Made by a program: the position numbers and the translations under genes. 64,000 nt of DNA from a virus (taxonomy: Duplodnaviria > Caudoviricetes), in the IMG/VR virus record IMGVR_UViG_3300031852_000001, positions 1,107 to 65,106 of that record. One strand, written 5' to 3'. A model generated the notes under the pieces. It was not told the DNA's origin and made no database searches. It saw only the letters and a list, made by a program, of their open reading frames with translations. Of the stretch, positions 1 to 64,000 are shown piece by piece. Within the stretch, counting starts at the first letter, position 1. Every line of letters begins with the position of its first letter.

Positions 1-5
1 ACCTG

Positions 6-257
6 GTGTTCCTGCGCGACGGTAACCGTTGCGTCATCATCAAGGCTGACGGCCGGCGCTGCTGGGACCGTGAGTTTCTTGAGTGTGACCACATCGGGGA
101 CCGCGAGGACCATAGCCTGGCCAACCTCAGGACCATCTGCAAATGGCATCATGCCAGGCGCAGCGCCTCCCAGGGAGGCACGGCCAGCGCACAGCGCAAA
201 CGCCCAATGCTCAAACGCCCCCCGGAGGTTCATCCGGGACTCATACAGAAAAGGTAA
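6..257 (+). CDS. HNH endonuclease (probably 5'-truncated by window), packaging-associated
   Basis: CDHI...NLRTICKWHH HNH motif directly upstream of terminase genes. Confidence 0.85.
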   Translation: MFLRDGNRCVIIKADGRRCWDREFLECDHIGDREDHSLANLRTICKWHHARRSASQGGTASAQRKRPMLKRPPEVHPGLIQKR

Positions 258-259
258 CC

Positions 260-682
260 ATGCCCGGCCCCGCCCCGAAGAAGGACGCGGAGCGCACCAG
301 GCGCAATGCTCCCGAATCCGGTGTAGCCCGCCATGGTCAGCTCCGACCTGTAACCATGCCCAACGCCGACCGGAAGAACTGGCACCCCCGAGCCCTGGCT
401 TGGTACGAGAGCCTGAGGACTTCTGGCCAGGCTGATTTCTATCAGGATAGCGACTGGGCCATGGCCAAGGTCACTGCGGATTATCTGACCCGCTGGTACC
501 AAAACCCGAAGGCTATGGACATGGCCAACATTCTTGCCCTCATGGGCCGATTCGGAACCACCGAAGGTGACCGCCGGCAGATCCTCCGACTGGAGCTTGA
601 GCCCCAGGTTGAAGAGGACAAGAGCGCAACCCTCATTGCCATTGATGGCTACCGGGAAGCTTTGCTCAAGAAGCAGGCGTAA
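260..682 (+). CDS. Terminase small subunit
   Basis: MPGPAPK...W...WYESLRTSGQA...SDW pattern typical of actinophage TerS; RBS AAAGGT; position. Confidence 0.8.
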   Translation: MPGPAPKKDAERTRRNAPESGVARHGQLRPVTMPNADRKNWHPRALAWYESLRTSGQADFYQDSDWAMAKVTADYLTRWYQNPKAMDMANILALMGRFGTTEGDRRQILRLELEPQVEEDKSATLIAIDGYREALLKKQA

Positions 683-738
683 CTACCCAAATACTTATCG
701 GCGTAACCGCCCTTACCTAAGAAGGGGGGTGATTCCCC

Positions 739-2444
739 ATCCCTAAGATCATTGTTGAAAAACCCGAGCTTGAGCCCTCCCCCGAGAATGCCAAGAAACT
801 TTTCCCGCCCGTGACTATCGGCCCCGTCTGGCAAACAGACGAGGAAGGTAACTGGCTGCTGCCAGAGAAAACACTTGGCTGGGAGGTACTTGGCTGGTGT
901 GCTGAGTGGCTTGTAAACCCCGAAGGTGAGCCCTGGATTTTCACGCTGGAACAAAGCAGATTCATTCTGTGGATGTACGCGCTCGATGAGCGCGGCAGGT
1001 TCAAGTACCGCAAGGCGGTACTGCAGCGTCTAAAGGGATGGGGTTGAATGGCAAAGACCCCCTTGCCGCCGCAATCTGCGTCGTTGAGTTTATCGGCCCC
1101 TGCAAATTCTCCCACTGGGACCAGGATGGCAATCCTGTTGCGAAAGCAAACCCCACCGCCTGGGTACAAATTGCAGCCGTAAACGCCGAGCAGACCAAAA
1201 ACACGATGCTCCTAATTCCGACGCTGCTGCCGCAGCGGACGCGAACGCATTTCAACCTGGAAGTGCAAAAGCAAATCATTCAGGTAAAGGGCCGGCCAGA
1301 CCAGCGAATTGAAGCAGTTTCAGCTTCATATCGTTCCATGGAAGGCAATAGGCCTTCAATGGCCATTCTTAATGAAACGCACCACTGGACTCCTTCCCGT
1401 GGTGGAGCTGATTTGTACTTTACCATTCGTAACAACGTCGATAAACAAGACGGCCGTTACCTTTGTATTACCAACGCCTACCTCCCCGGCGAAGGATCTG
1501 TAGCTGAGGAAATTCGAGAAGCTTATGATCGTGAGCGCGATGGTTTAGCTGAGGACTCAGGCTGGTTTTACTGTTCACTTGAGGCCAACGCAGCAGCCCC
1601 TCTTACAAAGGACTGGGCTCCCTTTATCGTAGACACGATCAAAGGGGATGCGGTCTGGCTAAAGACGGAAGTCATTGTCCAGTCGCTTCAGGATACCTCC
1701 GTTCCCCCGTCCCGCCAGCGGCGAATGTGGTACAACCAAATTGTTGCTTCTGAAGATTCCATCTTCAGTGAGGCCGAATTTGACGCCATTGCCCTTTGGG
1801 ATTCCGATGAGCGCGGTTTCCGCCGTGCATTCAACCTTACGCCTGGTGACTCTATCGTCGTCGGTTTCGATGGTGGCAAGAGTGATGATGCCACGGCCCT
1901 TGTGGCAATTCGCGTCAGTGACCGCATGGCATTTCCCATTCAGATATGGCAGCGCCCCGAAGGGCCGGCCGGCGACAACTGGGAAATCAACAAGCAAGAA
2001 GTGGACAGCATGGTCCACTGGCTCCATCGCGTATTCGACGTGCAGGCAATGTACTGTGACGTCGCATTGTGGGAGAGCTGGATTGAGTCCTGGTCAAATC
2101 ATTACCGCGAAACTCTCCTAGTAAAGGCGAGCCCCCGCTCAGCCATGGGCTATGACATGCGTGGAAATCTTGAAAAGACCACGCGCTTTCACGAGGCACT
2201 TATTCAAAACGTGCTGGATCGAAAGATATTCCACAATGGCGATCCCCTCCTGCGCCGACATGCCCTTCACGCTAAGCGCCGTGAGAACAAGTATGGCCTT
2301 TCTTTTGGAAAGGACAGCCGCAGCTCAGGGGAAAAGATCGATGCTTACGCTGCCTTGCTTCTGGCATTCATCGCACTAAACGAGCTGGCCGAACGTGGCA
2401 AGAAAGCCCCGGTCATTTACGACTCAACACTATTTCAGTTCTAA
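739..2444 (+). CDS. Terminase large subunit, split in two frames (739..1047 and 1038..2444); needs recoding; inferred ATC start
   Basis: N-part ends QRLKGWG-stop, C-part continues GKDPL; Walker B-like ILNETHHW; nuclease GFDGG..D..KIDA. Confidence 0.85.
1032..1055 (+). other. Candidate recoding site (GGT-TGA-AT-GGC hop, or A_AAG_GGA -1 slip)
   Basis: Removing 8 nt (1042-1049) restores KGWGKD. Confidence 0.6.
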
Positions 2445-2453
2445 GGACTATCA

Positions 2454-4010
2454 TTGACCACCCTGCATGACTACGCCCAGGCTCAGTCCGCGTACCCCCT
2501 GGTTACGGCCGAAGCTGAACCTGGCACGTACGACGCGGAGCTGGTCCAGGAAATGTATCAGACGCTCCGCAAGGACCGCGCTGACGTTTTCGATATCTGC
2601 CACAAGTACTTTATGGGCGAGCACACACAGCCCTACGCCCCGCGTGAAGCATCCGATCAGATCCGCGATCTGCAGGAACGCTCCATTACTAACTGGGTGC
2701 CCTTGCTCGTGAATCTGCCCAGCCAGGTTTCTTTTGTGGACGGTTACCGCCGTGGTTCGTTTGGTGAAACAAACGAGGCCGATGGATCCTCCAAGCCGGC
2801 AGGCGGCGTGAAGCGCTTCTCCCCGGAATATGAGTGCTGGCAGCGAAATGGTTTTGACGCGAAGCAGGCGGTAATCTACCGCGCTGCCCTACAGTACGGC
2901 CACTCCTTTGTCCACGTCAACAACACCAATGAGGATAAGAAGAAGCTCAAGCTGGAGGTTCTTTCCACCCGGAACACCATCGCTTACTTTGAGGATCCGA
3001 TCAATGACGTTATCCCCGTCAACGTCCTCACCATCAAGTCCTACCCGCGCGATGAAAACCGCCCCGGCATTGCCGTGTACTGGGATGAAATCAACCGCTA
3101 TGACCTGGAATACACCAGCGCGGAAGAGTTCGTCCTAAAGAACACCACGCCCCATGAGATGGAAGTTTGCCCGGTTGTTCGGTACACATGCTACATCGAT
3201 GATGAGGGCGCGACGTCGGGCGTTATCCGCCCGATTATTGCAATGCAGGATCGAGTAAATCAGGCCGCATTCTCCACGAATATAACCGCCGATTTTGGCG
3301 CCTTCAAAGTTAGGACTGCCGCTGGCCTGCAGGTCAATTTCAAGATCGACCCCGCGACGGGCGAACCGCTGATAGATCCTGTTACTGGCAAGCCTGTTCC
3401 GGAACCGATTGCAATCAGCCAGGCTAAGCTTTTGGTCAGCGGCAATCCTGACACAAAATTCGGACAGCTGGACGAAACTCCGCTGCAGGGATATTTGCTT
3501 GCAGAGGATCAGGCAGTGCGTAACCTGGCAGCAATTGCACAGTTCCCGCTGCACGCTCTCCTGGGAAATGTTTCCAACCTTTCCGCCGAAGCGCTCAACG
3601 CGCTTGAGGCACAATTCATGCGCTTTCTCCAGCACCTTCACACGAGCTGGGGGGATTCGCACGAGCAGCTATTCCGCATGATCTGCATTGCCCTGGGCGA
3701 TAAGGCCGGCGCTGACTCCTTTGGTGGAGAAGTTCGCTGGCGCGATATGTCCAGCAAGGCATTCGGCGCAATGCTCGATGGCCTGGCCAAGGGTGTTGAA
3801 TCCCTGGGCGTCCCGAAGCGTGCCGCCTGGTCCCTCATCCCCGGAATTACTTCCGGCCAGTTGCAGGACTGGGAGGAACTGAGGGAGGACGAAATCTCCG
3901 AGATGCAGGAACTTGGTATGGATCCGGTATCGGAGGCCAACCGTGAGCTTGGAGCCAAGCCTGCCAAGCCCGCAGCCAAGCCTGCAGCAGCCGCAAATGG
4001 CAACAAGTAA
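2454..4010 (+). CDS. Portal protein (SPP1 gp6-like)
   Basis: 518 aa after TerL; NWVPLLVN, EEEVCPVVRY-like, SAEAL motifs; TTG start with AAGGA RBS. Confidence 0.9.
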   Translation: MTTLHDYAQAQSAYPLVTAEAEPGTYDAELVQEMYQTLRKDRADVFDICHKYFMGEHTQPYAPREASDQIRDLQERSITNWVPLLVNLPSQVSFVDGYRRGSFGETNEADGSSKPAGGVKRFSPEYECWQRNGFDAKQAVIYRAALQYGHSFVHVNNTNEDKKKLKLEVLSTRNTIAYFEDPINDVIPVNVLTIKSYPRDENRPGIAVYWDEINRYDLEYTSAEEFVLKNTTPHEMEVCPVVRYTCYIDDEGATSGVIRPIIAMQDRVNQAAFSTNITADFGAFKVRTAAGLQVNFKIDPATGEPLIDPVTGKPVPEPIAISQAKLLVSGNPDTKFGQLDETPLQGYLLAEDQAVRNLAAIAQFPLHALLGNVSNLSAEALNALEAQFMRFLQHLHTSWGDSHEQLFRMICIALGDKAGADSFGGEVRWRDMSSKAFGAMLDGLAKGVESLGVPKRAAWSLIPGITSGQLQDWEELREDEISEMQELGMDPVSEANRELGAKPAKPAAKPAAAANGNK

Positions 4011-5208
4011 GGACGATGAGGTACGGGCGATTGAAGAGGCTCACAGGGCCGCACAGGCCCGCCTGGGCATAGCCGGCGCGTACCTCGCAATGTCGGAATG
4101 GGGATCCGTGAACCCGCTGAATGCCAGTGAGTCCGGATCCTCATGGGTTGCCCGCAGCCTCATCCTCATCAACGCCATTCGGCGGAAGTCGTCCAGGCTG
4201 GCAGCTACCTACGTTCGCCTGGTGCGAGCCCTGGAGACTGGCTACACGCTGGACTACCCCGAGTACTCCGACAACCCCGACACCCTCACCCTTGGTGACC
4301 TCCGGACGCAGCTCCGCGATGTGCTGCTGGAGATTGCCAACATCGATCACGAGGCAACGGATACGGACAACGAGGCTGAGGAACGTTTCGAGGCTGAGCT
4401 ACGCCGAGCGCAGCGGGATCCCGAGCCCCGCCAGGATCGGATCAACTTCTCCGTCACAGAGATTGACGATCAGATTCAGAACTGGCTGGACAATGCCGAC
4501 GACAACGACGATGACCGGGTAACGGTTGAGGACTTTGACTGGGGCTCCGACATGGAGCCTGAGCAAATTCAAGACGCCTTCCAGAAGGCGCTGACCGAAC
4601 AGGTTGTTGAAACCTACGAGAAGCAAACAAAAGCCATCTGGCGCGACGAGGAACTAACCGGCCGGCAGGCACAAGCGAAAGTCGATAAGGCTTTCAGCGC
4701 TGCCGGATCCCTGGGTGGTGGCCGCGTTGATCGTTATGGCATCTCCGGTGGGCGTGAGGTCATTGACCGAGTAATTGCAATGGACCGCAGAGTTATGGCC
4801 TGGGCGCGTGGAACGCGGCCCAACTGCTGTGCATTCTGTGCGCTCCTGGCATCCAGGGGTTGGGTCTACAAAAAGAACGCCGGCACCCTGGCTAAAGACG
4901 CTGACGGCAATTACTACCAGGGCACGAGAAATAGAACTACCCGCGCCGGCAACGAGGCCAGCGCGGATTCATTCGATGCCAACGGCATTAGGAAATATCA
5001 CGATAATTGCAAGTGCTTCCTAATTGTCCGGTGGGTCGATAATCCCGATCTTCCCGAGCAGAGCAAAACATGGGCGAAAGATTACGCAGAGAAAATCGCG
5101 CCCAATTACAGCTACGGCAACGGAACTAATAACGCCTTGAACGCCTGGCGACGGTTATTGAATGACCAGCGCCGAGCTGACGGCACCTACGTACGAAAAA
5201 ACCGATAG
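3997..5208 (+). CDS. MuF-like minor capsid / capsid maturation protein
   Basis: CAFCALLASRG and YHDNCKC motifs; between portal and scaffold. Confidence 0.7.
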   Translation: MATSKDDEVRAIEEAHRAAQARLGIAGAYLAMSEWGSVNPLNASESGSSWVARSLILINAIRRKSSRLAATYVRLVRALETGYTLDYPEYSDNPDTLTLGDLRTQLRDVLLEIANIDHEATDTDNEAEERFEAELRRAQRDPEPRQDRINFSVTEIDDQIQNWLDNADDNDDDRVTVEDFDWGSDMEPEQIQDAFQKALTEQVVETYEKQTKAIWRDEELTGRQAQAKVDKAFSAAGSLGGGRVDRYGISGGREVIDRVIAMDRRVMAWARGTRPNCCAFCALLASRGWVYKKNAGTLAKDADGNYYQGTRNRTTRAGNEASADSFDANGIRKYHDNCKCFLIVRWVDNPDLPEQSKTWAKDYAEKIAPNYSYGNGTNNALNAWRRLLNDQRRADGTYVRKNR

Positions 5209-5224
5209 TCCCAGGAGGACATGA

Positions 5225-5737
5225 ATGGCCGACACCGGCACCCCTCAGGGCCAGGAGCCCGAGTCCAAGACACCCGCAGCCGAAGAAACCAAGGGATCTG
5301 ATCCCTACGCGGGCCTACCCGCTGAGTTCAACTGGCTCAAGGATGATCTTGAATCCACTCGCCGCGAGGCCGCAAGTCGGCGCGTCGCACTGCGTGAGGC
5401 TGAAGAAAAGCTCAAGGAGGCTAAGACCCCCGAGGACATTTCCAAGGCCGTTGCAGAGGCCGCGAAGAAAAGCGAACAGCTTGAAGCGGAGCTTGCGCGT
5501 GAACGCGCAGCCCGAAAGCACAAGCTCGATGACTCCCTGATCGAGTTCCTTACAGGAACCAACGAGGAACAGATCGAGGCTCAGGCCGCAAAGCTTGCAG
5601 CACTGGCCCCGAGCGCACCGCCTGCTGCCCCCGCCCCACAGCGGCCGGCACCGCGCGGCGGCGTTACCCCGTCTGACACCACACCCCCGGACCTTGATGG
5701 CCGTGAAGCGTGGCGGAAGTTCAAGGGTCGCCGGTAA
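5225..5737 (+). CDS. Capsid scaffolding protein
   Basis: RREAASRRV coiled coil, GTNEEQIEAQAAKL, Pro-rich tail; upstream of capsid. Confidence 0.85.
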   Translation: MADTGTPQGQEPESKTPAAEETKGSDPYAGLPAEFNWLKDDLESTRREAASRRVALREAEEKLKEAKTPEDISKAVAEAAKKSEQLEAELARERAARKHKLDDSLIEFLTGTNEEQIEAQAAKLAALAPSAPPAAPAPQRPAPRGGVTPSDTTPPDLDGREAWRKFKGRR

Positions 5738-5758
5738 CCCGGTAACACCAAACCCGCT

Positions 5759-5789
5759 AGGGAATAGCAATAAGGCTATTCCCTTTTTT
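5759..5789 (+). terminator. Intrinsic terminator-like hairpin between scaffold and capsid
   Basis: AGGGAATAGC/GCTATTCCCT stem followed by T6. Confidence 0.75.
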
Positions 5790-5809
5790 CATGCCCTGAA
5801 AGGGAAATC

Positions 5810-6964
5810 ATGACATACTCCCCGAGCCTGCGCCTCAAGCCGCAGGTTCTCGTTGACGCAGCTATTGAAGCGCTCGATGAGAAGCTGGTAATTTCCAACA
5901 CTGTTACAAAGCGTGCGGACGCAAAGACATTCTACGCCGCTGCTGGTGACACAATTTCTCAGCGCGTTAAGGGCACCGTTCCGGTACGCGAATACGCCCC
6001 GCGTAATGATCGGTCCGAGCCTATCCGAACCGATACATATGAAGAGACTTCAGTGTCTCTTACGATTTCTCAGAATCGTCCCTATTCTGCAATCAAGCTT
6101 ACTGATGAGCAGAAAGATTGGGATTTTAATGGCTGGGCCCCGATCATTGATTCTCAGGTTGACGCCCTTGGCGAATACCTGGAGCACGGTGTTCTCAATT
6201 CCATCCTGAACGCTCCTTACGAGCGTCGGATCCTGATCGACAATTCCGATGCTGCATTCACTGCTGCAAAGAACCGTAACCAGGATTTGTTCTGGAACGC
6301 AATCACCGAAGCTAAAACTTCGCTCAAGAAAATGCGTACCCCGGACACAACCTTCAACTGCCTGGTCGGTCTTGACCTGGCCGACGAGCTGGTCAAGTCC
6401 AACAAGCTTGTCAAGGTTCAGGGCACGGGCGATTCCGCTCTGGCTCAGTCCTCGCTGGGCACCATTGCCGGCGTGAACTTCATCCCCTCGGTTCACATTC
6501 CGGGTGACCAGGCATTTATGTACGCCAGCTCCGGATTCCTTTGCTTCACAGGCGTTGCCTCCATCCCCAACTCCGTACCGTTCGGCGCTTCCGCGTCCGC
6601 AAACGGATGGGCTCTCCGTTGGCTGATGGATTATGACACGGCTTACCTGACCGACCGTTCGGTATTTGACACCTTCATGGGCACCGCCTACACCAAGGAC
6701 CGCCTGAAGGTTGTTGACCAGCAGGGCATCTCCCACACCGGAACTGAAGAGTTCTTCGTGCGCGGCGTCCAGCTCGGCCTCAAGGGTGGCTCGCTCGGTA
6801 CTGTCGAGCGCAAGCCCGGCGACGGCGGCACGGACACCCCCGGTGGCTCCGTCAACTCCTGGCTGTCCAAGGTCTACAACCGCACTACGATCAACAGCCC
6901 GATCCCCGCTGGCGATTCTTTCCCGCTGGGTGGTAACTACCCTGAAGTTGTCGTAGGCCCGTAG
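5810..6964 (+). CDS. Major capsid protein (P22 coat-like actinophage family)
   Basis: AGDTISQRVKG, LTDEQKDWD, WLMDYD...DRSVFDTFMG motifs; position. Confidence 0.9.
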   Translation: MTYSPSLRLKPQVLVDAAIEALDEKLVISNTVTKRADAKTFYAAAGDTISQRVKGTVPVREYAPRNDRSEPIRTDTYEETSVSLTISQNRPYSAIKLTDEQKDWDFNGWAPIIDSQVDALGEYLEHGVLNSILNAPYERRILIDNSDAAFTAAKNRNQDLFWNAITEAKTSLKKMRTPDTTFNCLVGLDLADELVKSNKLVKVQGTGDSALAQSSLGTIAGVNFIPSVHIPGDQAFMYASSGFLCFTGVASIPNSVPFGASASANGWALRWLMDYDTAYLTDRSVFDTFMGTAYTKDRLKVVDQQGISHTGTEEFFVRGVQLGLKGGSLGTVERKPGDGGTDTPGGSVNSWLSKVYNRTTINSPIPAGDSFPLGGNYPEVVVGP

Positions 6965-6967
6965 TAG

Positions 6968-7420
6968 ATGACGCCTCTCGCAACAGTTGAGCGGCTGTCG
7001 GCTCGCGTTGGCGAACCGATTACCACTCCAGAAGAAATTGCCCTCGCTGAAGAGGTGCTTGCGGAGGCTTCTGCCCTGGTTCGACACTATGGCCGCGCAT
7101 GGCCAGACCCGAGTACGACCCCTGCCGTCGCCACAGCCATTACGGTTGCGGCGGCGGCTAGGGGTTACCTCAACCCCGCTGGTTTCCAGATGGAACGGTC
7201 TGACATGGCGACGTTCAACCGTGTGGATGAGTACGCTTCCGGCTGCTCACTCACGCGGGCTGAAATTGCTGCACTGAAGGAATACAACTTGAGCGGCGGG
7301 ATTACGGCCATCGGGTTCTCCAACCCGGATCGGCCGGCCCCCACTAGCCGGCGCTTTGTCGAAACGAACTGGACACCAGTGAATGACGGCGGCGACAAGC
7401 TGTTTCCCGGATGGTACTAA
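6968..7420 (+). CDS. Head-to-tail adaptor
   Basis: LATVERLSAR...AARGYLNPAG; position. Confidence 0.75.
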   Translation: MTPLATVERLSARVGEPITTPEEIALAEEVLAEASALVRHYGRAWPDPSTTPAVATAITVAAAARGYLNPAGFQMERSDMATFNRVDEYASGCSLTRAEIAALKEYNLSGGITAIGFSNPDRPAPTSRRFVETNWTPVNDGGDKLFPGWY

Positions 7421-7771
7421 ATGCTGAGGTCACGCCTGCTTGATGCAGGTACGTCCATCATTTACGTGTACCCCGAAGTGGCCGCACGCGACAGTCGAAA
7501 CAACCTGGTCAAAGTTCCCTCCGAAACGCCTATTGAAGTTCGCGCCACGACGACTGCAGACCGCAGCTCCACCGCTGAGCTGCCCGGTCAGATCGAGGTC
7601 AGTGTCATAAAGTGCATGACCCGAGATGCCCCCGTGGGGGCATGGGCTCGCGTAGTCCACGAGGGCAGGGAATGGGACTTGGCATCACCGCCACGCTTCT
7701 CCCCCGGCCGCTCCAAGGCAACGCGGTTCGTGTCCTTTACGCTCCGATCCCGCCCCGTTGGGAAACCCTAG
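7421..7771 (+). CDS. Head-to-tail stopper
   Basis: DSRNN, WARVVHEGREWD pattern; position. Confidence 0.7.
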   Translation: MLRSRLLDAGTSIIYVYPEVAARDSRNNLVKVPSETPIEVRATTTADRSSTAELPGQIEVSVIKCMTRDAPVGAWARVVHEGREWDLASPPRFSPGRSKATRFVSFTLRSRPVGKP

Positions 7772-8082
7772 TGCCACGGATCACCTGGTATGGCCCCAAG
7801 TTTGGCCACAACTCCACGGGTGACCGAGTGTCCCACACCTTTGCTGTAGCCAAGGCTCTCAAGGAGAAGGCAAACGAGATTGGCCACCAGGCCGCTTGGA
7901 ACCTGGACACTCGCCCGAAGGAACGAACTGGGGCGTCTCAGATTCGGACCAGGCACTACCCGATCACAGACATGGACTCCTACGTCTACCTTGAGGATCT
8001 TTCCCAGGGCGACTCCCAGTATGCAGCCATGGGCATTGAGATGGAGCACCACGTTCTGCAAGACGCCGTAGACAGCGTGTAA
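7771..8082 (+). CDS. Neck / minor virion protein
   Basis: GTG overlapping upstream TAG; DSYVYLED...AMGIE pattern; synteny. Confidence 0.6.
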   Translation: MPRITWYGPKFGHNSTGDRVSHTFAVAKALKEKANEIGHQAAWNLDTRPKERTGASQIRTRHYPITDMDSYVYLEDLSQGDSQYAAMGIEMEHHVLQDAVDSV

Positions 8083-8090
8083 GGAACACC

Positions 8091-8606
8091 ATGCCCGACA
8101 TTCAAATTCCCGTCTTTGGGTCCACTGACGAGCTTCTGCTGAAGCTCCTGCAGGACTTCTTTGAGGGGCAGAACATTCACATCGGCACTCTCTACTCAGA
8201 AGAGATTGAGCCGCCCATGATTCTCGCCCGTGCGGAACGCCGCTCCGGTGGCATTGCCGACAACGTAAGCGATGAGCGTTTCCTGCATCCAGTCCTGGTA
8301 TCCATTAGCACCATTACCTCCGGTATTGACGCTGATGAGGTAGCGGAGGAATTGCAGGAGGCAGTAAGAATCTGTTTGCGCCAGGCACAGATAAACCAAA
8401 CCGTTGTCCCCAACGGTGGGGTTATAAATCGGATCACTAATGCATCTTCCCCGTCCCGAGTTTCGGATTACGCGACAAGTTCCGGGGTCGTTCAATACGC
8501 GAGTTTGCCTCGCGGGTGGGTCCGATTTGAATCAATATGGCGCCTGATTCTCCGAAGTCCGCCCCAAAATACAATCACCAATCGCTTCCTAATCCCTAAG
8601 CCCTAA
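8091..8606 (+). CDS. Tail terminator
   Basis: Position before major tail; LPRGWVRFES motif. Confidence 0.7.
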   Translation: MPDIQIPVFGSTDELLLKLLQDFFEGQNIHIGTLYSEEIEPPMILARAERRSGGIADNVSDERFLHPVLVSISTITSGIDADEVAEELQEAVRICLRQAQINQTVVPNGGVINRITNASSPSRVSDYATSSGVVQYASLPRGWVRFESIWRLILRSPPQNTITNRFLIPKP

Positions 8607-8626
8607 CGGCTTGGGGATTTTCTTTT
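8591..8626 (+). terminator. Hairpin with T-tract immediately upstream of major tail RBS
   Basis: AATCCCTAAGCC/GGCTTGGGGATT then TTCTTTT. Confidence 0.65.
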
Positions 8627-8635
8627 AGGAGAAAC

Positions 8636-9205
8636 ATGACAACGAACGATGCAGCCACCCTCAAGGTTGGTAATGCACGCTTCTACACCGCTGTTGCCGG
8701 CACTCCCCGCCCGACAACTGTGGCCACTCTGAAGGCACCGCCCGTCGCCTGGACGGAAATTGGCAACACCACTTCCGAGAATATCGTAAACCTTACTTCT
8801 GAGGGTGGTGCCGTTACTACTCTGGCATCCCTGCAGAATAAGTCTCTGCGCCAGTCTGTTGAAGCCCGCATTGAATCGCTGGGCCTTAACTTGCTCGAAT
8901 GGACGACAGAAAGCTTGACCCTGTATTACGGTGCTAATGCCCTTATTACTGAGGATGAAGCTGTTGAAGTTCCGTCCGAGCCTGTTCCCGTAGAAAAGGC
9001 ATTCCTTGCCGTTCTGTTTGACGGTGAAAAGGTCGGCGGGTTTTACTGCGAAAAGGCGTCTTACTTTAGGTCTGACGATATCGCAATTGCCGATACCAAT
9101 TCCCTCGCCGCTCTGCCGATCAAGGTTACTGCCCTGAACGCTGCAGGCAAGGATTCCGCTCTGACGGTAATCACACCCCGCGCTACGGATCCCGTAGTCG
9201 TCTAG
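8636..9205 (+). CDS. Major tail protein
   Basis: WTEIGNTT..EGG..TTLASLQNKSLR motif of L5-like tail tube proteins. Confidence 0.9.
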   Translation: MTTNDAATLKVGNARFYTAVAGTPRPTTVATLKAPPVAWTEIGNTTSENIVNLTSEGGAVTTLASLQNKSLRQSVEARIESLGLNLLEWTTESLTLYYGANALITEDEAVEVPSEPVPVEKAFLAVLFDGEKVGGFYCEKASYFRSDDIAIADTNSLAALPIKVTALNAAGKDSALTVITPRATDPVVV

Positions 9206-9207
9206 TA

Positions 9208-9250
9208 AACCCCCGTGAGGGCCAGGTGCGGACCTTGGCCCTCACGGGTT
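9208..9250 (+). terminator. Strong hairpin after major tail gene
   Basis: CCCGTGAGGGCCA/TGGCCCTCACGGG 13-bp stem. Confidence 0.7.
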
Positions 9251-9318
9251 ACCAATTCCCCGTCCGCATTAGTTGAACATTCAACGAAACCTCGAGTCCG
9301 CAAACACAAGGAGTCCGC

Positions 9319-9660
9319 ATGCCTTCCATCAAACTTTCCGATATCCAGGCCGCCGCCGATAAGAAGTACGGCGACTTTGAAATCCATCTCCCCGACGCTG
9401 GGATTATCTCTTTCGTGCCGGCACTGCGCCTGCCCAAGGAGAAGCGCCGCACACTCGCAAAGGCGTTCGACGTCGAGACGCGCGTCAAAGGTGACGAGCC
9501 CGACCTTGATCTGTACGACATTTACCAGGACGTTTTCCGCGTAAGCGCCCGCCAGGCTGACGGCTTTGAAAAGCTCAAGGCCGCTGTCGGGGACGACCCG
9601 GCAGTGTGGGAAGAACTGGCCCGCGAGTTCATGCAGGACACGGCAGCGGGGGAAGCTTAG
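9319..9660 (+). CDS. Tail assembly chaperone (short form)
   Basis: IKLSDIQAAADKKYG, ALRLPKEKR motifs; position. Confidence 0.85.
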   Translation: MPSIKLSDIQAAADKKYGDFEIHLPDAGIISFVPALRLPKEKRRTLAKAFDVETRVKGDEPDLDLYDIYQDVFRVSARQADGFEKLKAAVGDDPAVWEELAREFMQDTAAGEA

Positions 9661-10124
9661 CCCTTGGGGATTTGATCGATTCTCATGGGGAAGCCCTCTA
9701 CATCGACCTGTTGAAGTACTACAACTTTGACCTGGTTGGCTTCCTGAGGGGTGAGGTTGCGGGATCCCCGCGCCTCATCCTTACCATGATTCGCCATCTC
9801 CCTGAGGGATCCATTTACGTAGCCACTCTCCAGTCCGCCCCTGTTGAAGAGTTGGCAGAACTACTCGGCACAGAGCCGCAAGAAGAAGAGATTGATCCCA
9901 TCCAGGAACACAAGACCTGGACCATGGACAAGCTCCTTATGGCTCAGCTCATCAACTCCGTAAACATGCTGGTCCGCCACACCATTCAGTGGCAGGACGG
10001 CAAAGCTCCCGACCTTCCCGTCATTGGCCCTGCCAAGTGGAGGGGTGAGGGACCGGAGGCAACTTCATCCAAACCCGAGAGTGTTGCTGACACTCTGAAC
10101 AGAATCATGGGGCACAAGAAATAA
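9319..10124 (+). CDS. Tail assembly chaperone, -1 frameshifted long form
   Basis: Slippery G_GGG_GAA at 9648-9654; -1 frame open to 10124. Confidence 0.85.
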
Positions 10125-13100
10125 ATGGCTAACCTGAGACTCGTTGGCGCTGTAGCAATCCGCGTCCGCCCGGACACCACCGGATTCCGTAAAGACACGC
10201 AGGACGATATTGACCAGGCACTCGGCAAGCGGGGCGAGAAGATTGAGTCCAAAGCCAAGGTAAAGGTGGACGTTGATGCGAACACCAAGCCCCTTGAAGC
10301 TAAGGTCACAAAGCTTTCCGAGGAACTGAAGAACAAGCAGATCCGGCTCAATGTCGGCGTCGATTACGACGGCGTAGCTAAGGCGAAAGAGCAGATCAAC
10401 CAGGCGCTCAAGTCCCTGGATAACAAGGTTCTCTCCTTTGAGATGAACCCGGAAAGCATCGCCTCTGCCAAGCGCGAACTGAAGAAGCTTGAGCAGAACG
10501 CCAAAGTCGAGATGAAGATCATTCGGGACGAGGCCGGCTTCAAGTCTGTCCTGAAAAAGATCCAGCAAATCCGCAACGAAAAGGGCATGACAAAGGTAGT
10601 CACCTTTGCCACCGATAAGGAGTCCCTGAAGAAAGCGGAGAAGGATGCCCTTGAAGGGCTCAAGCGCCTGGAGGCTCAGCGCACAGTCACCATTGGTTAC
10701 ACCAAGAACTATGACGGCCTACTCGCCGCTATCGGTGAAATCGATAAGCGCCTGGCCGACGTCCGCAAGCTGAAGATCGAAACCAAGCTGGACGATGCCA
10801 GCCTGGAGGCCACCAAGGCAAAGCTCCTGGAGCAGGCAAAGTCCGCCCCGGTGACGATCAAGTTCAACGAGGACAAAGAGGGCTACGAAAAGGTTCTCAC
10901 CCGGATCAAAGAAATCCAGAAGCAGCGGGCAGAAGTCGAAATCACGTTCGACACCGACGAGGCCACGCTTGCAGCTAAGACCCTGGAGATAAAGGAAAGC
11001 CTCAAGAAGCTCACCAACCTGGGCAGCGGTAACGACGCACTGTTCCGGATTGGTATCGAGGAAGCATCCCTCCTGGACGCCAAGCACAAGGCCGCAGAGC
11101 TGAAGAAGCAGATCGAGGAAACCAAGGCCAACATTGCCCTGGGCCTCACGGGCACCCTGCCCGTCCACGCGGAGCTGGCCTTCCTCGGCCGCGACCGCAT
11201 AGTCAACTACATTGCCCGCGTAAGCAACACGTCAGTTGCCGCAGCGGAAGGTGCCCTCAAGGGGCTTGGCGGCGTCAATATCCTAACTGGCTTTGGCAAC
11301 AACCTGGCCAGCATGATTACCAATTTCGACACCCTGGCACTGAAGGCTTCTACACTTGCAGTCGCGCTCGGCTCCCTGGCAAACACAGGCATCTACGCTG
11401 CCGGCTCCCTGGTCCGAATCGGGCAGGGCGTTGGTCAGAGCCTTGGCTTGCTGGCCGCAGCCCCGGCTGTACTGGGTGCAGCAACCATCGGCTACACGGT
11501 GTTTACCGCAGCGTTCAACAACTTCTTTGACAGCTTCAACAAGGATCCAGCAATCGCTGAAGCATCCCTCGCAAAGCTGCCGCCCCTGGCACGTAAGACA
11601 GTCGATTCCATCACTGGCCTTTACCGTGGCCTGGCGGATCCCATCCAGGAACGCTTTTGGGAGAAGGTGGGCACCACCCTTTCCACCGCCATCGAGAAGC
11701 TTTACCCCAACCTGAAAACCGGACTCATGCAGTCCACGGACGCGGTAGGTGAGTTCGTTGCTGGCTTCGGCCGCGCGATGACCAACCTCTCCCTGACAGG
11801 TGACTTTGACAAGATATTCGGCAACACTGCCAAGTTCTTTGAGAACCTGTCCGGAGCGTCGGAGCCCTTCTTCAACGGCTGGAACGCCTTCGGCGTCAAG
11901 GGCTCGGAACTACTCCCCCGGTTCGGTACCTACATCACTGACGCTGCAACGCGCTTTGAATCCTGGGCAAAGACTGCATCCGAAAGCGGGCAGATCATTG
12001 ACTGGATCGAGCATGGCGTCAACTCCTTCTCCAACATGGTCAAGGTGGGCGGCTCCGTTGGGGATATGTTCAAGGCCATCAACAGCGCTGCAGACATTGC
12101 CGGCTACGGCGGGCTCTCCCAATTCACCATCAACATGCGTGAAGCTGCAGACGAAATGCTGGGCGAACCCTGGCAGTCCCGCGCGGCCAATATCTTCGAG
12201 GGCGCACGCCTGGGAGCTGAGAAGCTGAGTGGCGGATTCCAGGATCTTACTGGCTCGCTTGGTGCATCCTCAGCCTGGCTCGGCACCGTGCTTACCCAGC
12301 TCGGCGGCATCGGCGGGGAAGGCCTCTCCCGGCTCTCGGATCTTCTCGGCCGGCAGACCTACCAGGACGGCGTAACCGCTGAGCTTGAAGGACTGCAGAC
12401 CCTTGTGGATAACCTCGGCCCCAGCTTCATGTCGCTTGGTGACATTATCGGCAACATGGGCCAAATCTCAGGCTCAGTCCTGGGATCCTTTGCTCCGGTC
12501 CTGAACCAAATCATGCAGGCCGTTGATCGGACCCTGACCACACTGACGGACAACCTGGTCAAAATTGCCCCCAAGGCAGTTGCCGCTTTCTCTGGCATGT
12601 TCGGCGCAATCGAGCCCCTGCTTGATGGACTGACATTTGCCCTAGATGGCATCCTCTCCGTGGTTGCCCTGGTACCAAACTCCTTCGTCACAGCCAGCGT
12701 TGCAGCGATGGCATTCTTCGGCCTCCGGGCCATGGCATCGAACTTCTTTGACACCCTCAGCCAGACCCCCAAGTTCAAGGAACTTGAGAACAACTGGATC
12801 GCCCAGCAGGTAGCAGCGGGTAACACTGTTGATAAGTACAAGATGGTCGATGGCGAGATGCGGAAATTCACCGTCCCGGCTGACAAGTTCAATGTCATGT
12901 CTGCAGGCTGGCAGACCATCGCCACTCAGGCAGGCACGTACGGGGATAAGCTCCGCGTCCTGAATGAGCAGATGCAGGTGGACGGCGCAAGTCGGTGGGC
13001 GCAAAACCTAAACACTGCCGGAACCATTGCCCGCGACGGCTTTGGTAAGGCACTGGGCGGACTCGTGTCCGCACTCGGTGGACCCTGGGGCATCGCTCTT

Positions 13101-15068
13101 GCTGGTGCCGCAATCGGCATCGGCATCTTCGCACAGAGCCAGGCGGACGCTAAGGCCCGCGTCGATGGGCTCACACAGGCCATCGATAAGCAGACCGGCG
13201 AAATGAACGAGCAAGGCTTAGCTCAGATCGCTAAGGAATGGACCGACATTGGCAAGGCTGGCGACAGCGTAGCCAACCTGACTCGCAACGCGAAAGCAGC
13301 CAACGAGACTGCAGCGGCACTCGGCCTGAGCGTAGCCGGCGTTACAAAGGCAATCGCCAACGGCGGACCTGAGTACGACAAACTGATTGGCCAGCTTGAC
13401 GGCATCTCGCAGGCAATGGACCTCCGCTCGGACTATGGCGGCTGGGACGCCGGCACGGCCAAGCTCAAGGAATTTGAGCAGCAGCTCGGCCTGGCTGACG
13501 GCTCGCTGACCAAGCTGAACGAGAAGGATATCAACCATCTCAAAGACAACATCGAGAAGGGCCGCGCTGAAGCAGCGCTAGCCAAGGCGGTGTTCGAGGG
13601 ACTAGCTGAAGCCACGGGAACCACCACGATCCAGGCGCAGCACATGGCTACAGCCATGCAGACCATTGGTGACAACTCCACCACCGCAGCAGCCAAGATC
13701 GGTGCCATCAACAAGGCTCTCGATTTGCTCAAGGGCGGGAAGCAGTCAGCCCGCGAGGCTGAAGTTGCAGCCCAGTCCACATTCCAGTCAGCAGTCCAGC
13801 AGGCAGCAGCTCTCAAGGAACAGCTCGCCGGCAACAATCACCTGATCGATCAGACAACCAAGCTGATTGATACCACCAACCCCGCAGGCCTGAAGCTCCA
13901 GCAGACGATGGCCGGCGCGGCGGACGGTATCAAGATCGCGGCCATGGCCGCGTACCAGGCAGCTAAGGATGCTGGCGCAGAGCCCGCAGAAGCAATGGCG
14001 GCGTCCAAGAAGGTTCTGGAATCCCATTCCGGTGACCTCCAGGCAATCGCTGACGCAGCGGGCGTAAACGTCCAGGATATCCAGGCTGAATGGGATGGAT
14101 TCTTTGGTAAGGAATGGGAGCTGAAGGCGGTCTTTTCCGCATCGGCTGTCCAGGTCCAGCAGGCTAAAGAGCTGGTTGAGGGCATGGGGCTTGAGTGGAA
14201 TGAGAGCGTCTTTGAGGCTCTGCTGAAAGCTCACCCGGACCCGGCCAAGCTGTCGGTTGATGAGGTCAAAGCATGGGCTCAGAACTACGCCAACGGCGCC
14301 TACGAGGCCCAGCTAAAGGCCATGAACCCTGAAGCCCTGGCCAGGATCCTAGAGGCCACAGGCCTCGCTCAGAGCTACAAGGACGGCAACTACACGGGCG
14401 TCATGAAGGCACTCAATGCCACGACTGACGGCGTGTCTGCCGCATGGCAGGCGCTCATGGGAGTGGTTGGTGGTCCTAGTGGTGCTGGTTGGGCAGCAGC
14501 GATGAAGGCATACCTTGACGCTGTATCCAAGGCCAACACTGAGGCTGCACTGAACCAGCTCGCACGCACGCGCGAAATGAACATTGCCGTGAACTACACG
14601 TCACTGAACAGCCCTCGCCCAGCCATGATCGATGGCAACTACAACGGCTCCCTCACCGGCAGCAAGTTCCGCCCCCAGCCAATGCAGTTCTTCGCTGACG
14701 GCGGGTTCTCTGGACTCGATTTCGTGAAGCCTGGTGGTGCCAAAATCTACGCACCTTCCACCACATGGAAGGTTTTTGCGGAAGAAACCACAGGCGGGGA
14801 GGCCTTTATCCCCCTCGCCGCCTCCAAACGCGATAGGTCCACTCAGATTCTTGCTGAAGTCGCACAGCGGTTCGGCTACAAGCTGAGCAAGGCCACGGCC
14901 TTTGAGGACGGTGGGATCACCATCGGCGGCAACTCGCGGGCGACTGGACTGAACGTCCACATCGACACATTCAACCAGAACGCGCAAGACACCATTGAGG
15001 ACGTCGGGCGCGGCATTATGCGCCAGGTCCGCAACGCGGGCGTGGTGGGAATCTTGGACGGCATCTAA
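10125..15068 (+). CDS. Tape measure protein
   Basis: 1647 aa, Ala/Gly-rich helical; AVAIRVRPDT N-terminus; FAEETTGGEAFIPL C-terminal motif. Confidence 0.95.
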   Translation: MANLRLVGAVAIRVRPDTTGFRKDTQDDIDQALGKRGEKIESKAKVKVDVDANTKPLEAKVTKLSEELKNKQIRLNVGVDYDGVAKAKEQINQALKSLDNKVLSFEMNPESIASAKRELKKLEQNAKVEMKIIRDEAGFKSVLKKIQQIRNEKGMTKVVTFATDKESLKKAEKDALEGLKRLEAQRTVTIGYTKNYDGLLAAIGEIDKRLADVRKLKIETKLDDASLEATKAKLLEQAKSAPVTIKFNEDKEGYEKVLTRIKEIQKQRAEVEITFDTDEATLAAKTLEIKESLKKLTNLGSGNDALFRIGIEEASLLDAKHKAAELKKQIEETKANIALGLTGTLPVHAELAFLGRDRIVNYIARVSNTSVAAAEGALKGLGGVNILTGFGNNLASMITNFDTLALKASTLAVALGSLANTGIYAAGSLVRIGQGVGQSLGLLAAAPAVLGAATIGYTVFTAAFNNFFDSFNKDPAIAEASLAKLPPLARKTVDSITGLYRGLADPIQERFWEKVGTTLSTAIEKLYPNLKTGLMQSTDAVGEFVAGFGRAMTNLSLTGDFDKIFGNTAKFFENLSGASEPFFNGWNAFGVKGSELLPRFGTYITDAATRFESWAKTASESGQIIDWIEHGVNSFSNMVKVGGSVGDMFKAINSAADIAGYGGLSQFTINMREAADEMLGEPWQSRAANIFEGARLGAEKLSGGFQDLTGSLGASSAWLGTVLTQLGGIGGEGLSRLSDLLGRQTYQDGVTAELEGLQTLVDNLGPSFMSLGDIIGNMGQISGSVLGSFAPVLNQIMQAVDRTLTTLTDNLVKIAPKAVAAFSGMFGAIEPLLDGLTFALDGILSVVALVPNSFVTASVAAMAFFGLRAMASNFFDTLSQTPKFKELENNWIAQQVAAGNTVDKYKMVDGEMRKFTVPADKFNVMSAGWQTIATQAGTYGDKLRVLNEQMQVDGASRWAQNLNTAGTIARDGFGKALGGLVSALGGPWGIALAGAAIGIGIFAQSQADAKARVDGLTQAIDKQTGEMNEQGLAQIAKEWTDIGKAGDSVANLTRNAKAANETAAALGLSVAGVTKAIANGGPEYDKLIGQLDGISQAMDLRSDYGGWDAGTAKLKEFEQQLGLADGSLTKLNEKDINHLKDNIEKGRAEAALAKAVFEGLAEATGTTTIQAQHMATAMQTIGDNSTTAAAKIGAINKALDLLKGGKQSAREAEVAAQSTFQSAVQQAAALKEQLAGNNHLIDQTTKLIDTTNPAGLKLQQTMAGAADGIKIAAMAAYQAAKDAGAEPAEAMAASKKVLESHSGDLQAIADAAGVNVQDIQAEWDGFFGKEWELKAVFSASAVQVQQAKELVEGMGLEWNESVFEALLKAHPDPAKLSVDEVKAWAQNYANGAYEAQLKAMNPEALARILEATGLAQSYKDGNYTGVMKALNATTDGVSAAWQALMGVVGGPSGAGWAAAMKAYLDAVSKANTEAALNQLARTREMNIAVNYTSLNSPRPAMIDGNYNGSLTGSKFRPQPMQFFADGGFSGLDFVKPGGAKIYAPSTTWKVFAEETTGGEAFIPLAASKRDRSTQILAEVAQRFGYKLSKATAFEDGGITIGGNSRATGLNVHIDTFNQNAQDTIEDVGRGIMRQVRNAGVVGILDGI

Positions 15069-15920
15069 TTGAGAATCGAGTTCAATGGGCTTGACCTGGC
15101 AGACGAAAATCTGTTCAACGTAACAAGCATCGACGGGCTGGATTCCCTTCCGGATCTGACAATCGGCATGGCCCCTAAGCCGCGACGGCATGGTTCGTGG
15201 CTTGGGGGCAAGCTGGCCCAAAAGCGGGTCATTGCGATAAACCTGCAGATCCTCGGGGATCCGGACGACGGCTACCGAACCACCAACGCAAAGAACAAGC
15301 TGGTCAACGCACTGCAGATCCAGGACGTAGAGCAGCCCCTTGTCTTTGAGCTTGACTACGGGGACCAGCCGGTCATGGTGTACGCATCGGTCACGGCGCT
15401 GGACCTGCCCATTAGGCAGGACTACGGCCGGATCCGCGAGGCCATTATTGAGTTCACCTGCACCGACCCAATGCGGTACTCCGCTGAGGCAAGGCAGGGG
15501 CAGGCAAGGCCCCCCTCAGATCCTCCCGCTGTGGAGTACGGCTTCAACTATGGAGTCCAGTACAGCGACGAGGAAGGGGCCACCAACGCCTTTACCGCCA
15601 ACAACGCGGGCAACTCCAACGCAGCAGCAATCTACACGGTGCGCGGGCCGATCAGCCGGCCATCGATCACGCTGCTGGACGGGCAGGGGTCACGAGCTAC
15701 CACGTTCAACCTGACCCTCACGGAATCCCAGGAGCTACGGGTGAGCACATCAGCCAACCGCGTCCTGGTGAACGGCTCGGATGCCTTCGGCTCAGCGAGT
15801 GGCGCACTCGTGGCAGACCTTGTGCTGAGGCCTGGGGAAACCATCATCTCCTTTGGTGGCGTGGTGCCGTCCGGTGCCAGCCCCACGCTCAGCGTCTCCT
15901 GGCGAGACGCATCCCGCTAA
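15069..15920 (+). CDS. Distal tail (Dit-like) minor tail protein
   Basis: Follows TMP; IEFTCTDPMRYS motif. Confidence 0.75.
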   Translation: MRIEFNGLDLADENLFNVTSIDGLDSLPDLTIGMAPKPRRHGSWLGGKLAQKRVIAINLQILGDPDDGYRTTNAKNKLVNALQIQDVEQPLVFELDYGDQPVMVYASVTALDLPIRQDYGRIREAIIEFTCTDPMRYSAEARQGQARPPSDPPAVEYGFNYGVQYSDEEGATNAFTANNAGNSNAAAIYTVRGPISRPSITLLDGQGSRATTFNLTLTESQELRVSTSANRVLVNGSDAFGSASGALVADLVLRPGETIISFGGVVPSGASPTLSVSWRDASR

Positions 15921-15932
15921 CCACACAACCAT

Positions 15933-15962
15933 GAGAGGCCCTGGCTAACGCTGGGGCCTCTC
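15933..15962 (+). terminator. Hairpin upstream of minor tail gene RBS
   Basis: GAGAGGCCCTGGC-TAAC-GCTGGGGCCTCTC. Confidence 0.6.
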
Positions 15963-15975
15963 CTGTTAGGAACAC

Positions 15976-16884
15976 ATGACCATCTACACCACAGGGGCAG
16001 GCACTCTCCCCGCGATTGCAGAGCGCAACCGCAACTCAATGATGCTTCAGGCTGGCAAGCGCGACACTAACCCGCTGTTTGTTTGGGATGGGGTCCACTC
16101 CGGTCTATATATCGAAAAGACAACCGGCATGGGCTTTGTGATCGGTGCCGGCCGCGCAGCAATCAATGGCGCATCTTCCGCTGAAGGTACTTTCACCGTA
16201 GTACTGACCGGCGATGAGCCCGGAACCTTTGAGCCCAACGATACGGCGGCAGACCGCCGCGACCTGGTTACCCTCAAGGCCTACCCCGGCAACCCTTCCG
16301 AGACTGGCGCAAAGGTGGAGGTAGTCAAGGGTGTACCTGGCGGCACCGACTGGCCAGTCGCACCCGCAGGCTCCATCCCCCTATACGGCGTCATCATCGG
16401 CGCTGGCATGAGCGCAGCAAACGGCGGCTGGAACCGCGCATGGACAACCGATCTTCGCAAGGACATTGGCATCCCTGAGTTTGAGGCATACACGCCGACA
16501 TTCGGCGGCTTCACTAGCCTTGGCACTGGCGCTGTCCGTGAAGGACGTTACCGCGTGGACGGTGACAAGGTGACCGTATTCGCCCGCCTCCGGGGTGGAG
16601 CTGGTGCCAGCATGGGCACCAACAACCAACTCTACTTCTCGCTGCCTATCCCCACTGAGGGATTCTTCGTGTACGGCGGACTCGGCAACCTGCACCACCC
16701 CAACGTTTCCGGCCTGGCATACTCGCTCCGCTTGCTGAGCGTCGGACCCAACGCTGCCATTTGGGCAGAGAAGAATGATGGCTCATCCCTTGGTGCCCTG
16801 GTTCAGCCGGGGCAGGTTGGCTACCCGTTCGGTGAAGGCACTGAACTGTTTCTCTCGCTTGAGTACTACACCAAGGTTCTCTAA
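15976..16884 (+). CDS. Minor tail protein
   Basis: GRAAING, RRDLV motifs; YTPTF...GRYRVDG C-terminal domain. Confidence 0.7.
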   Translation: MTIYTTGAGTLPAIAERNRNSMMLQAGKRDTNPLFVWDGVHSGLYIEKTTGMGFVIGAGRAAINGASSAEGTFTVVLTGDEPGTFEPNDTAADRRDLVTLKAYPGNPSETGAKVEVVKGVPGGTDWPVAPAGSIPLYGVIIGAGMSAANGGWNRAWTTDLRKDIGIPEFEAYTPTFGGFTSLGTGAVREGRYRVDGDKVTVFARLRGGAGASMGTNNQLYFSLPIPTEGFFVYGGLGNLHHPNVSGLAYSLRLLSVGPNAAIWAEKNDGSSLGALVQPGQVGYPFGEGTELFLSLEYYTKVL

Positions 16885-18083
16885 TGGCCCGGCCCTCATG
16901 GAGGGTTACGTTCGCCCTGACAGAGAACGACGCCACCGTTGCTGACTTTGACTGTGAAATCTCCCAGCTCTCCCGCTATGTCTCCCCCAAGGTTGGGGCG
17001 CTGCAGATTCAGATCCCCATCCCAAACGCCGACGTCGGACGGGATGCCTACCGCATCCTGAACGGCTCCGGTCGAATGTCGATGTACGTCTACCGGGACA
17101 ATGAAATTTGGTGGGGCGGCTTCATGGATGACGCCGTAGTCAATGGCTCCGGGGATTACCCGGTGCTCAACGTCTCGGGAGCAACCTTTGAGTCATACCC
17201 GGACAGGCGTGAGGCACGCGACGACGAGAACCTGAGCATGGAGCAGACCCACTTTGCCAAGTGGGCATGGGACTACATGCAGAGCAAGCGCGGCGGGAAC
17301 ATTCTCGTTGACACCCCCACCCCCCCAGCCTCCGGAAAGAACCGTGAGTTTGAGGTCAAGCGCTCCGATATCAAGACGGTTGGTTCCGTACTCAAGGAAG
17401 TAAGTAACCGCGCAGACGGCTTTGAGTGGATCATCGAAACATTCAACGATGACACCGGCATGCGGCGGCGGCAGCTCACCACGGGCTACCCCACCATCGG
17501 CCGGCCGGATAGCGGGATCACACTCACCTTCCCTGGCGACGTCATCAACTACGAGATACAGACGTCAGCCCTGGATGGAGCAACCAGCTTCCAGGCACGA
17601 GGCAAAGCCCCGGATCCGGTGGGCAGTCCCGGCAAGCCTGGCAACACTGACGGCTCTGGCGGTGGGGGTACGGCGGCTGAGAAGCAGCCCCCCATCATGA
17701 GTGAGATTTTCGTCAACGAGGATCTGCTAACCCAGGGCTACACGCTCACAGATACAACCATCGACCGCCCAACGGTCACTGAGGTTTCCACCTTGGATGA
17801 ATGGGCAAAGCTGGCCCGCGAACTTCGCAGCGGCCCGCTCACCCTCCCGAACGTTACTTGCCGGATCGACAACTTTACCCAATCAATCCTTGGCTCCGTC
17901 GTGACACTTCGGATCAACGACTACCTCTGGCCACTCGGCCCCAATGGCGAGCCCGGTTACTCAACCAATGCTCGCGTAATCGGCTACGAGGTAGACCCCG
18001 GCGAGTTCGGAGCTGACGATATCGTGCAGCTCATTTTCGAGGACAACGCAGACAAGGACAACCTCAAGAGGAGCCCCGACTAA
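16884..18083 (+). CDS. Minor tail protein (baseplate hub, Gp37-like)
   Basis: IWWGG, LSNRADGFEW-like, FPGDVINY motifs. Confidence 0.7.
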   Translation: MARPSWRVTFALTENDATVADFDCEISQLSRYVSPKVGALQIQIPIPNADVGRDAYRILNGSGRMSMYVYRDNEIWWGGFMDDAVVNGSGDYPVLNVSGATFESYPDRREARDDENLSMEQTHFAKWAWDYMQSKRGGNILVDTPTPPASGKNREFEVKRSDIKTVGSVLKEVSNRADGFEWIIETFNDDTGMRRRQLTTGYPTIGRPDSGITLTFPGDVINYEIQTSALDGATSFQARGKAPDPVGSPGKPGNTDGSGGGGTAAEKQPPIMSEIFVNEDLLTQGYTLTDTTIDRPTVTEVSTLDEWAKLARELRSGPLTLPNVTCRIDNFTQSILGSVVTLRINDYLWPLGPNGEPGYSTNARVIGYEVDPGEFGADDIVQLIFEDNADKDNLKRSPD

Positions 18084-18086
18084 ACC

Positions 18087-18806
18087 ATGGCACGTTTTCC
18101 TCGCACCCTTGCCGACGCACTGGCGGCACAGGCTGAGGCAGGACGGTCCACACGAACTGAAGCGCTCAGCGTGGATGGCCTTGCCCCAATCAGCCTGGGG
18201 AATTTGAACGAGGATCTGAAAAACAACCTCGACACGCTGAACACCGACCTGGAACAGGCCACGCTCGACCTTGTTGGGGTGGGCCAAAAGCTCACCGAAC
18301 TTGATGGCAGTCTCATCGCCCTAGATGGCGACATGACCCAGGCCAAGCAGGATCTTACTGGCCTAAGCACTGAACTGACCGGCATTGATGGGACCATCAC
18401 GGACCTCATTGCCGACATGGAAATAGCCCAGTCAAACCAGGCCTTGTTTCAGACCAACCTTGATGGGCTCAACGGCGACCTGGCCACCCTGGACACAGCC
18501 CTTACGGGCCATGGCCAGCAGCTCACAGAGCTGGACGCGAGTCTCACTGCAAACTCGCAAGAGCTGTCACAGCTTCAAGCCAACGTGGCCGGCGTGGACG
18601 ACAAGATTGCCCAGGCAATCGATGACGCGAACGCGCAGCCGATCACATCAGATCGGTTCACTGAGGACTCCCTGTCCATCTGGCCCTTTATCCAAGGCAC
18701 CATCCCCCACGGCGCACTGTCACCCGGAGCTGTCAGCTCCAACGACCTTGCCGACTTTGTTATCACGGCGCGGAAGTTCAACGACGACCGCCACCGCATC
18801 TACTAA
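18087..18806 (+). CDS. Coiled-coil minor tail / fibre stalk protein
   Basis: Heptad Leu/Asp repeats; ends ARKFNDDRHRIY. Confidence 0.6.
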   Translation: MARFPRTLADALAAQAEAGRSTRTEALSVDGLAPISLGNLNEDLKNNLDTLNTDLEQATLDLVGVGQKLTELDGSLIALDGDMTQAKQDLTGLSTELTGIDGTITDLIADMEIAQSNQALFQTNLDGLNGDLATLDTALTGHGQQLTELDASLTANSQELSQLQANVAGVDDKIAQAIDDANAQPITSDRFTEDSLSIWPFIQGTIPHGALSPGAVSSNDLADFVITARKFNDDRHRIY

Positions 18807-18826
18807 TTCCCGTCCCAGGAGGACAC

Positions 18827-19975
18827 ATGACCAAGCCCACTGCCGCCGAAAAGCTTGACGCTCGTATTGAAGCGATCATCAAGGAAAAGTTTGACCACTA
18901 CCTCACTGACCTCTCCTTCCGCATCGGCCAGGCCTATGACCTGATCGAGCGCGTAGGCGCTGGAGTCACTGCCACAGGCAAGGTCTACGCCGAAGATTTG
19001 AACCTGCCTGGCAAGGCAATCATGACCGGCTATACAACCACCCCCAATTCACCGGCCGCAGGATCCTTCGCCTGGGCAGATTTGCACATCGTATATGAAG
19101 GCACTGACTACCCGATCACTAACGGCAACACTGCCAACAAGTACGTATGGTGGAGCAAGACCACTACCAACACCGTCCTCCAGTCTGGCCCCACAAAGCC
19201 TGTTCTGAATGCCGCTGCTGGTGAAGTCCTGCTGTTCGTCAACAACGGCGGTACGCCGCTGGTCATGCTCTCCGACACCAACGCATCCATGCCGGCAGTT
19301 CTGCGCGATGGCGCTGTGGACTCGGGGGCCATCCTTGCGAACGCCGTGGGCTCCCTGGCCATCGCGGACAACGCCGTCACCGGCACGCAGCTTGCGGCCA
19401 ACGCGGTTGGCTCTGCCAACCTGGCTGACGGCGCAGTGGTCCGCGCAACGCAGCTCGCAGCGAATGTTGTGGGCGCGACTCAGCTTGCCGACAACGCTGT
19501 GGACACCGCAGCTCTTGGCGCTAACGCGGTAACCAACCTGAAGATCGCTGATGGCGCTGTGAACCGCACCGCCCAGCTCTCCGGTGCCATCGTGGCCACG
19601 GGCAACATCGTTGCCAACGCTGTCGATTCCACCAAGCTTGCCGATGGCGCTGTGGCAACAACCGCAAAGCTCGCCGCGAACGTTGTGGACGGCACCAAGA
19701 TTGCGGACGGTTCTATCCTCCGCACAGGCCAGCTCGCCGCAAACGTCGTGACTACGACCGCCATTGCGGACAACGCCGTGACAACCACGGAACTGAACGC
19801 TAACGCCGTGACCAGCACAAAGCTGGCCGACAACGCGATTGTCCGCACGGGGCAGCTCGGAACCAACGTGGTTTCCACCGCAGCCATTGCACCTAACGCG
19901 GTCACCACTTCCGAGATTCTGAACGGCGCTATCTCGCCCACCAAGCTCAACATCATGCGCCACATCATCTGGTAA
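18827..19975 (+). CDS. Tail fibre protein with about 10-aa LAANAV/LADGAV repeats
   Basis: Repeat array; ends PTKLNIMRHIIW. Confidence 0.7.
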   Translation: MTKPTAAEKLDARIEAIIKEKFDHYLTDLSFRIGQAYDLIERVGAGVTATGKVYAEDLNLPGKAIMTGYTTTPNSPAAGSFAWADLHIVYEGTDYPITNGNTANKYVWWSKTTTNTVLQSGPTKPVLNAAAGEVLLFVNNGGTPLVMLSDTNASMPAVLRDGAVDSGAILANAVGSLAIADNAVTGTQLAANAVGSANLADGAVVRATQLAANVVGATQLADNAVDTAALGANAVTNLKIADGAVNRTAQLSGAIVATGNIVANAVDSTKLADGAVATTAKLAANVVDGTKIADGSILRTGQLAANVVTTTAIADNAVTTTELNANAVTSTKLADNAIVRTGQLGTNVVSTAAIAPNAVTTSEILNGAISPTKLNIMRHIIW

Positions 19976-20000
19976 TCCAACAACCTAAAGGTCCGCAACC

Positions 20001-20675
20001 ATGAAGGTACTTCTCGCTACCCCCGCGTATGGGGGACAGGTCACTGAGGCCTACTTGCAATCCATCCTTGCCCTGGTTCATGCCAGCTATGCACGGGGGA
20101 TACAGATTGACGTAATGACCCTCACAAACGAGTCCCTGATAACCAGGGCTCGTAACGAGATTGTGGCTACTTTCATGGGTGGCGACTGGACGGATCTGCT
20201 CTGGGTTGATGCTGACATTAGCTTCAGCCCGGAGCACGTCTGGCGCTTGCTCGATGCACCGCACGACGTGTGCGCCACACCCTATGCAATGAAGGGACTT
20301 GACTGGGACAGCGCAGCCCTGGCGCAGGACGCGGCCACCGCTCGCGCAGCAGCCATCATGTCCGTTGTTAACTTCATCCCAGGCGTCCAAGTGCAGGACG
20401 GGTTTGCCCCCGTCCTTGACGCTGGCACTGGCTTTATGCGAATCAAGCGCTCCGTTCTGGAGAAGCTGATCGCCGCCCACCCGGAGGTTGAGTACCGATC
20501 CGAGAAGGACGGGAAAACCCGGTGGGCCATCTTCGACTGCATCATTCACGACGGCCGCTATCTCAGCGAGGACTATACATTCTGCCGACGCTGGCAAGCC
20601 CTTGGAGGGCAGGTATGGGTCGATGTTGCATCCCCAAACCTTGGCCACCAGGGCTCCTACACTTTCGGAAAGTAA
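20001..20675 (+). CDS. GT-A fold glycosyltransferase
   Basis: ATPAY, SLITRARN, WVDAD (DxD), GTGFM, SEDYTFCRR, HQG motifs. Confidence 0.85.
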   Translation: MKVLLATPAYGGQVTEAYLQSILALVHASYARGIQIDVMTLTNESLITRARNEIVATFMGGDWTDLLWVDADISFSPEHVWRLLDAPHDVCATPYAMKGLDWDSAALAQDAATARAAAIMSVVNFIPGVQVQDGFAPVLDAGTGFMRIKRSVLEKLIAAHPEVEYRSEKDGKTRWAIFDCIIHDGRYLSEDYTFCRRWQALGGQVWVDVASPNLGHQGSYTFGK

Positions 20676-20681
20676 CCTCAC

Positions 20682-23600
20682 ATGGCTCTCCCCACAATTT
20701 CACACAACACCCCCTCAGCCGGATCCATCTCTTGGACCGGCTTTTCTATTCAGTACGCGGGCGGCAGCTACACCATTGCCGCTGGCAGCACGCCCAACGC
20801 TTACGTTTGGTGGCTCTACAACGGCGGCGTAAGCCCTGCCCTGCAGAGCGGGAATGCCCTGCCAAACCTCGGCCCCGATGACATGATCCTGTTTCTCAAC
20901 AAGACCGGCACGGGCGTCCTGGTCCCCACCGCGGAATTGCTTGATGGCTCACTGATCGTCGGCGGGTCCATCCTTGCTGGTGCCATCGGCGCGAATCAGA
21001 TCCAGACCTCCCACCTTGACGCTGACGTGGTTACCGCAGACGAAATCGCAGCCGGCGCTGTCCTGGCGGAACACGTCTCCGCTGGTGCCATCACCACCGA
21101 AAAGCTCTCTGTCGGCACTGTCGGAAACGACCTGGTTGCTAACGGATCCTTTGAGGACACAAGCGAGGCCGGCCTCCCCCTGGGGTGGGAGTCGCTTGGC
21201 ACTCCCTACCTGGGATCCATCGCCCACATAACCGGCGTGTCCAGCTCGGGCAGGTATGCCATGCAGCTCTCAGCCACGGCCACCAACAGCAACATGGCTT
21301 TCAAGCAGACGCTCGACAAGCTCATCCCCGTATCCTCAGTCTCGGGCCGACGCTGGTATCTCGCAATGCGTGCCGGCGCTGGCACAGCATCCACCAAAGG
21401 TGCCTACCTCCGCGCAGCCTGGTACGACGCAAACAAGGTCCAGCTCACGACTGGCGGGTTCAACGACGCCGTAAGCAACGCAGCCCTCACTACGGCATGG
21501 ACCGTCCTGGAAGGGCAGGTAACCCCGCCCGCAGCGGCCCGCTACATGCAGATCCAGGTTCACCTGGCATCCCCCTCCGTGGCCACCAATATGTACGTCG
21601 ATGAGGTCATTGCTCGTGAGGTAGTCATTGCCGCGCAGATCGGTGACGGGCAGATCATCACTGCCAAGATGACGGCCAACACCATCGCTGGTGACCGCAT
21701 CACATCGAACACCCTGCATGCTGACAAGATCACTGCCGGCACAATCGCCGCAGACAGGATGATTGTCAGCGACTTCACCAACTACGCCCAGGACGGCAAC
21801 TTTACCGATGCCACCAAGCGCTCCTGGGGCGGCTCCGGAACCATCATTACGTCCAGCACTGAGCCCAACAAGCTCAAGGTAACCACCGCTGCTACCGGCA
21901 ACAATGACCAGCCCAACGTCTACTCATTCAACGTCACCCCCGGCGAAATGTACTACGGGGAATGCTACGTGTACGGCGAAACAACCAACGTGGGCGGCGG
22001 CGGGCCGAACATGCACCTAACCGTCCGACATGACAACGGCACCACAGCGTGGCCCGGCTTCCAATCCCTTACTCGCGCCGCAGTTCAAGGTCAGTGGGTA
22101 AAGCTTTCGGGCTTCATAACCATCCCGGCTGGTGCTCGCACTGCCAAGGTGGAGCCCGCAGTCGGATTCTCCGCTGACGCCGTGGGCAATATCTACTACT
22201 TCCGGAACGTCCAGGTTCGCCGCCTGAGTGGTGGAGAGCTGATTGTGGACGGCGCAATCACCACACTCAAGCTCGATGCTGAAGCAGTCACCGCAGACAA
22301 GATCCAGGCGAACGCAGTCACGGCAACAAAGATCCTGGCTGGTGCCATCGGCACCAACCATATGACGGCCAACTCGATCCACGCTGACCGAATCCTGGCA
22401 AACACCATTGCCGGGGACAAGATCATCGGCAACTCGATCCTTGCCGGCCATATCCTGGCGGGCGAGATTGGCACCGACCACATGGATGCCAACTCGATCA
22501 ACGGTGACAGGATCTTGGCCAACACCCTGACCGCTGCAAAGATCCAGGCAAACTCGATTACTGCTGATCGCATCCAGGCCTCGGCCATCACGGCGGACAA
22601 GCTCCTGGTCAGTGACCGAACCAACTACTGGGAAAACCCCGACTTTGAGCTTGACACCGTTGGGGGTATTCCCAACGGGACTACCAGCACCAACACCACC
22701 ACCTCACGAGTGGCCTCAGGCGGCGCTAGGGGATCGGGCAAGTGCCTTGAGCTGAACGCTCTCAATGGCTCCAACAACAGCGTCTACTCCACCAACCAAT
22801 TCCCGGTGGAGCCAGGGGATCAGTTCTATATCTCCTTCGACTACAAGTTCCTGAACACGGTTGGCACTGCCAACGCGGGCGTGGGCTTCCAGACGTTCGG
22901 TCCCACCAGGAACGCCATCACATGGGCAAAGGTGGACACCGGATCGGTTCGCCCCACCACATGGCAGGAGGGGGCTAGTGCCATGGTTGGCATCTACACG
23001 GTCCCCGCAGGAACCTACTACCTCACGCCATGGATCACCTTCCAGAACAACGCTGAAACCACCAACCGCTTCCATGTGGACAACATCATCATCCGACGCA
23101 TGAACGGCGGTGAGCTGGTTGTTGATGGGGCTATCACCACTAACAAGATGACAGCCAACACCATCAATGGTGACCGCATCCTGGCCAACACTCTGACTGC
23201 CGCAAAGATCGTGGCCAACTCGATTGGAACCACGCAGCTTACCGCTAACGGCGTTAACGCTGACCGCATCATCTCCAACACGATCACTGCCGCAAAGCTG
23301 CAGACAAACTCGGTAGTGGCGGACAAGATCCTAGCTGGTGCCATTGGTACCAATCACATGACCGCGAACACCATCCACGCGGATAGGTTGCTGTCGAATA
23401 CGATCACCGCCAATAAGATCCTGGCTGGCGAAATCAAGGCCGGCCTGCTGGAAACCAACCTGGTCCTGGCAACCAAGATCATTGCCGGTAACCCCACTGA
23501 GACGCACGCGGAGATGAGCCCTGAGGGCTTCCGCGTGTACGCCGACGACCCCTCGGATGGAGTCCCCAACGAGGTTGTACGCCTGGGCGTGGCTGGAACC

Positions 23601-24749
23601 AATGACTACTTCGCCATCACCAAGGCTGACGGCACGCTTGCAGCGTCCATCGATCAGAATGGCGTCGGATCGTTCACGGAACTCAACGCAACCAACAAGC
23701 TCTTTTACAAGGGTGTGGAGCTTCAGAAGAAGCTGGACGACCGTGGCAAGGGCATTGTGGGCGCGGGCTTCCGCTACAACAACAGCGTCAACAACGCATG
23801 GGTTGGTGGACCCTACATGCCCTACCTCCGCTTGGACGTAGACCTGGAGCCCTACCGGCTCTACAAGATTTGGTGCTCTCCCGTCCACATGGATCATGAC
23901 GGCGGCATTGGATCCACCGTTGCCATCACCTACGGCTTTGACGACCCTGCCAACGCCGGACAGATGCACTTGACCAAGACGCAGTTCCCGCCGCAGGCCT
24001 CGGGCTACAGGGCTACGCACACTGGCCTTACTGAACTGTGGGCCTATGGCGATGATGTGAACGCAACCCGCAAGGTTAGCTTCCTGGTTCAGTTCGGCAT
24101 TCAGACCGCGACCAACGGCGGCGGACAGTGCGGTATCCGCGCTACCGGCGACTGGCCTGTGCGACTCGTGGTTGAGGACGTTGGACCTACCGCAGCGTCT
24201 ATCGGCAACGGTACGCACATGGACGGCCCTCCCGGATCCAACCAGCCAGCACCGACACCGCCCCCTGCCAAGCAGACCTATGTGAAGCAGTACGGATGCT
24301 GGAACAGCGCCAACTACAACGGCAGCAATGGCCGCTACACCTACAACGACAGTGTGATGTACCAGGGCCTCAGCCCTGCCGGCCACGGCAACCTGAAGTC
24401 CTTGAGCCTACACAGCGATATGACGGCTGACCTCTCGGGGGCAGACATCAACTACATTCGCGTCTACTTCAACTTCCAGCACTGGTACTACAACTCGGGC
24501 GGCACCGCCCGTATCGGCCTGCATGGTCACACCGGCATCCCCGGTACATGGTCAAGCATGGGGCCGCAGGCCGTCGCCGTATCTGGCGGTTGGCCTAAGC
24601 CTGGCGCTCGATGGGTAGACATTCCCGCCGCCCACTGGGACGGCTTCAAGACCGGCGCATGGCGCGGCGTCACCCTCGAAGGTGACGGCACCTACGGAAC
24701 GTACGGCTACGCCGAACGTCCCACCATCGAAATCAGCTACAACAAGTAA
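20682..24749 (+). CDS. Large tail fibre / receptor-binding protein with three carbohydrate-binding-like modules
   Basis: Three NGSFE/DGNF/NPDFE-initiated beta-sandwich units separated by ANTI/ADKI repeats. Confidence 0.8.
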   Translation: MALPTISHNTPSAGSISWTGFSIQYAGGSYTIAAGSTPNAYVWWLYNGGVSPALQSGNALPNLGPDDMILFLNKTGTGVLVPTAELLDGSLIVGGSILAGAIGANQIQTSHLDADVVTADEIAAGAVLAEHVSAGAITTEKLSVGTVGNDLVANGSFEDTSEAGLPLGWESLGTPYLGSIAHITGVSSSGRYAMQLSATATNSNMAFKQTLDKLIPVSSVSGRRWYLAMRAGAGTASTKGAYLRAAWYDANKVQLTTGGFNDAVSNAALTTAWTVLEGQVTPPAAARYMQIQVHLASPSVATNMYVDEVIAREVVIAAQIGDGQIITAKMTANTIAGDRITSNTLHADKITAGTIAADRMIVSDFTNYAQDGNFTDATKRSWGGSGTIITSSTEPNKLKVTTAATGNNDQPNVYSFNVTPGEMYYGECYVYGETTNVGGGGPNMHLTVRHDNGTTAWPGFQSLTRAAVQGQWVKLSGFITIPAGARTAKVEPAVGFSADAVGNIYYFRNVQVRRLSGGELIVDGAITTLKLDAEAVTADKIQANAVTATKILAGAIGTNHMTANSIHADRILANTIAGDKIIGNSILAGHILAGEIGTDHMDANSINGDRILANTLTAAKIQANSITADRIQASAITADKLLVSDRTNYWENPDFELDTVGGIPNGTTSTNTTTSRVASGGARGSGKCLELNALNGSNNSVYSTNQFPVEPGDQFYISFDYKFLNTVGTANAGVGFQTFGPTRNAITWAKVDTGSVRPTTWQEGASAMVGIYTVPAGTYYLTPWITFQNNAETTNRFHVDNIIIRRMNGGELVVDGAITTNKMTANTINGDRILANTLTAAKIVANSIGTTQLTANGVNADRIISNTITAAKLQTNSVVADKILAGAIGTNHMTANTIHADRLLSNTITANKILAGEIKAGLLETNLVLATKIIAGNPTETHAEMSPEGFRVYADDPSDGVPNEVVRLGVAGTNDYFAITKADGTLAASIDQNGVGSFTELNATNKLFYKGVELQKKLDDRGKGIVGAGFRYNNSVNNAWVGGPYMPYLRLDVDLEPYRLYKIWCSPVHMDHDGGIGSTVAITYGFDDPANAGQMHLTKTQFPPQASGYRATHTGLTELWAYGDDVNATRKVSFLVQFGIQTATNGGGQCGIRATGDWPVRLVVEDVGPTAASIGNGTHMDGPPGSNQPAPTPPPAKQTYVKQYGCWNSANYNGSNGRYTYNDSVMYQGLSPAGHGNLKSLSLHSDMTADLSGADINYIRVYFNFQHWYYNSGGTARIGLHGHTGIPGTWSSMGPQAVAVSGGWPKPGARWVDIPAAHWDGFKTGAWRGVTLEGDGTYGTYGYAERPTIEISYNK

Positions 24750-24769
24750 CCCCAAAAGAAAGGACTCTC

Positions 24770-25129
24770 ATGAGTCTCATTGCAACAGCCCGTGCGATTG
24801 ACGATGCCCGCTTCGTCTGGCGCGTCAAAGCCGCTCTGCTCTCCACGGCAGCAACAAAGGTGACGGAGGCAGAAGGCCCGGAACAGTGGTTCGCTGAGCA
24901 CGTTCTGGACAACCCCATGGCTGAGAACAAGACAGCTATCGCCCTGGTTGCAGTCAATAGCGCAATCGCCAGCACCGTTGTTGTTGACGCCTTCAACACG
25001 GTCAACACTGAGGGAGTCACCGACGCCGACATTCTCTATGTCGTGGCCACCGAGTGGACCAAGCTGGCAACTCGCCACGATGAGCTGTCCAACCCTGCCC
25101 CCGCTGCTGGAGCAACAACAACCGTCTAA
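24770..25129 (+). CDS. Small virion-associated or fibre chaperone protein
   Basis: RBS AAAGGA; position after RBP. Confidence 0.55.
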   Translation: MSLIATARAIDDARFVWRVKAALLSTAATKVTEAEGPEQWFAEHVLDNPMAENKTAIALVAVNSAIASTVVVDAFNTVNTEGVTDADILYVVATEWTKLATRHDELSNPAPAAGATTTV

Positions 25130-25139
25130 GGACTAACCC

Positions 25140-25451
25140 ATGGCCGAATGGCTTCAATGGGTAGTCGCCCTTGGGGGACTCGCTGGACTCGGCGGGTTCC
25201 TCAAGGTTTTCTTTGAGCGGAAGAACAACGCTAACGCCCACTCCATAGCACTACTGGATCAGTACCAGGAGGACCGTGCTGCAGATCGGGCGCTAAACGA
25301 GAAGCTGCATACGAAAGTCGATCAGGTTCTCAAGCTGTACCACGATGAGCACGAGTACTCCACCGTCCTGCTTGCTTGGGGATTGGCCGGCGCACCGCCG
25401 CCCCCACCCCAGCGACAGCAGCGGGTCACCATCACAGCCACAACTGAATAG
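25140..25451 (+). CDS. Membrane protein (lysis accessory)
   Basis: N-terminal TM segment plus coiled coil, upstream of lysin. Confidence 0.6.
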   Translation: MAEWLQWVVALGGLAGLGGFLKVFFERKNNANAHSIALLDQYQEDRAADRALNEKLHTKVDQVLKLYHDEHEYSTVLLAWGLAGAPPPPPQRQQRVTITATTE

Positions 25452-25461
25452 CCACACCACC

Positions 25462-25493
25462 GGGAGGGCTCCTACGGGAGTCCTCCCTTCTTT
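25462..25493 (+). terminator. UACG-tetraloop terminator upstream of endolysin
   Basis: GGGAGGGCTCC-TACG-GGAGTCCTCCC-TTCTTT. Confidence 0.75.
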
Positions 25494-25510
25494 ATGCCCA
25501 GGAGGCAATC

Positions 25511-26362
25511 ATTAGCTACGTAATTGATGAATCACTGAACGACACAGAGTTCACCCCGGCCGGATCCGTTGCCGGCGTATTCGGCACACCCCGCCGCTAC
25601 GAGAGTATTACAGTGCATCACTGGGGCTCCTTCGGCCAGACGCACGACGGCATCAACGACTTCTTTGTGAACCGCAACCGCAACACTTCCGCTCACTTCG
25701 TTGCTAGCGATGGCCGTATCAACTGCCTGGTATCCCCTCAGGATGCAGCATGGGCGGCGGGCAATGCCTATGGCAATGCAACATCGATCCACATTGAGGC
25801 AAGGCCAGAGGCCACGGATGGGGATTACCGCACCGTGAGCTGGCTCATCTCATTCCTTCGGGAGCATTACGGGGCCAACCTGCCGCTGAAGCACCACCGC
25901 GAATGGTCCGCCACTGCCTGCCCTGGCAAGTGGGATCTTGCCCGCCTGGACCGCGAGGCTCGCGCGTGGAGCACTGCTGGAGCACCGGCCGCACCAACCC
26001 TCACGGTTGCACCTCAGAGCGCCACAGCGCCCGCAGCAATGCCCGGAGCTGGAGAGTTTCGCGTTGATCCAGGCGACACCCTTTCGGGGATTGCCGTCCA
26101 GTTTGGCTGGACTCTCCAGAGCATCATCGATGCCAACCCCGGAATTGATCCTAACCGGATCTACCCCGGACAGATCCTCAAGGATGGCAAGGCACCCTAC
26201 GTTGCGCCCAAGCCGACACTCCCCCCGTACTGCACTGTCGATCCGGGAGACACGCTTGGCGGCATCGCCGTCCAGTTCGGCGTGAGCCTTGAGCACATTC
26301 TGGCTCGCAACCCTGGCATCAATGCCAACCTCATCTACCCCGGCCAGCGAATCAATCTGTAA
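25511..26362 (+). CDS. Endolysin: Amidase_2 plus two LysM domains; inferred ATT start
   Basis: ITVHHWG, SAHFV, SIHIE, HHREWSATACPG; two VDPGDTL.GIA LysM repeats. Confidence 0.9.
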   Translation: MSYVIDESLNDTEFTPAGSVAGVFGTPRRYESITVHHWGSFGQTHDGINDFFVNRNRNTSAHFVASDGRINCLVSPQDAAWAAGNAYGNATSIHIEARPEATDGDYRTVSWLISFLREHYGANLPLKHHREWSATACPGKWDLARLDREARAWSTAGAPAAPTLTVAPQSATAPAAMPGAGEFRVDPGDTLSGIAVQFGWTLQSIIDANPGIDPNRIYPGQILKDGKAPYVAPKPTLPPYCTVDPGDTLGGIAVQFGVSLEHILARNPGINANLIYPGQRINL

Positions 26363-26375
26363 AGGAACTAAGTAA

Positions 26376-26639
26376 ATGGGCGAACACGTAAACGAGCAAG
26401 CACTTATCAAGGCTGACGCACTCAACCGCGCAGTCCGCACCCTTTGGCAGGGCTTCGGCTTTGACGCCGTAGCGGCCATTGGTGCCGGGACACTGATCCT
26501 GGTCAACGATATCCCCGTGGAATCTGCCCTCTTCTGGCAGTCCTTCGGAGCCCTGGCTTTGAAGTCAGTAGTGGTGTCGGCCGCGAGCTACATGGCTCGC
26601 CTGAAGCTGGCCCCCAAAACCCCTACTACTGGTGAGTAA
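26376..26639 (+). CDS. Holin
   Basis: RAVRTLWQG; two TM segments; follows lysin. Confidence 0.8.
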   Translation: MGEHVNEQALIKADALNRAVRTLWQGFGFDAVAAIGAGTLILVNDIPVESALFWQSFGALALKSVVVSAASYMARLKLAPKTPTTGE

Positions 26640-26675
26640 TTTCATAAGCCTGCTGATTGTCCGGTAGTATATTTC

Positions 26676-26762
26676 TCGGCCGGCTGGAGATTCCCCCAAG
26701 CGCTCGGCCGGCCGAACCTGGGGCGGGCGGGACTGTTTTCCCCCCGGATTGGGTTCCGTCCG
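26676..26762 (+). ncRNA. Candidate 6C-like small RNA (two hairpins with C-rich loops)
   Basis: 11-bp stem with C5 loop and 10-bp stem with C6 loop; G-U pairs favour + strand. Confidence 0.55.
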
Positions 26763-26779
26763 TCTCTTGTACCGGACAC

Positions 26780-26846
26780 ACAAAAAAGCCCCCCACCTGA
26801 GAGTCCTGTCTCTCGTCTGTCGCACAGATGGTGGGGGGCTTTTTGT
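26780..26846. terminator. Bidirectional terminator at convergence of the two arms
   Basis: ACAAAAAAGCCCCCCACC...GGTGGGGGGCTTTTTGT. Confidence 0.9.
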
Positions 26847-26853
26847 CGTTTAA

Positions 26854-27072
26854 CTAGAGCTTCGGTGAGGGGAACAGCACCAGTCGGGTAATGATTGCCA
26901 GGGTAATCATGGCGAGTCCCTGGAGCCAGGTGATGTGGACAGCTCCACCCGTTGCTGCCGGCACCAGCAGCATGAGGGCCATTGACAGCAGCGTAAGGAC
27001 GATTGCTGCCACAACGAATCCCAGGAGGATCTGACCGGCCGCGAGGGCAAGGATGGTTTTCACTTTAGACAT
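26854..27072 (-). CDS. Small membrane protein
   Basis: Two hydrophobic segments. Confidence 0.65.
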   Translation of the reverse strand: MSKVKTILALAAGQILLGFVVAAIVLTLLSMALMLLVPAATGGAVHITWLQGLAMITLAIITRLVLFPSPKL

Positions 27073-27649
27073 TGGTGAGGTCAGTCACTTTCACTTGGTG
27101 GAGCTTGAGGTTCAGGTTGTTGGTGATCCGTACCAGGGCACGGTCAGCGGTCATGCGTGACGCGGCATCGCTACGGTCAAAGGATTCGCCCAGGCCATAC
27201 TTGCGAAAGAGGATCTGCTTCTGATGCAAGCTCAGCTTGTCGAACTCGGTGCGGACGTCAATGCGTCCGTCGATATCCGGCACGTCCTCCACGTTGGCCC
27301 ACACGGCATCCTTGAGGTACGTCTCCACAATCTCCGGGGTGTAGATGAAGTTGCCCATGGCGTGCATCCGGTCAATGCGTTCCTTGACCAAGTACTTACG
27401 TGCTGACTTAGTTGCGAGGTCCGCAATACCCCTCTCGGTGTACCCGTCAAGGTGCTGCAGGTTCTCACCAATGAACAGCCAAATGGACTGGTTCACATCA
27501 TCAACCGTGCAGTACTCCGCGCCCTTGTGCTCGCGCTTGGCGATCTTGGAAACCATCTCCGCGTGCATCATGTGCAGCTCACGGAAACGAATGTTTTCAG
27601 GCATCTTCTTCTTTCGTCGGGCGAACATACGCCCGGTAGTGTTGGTCAT
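27065..27649 (-). CDS. Phage RNA polymerase sigma-factor-like protein
   Basis: Region 2-like (VSKIAKR..DDVNQSIWL) and region 4-like (KLSLHQKQILFRKY) segments. Confidence 0.65.
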   Translation of the reverse strand: MTNTTGRMFARRKKKMPENIRFRELHMMHAEMVSKIAKREHKGAEYCTVDDVNQSIWLFIGENLQHLDGYTERGIADLATKSARKYLVKERIDRMHAMGNFIYTPEIVETYLKDAVWANVEDVPDIDGRIDVRTEFDKLSLHQKQILFRKYGLGESFDRSDAASRMTADRALVRITNNLNLKLHQVKVTDLTNV

Positions 27650-27881
27650 CGCGCCACGCCTGTTCCTCCGCTGGGAGGATCATGGTTGCGCCAGCGTGTA
27701 CGTGGGACTGGTTGGCATAGCCCCACTCCAAGGCGTCCTGGGGAACAACCCATATGCGGCCGGCCTCGGGCTTCCACTCCGGGGGGAAGGGCTGGTCGAT
27801 GCCCAGCATGATCCGCGTCGGTTGGTTACTTAGTTCCGTGATTGTGTATTCGTGCGTTTCATCAAACGATGGAGTAGTCAC
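27597..27881 (-). CDS. Hypothetical protein
   Basis: ORF in operon. Confidence 0.55.
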   Translation of the reverse strand: MTTPSFDETHEYTITELSNQPTRIMLGIDQPFPPEWKPEAGRIWVVPQDALEWGYANQSHVHAGATMILPAEEQAWRDDQHYRAYVRPTKEEDA

Positions 27882-29025
27882 GGGCCTTGCCCCCTTCTGT
27901 GGTGAAGATCAGCGCACCAGGTGCGCCACGGTCCCCGGTGCGGTGCCGCCACCAGGTGGATTCCTGCTCTTGTGCCGGCGTCATGATCCAGGTCCGGTCA
28001 CCCTTGGTATCGAGCTGGAAACTGTGGCCGTGAGCGCTTACCGCCACGTCGGCCTGGTAAAGGTCCGGGTAGCGGCGGTCAAACGCTGAGCCCTGCCACC
28101 ACTGCCAGTGCTTACCTCGCGGGTGTTGATGCCCGTGGTAGTGGTGGATGACTGTCCCATTGACGTCCAGGGTTACGCCCAGTTCGTCCTTGCGGGGGAC
28201 GAATGTCTCTACGTGCCCATACACTGCAGGGTTGAGAGCCATGGCATCTGTCACTGCCACCAGTGCATCCACGGCAAAGCTGTCATCGTAGGTGGTCATC
28301 CCAGGACTACGGACAGCCTCATCATGGTTGCCAGGAACGCTTACAACCGTGAGCCGTTCCGTGTGCGGTGCGAACTGGTCAATCGCGTAGAGGAATACCC
28401 GGCGCGTAAGGCGTAATTGTTCAGTGAGGGTAAGCTCTGTCCGCCAGGCGTTCTTACCGCCCTGGCTGACGAATCCTTCAAGGCAATCTCCCATGAATGC
28501 GATGTGCGCGAACGCGGTTCGCTTCTTGCGAGACTCCCGAAACTCAGCCGCAGCGTTATCGATACTTTGGATAACACGGTCGATAGTTCCCGCAGTGCCG
28601 TCGCCATCTGCCTTACCAAACTGGTAATCGCCGTTCGCAAGGTTGAAAGTCCCTGCTCCACGCCCTGGCTTAGGCGCGGTCTTGCGTCGCTTGACATGAC
28701 TAAGTAGTTCCTCAATTGAGTGGTTACTAGGGGATATACGCTGGACATTGAACCGAAAGCTGGTCAGCTCTTGGATTCCGGAAGGGGTTTGAGCCTCCCA
28801 TGTGGAGTGTCGAATAGGACCGACAATTTCCCAGTCCTCTCCATCAAATCCAGCATTGGCAAGCAGGACGGGTCCGCGTGCGTCCGGATCCACTGAGCCA
28901 CGAGTCGTGACGGTACCCTTATCTCCAACGACTTCCTTCCCAGCCTGCCAGCCCTTGGGGGCTTGCCGCTGCACCGCTGCCAGCTCTACGGCTGGCTTAG
29001 TGGCCAGCATGTCTACAAGGCTCAC
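27862..29025 (-). CDS. Metallophosphoesterase (calcineurin-like)
   Basis: GDYQFGK, MGDCLEG, PGNHDE, HGH, AHGH motifs. Confidence 0.85.
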   Translation of the reverse strand: MSLVDMLATKPAVELAAVQRQAPKGWQAGKEVVGDKGTVTTRGSVDPDARGPVLLANAGFDGEDWEIVGPIRHSTWEAQTPSGIQELTSFRFNVQRISPSNHSIEELLSHVKRRKTAPKPGRGAGTFNLANGDYQFGKADGDGTAGTIDRVIQSIDNAAAEFRESRKKRTAFAHIAFMGDCLEGFVSQGGKNAWRTELTLTEQLRLTRRVFLYAIDQFAPHTERLTVVSVPGNHDEAVRSPGMTTYDDSFAVDALVAVTDAMALNPAVYGHVETFVPRKDELGVTLDVNGTVIHHYHGHQHPRGKHWQWWQGSAFDRRYPDLYQADVAVSAHGHSFQLDTKGDRTWIMTPAQEQESTWWRHRTGDRGAPGALIFTTEGGKARDYSIV

Positions 29026-29099
29026 AGCATCGCCAGCAATCCGGTGACGATCAGGAGTGCAATGCAGATGGGAATCTCATAGCCGGTAGTCCACTTCAC
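29022..29099 (-). CDS. 25-aa membrane peptide
   Basis: GTG overlaps upstream TGA; hydrophobic. Confidence 0.45.
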   Translation of the reverse strand: MKWTTGYEIPICIALLIVTGLLAML

Positions 29100-29335
29100 A
29101 GCGCCACCCGGCCCGTCTTGAGCTTGGTCCGGAAGTTCTGGATCTGATGCCCCTGAACCTCGTGGCCCATCTTGGTCAGCTCGGCCGCGATCTGTGGACC
29201 GGACCAAAGCTCATCCCGTACCAGGACTTTGAAAGCGTCCTGCTCTGCAGGGGCCAGTGCCTTGTAGATGGCCATGATCTTGTCGTGCTTGTGGCTGGCA
29301 GGCTTGCCCTCCTGCAGGAGTGTTGCCAGGCTCAT
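29096..29335 (-). CDS. Small HTH-like protein
   Basis: SGPQIAAELTKMGHEV pattern. Confidence 0.55.
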   Translation of the reverse strand: MSLATLLQEGKPASHKHDKIMAIYKALAPAEQDAFKVLVRDELWSGPQIAAELTKMGHEVQGHQIQNFRTKLKTGRVAL

Positions 29336-29910
29336 GCTGCCCACCGCGCAGCCCAGTTGTGATGGCCCAGTGCGTATTCAACCTCGTTGTAGAGCTTGTC
29401 CATTGATCCGTTGTTGTAGATCAAGTAGTCCTCGCCCATTCGGCCGGCCCAGCTCTCGGAGGCGTGGGTATCCTCCTTGTGCGCCAGGTGGCGCTCAACC
29501 TGCCAGAGGGATCCCCGGAGGTTGCCGATGCACTCTGCCTCATTGGGGAAACGTACGTCAGTGAATACGTATTTGCCCCGTTCCTTATCTAAGTCGTTGG
29601 TTGCCGCCTTGACCCAAAAGTCCTGGTCAATGCCACGGATACCCTCCGTGCCAAGCTGCTGCAGGAGACGCCGGTACTCGGGGAAGATTTTCTTTACCCC
29701 ATCCTCACCAATGTTCTGCAGCGCGTGGCTGAGCTTGATGGTGTGACCCGGCCGCATGGGGTCCATTCCCAGGATGGGATCCTGGGCAAGCAGTACGCGC
29801 TTGAGCGGGGCCGCAAAGGACCGCTTCTCAAACCCGTACCGGCTGACCAGGTAGTCGGCAACAGTGTCCTTGCCACTCTGAGCAAGGCCCGTAAGTCCGA
29901 TGAGGATCAT
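29332..29910 (-). CDS. Deoxynucleoside monophosphate kinase
   Basis: GLAQSGKDT, SFAAPLK, LQQLGTE, TDVRFPNE motifs. Confidence 0.9.
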   Translation of the reverse strand: MILIGLTGLAQSGKDTVADYLVSRYGFEKRSFAAPLKRVLLAQDPILGMDPMRPGHTIKLSHALQNIGEDGVKKIFPEYRRLLQQLGTEGIRGIDQDFWVKAATNDLDKERGKYVFTDVRFPNEAECIGNLRGSLWQVERHLAHKEDTHASESWAGRMGEDYLIYNNGSMDKLYNEVEYALGHHNWAARWAA

Positions 29911-30134
29911 GCGTTGGGCCTCCATTCGACCTCAACAAAGGTGCGGGTGAACTCCGAGTTTTCCCCGTAGGTCACGCGGAGCTGCCCCTTGGCCGGATCC
30001 ACACTGTGGCGCTCCAGTGCTGCAAGCACGTCGCTGATTGCGAACCGCGTGGCCAGAAGGTTTGACCCGCCCGTTGCCAGGAATGCGTTGCTCTCGGGGA
30101 GCGGGGCACGGCTGTAGTAAACCTGATCGGTCAT
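29907..30134 (-). CDS. Hypothetical protein
   Basis: Coupled ORF. Confidence 0.55.
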   Translation of the reverse strand: MTDQVYYSRAPLPESNAFLATGGSNLLATRFAISDVLAALERHSVDPAKGQLRVTYGENSEFTRTFVEVEWRPNA

Positions 30135-30478
30135 TTCATGACCCCCCGCAGCTCGGAGTCGATGAAGTTCAGCTCATCGTGAGCCAGGGGGATGACGTCC
30201 CCGGCATGGAACTGGGACAGGTCAATCTTGTCCGTGAGCCACGGGCCATTGGTGTAATCGTTTACGTATCCACGCAGTTGCGGAAATACTACCCCGTAGT
30301 CGAACAGGGTGTTGCCGATGCCGTGAAACTCAAAGTCCTTGGTGCCGGCAGTCTCAGCTCCGGTAACCTCCAAGTAGCCCTCGCGGTAGACCTCAACGAT
30401 AAGGCCCATGCTGCCAGGCTCAAGCGGCCCCAGCTTTTCCTTGAGTGACACGCGGTCACCCTTTGCATAGCTTTCCAT
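30131..30478 (-). CDS. Hypothetical protein (SH3-like N-terminus)
   Basis: KGDRVSL..GSMGLIVEV. Confidence 0.6.
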   Translation of the reverse strand: MESYAKGDRVSLKEKLGPLEPGSMGLIVEVYREGYLEVTGAETAGTKDFEFHGIGNTLFDYGVVFPQLRGYVNDYTNGPWLTDKIDLSQFHAGDVIPLAHDELNFIDSELRGVMK

Positions 30479-30483
30479 TTTCC

Positions 30484-31131
30484 CTACTTCATCTTCAGCA
30501 AGGCGCGTAGCTCAGCGGCTCCGTGCTTCACATAGAAACTGTTGACGTCCTCCCCCTCGGGGAGCTTGATGATTGCCGGGGCCGGTACCTCGCCGGCTAC
30601 CTTCTTTGCGAAGTCAGCGCCCGCGCCCTTGTCGTCGTTGTCCTGCAGGATGATGACTCGCTCATAACCCTCAAACAGGCTGGAGTAGTGGTCCTTCCAG
30701 GCACTCGCTCCAGGTATGCCGATGGCCGGTATCCCGGCCTGCACGGCGGTAATGCAGTCAATCTCTCCCTCGCACACAGCGATCCACCGCTGATGCTTCA
30801 CCAGCTCATTGACGTTGTAGATGGTGATGGTTGATCCTGGCGGTTGCCAGTACTTCGGTCCATCTCCGTTAGGCCCGCGCCTGAAGCGCAGCGCTACCGG
30901 GCCACTCCTGGTGATGTAGGGGATGGACACTTTCCCAAGTGCCTGCTCATCCCCACCTTCGGGGTTGACGACGGCTCCCAACTGGAACTGACTTAGCGTC
31001 TCGGGCTCCAGTCCCCTCGCGTCTATCAGATAGTCGAGTAGGTCTGTACCGCTGGGGCTGAATAGCTGCTCGTGATAGCTCTCCGCCCTTTTGGCCAGTG
31101 ATTTCCTCTGCGCGTTCGACAGAACGGCCAT
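30484..31131 (-). CDS. DNA primase, TOPRIM domain
   Basis: SIPY, VCEGEIDC, GIPGASAWK, LQDNDDKG. Confidence 0.9.
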   Translation of the reverse strand: MAVLSNAQRKSLAKRAESYHEQLFSPSGTDLLDYLIDARGLEPETLSQFQLGAVVNPEGGDEQALGKVSIPYITRSGPVALRFRRGPNGDGPKYWQPPGSTITIYNVNELVKHQRWIAVCEGEIDCITAVQAGIPAIGIPGASAWKDHYSSLFEGYERVIILQDNDDKGAGADFAKKVAGEVPAPAIIKLPEGEDVNSFYVKHGAAELRALLKMK

Positions 31132-31351
31132 AGTCCACCCCCTCTCTGTTTTGAATAAGATCCAGCGCGTCCCCAAAGAAGGAGCATGCGAAGCAACGAA
31201 ACTGCTGCTTGCTCTCGTTGAAGGACGCGCTGGCGTTTGAATCGTCATGGATGACACAGCGGATCTTTGCCCAGCCACCACGGCTGGGTAGGTGGTCAGC
31301 GCCGTAGAACTCCAGGACGGGCCGGATACTAAACTTCGTCTGCGTCTGCAT
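30947..31351 (-). CDS. DNA primase, zinc-binding domain (separate overlapping ORF)
   Basis: CVIHDD.NASA...FRCFAC...GDALDLI (CHC2). Confidence 0.85.
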   Translation of the reverse strand: MQTQTKFSIRPVLEFYGADHLPSRGGWAKIRCVIHDDSNASASFNESKQQFRCFACSFFGDALDLIQNREGVDYGRSVERAEEITGQKGGELSRAAIQPQRYRPTRLSDRREGTGARDAKSVPVGSRRQPRRWG

Positions 31352-31523
31352 TCAGGTCTTGCACCAGCCGTGTGAACTGCTCTCGCAGTTTTGCCAGGAC
31401 AGGAAAGTCCCAGCCGGATTCGTGCTCCGCGATGGAGCCCGCTTCAATCAGGTCAACCAGCTCGGCAATGGTGAGTGACACCTTTGCGCTCTGGCTAAGG
31501 AACTCGTCCCCGTAACCGTCCAT
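31329..31523 (-). CDS. Hypothetical protein
   Basis: ATG at 31523. Confidence 0.5.
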   Translation of the reverse strand: MDGYGDEFLSQSAKVSLTIAELVDLIEAGSIAEHESGWDFPVLAKLREQFTRLVQDLNADADEV

Positions 31524-31562
31524 TAGTCGCAACCCCCGCCGCTGCTGGAGCTGCTGGAGTCG

Positions 31563-31919
31563 CTACCCCCGGAGTAGCTCGATGAGTCCGTCCACTGTGA
31601 GGATGACCCACTGCTCACCTGGTTTACTGGTTCCACGGCGCTTAGCCACAACAAGGCCGACGTCGGCCCCGTCGTTGATTCGCTCTGCCTCGGCCTCTCG
31701 TACCCACTGGGGTAGTTCGAGCCTGCCGCCATAGTCCTTGCATTCGACCGCGACACGTCGGCCTTTCGCCGTCCGAACGTTCGCAATGTCGCCAGTATCT
31801 TTCGCACCCGTGCGAACCTTTCTATCAATGAACTCGGAGAGATGATCTTTCAGGTAATCGGCAGTGGTTCTCTCAAACCTGCTGCCGGCCTGTTTCGCAC
31901 TCGCGTTAGTCCTCGGCAC
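31563..31919 (-). CDS. Holliday junction resolvase (PD-(D/E)XK)
   Basis: GSRFE, DTGDI, VECKD, VVAKRRG. Confidence 0.8.
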   Translation of the reverse strand: MPRTNASAKQAGSRFERTTADYLKDHLSEFIDRKVRTGAKDTGDIANVRTAKGRRVAVECKDYGGRLELPQWVREAEAERINDGADVGLVVAKRRGTSKPGEQWVILTVDGLIELLRG

Positions 31920-32133
31920 CTCTATGGCCCTCTACTTCTGCCCAGGCGAGTTGGAATTGCTGGACGATGGTCCGGGCTACGTAGCCGTAGCCCACCACCC
32001 CAGCGCCCGCACTGAGCATCACGCAGATACCGCGCAGCTCGGAGGGGGTGAAGGTCATGCGTTGGAGTCGATGTAGGTTGCCTTCGTCGTCAAACTCAAC
32101 AACCAGCTCGCGCTCAAAGTATCTAGCCGGCAT
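31906..32133 (-). CDS. Hypothetical protein
   Basis: Coupled ORF. Confidence 0.5.
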   Translation of the reverse strand: MPARYFERELVVEFDDEGNLHRLQRMTFTPSELRGICVMLSAGAGVVGYGYVARTIVQQFQLAWAEVEGHRGAED

Positions 32134-32926
32134 ATTGCATTCGTCCCAGGTCTGCCAAAACTGGCAGTGTCCAGGCACCGGAGGCTTGCGCCTTACCGTT
32201 GCGGTTCTTCACGGGGGAAATGTTCAGATGGTTGGGCGTGCGGTGGAGGGTCCAAATTACAGCCGGCGTTTTCGACACCTTGCCCCGAAGTCCGCTGAGC
32301 GGAATGGGTTTCATTCCGTCCTCGTTCTCCCCGGTAACGTGGTGCAAAGCAACTACTGCTGCCCCGGTTTCCTTTGCCAATTCATGGAGAAATTCGCAGT
32401 TCCCTTCCAGGGCTTCAAACTCTCCACCGCCACCGGCGTACAAATTCTTGAGGTTGTCGATCACTACAATTTCCGGATATTCTCCGTGCTTAGTTAAGTA
32501 ACCACTCATTTGAGTATGTACGTCGTTGTCGTCGGGCGATGACCGGAAGCTCCACTCAAAGTGGCTTGCCGCCTGGTCAACAATGGCGTCCATCTCGGAC
32601 GCCCGCCCTTCCCTCAGTAGCCGCTCTACCTCAGACTGTTCCCAGCCTGTCTCGATGGCCACTGCCCTTTTGAACATGGTGTTGGCATCCGAATCCGCCG
32701 AGAAGTAGAAGCAGGTATTTACCTGTTTCTCATCCCCGGCCAACCCGTTGCCGCGCTGGATAATGTTCTGGATTACCGCGCTCTTACCCGTGCCAGGCCC
32801 GCCTGCAATAATGGCCAACTGGCCACGTCGTATATGCGATTCCGTTGAGTTGATGATCGAGAAAGGATTCTTGATCGGCTCGCCTGCATTGGAATCAATA
32901 CGCCTTGCTTGCGATAGCCTCAGCAT
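32123..32926 (-). CDS. DnaB/RecA-family helicase (ATPase domain only)
   Basis: GGPGTGKS Walker A, VVIDNL Walker B, LHHV, KNRNG. Confidence 0.85.
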   Translation of the reverse strand: MLRLSQARRIDSNAGEPIKNPFSIINSTESHIRRGQLAIIAGGPGTGKSAVIQNIIQRGNGLAGDEKQVNTCFYFSADSDANTMFKRAVAIETGWEQSEVERLLREGRASEMDAIVDQAASHFEWSFRSSPDDNDVHTQMSGYLTKHGEYPEIVVIDNLKNLYAGGGGEFEALEGNCEFLHELAKETGAAVVALHHVTGENEDGMKPIPLSGLRGKVSKTPAVIWTLHRTPNHLNISPVKNRNGKAQASGAWTLPVLADLGRMQYAG

Positions 32927-32929
32927 TTG

Positions 32930-33457
32930 TTAGCGGACGAACTTCCAGAACTTGTGGGTACCGCCAGCAAGTCCGGGGTGATTCGGATCGTCGGTCTTGA
33001 GCTTTTCCGGACCAGTCTCAGCCTGGCCGCGCGGGTCGGCCCAGGCCTTCCAGTTGCCCTTGTCGATCCACTTGGCAGGGATGCCCAGGATCAGGGGGAC
33101 GCCGGCCGGCGCTGCTGCTGCAGCGGGAGCTGCAGGTGCCGGGTAGGCAGCGGCAGGCTGGGGGTTCGGCGGGTAAATCTGAGTCGGTGCAGGCTGTGCC
33201 ATGGAGCCGCCGTTGTAGGCGGGTTCCGGAGTGGATACCGGAGCGGCCACGGTCTGTGCGCCGAGTCCCTTGCCCAGGTTGTACTGAGCGGCAGCGCCAG
33301 CGGCGATGCGGCCAAGAGTGGCGAACGTGCCGTTGCGCTCTGCAGTCTGCAGGTCCAGCTCGAACTCTGCTGCATCGTTGGAACGGACAACCAGCCAGGG
33401 TGCCTCGTGGCCCGGACCAAGCTTGATGGTCCCGGTGAACTTCGCTTCGTTAGTCAA
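32930..33457 (-). CDS. Probable ssDNA-binding protein
   Basis: GHEAPWLVV motif of cluster-A-like proteins next to the helicase; Pro/Ala linker. Confidence 0.45.
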   Translation of the reverse strand: MTNEAKFTGTIKLGPGHEAPWLVVRSNDAAEFELDLQTAERNGTFATLGRIAAGAAAQYNLGKGLGAQTVAAPVSTPEPAYNGGSMAQPAPTQIYPPNPQPAAAYPAPAAPAAAAAPAGVPLILGIPAKWIDKGNWKAWADPRGQAETGPEKLKTDDPNHPGLAGGTHKFWKFVR

Positions 33458-33489
33458 TGTTTCCTTCCAGCCCCGTAAGGCGTTGGTAA

Positions 33490-33505
33490 ATATACGCTTG
33501 ACAAT
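33490..33505 (-). promoter_or_regulatory. Copy of repeated motif ATTGTCAAGCGTATAT
   Basis: Near-identical copies at 28734, 33600, 47199, 55609. Confidence 0.6.
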
Positions 33506-33599
33506 CGGGGCAGGGGTATCCGGCCAGACTCCCTAGCAGGTAACCCTGCCCCCACAACCAAGCTCGCCCCCTTGAGGACGATGAACCTACAGTACACAT

Positions 33600-33615
33600 A
33601 TATACGCTGGACAAT
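33600..33615 (-). promoter_or_regulatory. Copy of repeated motif ATTGTCCAGCGTATAT
   Basis: Intergenic repeat. Confidence 0.6.
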
Positions 33616-33639
33616 CAAATCCAGCTTTTGAACCTTGGG

Positions 33640-33927
33640 CTAGAGGGTTACAAGCTCCAGGGTTGCCAGGACTTCGTAGTTGCCATCCTTGTCCTGGATG
33701 GTGCGGATCCCGATCACGCCGTCAGCCAGGGTAAGGCTGTGGCTCGCTGCCTGGACAGCAAGCGGCTGGAGCAGGCGGGGGGTGAGCGCCTGGATATCGC
33801 CATCGGTGGGCTTGTGGTTGAAGCGAGCCTTGGCGTAAATCTGCGCCTTGGGCTTGGGGGTTTCAACAGCCGGCCCCTTGGGAGCTGCCTTGCGGGTGCG
33901 CTTTACGGTGGCTACTTCTTCACTCAT
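33640..33927 (-). CDS. Hypothetical protein
   Basis: RBS AAGGAG. Confidence 0.65.
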   Translation of the reverse strand: MSEEVATVKRTRKAAPKGPAVETPKPKAQIYAKARFNHKPTDGDIQALTPRLLQPLAVQAASHSLTLADGVIGIRTIQDKDGNYEVLATLELVTL

Positions 33928-33943
33928 TTACTTATCTCCTTGG

Positions 33944-34972
33944 TTACTTGAGCACGACGAAAGGCACTGCGCCCTCGCCCTTTGCTTGACGTGCGGCAAT
34001 GACCTTGCCGTCTTTGTCCAGGGCCGTCTTGGCGGTCCCCATGTGTGCGAGCAGGTGTCCCTTTGCCCGGAGCATTTCAGACTCCGCGTGCGCCAGGTTC
34101 GCCTTGCTCGTCGCAACCAATTCAACAACCTCATCGTCAAGAGTGATCTTGACCTTGGGGTCGATGGACAGGTTACGCTCCCGCAGGTACGTGTAGGTGT
34201 CCTCGCCGCCATCAATCGGCGGGGGACTGTTGGTCTGCAGCGAGTAGGTGAATGCTGCCGCTGCGTCCCGCATCTCTGCAGTCTTGGCTGGATCGGCGTA
34301 GATCCGGTACTCCCGATAGTCTCCCAGGCCGATGAGCACAATGATGTGCGCCGAGTGCCAGCCGAACGTATCCAGGTACCAACGGACCTGGGCGACATAC
34401 TTTGCGGGAATGTCGTTCGGTCCCGGTCCCCAGCCCACGCCGGTCATGGAAGTCTTGACTTCCAGGATTTCGCACTCACCAGTTTCCCGGTTGAGCAGCC
34501 GGCCATCCGGGTTTGCGAGCTGGTACGGCCGATCCTTGTTGCGCCATGACGCACCCGGCAGTACCGCATATTCCGGGTGCGCCTCAGCGAACTTCTCAAT
34601 GATTACGGGCTCCAGCCTGTGGCCCCACTCGAAGAGAGGATTGTAATCCTCGTTCCTGGGGATGATGCCGGCCTTCTCCATCCACAGTATGTACCGTGAC
34701 TTGAAGTTGTTGATTCCCAGGATTGAAGCAATCTCGGAGCCGCCGATCCCCTTGAAGCGGGCGTCGTGCCACTCCTGGGATCCGTCCTCGAACTGCCCTA
34801 CAAGTACCGCATCGCCCAGCGTACTGGGCAACATTCGTTCGGGATCTGCCTCCGCGTCTGCTTCCTCAGCAAAGAACGCTGCAATCTCCGCGTCCGTTGG
34901 CTCCCGTACCTCCACGGGCAGGGGAGCATCCACGTAATCGTTTATGGACGTCTGTCCTTCAAGCTCAGGCAT
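33944..34972 (-). CDS. YqaJ/lambda-exonuclease-like recombination nuclease
   Basis: GIGGSE, WGHRLEP, ANPDG, ILEVKT, QVRWY. Confidence 0.9.
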   Translation of the reverse strand: MPELEGQTSINDYVDAPLPVEVREPTDAEIAAFFAEEADAEADPERMLPSTLGDAVLVGQFEDGSQEWHDARFKGIGGSEIASILGINNFKSRYILWMEKAGIIPRNEDYNPLFEWGHRLEPVIIEKFAEAHPEYAVLPGASWRNKDRPYQLANPDGRLLNRETGECEILEVKTSMTGVGWGPGPNDIPAKYVAQVRWYLDTFGWHSAHIIVLIGLGDYREYRIYADPAKTAEMRDAAAAFTYSLQTNSPPPIDGGEDTYTYLRERNLSIDPKVKITLDDEVVELVATSKANLAHAESEMLRAKGHLLAHMGTAKTALDKDGKVIAARQAKGEGAVPFVVLK

Positions 34973-35294
34973 AGGCCAGCTCTCTTTCCTTCTCTTGTTT
35001 CTGCGTTGCGATTTCGACCTTCGTTTCCGCTACCAGTTCATCCAGGTCTGCAAAGTCCCGGCAGAGGATTTCAATGACGCCATCCTCGTAAGCGATGGCC
35101 TCAGTGAGGGCATACCCCTCCGCTCCCAATTGGAAGTAGAGGTCTGACAGGTTGACAGGGCTGTTCACCTGGCCGGCAACAATGCCGTTGCGGCTGACAA
35201 CAATCAAGCCAGGTTCGTCAATAATGACCTTGAAGTCCTCGTCATCTTCCACGGTGACGGGGGCTGAAACTTCAAGGGTGGCTGCGTACACCAT
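34965..35294 (-). CDS. Hypothetical protein
   Basis: ORF coupled to exonuclease. Confidence 0.55.
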   Translation of the reverse strand: MVYAATLEVSAPVTVEDDEDFKVIIDEPGLIVVSRNGIVAGQVNSPVNLSDLYFQLGAEGYALTEAIAYEDGVIEILCRDFADLDELVAETKVEIATQKQEKERELAYA

Positions 35295-35379
35295 GGAGCG
35301 GGATCCTGACTCATAAAAAGACCAACGGAGAGTGTTTGTATGTCAAGTTCGGATATCTACAGCTCAACCTTGGTGAGCG

Positions 35380-35408
35380 AAAAAGCGCGGAGCCCCCGCC
35401 CCGCGCTT
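35380..35408 (-). terminator. Terminator after par/repressor operon
   Basis: AAGCGCGG/CCGCGC stem followed by T5 on minus strand. Confidence 0.75.
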
Positions 35409-35516
35409 CTGCAGAAATCTACTTGCTGGACATAGGTTACACAGTATCAGCACCTTGTGACAATTTATTGAAACGTGACCGAAACGCCGTAACCCCTAAG
35501 CCTGCTTACGATTCCT

Positions 35517-36062
35517 CTAGTTTAGGATCGGCCCAGTCAGGAGTTGTTCCACCACTGCGGGCGGCACGATCCTCTCCGTCATCCCCGATGAGGGCTCGGG
35601 GGTGAGGATGGGCTTGGCTTTTTTTTTGAGCGGAACCTTCGGCAGTCGGAAGATCCCCTCATCGGTGGGCTCCCGCTTGACGTAGAAGAAGCCTCCCTTG
35701 CGGCTGGCGTCGTTCGGCGGTGCCTCCGGGTGGTAGTCCAGAACCACGTCGGCGTCCTTCATTGCCTGCAGCCAGGTATCAAGAAGGTGCTGCTCGGTTG
35801 GGTTGAGCACCTGGCCCTTCTTCTGCCGCATGATGGCCCGGAGTCGCTGAGCGACTGCCGTGGACCTGTGGATGGGGTGGATGGGCCAGGGAATGTGGTC
35901 CTGGTATGTCTCTTTAGTTTCTGTGAAGCCGGCACGCTCCAAGGCCTTCCACACTGCAGCCTCGGTTACGTCATATTCTTCCGCGATGCGCTTCAGCTTC
36001 CACCCCTGCGCCCTGAGCTGACGCAGGACGGTGTTGTCTGGCAACTTTCTTGGTGCGGCCAT
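35517..36062 (-). CDS. Immunity repressor, L5 gp71-like
   Basis: N-terminal HTH (KRIAEEYDVTEAAV), IPW, QRLR, VVLDYHP..PP..GGFFYV.R pattern shared with cluster A repressors. Confidence 0.8.
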   Translation of the reverse strand: MAAPRKLPDNTVLRQLRAQGWKLKRIAEEYDVTEAAVWKALERAGFTETKETYQDHIPWPIHPIHRSTAVAQRLRAIMRQKKGQVLNPTEQHLLDTWLQAMKDADVVLDYHPEAPPNDASRKGGFFYVKREPTDEGIFRLPKVPLKKKAKPILTPEPSSGMTERIVPPAVVEQLLTGPILN

Positions 36063-36112
36063 TCTCTTATCTTCTCCCCGAATTGTTTTCTTGGATGGCC
36101 CCCGGCCCCCAA

Positions 36113-36141
36113 TACTTATCTACTTGAGTACGTCCCCACGT
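36113..36141. repeat. Candidate parS downstream of par cassette
   Basis: ACTT/ACTT/ACGT/ACGT at 36114, 36122, 36130, 36138 (8-bp period). Confidence 0.55.
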
Positions 36142-36159
36142 ACCTAAGGACAGTAGGTG

Positions 36160-36474
36160 TTACTTCGCGTCCGGACCATGCTTGTCCTCGACCCGCTCAA
36201 TAACCTTCTTCTGCAGTTCCTTGTTCTCTAGCAGCTCGTCTACCAGGGCTCGCATGACCCAAACATGCTGAATGCGAACCCTGCCAATCTCCATTGCAAT
36301 GTCCTGGCAGAAAGACATTAGTCCCCTGTAAGGTACGGGCTCAATATCAACGCTTAGACGAACGAGTTTAGAAAGTACTGGCGCTGCCTTCTTCTTCTCT
36401 GCAGCAGGCTTAGGTGCTTGATCTGTGTGTGCGAGCTTCGCCTTGAGGGCAGCAGCTCCAGTAGTGCGTGGCAT
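36160..36474 (-). CDS. parB: Type Ib partition adaptor, ribbon-helix-helix (ParG-like)
   Basis: Lys/Ala-rich tail then VRLSVDI...VMRALVDELL; directly after parA. Confidence 0.75.
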   Translation of the reverse strand: MPRTTGAAALKAKLAHTDQAPKPAAEKKKAAPVLSKLVRLSVDIEPVPYRGLMSFCQDIAMEIGRVRIQHVWVMRALVDELLENKELQKKVIERVEDKHGPDAK

Positions 36475-36476
36475 TG

Positions 36477-37100
36477 CTAAATCTTGCCTTTCATGAGTTC
36501 ATCAAGCTCCTTGGCTACCAGGTCGTAGCCGCCGAGTTCATTTACCGGGAAGCCCTTCGCCAGTGCGAACAGCTCCAGGCGCGTAATCATCGTGTCTAGG
36601 ACGCGATGCCCATCCTCGCGGATAAACTCGGAGATTACCTGGCCCGAGTTAGCGGACTTGTTGTTCCTGGTCATAAGGACGGCCATTGTCATCTCATCGT
36701 CCCGGTCATCCTGAATCCGGTGCAGCGTGTCCCACACGGCCGGCAGGCGATCCTTCTCCATCGTGGAGGGGGAGGTTGGGATGATTACAGCGTCCGCTGC
36801 CCTGATAGCCCCGTAGACAATGCCGGCCTCTTCGTCCAGCGGGGGAGTGTCGATAATAACAACGTCGAAGCGATCCCCAATGATTCCCGGCAGGACGCGA
36901 TGGAGCTTGGGTACGTCCTTGCGGAACACGGGAATCTCAAAGTCCGCCTGGTCCGCCCATTCAATGAGCGAGCCCTGAGGATCGGCGTCAACCATGATGA
37001 CGCGCTTACCCTCAGCGGCATAGGCGTGTCCGAGGAAGCAAGCGGTGGTGGTCTTTGCGGTGCCACCCTTGAGGTTCATCACCGTAATTATCTTCGTCAT
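36477..37100 (-). CDS. parA: Partition ATPase, type Ib
   Basis: KGGTAKTT deviant Walker A, VDADPQGS, IIDTPP. Confidence 0.95.
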   Translation of the reverse strand: MTKIITVMNLKGGTAKTTTACFLGHAYAAEGKRVIMVDADPQGSLIEWADQADFEIPVFRKDVPKLHRVLPGIIGDRFDVVIIDTPPLDEEAGIVYGAIRAADAVIIPTSPSTMEKDRLPAVWDTLHRIQDDRDDEMTMAVLMTRNNKSANSGQVISEFIREDGHRVLDTMITRLELFALAKGFPVNELGGYDLVAKELDELMKGKI

Positions 37101-37106
37101 GCTTCA

Positions 37107-37135
37107 ACAATAGCGTATCCAAGTGAATAAGTAAA
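37107..37135 (-). promoter_or_regulatory. parA promoter, probably leaderless
   Basis: TTTACT-17-TATTGT, 6 nt before ATG. Confidence 0.55.
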
Positions 37136-37164
37136 GACGTGACTAACCTGTTGCGTAGATCACT
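37113..37164. repeat. Candidate parS/operator upstream of parA
   Basis: GCGT, AAGT, AAGT, ACGT, AACC, GCGT, CACT at 8-bp period. Confidence 0.5.
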
Positions 37165-37262
37165 AAGAGCTTCAAGTTGACTTGCAGTAAACCGTTGCCC
37201 TGGGTAATGGTTGAAGTGCATATACATGATGGGTACGACATTTACGAGAGAAGAGTTTGCAG

Positions 37263-37454
37263 ATGATGATGAGTGACACCCTGACCACAGCGGAGGATCT
37301 TCTGAATCTGCCAATCAACACGGTTCTCAGCGGGGGGTTCAAGCGCCTCACCAACAGCGAGCCGGCCGGCCTGGATTGGTACCTGCCGGGCAGCGCTGTG
37401 GGCTACACCGCATACGAGATTCGTGTCCCGACTCGCGTACTGGAGTACGCCTAA
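37263..37454 (+). CDS. Small hypothetical protein divergent from parA
   Basis: RBS GAGAAGAG; followed by hairpins. Confidence 0.55.
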   Translation: MMMSDTLTTAEDLLNLPINTVLSGGFKRLTNSEPAGLDWYLPGSAVGYTAYEIRVPTRVLEYA

Positions 37455-37523
37455 GGTATAGTTGCACATAGCAGCATTGAGTAATCGATGTGGGTGTGCA
37501 AACCTTTCTGCTAACCAAAGACA

Positions 37524-37559
37524 GAGAGCCCTACCGGCCCCCCAATACGGTAGGGCTCT
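37524..37559. terminator. Hairpin between convergent genes
   Basis: GAGAGCCCTACCG/CGGTAGGGCTCTC. Confidence 0.7.
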
Positions 37560-37681
37560 CGTCGTCTGATAAACTTTCCTGAGCATTGGACAACGTGTGG
37601 TTGTGGAGACTACCCAATGTATTCAGCCCTCGCGGACTGAACTGATCCAGGTGCCCCGTCTCGCGGCGGGGCATCTGCCAT

Positions 37682-38143
37682 TTAACCGATCTTCCAGGGC
37701 TTCTCCACGCGGTGACTCTTCCTGGGCTTGGGCAGTCCCAGGATTCCCCGGCGCACATACACTGAGTTGAGGGACCGCCCCAGGACGATGGCCATGTTTT
37801 CGTAGCTCGTATCCAGGACGTGCTCCCGCAGGTAGTCGTCCTCTTCCTGGGTCCAGCGCCGATACTTGGAAGTCTGCAGCCGCTCCGGGGGGCGCTCCGA
37901 TGGGGGGAGGCCGATGCCCCGCTGGTCCCGGTCCTGCTTCTTCTTCGCGTTGGTGCAGTGGTGGCAGGTCTTGCGCCGTGCCTGGTTCTTTTTGCCGGCG
38001 TTCAACAGGGGGAAGGAATCCCCGTCCGCCAGCTCACCGCAAGCGATGCAGGTCCGGGCCAGGAGAAACCTGGGGCCGGCAGACCAGGGGGAGTTTGGCC
38101 CCTTCCGGGGGAGCCTGGACTGGCCCCGCCAGGTGTAGCTCAT
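37682..38143 (-). CDS. Zn-finger plus Myb/SANT-like HTH protein
   Basis: CxxC..CxxC, then RRWTQEEDDYL...IAIVLGRSLNSV-like. Confidence 0.65.
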   Translation of the reverse strand: MSYTWRGQSRLPRKGPNSPWSAGPRFLLARTCIACGELADGDSFPLLNAGKKNQARRKTCHHCTNAKKKQDRDQRGIGLPPSERPPERLQTSKYRRWTQEEDDYLREHVLDTSYENMAIVLGRSLNSVYVRRGILGLPKPRKSHRVEKPWKIG

Positions 38144-38553
38144 TCCTGGTACATATCCTTCAGTCGCTCCTGGTTGAAAACAAAGGGCTTGCCGTCGCGG
38201 TCATCCCAGGACTCAAGCTGATTGACGATGGCCCATATCTGCGCCAAGGCCCGAACCTTGCTGCTGGCCACAATCTCTGCGGTGAAGCTCACCACAGGCT
38301 CCGTGCGCTTCTCGTATCCAAGAATCTCCAGAGCCTTGTCCGTCAACTGCGGCGGCTCCCGGTGCGATGTGAACGGGGTAATGAGCCCGTGGCGGTTGCG
38401 CAACCGCGTGACGATGGTTCCCAGTGACTTCTGATCCATGTTCTGACGTCGAGCCATCTCCGCGTTGGGAGACGCCACGTCAGGATCGTTGGCAAGCTGA
38501 ACGTATTCCTCTGCCCACATGGCCCAATACTCAATCCCGAACCCTGCCGGCAT
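38140..38553 (-). CDS. Winged-HTH-like hypothetical protein
   Basis: AEMARRQNMDQKSLGTIVTRL..HGLI. Confidence 0.5.
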   Translation of the reverse strand: MPAGFGIEYWAMWAEEYVQLANDPDVASPNAEMARRQNMDQKSLGTIVTRLRNRHGLITPFTSHREPPQLTDKALEILGYEKRTEPVVSFTAEIVASSKVRALAQIWAIVNQLESWDDRDGKPFVFNQERLKDMYQE

Positions 38554-39730
38554 TCCAGATCACCTCTCCCGTCTCATCGTTTATTTTTGCATCTCCACGC
38601 GCAACCGCTTTACACACGGCTTTCCATTCGCTGGTCGTCCTGAGCTGCGCCTGCTGGCGGCGCTCCTGCTCGATGCCCTGGCGCTCCACTTCCACGCGGC
38701 GCTTAGCCTTCAACTCGCGGGCACGGACCAGCTCCCGCTGCGTCCGACTCATCATCGGCCGGCCGTCGATCATCCAGGCCTGCAGCCGGTGCTGCATCCA
38801 GCGGCCGACGTCGAGGATCCCGGTAGCGCCGTCGTGTGGCCACTTGCTGCCATCGGGCTTGGTGTCCAGGGCTCGGGCAATGTCGATGATGGTCCAGCCC
38901 TTCCGGAAGAAGGGGCGGCACCTGGTGGCCACGTCTGCCGTGGTGGTGCGCCGTAGCGCAAAAAACCTTAGCTGAAGCTCAGTTGCAGCTTGCAACTCAC
39001 TCTCCCGGCAGGCACCCTTGGCCCCTGCGCTTTTGGTCGTTCGGGAACCATGCCACCGCTCTTGCGGCCGAGAGGCTGTTGCTGCCACGCGCGGCGAGCC
39101 GCTAGGCGAGGCCTCAAAAGTCTGTCGTGGCGTAGCCACGTCCTTTATGGATTGTGGTACGCTCGCGTACGCCCGCGCCTGGGGGGCAATTACTTCGTAA
39201 TCGCCGGTAGCAGTGCCACTTTTATCCACAGACTTTAGAGGCGATGGAACCAGCAGTACGTAGATGGCGCGTTCGTTGATATCTTTCTGCGGCGTGTACT
39301 GAGCCTGCCGGCCCTTGGCCACGGTGCCCAGGAGTCCAGCCTTATGCAGCCTGGCACGGATGCGGTTGATGGTGCTGCGGGACAGTCCCGTCTCCCGAAT
39401 CAGATACTCCCACCCTGGGCTCACTGTCATTGATGTGTGGTCAACTGACCTGGCGATTACCCGGACAAAGGTGATGATGTTGCGACGGCACTGCGCGTTG
39501 GCAGACAGGTAGTCGTCATGCTGCATGACGTGCTTTACCCAGTACTCGGCGTACGCCGGCCGTGAGGCTCCCCTGGGGATGGCTTTGGCTACGGCCAGCG
39601 GGCCGCGCTCGAAGTTGCGGTTGACCCGCTTCTTGTACTTCTTCTCCGGGTACAGCCGTTCGCCTTTGCGGCGCCTTTTTCGGCGTGTCGGGAGGTCTTG
39701 TGGCAGCTCAAAGAGAGCATCTGCTAACAT
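38531..39730 (-). CDS. repA: Plasmid-type replication initiator
   Basis: PGWEYLIRETGLSRSTINR wHTH, ERAIYVL, KGWTIIDIARALD; resembles actinobacterial plasmid Rep. Confidence 0.8.
   Translation of the reverse strand: MLADALFELPQDLPTRRKRRRKGERLYPEKKYKKRVNRNFERGPLAVAKAIPRGASRPAYAEYWVKHVMQHDDYLSANAQCRRNIITFVRVIARSVDHTSMTVSPGWEYLIRETGLSRSTINRIRARLHKAGLLGTVAKGRQAQYTPQKDINERAIYVLLVPSPLKSVDKSGTATGDYEVIAPQARAYASVPQSIKDVATPRQTFEASPSGSPRVAATASRPQERWHGSRTTKSAGAKGACRESELQAATELQLRFFALRRTTTADVATRCRPFFRKGWTIIDIARALDTKPDGSKWPHDGATGILDVGRWMQHRLQAWMIDGRPMMSRTQRELVRARELKAKRRVEVERQGIEQERRQQAQLRTTSEWKAVCKAVARGDAKINDETGEVIWNAGRVRD
39222..39230 (+). promoter_or_regulatory. Perfect DnaA box inside repA
   Basis: TTATCCACA. 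Confidence 0.65.
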
Positions 39731-39736
39731 AGGGTT

Positions 39737-39832
39737 TACTTCCTGGCGAGGGAGTACAAATGGCTGAATCGTTTGGTGCGATTCGGTAAGAATTGAAGAG
39801 GCTCACCCCGGCAAGGGTGGGCCTCTTTCTTT
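39737..39832 (+). ncRNA. Candidate antisense RNA to repA leader
   Basis: Extended -10 TGCTAACAT (39722-39730); terminator hairpin 39796-39827 plus T-tract. Confidence 0.4.
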
Positions 39833-40049
39833 ATGCGGCTGGCAAGTCAAGCTCCTGTTGTGTGTCTGTGTGACCCGGTGCCGGCATTGGCATCAGATAG
39901 GAAAGTCCAACATATTCCGAAAGGATAGCAGAGATATAGTCCCCATACGGGACGCCTGCTGCCTTCGCTCGGGCGCGGATAATAGCGCCTACCTCCACTG
40001 GAGGCCTGGTCATCATAGGGTCGCGGTGACCCTTGAATTTCGGTGCCAT
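39831..40049 (-). CDS. CopG/RHH-like small regulator upstream of repA
   Basis: KGHRDPMMTRPP...GVPYGDYISAIL pattern seen upstream of actinobacterial plasmid rep genes. Confidence 0.6.
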   Translation of the reverse strand: MAPKFKGHRDPMMTRPPVEVGAIIRARAKAAGVPYGDYISAILSEYVGLSYLMPMPAPGHTDTQQELDLPAA

Positions 40050-40181
40050 ACAGCCATCTAACACCCTGTTGCAGCAACAGTATGGATTCCCTCGGCGTGT
40101 CGGTTGACCTGCGTGTTTGTTAAGTTCTGAGATGCGTGGAATAGACTATGCGGTAAGTAAGCGTAGAAAGAGGGGGAGCCC

Positions 40182-40427
40182 ATGCCATACCGAACCAAGT
40201 GCGTAAAGTGCCCAAAGGACACTGCCAAGGATGCGGCGTTGAAGTGGACGCTGTTCAATGGTCAGGTATCGGTCATCGCTCCGCTCTGCGTTGAGCACAT
40301 GGCTCCGCTGACTGAGCTGGTAAACATTCTCGGCCCCCGGCCGCTCCTGCAGACCGGCGCGATGGAGGTTGTGACCACCCGCAAGGTGAAGGTCAGCCCC
40401 ATCGAGGGCTGGGTCAAGCCTGAGTGA
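40182..40427 (+). CDS. Small Cys-rich hypothetical protein
   Basis: CxxC and LCVEH; RBS GAGGGGG. Confidence 0.6.
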   Translation: MPYRTKCVKCPKDTAKDAALKWTLFNGQVSVIAPLCVEHMAPLTELVNILGPRPLLQTGAMEVVTTRKVKVSPIEGWVKPE

Positions 40428-40930
40428 TGGAAGAGGGTAGCCCGGACTGGATTGAGGCTGAGGTAAACAAGGCCATCGCCAACATGGAGCGGGAGATTGC
40501 CGCTGGCATCTTCCTCCCGCCCGCGCCGTCGCCGTCAGTGACGGCCCAAATGCGGAAGCTGCGCGGCGACTACGGCCCCCGCTACTACAACATGGATGGC
40601 AAGCCCATCGACATGATGGAGTGGGCTGCGATGTACGAGCGGAACAATCGCCATGTTGGGGACACCTGCGTCAAATTCCGGGGGCACACCTACCGCGTGT
40701 CCACCGTCCTGCTGGGGCTGGACCATTCGTTCATGGGTGGCCCGCCGCTCATCTTTGAAACGATGGTGTTTGAGGATGGCGACATGGGAGGCTTGGACTA
40801 CATGCGCCGCTACTCCACCAAGGAGCAAGCCCGCAAGGGCCATCGTGAGGCTGTCCGATGGGTGCGCGGGATGATTCGGGAAACAACCATGCCGGCCAAG
40901 CCCCTCATCCACAATGGCCACAAGCCATGA
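40424..40930 (+). CDS. Hypothetical phage protein ending KPLIHNGHKP
   Basis: VSTVLLGLDH..PPLIFETMVF family motif. Confidence 0.7.
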   Translation: MMEEGSPDWIEAEVNKAIANMEREIAAGIFLPPAPSPSVTAQMRKLRGDYGPRYYNMDGKPIDMMEWAAMYERNNRHVGDTCVKFRGHTYRVSTVLLGLDHSFMGGPPLIFETMVFEDGDMGGLDYMRRYSTKEQARKGHREAVRWVRGMIRETTMPAKPLIHNGHKP

Positions 40931-41073
40931 AGCGGACAGTTACCGTCCACCTAGCCACGCTCGGCGTAACTATTCACGGGCTTACCATGCGTGAGTTCAA
41001 GCGACTCAAGACCCGGTATCAGCGCGAGGTTCTGCGTCGGAAGCCGCTTATTCACAACGGCCACAAGCCATGA
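40927..41073 (+). CDS. 48-aa protein ending KPLIHNGHKP
   Basis: ATGA overlaps at both ends. Confidence 0.65.
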   Translation: MKRTVTVHLATLGVTIHGLTMREFKRLKTRYQREVLRRKPLIHNGHKP

Positions 41074-41195
41074 GCCGCAAGGGCTGTTACATGATCGTGG
41101 ACTGGGATGCCAGCTACACCGTTTGCAAGAAGTGCGGGTTTGTCCGCCGCGCATGGTGGCATAAGCCACTGATCCACAAGGGGGGAAAGCCATGA
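41070..41195 (+). CDS. 41-aa Cys protein ending KPLIHKGGKP (not in ORF track)
   Basis: Manual translation; ATGA overlaps. Confidence 0.65.
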   Translation: MSRKGCYMIVDWDASYTVCKKCGFVRRAWWHKPLIHKGGKP

Positions 41196-41383
41196 AAGAC
41201 ATGATTGGGGATGCTATCTCCTGCACGCTGTGTGTGATCGCTGCGGCCACGCTTGCGCCGCTGTCCGCGACGATGCGGGACAACGGGGCTCCGGACTGGC
41301 TTGCCCTCACATTCCTGGTGATAGCCGGCGTTTCCGTCCTTACCGGCGCATTCTTCGCCTGGCGATTGGCGCGGCGAGCATGA
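41192..41383 (+). CDS. Membrane protein
   Basis: Two TM segments. Confidence 0.65.
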   Translation: MKDMIGDAISCTLCVIAAATLAPLSATMRDNGAPDWLALTFLVIAGVSVLTGAFFAWRLARRA

Positions 41384-41763
41384 CGAGCCTGAGCCCCCTG
41401 GTCATCCGTAAGCGTCTCGGCCGCGAGCACTGGGGACCGCCCATGCCATTCGGTGATGCCGGTTGGAGGCTGGATCACCGCGTGCTGAAGGGCCGGATCA
41501 TCGTCACCGAATCCGAGTTGACCAAGATTGGTGCCCCGGCAGGGCAGGAGTGGATCCACGCATCCATAAGCTGGGATGACGACCTGCCCACCTACTCCGA
41601 TCTGACGATGCTGCACAAGGCTGTTTGGGATAATGGCTACGCCTACCAGGTGTTTGCCCCGCCGTCACAGCATGTGAACATTGCCAAGCACGCACTCCAC
41701 CTTTGGGGACTGTCGGACGGCAGTCCCATTCTCCCTGAGTTCGGGAAGTTCGGCACGATATGA
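41380..41763 (+). CDS. Conserved hypothetical phage protein
   Basis: WIHASIS, HVNIAKHALHLW motif. Confidence 0.7.
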   Translation: MTSLSPLVIRKRLGREHWGPPMPFGDAGWRLDHRVLKGRIIVTESELTKIGAPAGQEWIHASISWDDDLPTYSDLTMLHKAVWDNGYAYQVFAPPSQHVNIAKHALHLWGLSDGSPILPEFGKFGTI

Positions 41764-42047
41764 CGCACGAATACATAGAGTCGGGATCCGGATTCTGCGC
41801 CCGCTGTGACGCGATGCCTGGTGAAGGCGTCCACGTTTCCGCCCGGATGATGAGCACAGGCGTTCCTAGCACCCTGGGTAACTGGTATGCCATGAGCAAG
41901 GCCTTCTTTGGCGAGGACTCCAAGGCAACCCTGTTCCTCAAGGAGAAGATGGACGCTCAGGGGCCGAATGAGGAAGTCATCTCAGACGAGGGGCAGCTAC
42001 TCCACGCGCTGGTGATGATGGACCGTGACGACGATGCACGTACCTGA
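41760..42047 (+). CDS. Hypothetical protein
   Basis: Coupled ORF. Confidence 0.6.
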   Translation: MTHEYIESGSGFCARCDAMPGEGVHVSARMMSTGVPSTLGNWYAMSKAFFGEDSKATLFLKEKMDAQGPNEEVISDEGQLLHALVMMDRDDDART

Positions 42048-42222
42048 GGAAAGCCTGGTCAAATACCGCGAGCTGATGAACGTAGCACGGCGATATGACA
42101 GCCTGGCCAACCGCGCGTCGGGCGTTGGGCATTATGGTGAGGCCAATAGGCTGTGGGCAATAGCCGGCCAACACAGAGCAAAGGCGCAAGAGTTGCGCGT
42201 GCCCGGTAAGGATGGAAAATGA
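42034..42222 (+). CDS. Hypothetical protein
   Basis: Coupled ORF. Confidence 0.5.
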   Translation: MHVPEESLVKYRELMNVARRYDSLANRASGVGHYGEANRLWAIAGQHRAKAQELRVPGKDGK

Positions 42223-42404
42223 CCTGGACCCAACCGTTTTGTGATCCGTGCTGGAAGGCGGAGGAGGGGGATCGGGAGCCCGTCCGACTGGCCCCGCATG
42301 TGAGGGCCATTAGGCGGTGCTGCATGTGCGGGAAGGATACCCTGTCTGGCATCTACGCTCGGCGGGATCCGGCCCTGGTCTACTTCCCCACCACCGATGA
42401 CTGA
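42219..42404 (+). CDS. Small Cys-rich protein
   Basis: CDPCW...CCMCG..SGIYARRDP. Confidence 0.65.
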   Translation: MTWTQPFCDPCWKAEEGDREPVRLAPHVRAIRRCCMCGKDTLSGIYARRDPALVYFPTTDD

Positions 42405-42624
42405 CGACCTGGACCGCGCTGAAGCCCTGGTCAAGAGGATCCTGGGAGGGGTTGTTGTGCTCCAGTCTGAGACGCCCATCTATGATGAGCTGATAAAGGC
42501 CGGCCACTGGAAGATCCAGACAGCCGGCCATCAGCACTTTTGGGAAGAGCACCGGAAGTGGGGTGGAACAGTGATTACCCGCTGCCTGCTGTGCTACCAC
42601 TACAAGGGGGATCGGAGTGGGTAG
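42397..42624 (+). CDS. Hypothetical protein
   Basis: Coupled ORF. Confidence 0.55.
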   Translation: MTDDLDRAEALVKRILGGVVVLQSETPIYDELIKAGHWKIQTAGHQHFWEEHRKWGGTVITRCLLCYHYKGDRSG

Positions 42625-42868
42625 GCTCAACCGCCACGTAACCGTGGCCATCGTCTCCAGCCCGGAGGGTGTCATGCCGGCCATCCGTCACTCCCTGGAG
42701 TCCCATGGGTACGGTGCCCACTCCAGACTTGCAGAGCACCTTGGCTGCAGCAAGAAGCACCTGAGCCAGATGATGCTGGGAAAGGCCGGCGTCTCCCTGC
42801 AGATGCTCTTTGAAATGCTCGAATACCTGGAGATAGCCATGGTACTTAGCCCGGAGGAAAAGTTATGA
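42617..42868 (+). CDS. XRE/Cro-like HTH protein
   Basis: SRLAEHLGCSKKHLSQMMLGKAGVS. Confidence 0.7.
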   Translation: MGRLNRHVTVAIVSSPEGVMPAIRHSLESHGYGAHSRLAEHLGCSKKHLSQMMLGKAGVSLQMLFEMLEYLEIAMVLSPEEKL

Positions 42869-43606
42869 ACCCAGGAGATGAGAGGGATCGCCCGGCCCAT
42901 CGAGCCACGGTCCCCCCTTCGCGTACACGCCTCGGTTTATGGCGGAAACCACCCCGCGAAAGCTCGGGCCAACCGCGACACCGACGAGATTCTTTGTTGG
43001 ATCGGGATGGGCGGCAAGGTCCATCACCGACGAGTCGGCCGGCGAGCCCGTAATCTTCAGATCCTTGCAGCGGGTGATGATATCCAGGTTGAACGCTACC
43101 GGCCCGTCCGGAGCTGGGCAGGAGTTCACCTGGTCAATCAGATCCTCAACGCGGTCAAAGATGCCAGGGCTCCCCTCCATCCCGGTAGTCAGATCCCACT
43201 CATCGCCGTCTGCCAGCTCTCCCAGGAAGTCCTCACCATACTGGACGATCATGGAGCGCTTGTGCTCAATGTCTACGCCCACCGCAGCGTCACGCGCGGC
43301 CGACGTCGAACGGATGGCTGAGCCCAGCTTGGTCAGGTCATCTACCAGGTCCGTCTTTTCCTGGTTCACGCCCAGGACTCGAATCTCCGCGTAGCCATCC
43401 TCGGTGCCAGACTCAACCTCCATCCAGTCCAGGCCGGCAGTGAATTGGCTGACGCCAATGGCCATGAGCTGGCCCTTCCCCCGGTCGGCGTCCCAGGTGT
43501 AGCGCAGGTAGACGAGTGGCTGGACGGGCTTCTTGCCCTTGGCCATGGTGAGCGCGTTGTGCAGGAGGTTGGCAAGCGCCTTGGGGTTGGCGCGGAAGCT
43601 CACCAT
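42863..43606 (-). CDS. Hypothetical protein
   Basis: 247-aa ORF with RBS. Confidence 0.65.
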   Translation of the reverse strand: MVSFRANPKALANLLHNALTMAKGKKPVQPLVYLRYTWDADRGKGQLMAIGVSQFTAGLDWMEVESGTEDGYAEIRVLGVNQEKTDLVDDLTKLGSAIRSTSAARDAAVGVDIEHKRSMIVQYGEDFLGELADGDEWDLTTGMEGSPGIFDRVEDLIDQVNSCPAPDGPVAFNLDIITRCKDLKITGSPADSSVMDLAAHPDPTKNLVGVAVGPSFRGVVSAINRGVYAKGGPWLDGPGDPSHLLGS

Positions 43607-43842
43607 AGCTGCCTCTGGAAGCCGGTCACCAGCTCTGGCTCCGAGTGCTCACGAGCAATACTTGCTTGAGTAAATACGTCGCCGCCCGGTTCCTCATTTA
43701 CGTCATCACTTGACTGCGTAGTGCAGTGCTTGTGTAGTTCAGTGAATGAGTGAATAAGTGAACGCCACTTCACTCGGTGGGACCGGCCGTCAATCCCGAT
43801 GAACGCGCCGCACTTGCAGTTCATGCCCACGGTGTACCTCAC
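43600..43842 (-). CDS. Hypothetical protein
   Basis: GTGA overlap; CKC...HC. Confidence 0.5.
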   Translation of the reverse strand: MRYTVGMNCKCGAFIGIDGRSHRVKWRSLIHSFTELHKHCTTQSSDDVNEEPGGDVFTQASIAREHSEPELVTGFQRQLW

Positions 43843-43952
43843 AGGCCGGCCTCTTCCCGGTCGGCCAGCTCGGCGCGGGAGAGCTGGTTGTAGTAGTACC
43901 ACTGTGCAGCCTCGTACTGCTCCTGCTCGGACAGGGTTACGTTCTTGCTCAT
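43839..43952 (-). CDS. 37-aa hypothetical protein (not in ORF track)
   Basis: MSKNVTLSEQEQ...; coupled at both ends. Confidence 0.5.
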   Translation of the reverse strand: MSKNVTLSEQEQYEAAQWYYYNQLSRAELADREEAGL

Positions 43953-44509
43953 GCGTAAGACCTCACTGTGTCTATCGCCCGCAGCTTCGCCTCGGCACGG
44001 CTTGCGCGGCCGGCCAGGTAGACAACGAAACGGTCATCAAATGTTTGGGGGAGGGTGCTCCGATGTGGAGCGTTGACGGCCCAGCGGAGCCGCTGGGTGC
44101 CGAAGAGAGCGGAGTTGTCGTACTCCAGGAGGCCGCAGCCCTCGGGCAGCTCATCCTTCCGGATCATGCCCTTGGGGGCCACGTACGCGAACCGATGCAC
44201 CATCGAGTGCCACGCCTGGCGCTTGCCAGGATCCCGCAGCTCCCGCTGGAAGTCTGCGCGGCTGACCTTCACTTCCAGGCCAATCCGTTCATACGGGATC
44301 TTCACGCCGCGAACCGACGTCTTGATAAGCAGCATGTCGATCCGGCGTACCGTGGGGCCGGCTACGCGGCGTCGGCCGCGACGGGAGAGAGCCTTCCCGC
44401 CCATCGCAGCCAGGTCATCGATGCTGACTTCCCGTAGGGCAATCCATCCGGTCTGCTCCACCAGGTACTTCTGGAACAGTGCAGCCTCAATGTCCTTGGT
44501 GACGCTCAC
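43949..44509 (-). CDS. MmcB-like PD-(D/E)XK endonuclease
   Basis: RRIDML, LEVKVSRADF, LPEGCGLL. Confidence 0.75.
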   Translation of the reverse strand: MSVTKDIEAALFQKYLVEQTGWIALREVSIDDLAAMGGKALSRRGRRRVAGPTVRRIDMLLIKTSVRGVKIPYERIGLEVKVSRADFQRELRDPGKRQAWHSMVHRFAYVAPKGMIRKDELPEGCGLLEYDNSALFGTQRLRWAVNAPHRSTLPQTFDDRFVVYLAGRASRAEAKLRAIDTVRSYA

Positions 44510-44838
44510 GCCTTCTTGCCTCCGAAGTAGGGCACTGCCAGCCCCTCGTTGACCAGGGACACGTTTACCGGGGGGCCAACAGGGGGCCACACAGCGGCCA
44601 GGTATCGGCCGTACTTGTCGCTCTTGCTGGTCTGAATGAACACGTCACTGCCGACAGGGGCCAGCACGCCGGCCCTTGCCGATGCGTCGTAATAGCCAGG
44701 GTGCCCGCGCTCGGGGGTGTCGATGCCGTCAAGCCTGAAATGGTCCTGGAACCGCAAGCGGAATCCCAGGTCTACATCAAGTTCTACGGTGTCTCCATCT
44801 ACCCAGCGCACAACCTTTGCGTTGTACTCATAGGTCAT
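44506..44838 (-). CDS. Thermonuclease (SNase-like)
   Basis: VDGDT, RLDGIDTPE, DKYGRYLA, GLA..Y. Confidence 0.9.
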   Translation of the reverse strand: MTYEYNAKVVRWVDGDTVELDVDLGFRLRFQDHFRLDGIDTPERGHPGYYDASARAGVLAPVGSDVFIQTSKSDKYGRYLAAVWPPVGPPVNVSLVNEGLAVPYFGGKKA

Positions 44839-45554
44839 ACGGCCACGTAGCCGTTCTTTCGGAACAGGTCCATCACGGTCGGGTAGTGGTCCTGAACGTG
44901 CGCGGCCACCTGGAGCGCTGCCAGCTCAATCTCATGCTGAGGCTTGGAGCGGTACGTTGCATCCTCGCCCCAGTCCACCCGCAGCGACAGGAAGTTCAGG
45001 ATTGAACGCAGGTTCGCCGTGTAGTAGATGGTGGAGAACAGGCCCACAGGCAGGGGGATCCTGGCAACCTCGCGGGAGATGCCGCCCTGCAGCATTCGCT
45101 GGTACTCGCCCCAGGCCACGGTGTAGACCTTCTCAAAGGAGTCCTGGACCAGGAGGAACTGTTCCACGGTGCCCAGCTCGAAGTCGTAGGCACCAACCTT
45201 GCCAACCTGAGTGATCTTGCGTTCGATGGCCGGCATGTAGAAGCGGCCCTCAAGCTCCCGGTAGCGGCCTGACTCTTCATTGAAGCTGGACAGGCGGTGC
45301 CGCAGCAGCTCGCGTGTCACGAAAATGGGCGCCTCAATGCGGAAGGTCATGGTGCAGTGCTCGAACGGGGATGCGTGCCCGTTGTTGTAGAGGTAGGCCA
45401 GGAGTCCCTTGGACTCAGTTGCCTCGGCCGCAGCGCCCAGGGTGGATACCCTGGCGGCACGGACGATGGATGCCTCAGTGCCCATGTGGTCGATGAGCTG
45501 GACTGTGACGTCGCTGGAGAATTGCGGTGCGGCTACTGCCGTAACAGTGGTCAT
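44835..45554 (-). CDS. thyX: Flavin-dependent thymidylate synthase
   Basis: HASPFEH, RHRLSSFNEESGRY (RHRx7S), QHEI. Confidence 0.95.
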   Translation of the reverse strand: MTTVTAVAAPQFSSDVTVQLIDHMGTEASIVRAARVSTLGAAAEATESKGLLAYLYNNGHASPFEHCTMTFRIEAPIFVTRELLRHRLSSFNEESGRYRELEGRFYMPAIERKITQVGKVGAYDFELGTVEQFLLVQDSFEKVYTVAWGEYQRMLQGGISREVARIPLPVGLFSTIYYTANLRSILNFLSLRVDWGEDATYRSKPQHEIELAALQVAAHVQDHYPTVMDLFRKNGYVAV

Positions 45555-45560
45555 GGTTCC

Positions 45561-46915
<1,355 letters not shown>

Positions 46916-46929
<14 letters not shown>

Positions 46930-47176
46930 CTGCCTGACTCTCCAAAAACTGCTTGAGGCCCAGTATGTATGCAGCCATGGGCGGCAGTGCTACCTCAACT
47001 ACAGAGGCCTTGCTGATGATGAGTGATTCATCGTCGTGGGCCAGGACAATCTCAGTCTGATCCTCGGTCTGGACGACGACGGCGAGGTTACCGGAGATGG
47101 TGCCTTCGGCAACCTCGAAGGACACGTTGGAGCCGATGTTGCGAATGTCGAGCTGGCCAGCAGTCATACTAGGCAT
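46916..47176 (-). CDS. Hypothetical protein
   Basis: RBS AAAGGAAAG. Confidence 0.6.
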
Positions 47177-47198
47177 GGTGGACTTTCCTTTGGTCAAT

Positions 47199-47214
47199 AT
47201 ATACGTTGGACATT
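47199..47214 (-). promoter_or_regulatory. Copy of repeated motif AATGTCCAACGTATAT
   Basis: Immediately before RBS. Confidence 0.55.
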
Positions 47215-47554
47215 ACAGGGAAAAAATATTCGTTGCAACCTTGGGGAAGAGGATCCTCCGCTGCTCAGCTACAACGTACCGCAGCTCCCTTGGGGAGAGC
47301 GGGATGATGACCAGGCGGGGCAGGTCATCGGGGTAGAACGGGATGGGAACAACGTCGGCGTACTCGTCGTGTTCCTGCAGCCAGTCATTCCTGGCCTTAG
47401 CCGGCCTTTTGCGAAGCTCTCTGGATGGTGGGCTGTACTTCAGCACGGTACGCCTGGACACGCTAAGCAGCGTGGCCACGGTGGCTACCGGGATACCCTC
47501 ATGTCGCAGCTCCGCTATCCGGGCTTGCTTATCTTGCGAGATTGGATCGGCCGT
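47213..47554 (-). CDS. HTH DNA-binding protein; inferred ACG start
   Basis: ARIAELRHEGIPVATVATLLSVSRRTV; AAGGAG 5 nt before ACG. Confidence 0.65.
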   Translation of the reverse strand, partial: TADPISQDKQARIAELRHEGIPVATVATLLSVSRRTVLKYSPPSRELRKRPAKARNDWLQEHDEYADVVPIPFYPDDLPRLVIIPLSPRELRYVVAEQRRILFPKVATNIFSL

Positions 47555-47621
47555 AACGTCTCCTTGTGGACAGCAAGACGCCCCGGCCCGTTACTGGACC
47601 GGGACGCCTCGGTATGTGGTG

Positions 47622-48545
47622 CTAAACGCCGGCAAGCTGGGCTTGCCCTGGCACTTCCTGCGAAGGTGCAGACTCGCCGGCAACGCGCTTACGCGGCTTC
47701 ACCTTGTGGCGGTCGTAAGACTCGTAGTCGAGCTTGCGGATCTTGGCAACGCCGTCCGCGAACTCATGGAACTCCAGCCTGCTAGCGGACTTGTTCTTGT
47801 TGTAGATGCTGAGAAGCACCTTGGCCACGCCCTGAGCCCCCGTGCCGCCCTCAAGATCCTTGGTGGAGCGGCCCTTGACGGCCAGGTTCTCGGCGGTGAT
47901 CGACTGGAGCGCCTTGACCAGCTCGTCGGCGTCTACACGCTTACCGAACACCTGAATGATGAGCCCGATTCCCATAACCGTATTGGCTTGGAATGCCTTA
48001 CGCTCCTGGGTACCGTAGGCCCGGACCAGGATGGCGAGTACCGCTTCAACCAGGTCAAGACGCGGCTCGGATGCGTAGCTCATGAACCCACGGTAGACGC
48101 GCTCCAGGGAGACGATGGCGGCGAACATGCCGCCCGCGTGCTGGCCACCAGGCTTGAGCCCGTAGCGCTCCAGCGCATCTTTCATGGCAACTGCCGCAGG
48201 GTCACCCTTGGTTGCTCGAACCAGGAACTTGTCCAGCGCAGACACGGGCCGGCTGTTGTTCAGGTCCAGGAACAACTCTGCTTCTTCAGCGAGTGTCAGA
48301 CCCTCATACAGTCGTGTGGCAATGTAGCCATCGAAGTTTTTGCGCCGGCAAGCAGCCATGCGATGCTGGCCGTCCACGATGTAGCAGCGGCCATCGAGTC
48401 GCTTGGATGCGGTGAAGAGTCCAAGCATCATGGGCTTGAAGTTCTTCACAATCTTTTCAACGCGCGGCTCGTTGAGCTGACGCTGCACTGCCGGATCAAC
48501 CGAAAATTCGCTGGCCTTCATATCGACCAGGCTTGCTTTAGACAA
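47622..48545 (-). CDS. ParB/Srx-like DGQHR-domain protein
   Basis: VDPAVQRQL, IVDGQHR, EEAELFLDLN. Confidence 0.75.
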   Translation of the reverse strand: MSKASLVDMKASEFSVDPAVQRQLNEPRVEKIVKNFKPMMLGLFTASKRLDGRCYIVDGQHRMAACRRKNFDGYIATRLYEGLTLAEEAELFLDLNNSRPVSALDKFLVRATKGDPAAVAMKDALERYGLKPGGQHAGGMFAAIVSLERVYRGFMSYASEPRLDLVEAVLAILVRAYGTQERKAFQANTVMGIGLIIQVFGKRVDADELVKALQSITAENLAVKGRSTKDLEGGTGAQGVAKVLLSIYNKNKSASRLEFHEFADGVAKIRKLDYESYDRHKVKPRKRVAGESAPSQEVPGQAQLAGV

Positions 48546-48589
48546 GGTGAAACCTTCCTAACGGGTGTGCATGTATGTGGTTGTAGTGG

Positions 48590-48847
48590 CTAAGCAGCCT
48601 TGCTGATTGGAAAGTCTACCGTAGGTATATCAATCCCAACCATTCGGAGTATGTCCAAGCAAGCGCTCCGCGCAGGTTCCTCCAGGGTGGAGAACGCTTC
48701 AACCGCACGACGCTGACGTATCTCTTGCTCAGTAGGACTTACCCATCCCGTCTCCCGAACATACATCAAGAACGACTCTTCGTCTTGAGTTTCGGCCGCT
48801 TCCTGCAACTCTTGTGTGTCTGTGTAGATCGCCTTCATCGCGCCCAT
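48590..48847 (-). CDS. Hypothetical protein
   Basis: RBS GGGAG. Confidence 0.6.
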   Translation of the reverse strand: MGAMKAIYTDTQELQEAAETQDEESFLMYVRETGWVSPTEQEIRQRRAVEAFSTLEEPARSACLDILRMVGIDIPTVDFPISKAA

Positions 48848-48906
48848 GGTGACTCCCTGTGTGTGTGTTTGTCTAGGTTCAATATATCGTACTTGACATT
48901 GGTGGC

Positions 48907-48949
48907 AAAGGAAAGGGGAGAGTCGGCGGGCAAGTGCCGACCCTCCCCC
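48907..48949 (-). terminator. Terminator
   Basis: GGGGAGGGTCGGC/GCCGACTCTCCCC then TTTCCTTT. Confidence 0.75.
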
Positions 48950-48957
48950 GCAGGAGT

Positions 48958-49293
48958 CTACCCCTCGGACTCGAACGCCTGCTCGTTGAACACGATGGTT
49001 GCCGACTCGGGCTGGCCGCTGGCGTCCAGGGTTACATACACCGGATAGATGCCATCGCCGGGGGTCTTGATGACGATTCCACCCCTGACACCCAGGGGCT
49101 CGGTGGCGACGTCGGGAACCTCCCCCTCGGCCTTGTACTCACCATCGAACACGCGCTCCACGAACTCATCCCAGCCACCTTCCAGCTTGGCCTCATCGCC
49201 GGATGGCTCGATGACGTAGCCCGGATCCCCGATCAGGATCAGGCCGGCGTCCACTCCAGCATGGCCGGCCAGGAAAGTCTTTTTCTTAGGCAT
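48958..49293 (-). CDS. Conserved hypothetical phage protein
   Basis: GVDAGLILIGDPGY...GDGIYPVY motif. Confidence 0.7.
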   Translation of the reverse strand: MPKKKTFLAGHAGVDAGLILIGDPGYVIEPSGDEAKLEGGWDEFVERVFDGEYKAEGEVPDVATEPLGVRGGIVIKTPGDGIYPVYVTLDASGQPESATIVFNEQAFESEG

Positions 49294-49364
49294 TGTGATA
49301 CTTCCTATCTCACGGACGAATAAGTGTTTGATACTTCACTTGATTACGTAATCAGCGTATCAAG

Positions 49365-49415
49365 AAAAGGGGCATGACCGCACTCCCCCCCAAGTGACAG
49401 GTGCGGCCACGCCCC
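49365..49415 (-). terminator. Terminator after lipoprotein cassette
   Basis: 15-bp stem plus TTTT on minus strand. Confidence 0.75.
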
Positions 49416-49419
49416 GGCT

Positions 49420-49554
49420 TTACTTCCCCCGCCGCTCGGACGGGGGTATTCCAGGACCACCACTCAATGGTGGCCACTGGTCACGATGAAACTCCGGATG
49501 GGAGTACGTGACTGGTGGATCCTCCCGCTTCCCCTCTAGCGGTTGGTCGCTCAT
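49420..49554 (-). CDS. 44-aa peptide coupled to lipoprotein (not in ORF track)
   Basis: TAATG overlap; MSDQPLEGKRED... Confidence 0.4.
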   Translation of the reverse strand: MSDQPLEGKREDPPVTYSHPEFHRDQWPPLSGGPGIPPSERRGK

Positions 49555-50171
49555 TAGAAGGCCCACTCCCAGCCAGCCAGGGAGCCCAGGGACTTGTAGA
49601 CCAGTGTGCCCGTGGTTTCCGGTACGTCGATGACTACCTTGGCCGCTACCTTCTCGGCCGGCCCCATGCCGTTCATGGGGAAACGCTCGGCGTCTGCCAG
49701 GCAGGAGTAGGAGCCAGCCGTGCCCAGGTTGCCGTTGAACGTGGTGCCATTGGCTCCCACAAACTGGAAGTTCGCGGGGTTGATATCGAACTTCGGGTAG
49801 GAGGATTCGGCCAGTTCCGGCAGCGTCTCAGCAACGACGTCCAGCACTACAAAGTGCCCGTTTTCGGACGGTGACGGGTAGGAGCCAGTGCAGGGTGCGT
49901 CAACCGTGATCGCGTTGACCGTGAAGTTCACGATCTGCTTCTTGGTGATCTGATCCGACTGGCCGGCAGGTTCACCAATTGCCTTGATGAGGTTGCCGCG
50001 CGGCGACTTCTTCGGCCCTTCACTGGCCGGCGCAGCAGCGGCCGGCGTAGCTCCGATGCCCTCAACACTGGGAGACGTGGCCGTTGCGGACGGGGTGCCG
50101 CCGCAAGCGGTCAGGCCCAGGCCAGCGGTGGCAATGAGGGCAAGGACGGAGAGGGTCTTGTTGAATTTCAC
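49554..50171 (-). CDS. Lipoprotein (DUF4352-like Ig fold)
   Basis: Signal peptide with lipobox LTA-C; low-complexity linker. Confidence 0.8.
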   Translation of the reverse strand: MKFNKTLSVLALIATAGLGLTACGGTPSATATSPSVEGIGATPAAAAPASEGPKKSPRGNLIKAIGEPAGQSDQITKKQIVNFTVNAITVDAPCTGSYPSPSENGHFVVLDVVAETLPELAESSYPKFDINPANFQFVGANGTTFNGNLGTAGSYSCLADAERFPMNGMGPAEKVAAKVVIDVPETTGTLVYKSLGSLAGWEWAF

Positions 50172-50269
50172 GGGGTGTGCCTTTCGTGCATGTTTGTATG
50201 GCGTGATTGTCTCACGTTGTTACAGATGATTTAGTTATTGACTGGATTATGACTTTGTGGCGTGCTAAC

Positions 50270-50479
50270 TCACACTGCAACCTTCTTCTGGAGCCCGCGA
50301 AGCGTGCCGCAGCGCTTCCTCATCGCGGCCGTTTCCTCCGGGGTGACCTCCGGGTTGTTCATGGCAAGGGAAAGCTCATCGAGTTGCCGCTTCCATTCCG
50401 TGCCCAGGGATTCCCAAATCAGCACCCGTTCCTCATCGGTCAGGACTATGGAGTCAAGCAGTACCGTTCCCTTGCTCAT
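50270..50479 (-). CDS. Hypothetical protein
   Basis: Coupled ORF. Confidence 0.55.
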   Translation of the reverse strand: MSKGTVLLDSIVLTDEERVLIWESLGTEWKRQLDELSLAMNNPEVTPEETAAMRKRCGTLRGLQKKVAV

Positions 50480-50874
50480 TTCCGATCCTCAGGCTTCCGG
50501 TAGTGGGGATCACCGGGCTCCCGGTACCCGATCTTGTTGACGGCGGTCTGTGCTTCCTCCAGCTCTTTCGCCATCTGTTCTGCCAGGCGTGCCGCATTGT
50601 TGATGTGCTGGTTCGCCTTCTTCACAGCATCGGCAGGGTTGGACTTGTCATCGGCGTAATTGTCGAAGTCGATCAGGGATCGGCTCAGACCATCGGCCAT
50701 GTCGGTAAGGAAGTCCCGCAGGTAGTAGCCGCTGGACAGTTTCAGGTTGCCAACGATGCTGTAGACCGTGGGAGCGGTCACGTTGTGCGGCAGCTCCCCA
50801 TGCATTGCCTGGGTTGCGTTGTAGACCTCGTTGGCAGCGTCCTTGACGGGCATCTCTCGTTCGACGTTAGTCAT
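50476..50874 (-). CDS. Hypothetical protein
   Basis: Coupled ORF. Confidence 0.65.
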   Translation of the reverse strand: MTNVEREMPVKDAANEVYNATQAMHGELPHNVTAPTVYSIVGNLKLSSGYYLRDFLTDMADGLSRSLIDFDNYADDKSNPADAVKKANQHINNAARLAEQMAKELEEAQTAVNKIGYREPGDPHYRKPEDRK

Positions 50875-51253
50875 CTGCGTTCTCCACGTAGTAGGAATCT
50901 ATGTTGAGCACCCTACCCTTGCGGTCCATCCACAGCATGACGTCAGCGTTGTAGTCAACGCCCTGCTGCTTGCGAACCACTGCCATCAGGTCATCCTCCG
51001 TGGGGGAGACGTAGACGGCCGGCCGCTGATTCTTGCCGTACTCGAACACCGTGGCCACCCACACCTTGGGCGGCAGCTCGCGGTCAGCCACGGCCGGCAT
51101 GGATGCAACCAGCGCCAGCGTGGCGTGGACCTGAGCCTGAGTGGCCCATGCCAGGCGTGTTGTGGCGTCCGCCGTGTCCGGGTAGTCGCACGCCCCATCC
51201 ACACTCTTGTTGACCAGGCGTTCGGCCTCCCGAACGTGCATTGCGTGTGTCAC
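50867..51253 (-). CDS. Hypothetical protein
   Basis: AQAQVHATLAL phage motif. Confidence 0.65.
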   Translation of the reverse strand: MTHAMHVREAERLVNKSVDGACDYPDTADATTRLAWATQAQVHATLALVASMPAVADRELPPKVWVATVFEYGKNQRPAVYVSPTEDDLMAVVRKQQGVDYNADVMLWMDRKGRVLNIDSYYVENADD

Positions 51254-51516
51254 TGCTCATCCTCCTTTGGAATCATGGCCAGCGCTGCCTCCAGCGCTTC
51301 AATGTCGGCCTCCCTGTTGTCCAGGGTCAAACGGTGGGCTCGAACCTTGCGGCTGACCTTCTCAACGTGGGAGTCAAGCCCCTCCTGCGCCGCCTCCAGC
51401 AGTTCCTCATTGAGGTTCCGGATGGTGTACGTCTCCAGGTCGCGGCCACGCTTGGCCAGGTCCAGCAGTCGCTCCAGCGTGGGCCGGTGTTCCTCGGTCA
51501 GCTCAGAGCTTGCCAT
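51250..51516 (-). CDS. Hypothetical coiled-coil protein
   Basis: RBS GGTGG. Confidence 0.55.
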   Translation of the reverse strand: MASSELTEEHRPTLERLLDLAKRGRDLETYTIRNLNEELLEAAQEGLDSHVEKVSRKVRAHRLTLDNREADIEALEAALAMIPKEDEQ

Positions 51517-51904
51517 GGAATCCACCGCCCGGATTGGTGCCACGGGCACCGAAGAACAGCTCACACTTGGCACTCAGCCGGGGTGTCGTGTCGCCCTGAG
51601 TCTGGCAGGTGTCGTCCAGGTTCCACTCATGCTTGGGGCCGATATCCTCAACCTCGGACACGCACAGCAGCGCCAGTGCCACCGCTGCCCGTGGATTCTC
51701 GGCACCCTGATTCTTGGCTTCCTCCAGCAGAGCGTTGATGAGGGTCTGCCGCTCAGTCTCGCGGCCATCCGACACCCCCACCCCCGGCACCGAATCCTCG
51801 AAAGCCAGGGTAGCCAGGCGCATTGCCACGGACTGGATGGTCAGGTACGTCTTGCCGTGCGCCTCGATCAGAATCTCGGCCGCGCGGGGATCTTTCACGT
51901 CCAT
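51503..51904 (-). CDS. Hypothetical protein
   Basis: AC-rich leader and AAGGA RBS. Confidence 0.6.
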   Translation of the reverse strand: MDVKDPRAAEILIEAHGKTYLTIQSVAMRLATLAFEDSVPGVGVSDGRETERQTLINALLEEAKNQGAENPRAAVALALLCVSEVEDIGPKHEWNLDDTCQTQGDTTPRLSAKCELFFGARGTNPGGGFHGKL

Positions 51905-51937
51905 GTCTGTTTGTTCCTTACTCGTGTGTTTGTGTGT

Positions 51938-52141
51938 TTACTTATTGCGCGGTGGGAGCTTGGGGACTGGAGCCCTAATGGCCTTTACCTGACTGTACTG
52001 GTCAACCCAGTAGGCGATACGCGCCGTGCCGTCAGCACTCCGGTAGTAGCAGTAGTGCATACCGTCGTGCCGCCCGTGAGCAAACTCGAACTGGCAGACA
52101 TACCCGCCGTTGCGGCCCGTGCAGACTCCAGTTGCCGCCAT
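51938..52141 (-). CDS. Cys/His-rich hypothetical protein
   Basis: TAATG coupling; C..C..H.G.H. Confidence 0.5.
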   Translation of the reverse strand: MAATGVCTGRNGGYVCQFEFAHGRHDGMHYCYYRSADGTARIAYWVDQYSQVKAIRAPVPKLPPRNK

Positions 52142-52404
52142 TACTCCCCCTCGTCCTTCTCGGTGTTGAACTTACCCCCATCGGGCAGGCCGGCAGTGCA
52201 GGGGAAGAAGTGGATGGGCCATGCGCCGCTGCCCTCGGCCAGGAAGTCGGAGTTGTAGTCAAGCCACAGCTCGCGCTTGCTCTCAACCTCATCCTCGAAC
52301 CAGTCATGCCCTTTCTTGGCTTTGGGGACGTCGGCGCAGTCGGCGCGGTGCGCTGACACGTCGTAGTCGTCCTGGCCGTTGCCGTTGATGGTTATCAGCT
52401 TCAT
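52141..52404 (-). CDS. Hypothetical protein
   Basis: HRADCADV...PCTAGLP. Confidence 0.65.
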   Translation of the reverse strand: MKLITINGNGQDDYDVSAHRADCADVPKAKKGHDWFEDEVESKRELWLDYNSDFLAEGSGAWPIHFFPCTAGLPDGGKFNTEKDEGE

Positions 52405-52406
52405 CG

Positions 52407-53159
52407 CTACGCCTCCCAGGCGGTGTAGGCGGTGACCTTCTTGCAGCGGACGGCCCGCGTCTTGACCTCGGGAACGTACCGCCCGTTAGCGGCGTCTTGG
52501 GCAGACTCGAAGGACTTGAAGCCCCCGTTGTAGGCGGTGTCCACATGGACCTTGCCATTCTGCGCGGTGACCTCCACGCCGTAGACCTCTTCCACCTTGC
52601 GCGGTGCCGCTGCCGGCTTGCCGGCGTCGGGCAGGAATCCCAGCCCCTCCAGCTCGGACTTCAGTTCCTCCGGGTCAATCTTGAAGTCGCTGTGCTGGTT
52701 GGTGAGGAACTTGTAGTAAGCCACCGCAGCCAGGTCAACCTGCGGCGTCGATTCGGTGTGCCGGTCGTAGATGGTGGAGTCATTCACGTTGACCCGGAAG
52801 TCACCGTTGCCGTCCACCTGGATTACCGGCTTGCTGTCAGTGTCACCCTTGTAGAAGGTGACCTCTAGGTGGTTCTCACCCATGCCGGCAATCTCCACGC
52901 CATCCCCCGAAGCGGTCAGGGCATGTCCGCTCCGCTTGTCCTGCCACTCCTTCCAGGCGGGAGGTTCGGAGGGGTACAGGTTGAATGCGTCGGCCACAAA
53001 CACCTGGCCCTTTTCATGGCAGACGTCGTTGCCGTAGAAGGATTGGATAACCTCAACGATGACGCCGGATTCCCCGTGGAGTCCCAGCACCTTCAGTTTG
53101 ACGTTGCCCTCAGTGGTGATGCCATCGGCCAGCATCCCGGCCCTGAACTCGTGTCCCAT
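52407..53159 (-). CDS. Hypothetical protein
   Basis: 250-aa ORF. Confidence 0.65.
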   Translation of the reverse strand: MGHEFRAGMLADGITTEGNVKLKVLGLHGESGVIVEVIQSFYGNDVCHEKGQVFVADAFNLYPSEPPAWKEWQDKRSGHALTASGDGVEIAGMGENHLEVTFYKGDTDSKPVIQVDGNGDFRVNVNDSTIYDRHTESTPQVDLAAVAYYKFLTNQHSDFKIDPEELKSELEGLGFLPDAGKPAAAPRKVEEVYGVEVTAQNGKVHVDTAYNGGFKSFESAQDAANGRYVPEVKTRAVRCKKVTAYTAWEA

Positions 53160-53461
53160 CAGTACCCAACCTCCGTATCTATGTTGTAGGTGACGGCCAG
53201 TGTGCCGTCCCAGCCGCGCGGGTCTTTCGCGTCGGCCACGTACTCATCCTCGATGCACTTGGCGAACTGGCTTGCCAGTGATTGGATCAGGTCTGTTGGA
53301 TCCTCGTTGGCCGGCGTCTCCACCTTGACCGTGATGATGGACAGGCCACGCTCCCCGAACAGCTCACCCCGCTTCACCCGGATATCGAACTCTTCCCGCT
53401 CAGCCTGGGACAGGTCTGCCCCTTGAATGCGGCGGATCATGTCATCTACCGACTGGCTCAT
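53159..53461 (-). CDS. Hypothetical protein
   Basis: Coupled ORF. Confidence 0.6.
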   Translation of the reverse strand: MSQSVDDMIRRIQGADLSQAEREEFDIRVKRGELFGERGLSIITVKVETPANEDPTDLIQSLASQFAKCIEDEYVADAKDPRGWDGTLAVTYNIDTEVGY

Positions 53462-53820
53462 TGCACGCTTCCTTTCAGCTTCAGCAGCGGGTGCATCTCG
53501 GACAGTGCGGTGGTCAGGTAGGTCTTGATATCCTCCCGGACCTCAGTGTGTGGGATGCCGTACTCAGTGGCCCACTCATCGAAGTCCACCAGCAGGTCAA
53601 CGTGTGCCCGAACAACCTGCCGCTTACTCTTCTTGGCCTGGTTGTAGTGGACACCCAGCCGGTGGCCGATGGTGTACTCCGACGCCCCCGCCCTGACGTC
53701 CTTGGCCAGCAGGTCGAAGATGACCCACTCGCCCTCCACTTCCATAACCACGCCCTCCAGCGTGCCCCGGTAGACCTCAACCGTGACCGGATCGCCGGGA
53801 ATGAATGGGTTAGCTGTCAT
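53458..53820 (-). CDS. Hypothetical protein
   Basis: Coupled ORF. Confidence 0.6.
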   Translation of the reverse strand: MTANPFIPGDPVTVEVYRGTLEGVVMEVEGEWVIFDLLAKDVRAGASEYTIGHRLGVHYNQAKKSKRQVVRAHVDLLVDFDEWATEYGIPHTEVREDIKTYLTTALSEMHPLLKLKGSVQ

Positions 53821-54419
53821 GACTTGTTCATCCTTTCTGCCACTATCTTGATTGCCCGGTCCAGCTCATTGCGGCCGGTGTCGTACTCGCAGCCATCATC
53901 GGCTGCTTTGCTCGCGGGGATGATGTACTCATCCAGCTCATTCAGCCAGCTTCCCGCAGCCTCCAGAACCGTCTTGAGCGCCGACTGGTAAGGGTTGGGC
54001 TCGGTCTTAGGTTCGGACCCCTCCGGAACTCCCGCCCACTCCAGAAGCAGGGTGTCGCCGGGGTCGATGTGCGGGGCCAGGTCTTGCAGCTCCGCTATCT
54101 CCGACGTGCTGATGCGCTCGGCCTCAATCTCACGCCGCAGGTACTCCAGCCGGATCTTGTACGGGCTTACGCCCCTGACTTCCACGGATTCAATGGGCAG
54201 GGTCACCACAAACAGCCCCTTGCCATCGGAGAATACCGGGAACTTGCCCACGGCAGACTGGGGATCCTTCTCCCAGTCGGTCACAAACAGGCTGACCCGT
54301 TGCACGCCAGCCTCATTCTGGAACCCCACAAGGCGCACGGGTTCCTCCTGGGCATCCTTGGTGGCCATGTCGATGGTGTAGGCGGTGCCCTTTTCGAGTT
54401 TGAGTCTTGCAGTTGTCAT
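53817..54419 (-). CDS. Hypothetical protein
   Basis: EIEAERIS..E..ELQ.LA..ID.GD..LLEWAGVPE phage motif. Confidence 0.65.
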   Translation of the reverse strand: MTTARLKLEKGTAYTIDMATKDAQEEPVRLVGFQNEAGVQRVSLFVTDWEKDPQSAVGKFPVFSDGKGLFVVTLPIESVEVRGVSPYKIRLEYLRREIEAERISTSEIAELQDLAPHIDPGDTLLLEWAGVPEGSEPKTEPNPYQSALKTVLEAAGSWLNELDEYIIPASKAADDGCEYDTGRNELDRAIKIVAERMNKS

Positions 54420-54745
54420 GCTGCTTCCCCTTCCTCTTCAGCGTCGGCCTTAGCCAGCTCGGCCTCTTCTGCCACCTCGTACTCATAGTGGCCATTGCCC
54501 CGCTCCGACAGCTCATCGAAGTCCAGGCCTAGCTCCTTGCACAGGTGCCGCAGGTCGCCCAGGAAGTCGCTAATCACTTCCTCCGCATGGTCACGCCCCG
54601 GCCATTCGTCGGGCGTAGTCATGTCAATTACCTGCTCGCTCGGGCTGTGGCGAGTCTCGGCGGCGTAGGCATTTACGCCAGTGCGTGCCCATGACGCGCG
54701 GTTGCCGTTGTTCGGTTCCTCGAACGCTCCATTTACGTATGGCAT
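54416..54745 (-). CDS. Hypothetical protein
   Basis: NRASWA, SDFLGDLRH motif. Confidence 0.65.
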   Translation of the reverse strand: MPYVNGAFEEPNNGNRASWARTGVNAYAAETRHSPSEQVIDMTTPDEWPGRDHAEEVISDFLGDLRHLCKELGLDFDELSERGNGHYEYEVAEEAELAKADAEEEGEAA

Positions 54746-54746
54746 G

Positions 54747-54875
54747 TCAGTTTTCCTCCATAAAGGTCAGGTCTAGCTTGTTGGCACAGCGGGTGCAGCA
54801 TGGCACCGCGCCCAGGATTGGATGGGACACCTTGCCCGCAGCGGGGTTGGTGCAGCGTGCGAACCATTCACACAT
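54747..54875 (-). CDS. 42-aa Cys-rich protein (not in ORF track)
   Basis: MCEWFARCTNPA...HPILGAVPCCTRC. Confidence 0.6.
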   Translation of the reverse strand: MCEWFARCTNPAAGKVSHPILGAVPCCTRCANKLDLTFMEEN

Positions 54876-55384
54876 CAGGACTCCAGCCCCATCGCTTGCA
54901 GGGTGTCCAGTGTCAGCAGGTGCGGGTTGTTCCGTAGAACGTCGTACGCATCCCGCATGTAGTTTTCCCAGCGCTCATCACTGGTCGGGGCCAGTAGGAC
55001 GTGAACCCACTCACCCTTGCCGTGGTACAGCTCGTACAGGTACTCGGCAAGCTCGCGCTGCTTCTCCTGGAACTCTTCCGGCAGCTCATCCCGCAGCTCC
55101 GGGGTCGGGTAGGACATGGGCTCCCACGGGTAGTCATCGTCTACCGGCACGCATTCCTCGGCGTCCCACTTGCCGCTGGCATCGATGTGGAGCCGCAGGT
55201 ACTTGTCGCCGGCCTTGACCGGATCAAGGTACAGCTCTACCGTGTCGCTCTGTTCATGCTCTACGACGTCGGCCTTGCCGTAGCGGTGCCGGCCCGCTGC
55301 TGCCGTGACAGCGATGGTGTTGAGCTGGTCGATGGTTAGGGCCATCTGCTTGCCCCATTCGACGGGGCTAAAGGTGATTTTCAT
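54875..55384 (-). CDS. Hypothetical protein
   Basis: Coupled ORF. Confidence 0.6.
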   Translation of the reverse strand: MKITFSPVEWGKQMALTIDQLNTIAVTAAAGRHRYGKADVVEHEQSDTVELYLDPVKAGDKYLRLHIDASGKWDAEECVPVDDDYPWEPMSYPTPELRDELPEEFQEKQRELAEYLYELYHGKGEWVHVLLAPTSDERWENYMRDAYDVLRNNPHLLTLDTLQAMGLES

Positions 55385-55592
55385 GTCTGTCTATCTCCTG
55401 GGCTTCATACCGCGCCTGCTTCGGGTGCCGTAGCACTGAGACGTAAGCGCGGGTTATGGGATCTGTTGCGATGATTCGGTGCAGCTTTTGGGTACTGAGA
55501 ACATGCTCGATGGCTTGCGTGGCAGTCACGCCCGGTTCATATTCCCGCTGGTCCCGTAGGATCAGCTCTACCGCTACTCGCATGACTGCCAC
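55368..55592 (-). CDS. Hypothetical protein
   Basis: RBS GGAGG. Confidence 0.55.
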   Translation of the reverse strand: MAVMRVAVELILRDQREYEPGVTATQAIEHVLSTQKLHRIIATDPITRAYVSVLRHPKQARYEAQEIDRHENHL

Positions 55593-55608
55593 TGCAAACC
55601 TCCGTTAG

Positions 55609-55624
55609 ATATACGCTTGACGAT
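55609..55624 (-). promoter_or_regulatory. Copy of repeated motif ATCGTCAAGCGTATAT
   Basis: Immediately before GGAGG RBS. Confidence 0.55.
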
Positions 55625-55629
55625 CCAGA

Positions 55630-56043
55630 CTATGCGACCTGCTTGGTGTTCAAGTCCAGGCGGTCCAGCACGGACGGATCCTGCCGCAGCGTGGCGATGG
55701 TGGACTCCCACGCAGCTTCCAGAGCCTTAGCGCTGTAGCGGGGGCAGGGGACGGACTGGAACCGCAGGTTATGGGCGCGGTTCATCGGCTCCCAGCGGCT
55801 CACAGCGAACGCGCTGCCGTCCGGGTTTTCCCGCGCTTCAATGTGGGCGGTGACGCTGAACGCCTTGCCCTCCTTGTAGTGGGACACGGACAGTTCAAGG
55901 TGGATGGTGCTCTTGCCATCCTCGCCGTCGCCCAGCTTGACGGACGCTTCCAGACGGCGGGACGCCTCACCCTTATAGTTGGGCCGGCCTTCCTTCTTGC
56001 CGGTGGCCAGTTCCTCAACGATGGCTGCAAAATCACGGGACAT
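55630..56043 (-). CDS. Hypothetical protein
   Basis: AC-rich leader plus AAGGAG. Confidence 0.65.
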   Translation of the reverse strand: MSRDFAAIVEELATGKKEGRPNYKGEASRRLEASVKLGDGEDGKSTIHLELSVSHYKEGKAFSVTAHIEARENPDGSAFAVSRWEPMNRAHNLRFQSVPCPRYSAKALEAAWESTIATLRQDPSVLDRLDLNTKQVA

Positions 56044-56080
56044 GGTTACTCCTTGTTTGTTTGTTTGTGCTGACCGTATG

Positions 56081-56123
56081 GCCACACCAACCCACGGGAT
56101 GACCCGTGAGTCAGTGAAGCTAG
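56081..56123 (-). other. Conserved intercistronic RNA stem, copy A
   Basis: CUAGCUU-CACUGACUCACGGG/CCCGUGGGUUGGUG-UGGC. Confidence 0.65.
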
Positions 56124-56491
56124 GCGGTGTAGTTGTAAACCCGGAAGGTCACCATGGCACTAACGCCATTGTGCGCTTTGGCCTGATCGTGGTGGAAGAA
56201 CCACACTTTGCCCTCCCGGACCTCATCCGTCAGGGTGAGTGCAGCCTTCTTGATGCTCGGATCGAGTGATCCAGAGTAGGAGACATACCCCTCACCCAAG
56301 TAGTAGGAGCCGTGAGGGAACAGCAGGTCGGAGGTCTGGATCGAGTCGCCCCAATCGTGGGTGAACCGTCGCAACTCAGCCTCGCCGGGGAACCTTACAA
56401 AGTCCCCAACGCGCGGCCCCTCCCGCTTATCCAGCTCGGCCTTTCGGAATGCCAGGATAAATGCGTCCCGCTCATCAAATTCCGGGCTCAT
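56120..56491 (-). CDS. Hypothetical protein
   Basis: GPRVGDFV...SYSGSLDP motif. Confidence 0.65.
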   Translation of the reverse strand: MSPEFDERDAFILAFRKAELDKREGPRVGDFVRFPGEAELRRFTHDWGDSIQTSDLLFPHGSYYLGEGYVSYSGSLDPSIKKAALTLTDEVREGKVWFFHHDQAKAHNGVSAMVTFRVYNYTA

Positions 56492-57135
56492 TTGGTTGCT
56501 CCTTTTGCTTTACGGATGAGTCGCTGCATGTTGTCCAGGACTGTTGCGGGGATTGGTGCCACCAGCCATGCGTTGCCGTACTTGTAGCCCGGTGCAACCT
56601 CGTGGCAGACAACCGTCTCACCCTTGTAGAAGCGCTCCATGGCATCAGCGGGCATGTGGCGGCACCCGGCGTGCATGTCGTTCAGGTGCCACGCCTTCCA
56701 TAGGCGGTGAACATGCTTGATGCCTTCCAGCGTCCAACCCTCGGCCGGCGTGGTGATGTTCAGCAGCTCATCGAGCATCTGCCCCGCGCCGTCCCAGTCA
56801 TCAGACCGCTTGCCCTTGAGCACGGTATGACCGGATGCACTGAAGCGGATCACGGTATCCGTGACATGCTCATGAGTGATAGTCCGCTGCGATGGGTAGG
56901 ACTCACGCTTGGACAGTTCCAAGTGGACATAGACCCGCGTCCCGTTCGCCGTCGTACCCAGCAGGGCATCGGCTTCCATGTCCTGCCACTCGGCAGGTTC
57001 GGTACCCCACCCCTCATCCTTGATGGCGAGGTCAACCGACTTAGTTTGGCTACGGAGAATGTAGGAAAACGCCTGATTCTCAGTGAATGGACCGGCCAGA
57101 AACTCGCCGTCACGAGTCACGTTTACAAAGTTCAT
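56488..57135 (-). CDS. Hypothetical protein
   Basis: WKAWHLNDMHAGC, YKYGNAW motif. Confidence 0.7.
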   Translation of the reverse strand: MNFVNVTRDGEFLAGPFTENQAFSYILRSQTKSVDLAIKDEGWGTEPAEWQDMEADALLGTTANGTRVYVHLELSKRESYPSQRTITHEHVTDTVIRFSASGHTVLKGKRSDDWDGAGQMLDELLNITTPAEGWTLEGIKHVHRLWKAWHLNDMHAGCRHMPADAMERFYKGETVVCHEVAPGYKYGNAWLVAPIPATVLDNMQRLIRKAKGATK

Positions 57136-57172
57136 TGCTACCCCTTGAGGTTGTTTGTGTGTTGATGTAGTT

Positions 57173-57202
57173 ACTCTACTACGTACTTACTTAGTTGGTC
57201 AA
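57173..57202 (-). promoter_or_regulatory. SigA-type promoter
   Basis: TTGACC-18-TAGAGT with AAGTAAGTACGT spacer. Confidence 0.7.
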
Positions 57203-57585
57203 GCCCACTGGACGCCGTAGTACTTGACGTTATGCCCCCGCAGCTCACCCTTGAGTGCATCTTGCATGATGGCATCGGCCCGGTCCAGGTCCGGGGCGTA
57301 CCCATCTATCTCATGCATCTCCCGGCCCCGCTTGATGGTGCCCTTGAATGCCCGGAGCCCTTCCCCTGTGTCAGAGTGCCAGCGGTAGGTACGGATGGCA
57401 CCGCCCACCCATATCTGGCAAGCCTCAGCACCAACCCACCTGAAGCCCTGGGAAAACAGGGCCGATGAGTGATCCAGCACCCGCTGCATCTTGGGCTGGC
57501 CCATATTGCCGCCCGGAATGAGTGCCCAGTAATACCCAGGCTTGGCACCCGTTGCCTTCATGTGATCTGCGAACGTCTCAGTCAC
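57199..57585 (-). CDS. Hypothetical protein
   Basis: Coupled ORF. Confidence 0.6.
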   Translation of the reverse strand: MTETFADHMKATGAKPGYYWALIPGGNMGQPKMQRVLDHSSALFSQGFRWVGAEACQIWVGGAIRTYRWHSDTGEGLRAFKGTIKRGREMHEIDGYAPDLDRADAIMQDALKGELRGHNVKYYGVQWA

Positions 57586-57953
57586 TTTGCAGCCTCCACC
57601 ATGAACACGTTGACCTTGCCGGGGGACAGTGCGGACGGAGCCGTGACGTAACCCGCGCCCAGCTCCACGCCCTCCAGAGCATGGCCCAGGTATGACACCC
57701 GGAAGCCTGACTCCTGCAATTCGGCCGGCACGGATTCAGCGCGGAATGCACCCCATGCCGCCGTACGTTCGATGGGATTGGTGCCGCACACCTTGTTACC
57801 GTGAATCCAGCAATCCCACCCCGGATCATCTTCCTGGATCTGGACCGATGCCACCGGCTGGACCGGCTGGACGTGCTGGACCGGCTCCGGTGCAGCGCAC
57901 CCCATCAGTGCAGCAGCTACAGCGATAACACTTGCAAGTACCTTGAGTTTCAT
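57582..57953 (-). CDS. Small lipoprotein
   Basis: Lipobox LMG-C; EDDPGWDC...GNKVCG motif. Confidence 0.7.
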   Translation of the reverse strand: MKLKVLASVIAVAAALMGCAAPEPVQHVQPVQPVASVQIQEDDPGWDCWIHGNKVCGTNPIERTAAWGAFRAESVPAELQESGFRVSYLGHALEGVELGAGYVTAPSALSPGKVNVFMVEAAK

Positions 57954-57997
57954 TGCATCCCCTTGAGTTTGTGTGTGTGTTTCATGCAGGCCATATA

Positions 57998-58044
57998 GCC
58001 ATACCAACCACCGGACATTGCAGCCCGGTAGCCAGTAAAGCTAG
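57998..58044 (-). other. Conserved intercistronic RNA stem, copy B
   Basis: CUAGCUU-UACUGGCUACCGGGC/GUCCGGUGGUUGGUA-UGGC. Confidence 0.65.
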
Positions 58045-58048
58045 GTGG

Positions 58049-58207
58049 TTAGTTCAAGCTCCCATCCCCGTTGATATCCCCAAAGTCCACGGCATACCGC
58101 CCTACCCAGTACGGATCAGTAGTGCCATAGCTTGACTGGCAATCATCCTCGCCAGCCTCCCGGAGCATTATGTCCCCAAGCTCCACGAATGACTTACCCG
58201 ATGCCAT
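58049..58207 (-). CDS. 52-aa hypothetical protein (not in ORF track)
   Basis: MASGKSFVELGD...; starts 3 nt after clamp stop. Confidence 0.45.
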   Translation of the reverse strand: MASGKSFVELGDIMLREAGEDDCQSSYGTTDPYWVGRYAVDFGDINGDGSLN

Positions 58208-58210
58208 GAC

Positions 58211-59452
58211 CTACGCACCCGGCAGACGTACGGGCATCAGCAGGTGGGAGATATCGGCCTGACCCGCTGCCTCGAACATGGCAGGCTTGGGAGCCGTGGT
58301 GTGGTGGATCTGGACTACCTGCCCTTTCATGTCCTTGAGGATATCGATCAGGTAGTGCGGGTTGAATGCCACGGCAAACCCACGCTGCCCACGTTCGGCG
58401 TGGTACGGCATGAACGCCTGGGCTTGAGCATCCTCACCCGTGCCAGCATCCACCCGCAGTGAGTCAATGCCGTTGTATGTCAGGCGGACCGGAGTGTTAC
58501 GTTCGGCCGTGACTGCCACACTCTGGACATTGGCCAGCAGCAGGTCAGCATCCATTTCAAACACGATGGGCGTGGTGTCCGGGAACAGGCTCCGGATCTT
58601 GGGGTAGTCCCCATCCACGGCCAGCGTACCCAAGCTCACGTCGCCCTGGTGGAAGCTCACACGGTACCCGTAGCCAGCCATGGCCTCATGGAAGTGCAGC
58701 TCAATCCTGCCACCCTTGGGGGACAGGTGACGCTTGAATGCCTTCCACGTCTTGGACCGGACCAGCACGGAGTACTCGCCAGCGTAGTCATGCTCACCAA
58801 GGGGACGCTCGATGAACAACTCAGCCAGAGTCAGCCGGTAGCGGTCAGTTGACAGCAAGGTCATCTCACGCCCCTTGACCTCAATCTTGATGCCGGTCAG
58901 GATCGGCAGGGTGTCATCCGTGGATGCACTAATCATGGCCGAATCCATGCGTCGGATGAACTCGGCAGCATCCACCGCAACCCACGTATCGCACTCCATG
59001 CTGGGCTGGACAGGGTACATTTCATCGTCCATGGGAGCCAAGGTGAACGTGGTTCCGTTGACATTGACCAGCACCTTAGTAGGCTCCAGCTCAAGCCTTT
59101 CCTGGCTAATGGTGACCTGCCATGCATCGCTCACCCGCTTGGTGGCACGCTTGCCCGCCGCAACCAAGATATCCAGCAGCATCTTGTGGTTGACCAGCGT
59201 CGAACGGTTGGCCGAACCGCTGGCACCGCTGACCTCGATCAGGGTTGCAGTCTCATAGTCGAACCGCGACACCGACACTACGCCCAGGGAATCGGCAGCG
59301 ATCTTGACACCTGCCAGCACCGGCACCGGGACGCGGGTAGCAATGCCAGCGCCAGCAGCCTTGACAGCGGCGATCCATGCACCCAGCGAGCCCGTAGCGG
59401 TGAACGTGGTTACTGCTACAGCGGACGGAGTTTCAACGGTGGTTACAGACAT
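58211..59452 (-). CDS. dnaN: DNA polymerase III sliding clamp (beta)
   Basis: ASTDDTLPILTG, TDRYRL, GDYPKIRSLFP, AFNPHYL, LLMPVRLPG. Confidence 0.9.
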   Translation of the reverse strand: MSVTTVETPSAVAVTTFTATGSLGAWIAAVKAAGAGIATRVPVPVLAGVKIAADSLGVVSVSRFDYETATLIEVSGASGSANRSTLVNHKMLLDILVAAGKRATKRVSDAWQVTISQERLELEPTKVLVNVNGTTFTLAPMDDEMYPVQPSMECDTWVAVDAAEFIRRMDSAMISASTDDTLPILTGIKIEVKGREMTLLSTDRYRLTLAELFIERPLGEHDYAGEYSVLVRSKTWKAFKRHLSPKGGRIELHFHEAMAGYGYRVSFHQGDVSLGTLAVDGDYPKIRSLFPDTTPIVFEMDADLLLANVQSVAVTAERNTPVRLTYNGIDSLRVDAGTGEDAQAQAFMPYHAERGQRGFAVAFNPHYLIDILKDMKGQVVQIHHTTAPKPAMFEAAGQADISHLLMPVRLPGA

Positions 59453-59498
59453 GGTTATCTCCTTGAAGATTGTTTGTGTGTTTGTGTTGACTCATCGA

Positions 59499-59540
59499 GC
59501 CATACCGGCCCACGGGTGTCCCGTGGACCAGTAAAGCTAG
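59499..59540 (-). other. Conserved intercistronic RNA stem, copy C
   Basis: CUAGCUU-UACUGGUCCACGGG/CCCGUGGGCCGGUA-UGGC. Confidence 0.65.
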
Positions 59541-59541
59541 A

Positions 59542-59733
59542 TCAGTAGACGTCGTTGAAGCAGTAGGCGTCCAGCACTTCCCCCGTGTCCGGATCCAGCG
59601 TGATCCGCCAATCTGACACATGCTCATCCTTGAAGCTCACCCGGTAGTTGCCACCCTCGATGACCTCGAACGATTCCACGGCATCCGATCCACCGTCTGA
59701 AAAGTACGCTTGCAGTGCTGCCATAAGTTCCAT
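59542..59733 (-). CDS. Hypothetical protein
   Basis: AC-rich leader plus AAGGGG. Confidence 0.6.
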   Translation of the reverse strand: MELMAALQAYFSDGGSDAVESFEVIEGGNYRVSFKDEHVSDWRITLDPDTGEVLDAYCFNDVY

Positions 59734-59771
59734 GCTGACCCCTTGAGGTTGTTTGTTTGTTTGTAGTAGCT

Positions 59772-59800
59772 ACTCTAGTACGTAACTAAGTAACTGTCAA
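59772..59800 (-). promoter_or_regulatory. SigA-type promoter
   Basis: TTGACA-17-TAGAGT. Confidence 0.8.
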
Positions 59801-59983
59801 TTACAGCGATGCGAGATAAGCCATGAACCCATCCCAGTTGGCAACCATCGCCCACACCACGCCCGGTATCGTCAGGATGACACCAGCGGCGCACGTTGCA
59901 TCCAGTTTGGACACCCCTTGCATATCCCGTTCAACCGACACCCGGACCCGTTCAACCCGTTCCCGCAGTTCAAGCAGCATCAT
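59801..59983 (-). CDS. Small membrane protein
   Basis: TGATG coupling; C-terminal TM. Confidence 0.5.
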   Translation of the reverse strand: MMLLELRERVERVRVSVERDMQGVSKLDATCAAGVILTIPGVVWAMVANWDGFMAYLASL

Positions 59984-60540
59984 TACTGACCCACCTGCAT
60001 CCGGCCAGCCTCAGATACGGTCAGGTTGAATACGCCAGCGTAGTACTCGCACTGACCCTGAGTCTCGCCACGGTCCCCAAGCCATGCCACAACCACCTTG
60101 CCATCGCGGCCAGTCTCGTTAGCACGGGACAGGTGGAGCAACTTAGCAGGCTCACCTCGGAAGCTGAGCACAGTATCCCCAATAGCCACCTCACGCTTGC
60201 AATCATCGTGAGCAACCAATGCCGGCTTTGTGGCAGGACGCTTAGCCAGGGTAAGACGCGGTTCCCCGGCCCGGACCAGTCCTGAGGCCTCGATGACCTC
60301 ACTGGCAGACAGTTCCCCGGCATCGATCATTGCCTGACGTTCGGCCGGATCCAGCGACATGATCCATTCGGCATCCTTCCTAGCACGGTAGGCAAACACT
60401 GCCTGGACTTCTTCAAGTGTGGCATGGAAGTACTCATCAGCGGACTCAGAGTAGTAACCATCCGTGCCAGTCATGGCAGCGAGTGCATCATCCGTGAAGC
60501 AAGCGAGTTCTTCAATGCGATCCTGAGAAATTTCTGACAT
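59983..60540 (-). CDS. First early-operon protein, hypothetical
   Basis: GDTVLSFRGE..KLL motif; RBS GGTGG. Confidence 0.6.
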   Translation of the reverse strand: MSEISQDRIEELACFTDDALAAMTGTDGYYSESADEYFHATLEEVQAVFAYRARKDAEWIMSLDPAERQAMIDAGELSASEVIEASGLVRAGEPRLTLAKRPATKPALVAHDDCKREVAIGDTVLSFRGEPAKLLHLSRANETGRDGKVVVAWLGDRGETQGQCEYYAGVFNLTVSEAGRMQVGQ

Positions 60541-60639
60541 GGTAACCACCATTCCCTTGAGTTTGTGTGTTTGTGTTGAATCCATAGATTCAAGGAAGCT
60601 CATGCTATCTGCCGTCCAGCCATTACTGGCCACTAATCG

Positions 60640-61275
60640 ATGGAACCTAATCCATATACAGACACCATGAGCAACCTAAATGCTATGCGTTCATTGTTTG
60701 TTTGTTTGCGGATACTGTCACTATCCAATTTTCAGAGTACCAACGCGCCTCGGAGGGCTTTTGCGTCTGGCTTTTATCCAGTAGGCAGTATTGTTCGCTA
60801 CGCAACTTACCTACATCAGAGATTCCACCTAGGGATTCTCTACTCTGGCTCTCTCGTTCCCATGCCGTTGCCTAACGCTTGCACTCACAGATCCGCTACA
60901 GACTTGCTATCCGGGCAGCTACGTCGTTTATCTAGGGGAATACTTTCACGCTACTAGCACTAGCCAGCGGGAGCCTGTATCGATAGTTCAGCTTACGAGG
61001 GTATCCCCGTATGGAAGCACCTAGCTATCACTCCTGTATCCCCCATGTATCACTTGGGGAGCCTTATTCAATTCTCAAACAACATGCGATTGAAGGAAAG
61101 TTTACCTAGCGATCAATCCCAGAGATACCCCCGGCCCAGATCATTGCTAGTACACCTACCCAACTACGCCCTACTTTTGTTCTGCTATTGGGACAGACAC
61201 CCTACCGTTCGGTAGCCCGCTAATCTGAGGCTCATAGCTGCCGTAAAAAACTTTTGGTTCCCGTGAGAACCGGTG
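60640..61275 (-). ncRNA. Candidate long structured leader / ncRNA
   Basis: No convincing ORF; several long stems with G-U pairs on minus strand. Confidence 0.45.
61064..61084 (-). promoter_or_regulatory. rrn boxA-like sequence
   Basis: TGTTGTTTGAGAATTGAATAA vs actinobacterial rrn leader TGTTGTTTGAGAACTCAATAG (recalled). Confidence 0.55.
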
Positions 61276-61280
61276 TTGCT

Positions 61281-61320
61281 GTTACTACTGTACCACACTT
61301 ACTGAACTACTTACTTACTT
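61281..61320 (-). promoter_or_regulatory. Early promoter P1 (extended -10)
   Basis: TGTGG-TACAGT; upstream (AAGT)3; 20-bp identity with P2. Confidence 0.65.
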
Positions 61321-61455
61321 AGCTAGACTGGCCAGAACTCCAACGTAGGGTTGGTAGTTTAGTCTCATGCAGCAGCTTCCCGTAGGTTGCCGGAGCATCC
61401 ACCCCTTGCAGGGTGGGATCTGTGAGCCCTGCCGGATATCCGGCCTGTCTTGCTG

Positions 61456-61490
61456 GTTACTACTGTACCACACTTGCTACTTACTTACTT
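61456..61490 (-). promoter_or_regulatory. Early promoter P2 (extended -10)
   Basis: Same 20-bp core and (AAGT)3. Confidence 0.65.
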
Positions 61491-61886
61491 ACCGGTTTAG
61501 CGGGGTCTTTCCACCGTTTGCCGCCTGCTGCCCTGTAGGTCTATGAGGTCTGGCTTTATGAGTGGCGAGTGCCGCCTGTACCGATATGACTAGCTTAGCA
61601 CTTACTTAGCTACTTACCTAATCGGCTGGCCTGCCCTGTCCTAGCGGCTGGCCTGTCCGGCCGGTCCTGCTGGCCTGACATCAACTAATCTACGCCGATG
61701 CTAAGTTACTCTCCAGTAGGTTACGTTTTATTACGTAACTACTCCACTACGTAGTTAGTCCTTAGCTCTAACGCATGTAGCGCGCGATCTTAGTGCATGG
61801 ATATGGATTGTGTCAAGCCCATGCATGGTTATGCATACCAATGCATAAGTATTCGGCCGGCATTGATCCTACTTGACAGTAACAAG

Positions 61887-61950
61887 GGTGGGGGGGTATA
61901 ACCCCGCGCGCGCACGCTGGCCCCCCGGTGGTTGTTAGCACCCCCCATCG
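61887..61950. other. Candidate cos region / physical genome end
   Basis: G7 and C6 runs flanking CGGTGGTTGTT; transcription diverges here. Confidence 0.4.
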
Positions 61951-62508
61951 CGTACGGGTTCAGAAGTTTCGGGGAAGGCATCCTGGGCTCGCCAAGGCTG
62001 TGTCCTGGTGAATAGTTATGCATCGCGGTTCCCGCGTAATCTCAGGGATCTTCATGCTTCCGTCCTGGCATTCCGGGTGCCGGCTAAGGCCGGCTGCAGC
62101 GGGGGGAACTTTGGGGGTATTTAGGTGCCTGGCCGGGGAGCGGTTGCCCTGGCTGGGGAGCAGGGGCTTTCGCAGTTGGATCCGGCCAAGCGGTATCAGT
62201 ATGCCACATTGGTTGACGGTTGGTTGACTGGAGAGTGTGACGACGATCACACGAGTAAAGTGTGCGCAAACCCCGATGTGAACACTCTTATACATAGTGA
62301 GAGGGGGGATAAGGGGGGAGAGCCCGGTGAGCGATAGCGAACCCACGCGGCCCCCTGGAGGGCCGCTTACCGGCCGACCGACCGATAGTAGAACCGCGTA
62401 GCCCAAGCGGAGCGGATCTACGCTGTGGCTTCGATCCACTCCGACCGATGTGTAGCAGCGCTACACCAACCCGGTGTGTTTGAGGTTCTTTAGTGCGGTT
62501 CCTTACCT

Positions 62509-62574
62509 AGCCATGGAAATCCTTCAGCCATGGACCATACCTCTCACTCAGCCATGGAACTAACCCAGCCATGG
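62509..62574 (+). repeat. Four AGCCATGG direct repeats
   Basis: At 62509, 62526, 62550, 62567. Confidence 0.75.
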
Positions 62575-62907
62575 TTCCCACCAGTTGCACTCCCATGTAA
62601 ATCGGTCTTAGCCAAGGAAACTTCCACTCCTTCCGTCCCTGGCTTTGTTGACGTCTTGGTTCCGAGTCCTGGTGGGTAAGCTTCCACCCCCGCTAACACG
62701 GCCGGCCAATGAAACCGGGTCCGTGGGGGTGGTCCTCTTTCCGGGGGGATAGCGGCAGTCGCGCAATGAAGCGGACAGCCCGCCCCCTGGGATCTAAACC
62801 CGGTACCGCCGCACCAGCGGCCCAGGGCCGGTCTTATACTCTCGCATCTGCTCATAGGCGCGGGAGCGCCGGCCACATTGGGATGATGCCCCTGGAGGCC
62901 GGCACAC

Positions 62908-62980
62908 GTTGAGGTAGCTCAGTTGGTAGAGCAGCGGTCTCCAAAACCGCAGGTCGTAGGTTCGAGCCCTGCCCGCAGCG
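62908..62980 (+). tRNA. tRNA-Trp(CCA)
   Basis: Cloverleaf; GCGGT-CT CCA AA-ACCGC; TTCGA loop; no encoded CCA. Confidence 0.9.
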
Positions 62981-63222
62981 CGAAGGTTGAGTTTGCACAA
63001 TCAGCCGAACATGGTTTAGTGTATATATCGCTGGTCCTTATCAGGGAGTCCTCCAAAACGCTCCCGTCATCTTCTATCAATTTACCTACTAAACAATTGT
63101 TTGACGCGGGGGGACCAGTACATTAGTTCGAAGCTAATAGAGGTGGGGAGTAGTTACCCCGAATGCAATAAGCAACAAGGTCACTAGGAACTGAGACGCC
63201 TGGTGGCCTTTGTTGTATCCAA

Positions 63223-63296
63223 GCCCCCTTAGCTCATCATGGCAGAGCGCCGATCTTGTAAATCGGAAGTGACTGGTTCGACACCAGTAGGCGGCA
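63223..63296 (+). tRNA. tRNA-Thr(TGT)
   Basis: CCGAT-CT TGT AA-ATCGG; TTCGA loop. Confidence 0.9.
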
Positions 63297-63345
63297 CTCG
63301 GGCGGGAGGTATCCAGATAGAAACGGTACGTCCCGCCCGGATCAA

Positions 63346-63418
63346 TCGTTACTAGCTCAATCGGCAGAGCACGCGACTGTTAATCGCGCGGTTCCTGGTT
63401 CAAGTCCAGGGTGGCGAG
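63346..63418 (+). tRNA. tRNA-Asn(GTT)
   Basis: CGCGA-CT GTT AA-TCGCG; TTCAA loop. Confidence 0.92.
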
Positions 63419-63423
63419 CAAAC

Positions 63424-63460
63424 AAAAAGACCCCCACGTTTCCACTCGCGGGGGTCTTTC
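63424..63460. terminator. Terminator after tRNA cluster
   Basis: AAAGACCCCC/GGGGGTCTTT. Confidence 0.75.
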
Positions 63461-63513
63461 TGCTACTACGGAATCATCCTGCAATTCAGCAACGTTGTGC
63501 CCGTTTCTGATAT

Positions 63514-63999
63514 TTACCCCTCAAGAGTACCACGTTCATTGAATGAGCCAACAATGCGCTCAAACTCTTCCTTCTCCCGCTCCAACCGCTGCGCTTCATT
63601 GCGCTCCCGGCGCAAGCGCTTGATTGCCTTGAGGGTCTGGATTGTCGCGTAGCCATACGCCGCCGCAATGACGGTGGTAAAGGCATCGCTCCAGTCCCAA
63701 TTCCACATGAACAGGGACAGGGTAAGCGTGAACAACTGCAGCAGGGTCACGGCCCCCATGAGCCCCAGGTTCCAGTAAGCGAGCTTGAGGGTTCGCGGAT
63801 TGGTAAAGGCCTGCTTCAGGAAGTGAACGAACACCGGAAACCCGGTCTTACCGCCCTGGGCTTGTACGAATGCGATGGCCGCGTAGTGGCCCATCCTGGC
63901 GTACGACTCATTGGGGAACGCCGTGAGCATGTTCGGGTGGTTTTCGCTGTGGATGAACGTTGAGAACGGGCATGGCATCGGCGCTTCACCACGGGCCAT
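63514..63999 (-). CDS. Membrane protein with C-terminal coiled coil (start uncertain, window edge)
   Basis: Two TM segments. Confidence 0.55.
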   Translation of the reverse strand: MARGEAPMPCPFSTFIHSENHPNMLTAFPNESYARMGHYAAIAFVQAQGGKTGFPVFVHFLKQAFTNPRTLKLAYWNLGLMGAVTLLQLFTLTLSLFMWNWDWSDAFTTVIAAAYGYATIQTLKAIKRLRRERNEAQRLEREKEEFERIVGSFNERGTLEG

Positions 64000-64000
64000 G

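Follow-up and report, generated by a model that had tools for sequence, protein, structure and literature searches.

Antitermination of the rrn type acts mainly against Rho rather than against terminators of every kind. In rrn operons, boxA is reported to be both essential for the antitermination complex and sufficient to trigger its assembly, and this complex blocks Rho (PMC13753749). The actinobacterial rrn nut-like site consists of boxA and an overlapping boxC, and its M. tuberculosis form is the target of NusB/NusE and NusA. A passage of one report describes the binding of M. tuberculosis NusA to the boxC segment, with AUA as the critical part (PMC2724277). In phage T7, boxA mutations downstream of the early promoters have a genetic phenotype, and a passage of PMC3709561 citing Savalia 2010 attributes it to boxA-antiterminated host transcription. 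In phage lambda, nutL and nutR carry a weakened boxA, which recruits NusB-S10 to modify host RNA polymerase, and N on the boxB hairpin is required. The Pleft leaders of the Cluster A mycobacteriophages L5, D29, and StarStuff have been described without mention of Nus or boxA (PMC5712189). In cellular genes, the boxA of the suhB leader and of gamma-proteobacterial CRISPR array leaders precedes un- or poorly translated RNA and controls Rho-dependent termination. Thus, phage-borne rrn-type boxA is already known from T7 and, in another form, from lambdoid nut sites, while actinophage cases appear to be unreported; no report linking boxA or Nus factors to actinophages was found in the full-text literature searched.

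In this study, we analysed a boxA-like site in an uncultured soil phage recorded in rhizosphere metagenomes. The window, meaning the whole stretch of DNA analysed, is 64,000 nt long and comprises bases 1107-65106 of a 65,106-bp IMG/VR record with direct terminal repeats. The site resembles that of T7 in having a virulent-style early leader, expected to be read by host RNA polymerase, and a host rrn-type boxA after strong promoters (A1-A3 in T7, predicted ones in the window), probably with no boxB or N needed. However, the boxA consensus (the GCUCUUUAACAA type) and the host of T7 are proteobacterial, T7 changes to its own RNA polymerase, and its promoters are tandem, whereas the tandem promoters of the window are only candidates. 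As in lambda, a phage-borne boxA would recruit NusB-S10 to modify host RNA polymerase, but the boxA of the window is not weakened relative to rrn, and neither a clear boxB hairpin nor, in family searches of the early ORFs, an N-like protein was recognised. The Cluster A Pleft leaders are similar in lying at the right genome end, with tandem strong early promoters (candidates in the window) and ~500 nt of non-coding sequence before the first leftward gene, and the Cluster A phage Scherzo has the motif. They differ in that L5 and D29 lack a recognisable boxA and that RNA abundance, stability, and toxicity were measured in Cluster A. The suhB and CRISPR boxA sites belong to cellular genes of another phylum with another consensus, and the outcome at suhB is repression.

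The boxA-like motif and its setting

The window has the gene order of a siphovirus of actinobacteria. Plus-strand structural genes at ~1 to 25 kb are followed by an Amidase_2+LysM endolysin and then by a long leftward block, which starts near 61.8 kb and holds genes of replication and nucleotide metabolism (a clamp, a DnaB-like helicase, Toprim, YqaJ, and the RNR small chain). The GC content of 56-61% falls to 53% at 60-62 kb. The terminase is nearest to that of the Streptomyces Lika-group phages (53% identity), and the sliding clamp is closest to those of Arthrobacter phages. Since no LysB was seen among the window genes, the host may not be Mycobacterium. Three tRNA genes (Trp-CCA, Thr-TGT, and Asn-GTT) lie on the plus strand at 62908-63419, beyond the early promoter and opposite to the leftward block. 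A sliding-clamp protein scan of IMG/VR revealed no relatives of this phage, and a repeat-word scan matched only unrelated low-GC contigs. The contigs of four rhizosphere DNA runs yielded only short identical fragments, which offered no population variation.

The first early ORF (59983-60543, minus strand) encodes 186 aa with no family match. It is preceded by an untranslated early leader of 1243 nt (60544-61786, minus strand), which occupies the interval between the predicted promoter and the start codon of this ORF and contains 91 stops in three frames, the longest open frame being 63 codons. The leader matched no Rfam family, whether gathering or E-value thresholds were applied, and held no tRNA-like gene; a blastn comparison with 50,697 phage records was likewise without a match.

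Within this leader, the 21-mer TGTTGTTTGAGAATTGAATAA is located at 61064-61084 on the minus strand, and the start codon of the first early ORF follows 541 nt after its first base. The 21-mer had been reported by a first-pass annotation of the DNA, and it proved to be exact and unique, being the sole match in the window at three or fewer mismatches; none of 100 dinucleotide shuffles of the window gave any such match to the 21-mer. It is composed of boxA, UGUUGUUUGAGAA (61072-61084), which equals the rrn-leader boxA of many Mycobacteriaceae-type genomes, and an overlapping boxC-like half, GAAUUGAAUAA (61064-61074), the rrn form of which is GAACUCAAUAG/GAACUCAACAG. The exact 13-nt boxA also occurs only once in the window, and the chance expectation for a 13-mer in 128 kb is ~0.002.

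The first-pass annotation had also given TGTTGTTTGAGAACTCAATAG as the boxA of mycobacterial rrn leaders. This motif is real, and in the genomes of several actinobacteria it was found 180-285 nt upstream of the 16S 5' end. Thirty distinct actinobacterial rrn leaders carried TGTT[G/C/T]TTTGAGAACTC[A/G]A[C/T]AG-TGTG at 135-360 nt before 16S; G2, T4, T7-T15, A18, A20, and G21 were invariant in these segments, and C16 was near-invariant. Within the family that includes Gordonia, almost every rrn leader for which sufficient upstream sequence was available had TGTT[G/C/T]TTTGAGAACT[C/T][A/G]A[C/T]AG followed by TGTG. In a class-level sample of 151 actinobacterial genomes, GTTTGAGAACTCAA[T/C]AG was present in 14, compared with 0 for the reversed control, and the loci retrieved were mostly 135-210 nt upstream of the 16S 5' end or off the contig end.

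Compared with the rrn motif, the phage motif matched at 18 of 21 positions. Alignment with actinobacterial rrn leaders gave identity at all of positions 1-13 (TGTTGTTTGAGAA), with the invariant G2, T4, and T7-A13 all kept, although this actinobacterial consensus may not be that of the phage's own host. In contrast, the boxC/NusA-site half departed from rrn by C14>T and G21>A in invariant columns and by C16>G in the near-invariant one, and the trailing TGTG was absent. Reading the whole 21-mer as boxA, as was originally done, is therefore correct for the first 13 nt, while the rest overlaps the boxC/NusA site and differs at rrn-invariant positions. The NusA KH-domain site (GAACUCAAUAG) has invariant C14, U15, A18, A20, and G21, and the window's GAAUUGAAUAA falls outside this definition. 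The boxC-like half retained AAUA of the rrn NusA-binding segment, and since AUA is kept despite the changes in boxC, NusA may still bind. We constructed R1, a sequence-only model made from the 30 rrn segments with no phage sequences. The best match of R1 in the window was 61072-61087, with a modest score (12.8 bits, E 0.009), and it covers the boxA half only because of the boxC changes and the missing TGTG.

The window site and the rrn nut-like site are both on the sense strand of untranslated RNA downstream of a strong promoter, which in the window is a predicted one. However, the window site is not upstream of rRNA. Capture of an rrn fragment was rejected, as the likeness to rrn leaders stops at 13 nt; an end of homology at this point argues for a selected short signal rather than a captured piece of rrn. 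In bacterial genomes, the exact window variant gave scattered chance matches and a repeat element of Gordonia phosphorivorans, and these were not rrn. Judged by its sequence, the motif reproduces the actinobacterial rrn boxA by more than chance, and it does so on the sense strand of the untranslated early leader.

Promoters, terminators, and RNA structure of the leader

The only consensus promoter predicted upstream of the motif is sigma70-like (TTGACA-18-TAAGAT; 61787-61816, minus strand). It lies 702 nt from the motif and resembles internal promoters predicted at 59800-59772 and 57202-57173. Two ~40-nt direct repeats without a -35 are located ~200 and ~375 nt upstream of the motif. Both the proximal copy (61281-61321, minus strand) and the distal copy, UAAGUAAGUAAGUAG ... 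AAGUGUGGUACAGUAGUAAC (61456-61491, minus strand), contain the extended -10-like TGGTACAGT, which is also found in Scherzo promoters, and they are candidate promoters. The first-pass annotation had placed tandem early promoters ~200 nt before the motif; its P1 is probably the proximal repeat and its upstream promoter the distal one. This claim did not hold as stated, and tandem promoters in the window, made up of the two TGGTACAGT repeats and the one consensus promoter, are a possibility raised by the sequence. Directly after the proximal repeat, and thus between the consensus promoter and boxA, there is a terminator-like hairpin followed by the U-run AAAAGUUUUUU (61271-61256, minus strand).

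Several other elements were observed around these promoters. A palindrome with three ATGCAT words (ATGCATTGGTATGCATAACCATGCAT, minus strand) at 61821-61846 immediately precedes the -35 element of this promoter and is operator-like. Two 22-nt arms at 60649-60670 and 61788-61809, 1117 nt apart with a AATCCATAT core, are 77% complementary; one is within the early promoter spacer, the second lies shortly ahead of the first early gene, and they may be paired operators. A leader helix formed by these arms is unlikely because the 5' arm is upstream of the predicted start. Words of the TAAGTAAGTAAGTAG type, with stops in three frames ("ACTT boxes"), occur at 61302-61321, 61472-61491, 61589-61620, and 60802-60813.

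The first-pass annotation had proposed that tandem promoters, boxA, and long processing stems make the early operon imitate an rRNA operon, which would use host antitermination to read through many terminators. On the early strand, we found 12 terminator-like sites against 12.3 expected from shuffles, so that terminators were not enriched. No rut-like C>G stretch was present in the leader RNA, which is G-rich, and a third internal promoter was predicted at 48908, in addition to those at 59800 and 57202. Internal promoters lessen the need for one long read-through transcript. Taken together, terminators at the shuffle level, the lack of a rut-like stretch, and internal promoters mean that a need for antitermination is not evident from the sequence. 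An inverted-repeat search of 55500-61900 gave no convincing pair involving 60950-61064, the region after boxA, and the long processing stems were thus not recovered as a leader-trailer helix. The idea of rRNA-operon imitation is partly supported, by boxA in a sense-strand untranslated leader and by the tandem promoters of Scherzo, Lika, and CosmicSans, but not by a processing helix in the window.

The only strong terminator-like hairpin of the early region (48914-48949, minus strand; 14 bp, 10 of them GC) is immediately followed by a promoter-like TTGCCA-16-TATATT (48881-48908). The two probably mark where one early transcription unit ends and another begins.

The 321 nt around the motif folded no better than shuffles (z -0.1), and the unpaired probability of the motif was only marginally above that of its flanks in seven phages. 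The stems near boxA were a weak A/U-rich one of 6 bp upstream, closing a 19-nt loop, and a short GC-rich hairpin of 5 bp (UCCCC ... GGGGA; 61039-61060, minus strand), which starts 4 nt after the motif and appears in the MFE fold. The early ORFs without family match revealed no N-like protein in searches that are blind to small ARM proteins.

Occurrence of the motif in other actinophages

BLAST against cultured phages placed TGGTCTTTGAGAATTGAATAA, the window's own variant (ATTGAATAA), in 38 Rhodococcus cluster CA phages. In these phages the motif shares its strand with the leftward early genes and is in unannotated DNA, the right genome end being ~1.15 kb away. The ATTGAATA variant was found in Rhodococcus CA phages, in several IMG/VR lineages, and in Gordonia repeat elements. 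BLAST with a 30-nt rrn segment matched 103 Streptomyces and 27 Mycobacterium phage records as well as the Gordonia phage Bantam. Among the matches listed, every actinophage row was on the early-gene strand, and, except in Zuko and Sujidade, nearly all lay 0.7-1.5 kb from the right end in DNA without annotation. Positions 5 and 19 of the motif are variable; in the small number of cases seen, Mycobacterium phages had ATAG and Streptomyces phages had ACAG.

Six cultured phages were compared closely, namely Lika and FlowerPower of Streptomyces, Bongo and Scherzo of Mycobacterium, Bantam of Gordonia, and CosmicSans of Rhodococcus. In each, the motif is on the sense strand in non-coding DNA, between strong promoters and the first annotated early gene, which begins 142-502 nt further on. 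The distance to tandem TTGACA promoters is 33-81 nt in three of them (Scherzo, Lika, and CosmicSans). The TTGACAC-type promoters of Scherzo form a tandem of five, the last being 33 nt ahead of the motif, and Lika has two with the motif 78 nt past the second. CosmicSans has three tandem promoters upstream of the motif and two copies of it, the downstream one 81 nt after a TTGACAAC...TAAGGT promoter and the upstream one ~30 nt after its own promoter. In five Lika-group leaders with a mean identity of 63%, the only long invariant blocks were the promoter and TTGAGAACTCAACAGTG. The R1 scores were 29.8 bits in both FlowerPower and Bantam, 28.2 in Scherzo, 23.4 in Bongo, 19.4 in Lika, and 7-10 in CosmicSans, and the window site scored far below most cultured actinophages. 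L5 and D29 have a similar leader with no recognisable motif, so that leaders of this kind do not strictly need boxA.

Two further observations were made in these leaders. In the Lika group, a partial second boxC-like word, AACTCAACAGCGGG, is located just upstream of the first tandem promoter and is kept in four of five phages (alignment 395-420). In the right-end leaders of Cluster A, tRNA T-arm-like words are present, namely GGGTTCGAATCCC and GGTTTGATTCC in Scherzo (1290-1470 of the excerpt) and GGGTTCGATTCCCGA in L5 (record coordinates about 51140-51160). As this region is reported to give abundant stable small RNAs, the words are possible tRNA-like processing modules.

In IMG/VR, GTTTGAGAAYTSAAYAG was found in 116 loci, 58 of which had a GC of at least 0.52 and fell into 20 flank clusters. 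In ~16 of these 20 high-GC clusters, the motif was non-coding and on the sense strand. The reversed control pattern gave 27 loci, only one of them high-GC. Low-GC matches fell within long ORFs and were dismissed as chance occurrences in coding sequence. These results suggest that the window site, as far as its sequence can tell, ranks among the weaker members of an apparently large and unreported actinophage set.

The repeat element of Gordonia phosphorivorans is a non-rrn element present in at least 10 copies (12 loci retrieved minus two rrn leaders). Its order is a hairpin (CGGGAGCGGTTCCCG), GATG, the boxA/boxC-like TGTTGTTTGA[G/A]AATT[G/T][A/C]ATAG-TGTG, and GC-rich hairpins. At least six copies are located 30-155 nt past the stop of a DUF222+HNH (REP13E12-like) gene, and others precede clpC-like or comM-like genes. 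The repeat may be a mobile element with its own Nus-type signal.

Possible roles of the site and their meaning

From the motif itself, from its recurrence in other actinophages, which weighs most, and by analogy with the described systems, we consider that the window site is a cis-acting, host-type Nus-factor loading site with an antiterminating role, with a probability of roughly 55%. We infer its transcription, its binding of Nus factors, and its antitermination effect as follows. The boxA would be transcribed within the long untranslated early leader and would bind host NusB-NusE(S10), perhaps together with NusA on the adjoining boxC-like bases. Host RNA polymerase would then be turned into an rrn-type, Rho-resistant, processive elongation complex, which would need no N-like protein of the phage to traverse the early genes and the untranslated RNA, of at least 540 nt, ahead of them. 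The distance of the consensus promoter and the terminator-like hairpin in between speak against this reading, as do the boxC changes with the resulting low R1 score, the lack of an evident need for antitermination, and the similar leaders of L5 and D29 that have no motif.

It is also conceivable, but distinctly unlikely, that an abundant stable leader RNA titrates NusB-S10/NusA away from host rrn operons, lowering host rRNA synthesis instead of or besides aiding phage transcription. The right-end leader of Cluster A indeed gives a very abundant, stable, processed, and host-toxic non-coding RNA with an unexplained function (PMC5712189), and in Scherzo, which belongs to this cluster, the motif lies 33 nt after the last of the five tandem promoters. 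However, abundance and toxicity were measured in L5 and D29, where no motif is recognisable, so the toxicity does not need it, and a single copy per transcript would demand very high RNA levels.

Similarly doubtful is a role in which a boxA-tethered Nus complex chaperones the folding of the leader and its nuclease processing into stable small RNAs, with antitermination being secondary. Passages of two reports describe the rrn complex as an RNA chaperone in addition to an anti-Rho device (PMC10250234, PMC6614801). Cluster A leaders are processed to several small RNAs (PMC5712189), and the T-arm-like words of Scherzo and L5 would fit such processing. The window leader offers little of this kind, as no long-range helix joins the region after boxA to a downstream trailer, the surroundings of the motif fold at the level of shuffles, and neither an Rfam family nor a tRNA-like gene is present.

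The motif could instead merely resemble boxA, being either a DNA operator bound by a regulator of the phage or the host or a target of a non-Nus RNA-binding factor. The rrn form does hold an inverted repeat, TTGAG-AA-CTCAA, and there are other operator-like repeats at the window leader, such as the ATGCAT x3 at 61821-61846 and the AAGT boxes. The inverted repeat is, however, destroyed in the window variant, the identity is to a sequence with an established rrn role, and the motif keeps strictly to one strand relative to the downstream genes in all actinophage rows examined, which points to RNA. We regard this explanation as very unlikely. A chance resemblance with no function in the window phage is the least credible of all, for although the boxC half has degenerated from the rrn form, the E from the rrn model is only ~0.01, and some 13-mer matches are expected across many windows scanned, the ~0.002 expected per window holds before a non-coding early leader and the sense strand are required, and the motif recurs independently at a homologous genome position in many actinophages, is conserved within the Lika group, and has an identical variant in Rhodococcus phages.

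If the Nus-loading site works as proposed, it would explain how host RNA polymerase transcribes untranslated leaders of 0.5-1.2 kb and would open the unexplained early RNAs of mycobacteriophages, which are abundant and toxic, to experimental tests. Stronger versions of the element occur in tractable cultured phages (Scherzo, Lika, FlowerPower, and CosmicSans), which makes direct bench testing possible. A working element would be relevant to engineered therapeutic or reporter mycobacteriophages and to actinobacterial expression systems, in which a portable anti-Rho element of 13-21 nt would be useful.

A wider proposal, which we hold to be unlikely, is that the rrn-like boxA/boxC is an unrecognised shared early-leader module of actinophages, through which an abundant leader both escapes Rho and sequesters NusB/S10/NusA. 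If true, such a sequestering module would explain in concrete terms how the toxic right-end RNAs of mycobacteriophages act. The module would span phages of Streptomyces, Mycobacterium, Gordonia, and Rhodococcus together with many uncultured phages, whose first transcripts would be dressed as 'ribosomal RNA'.
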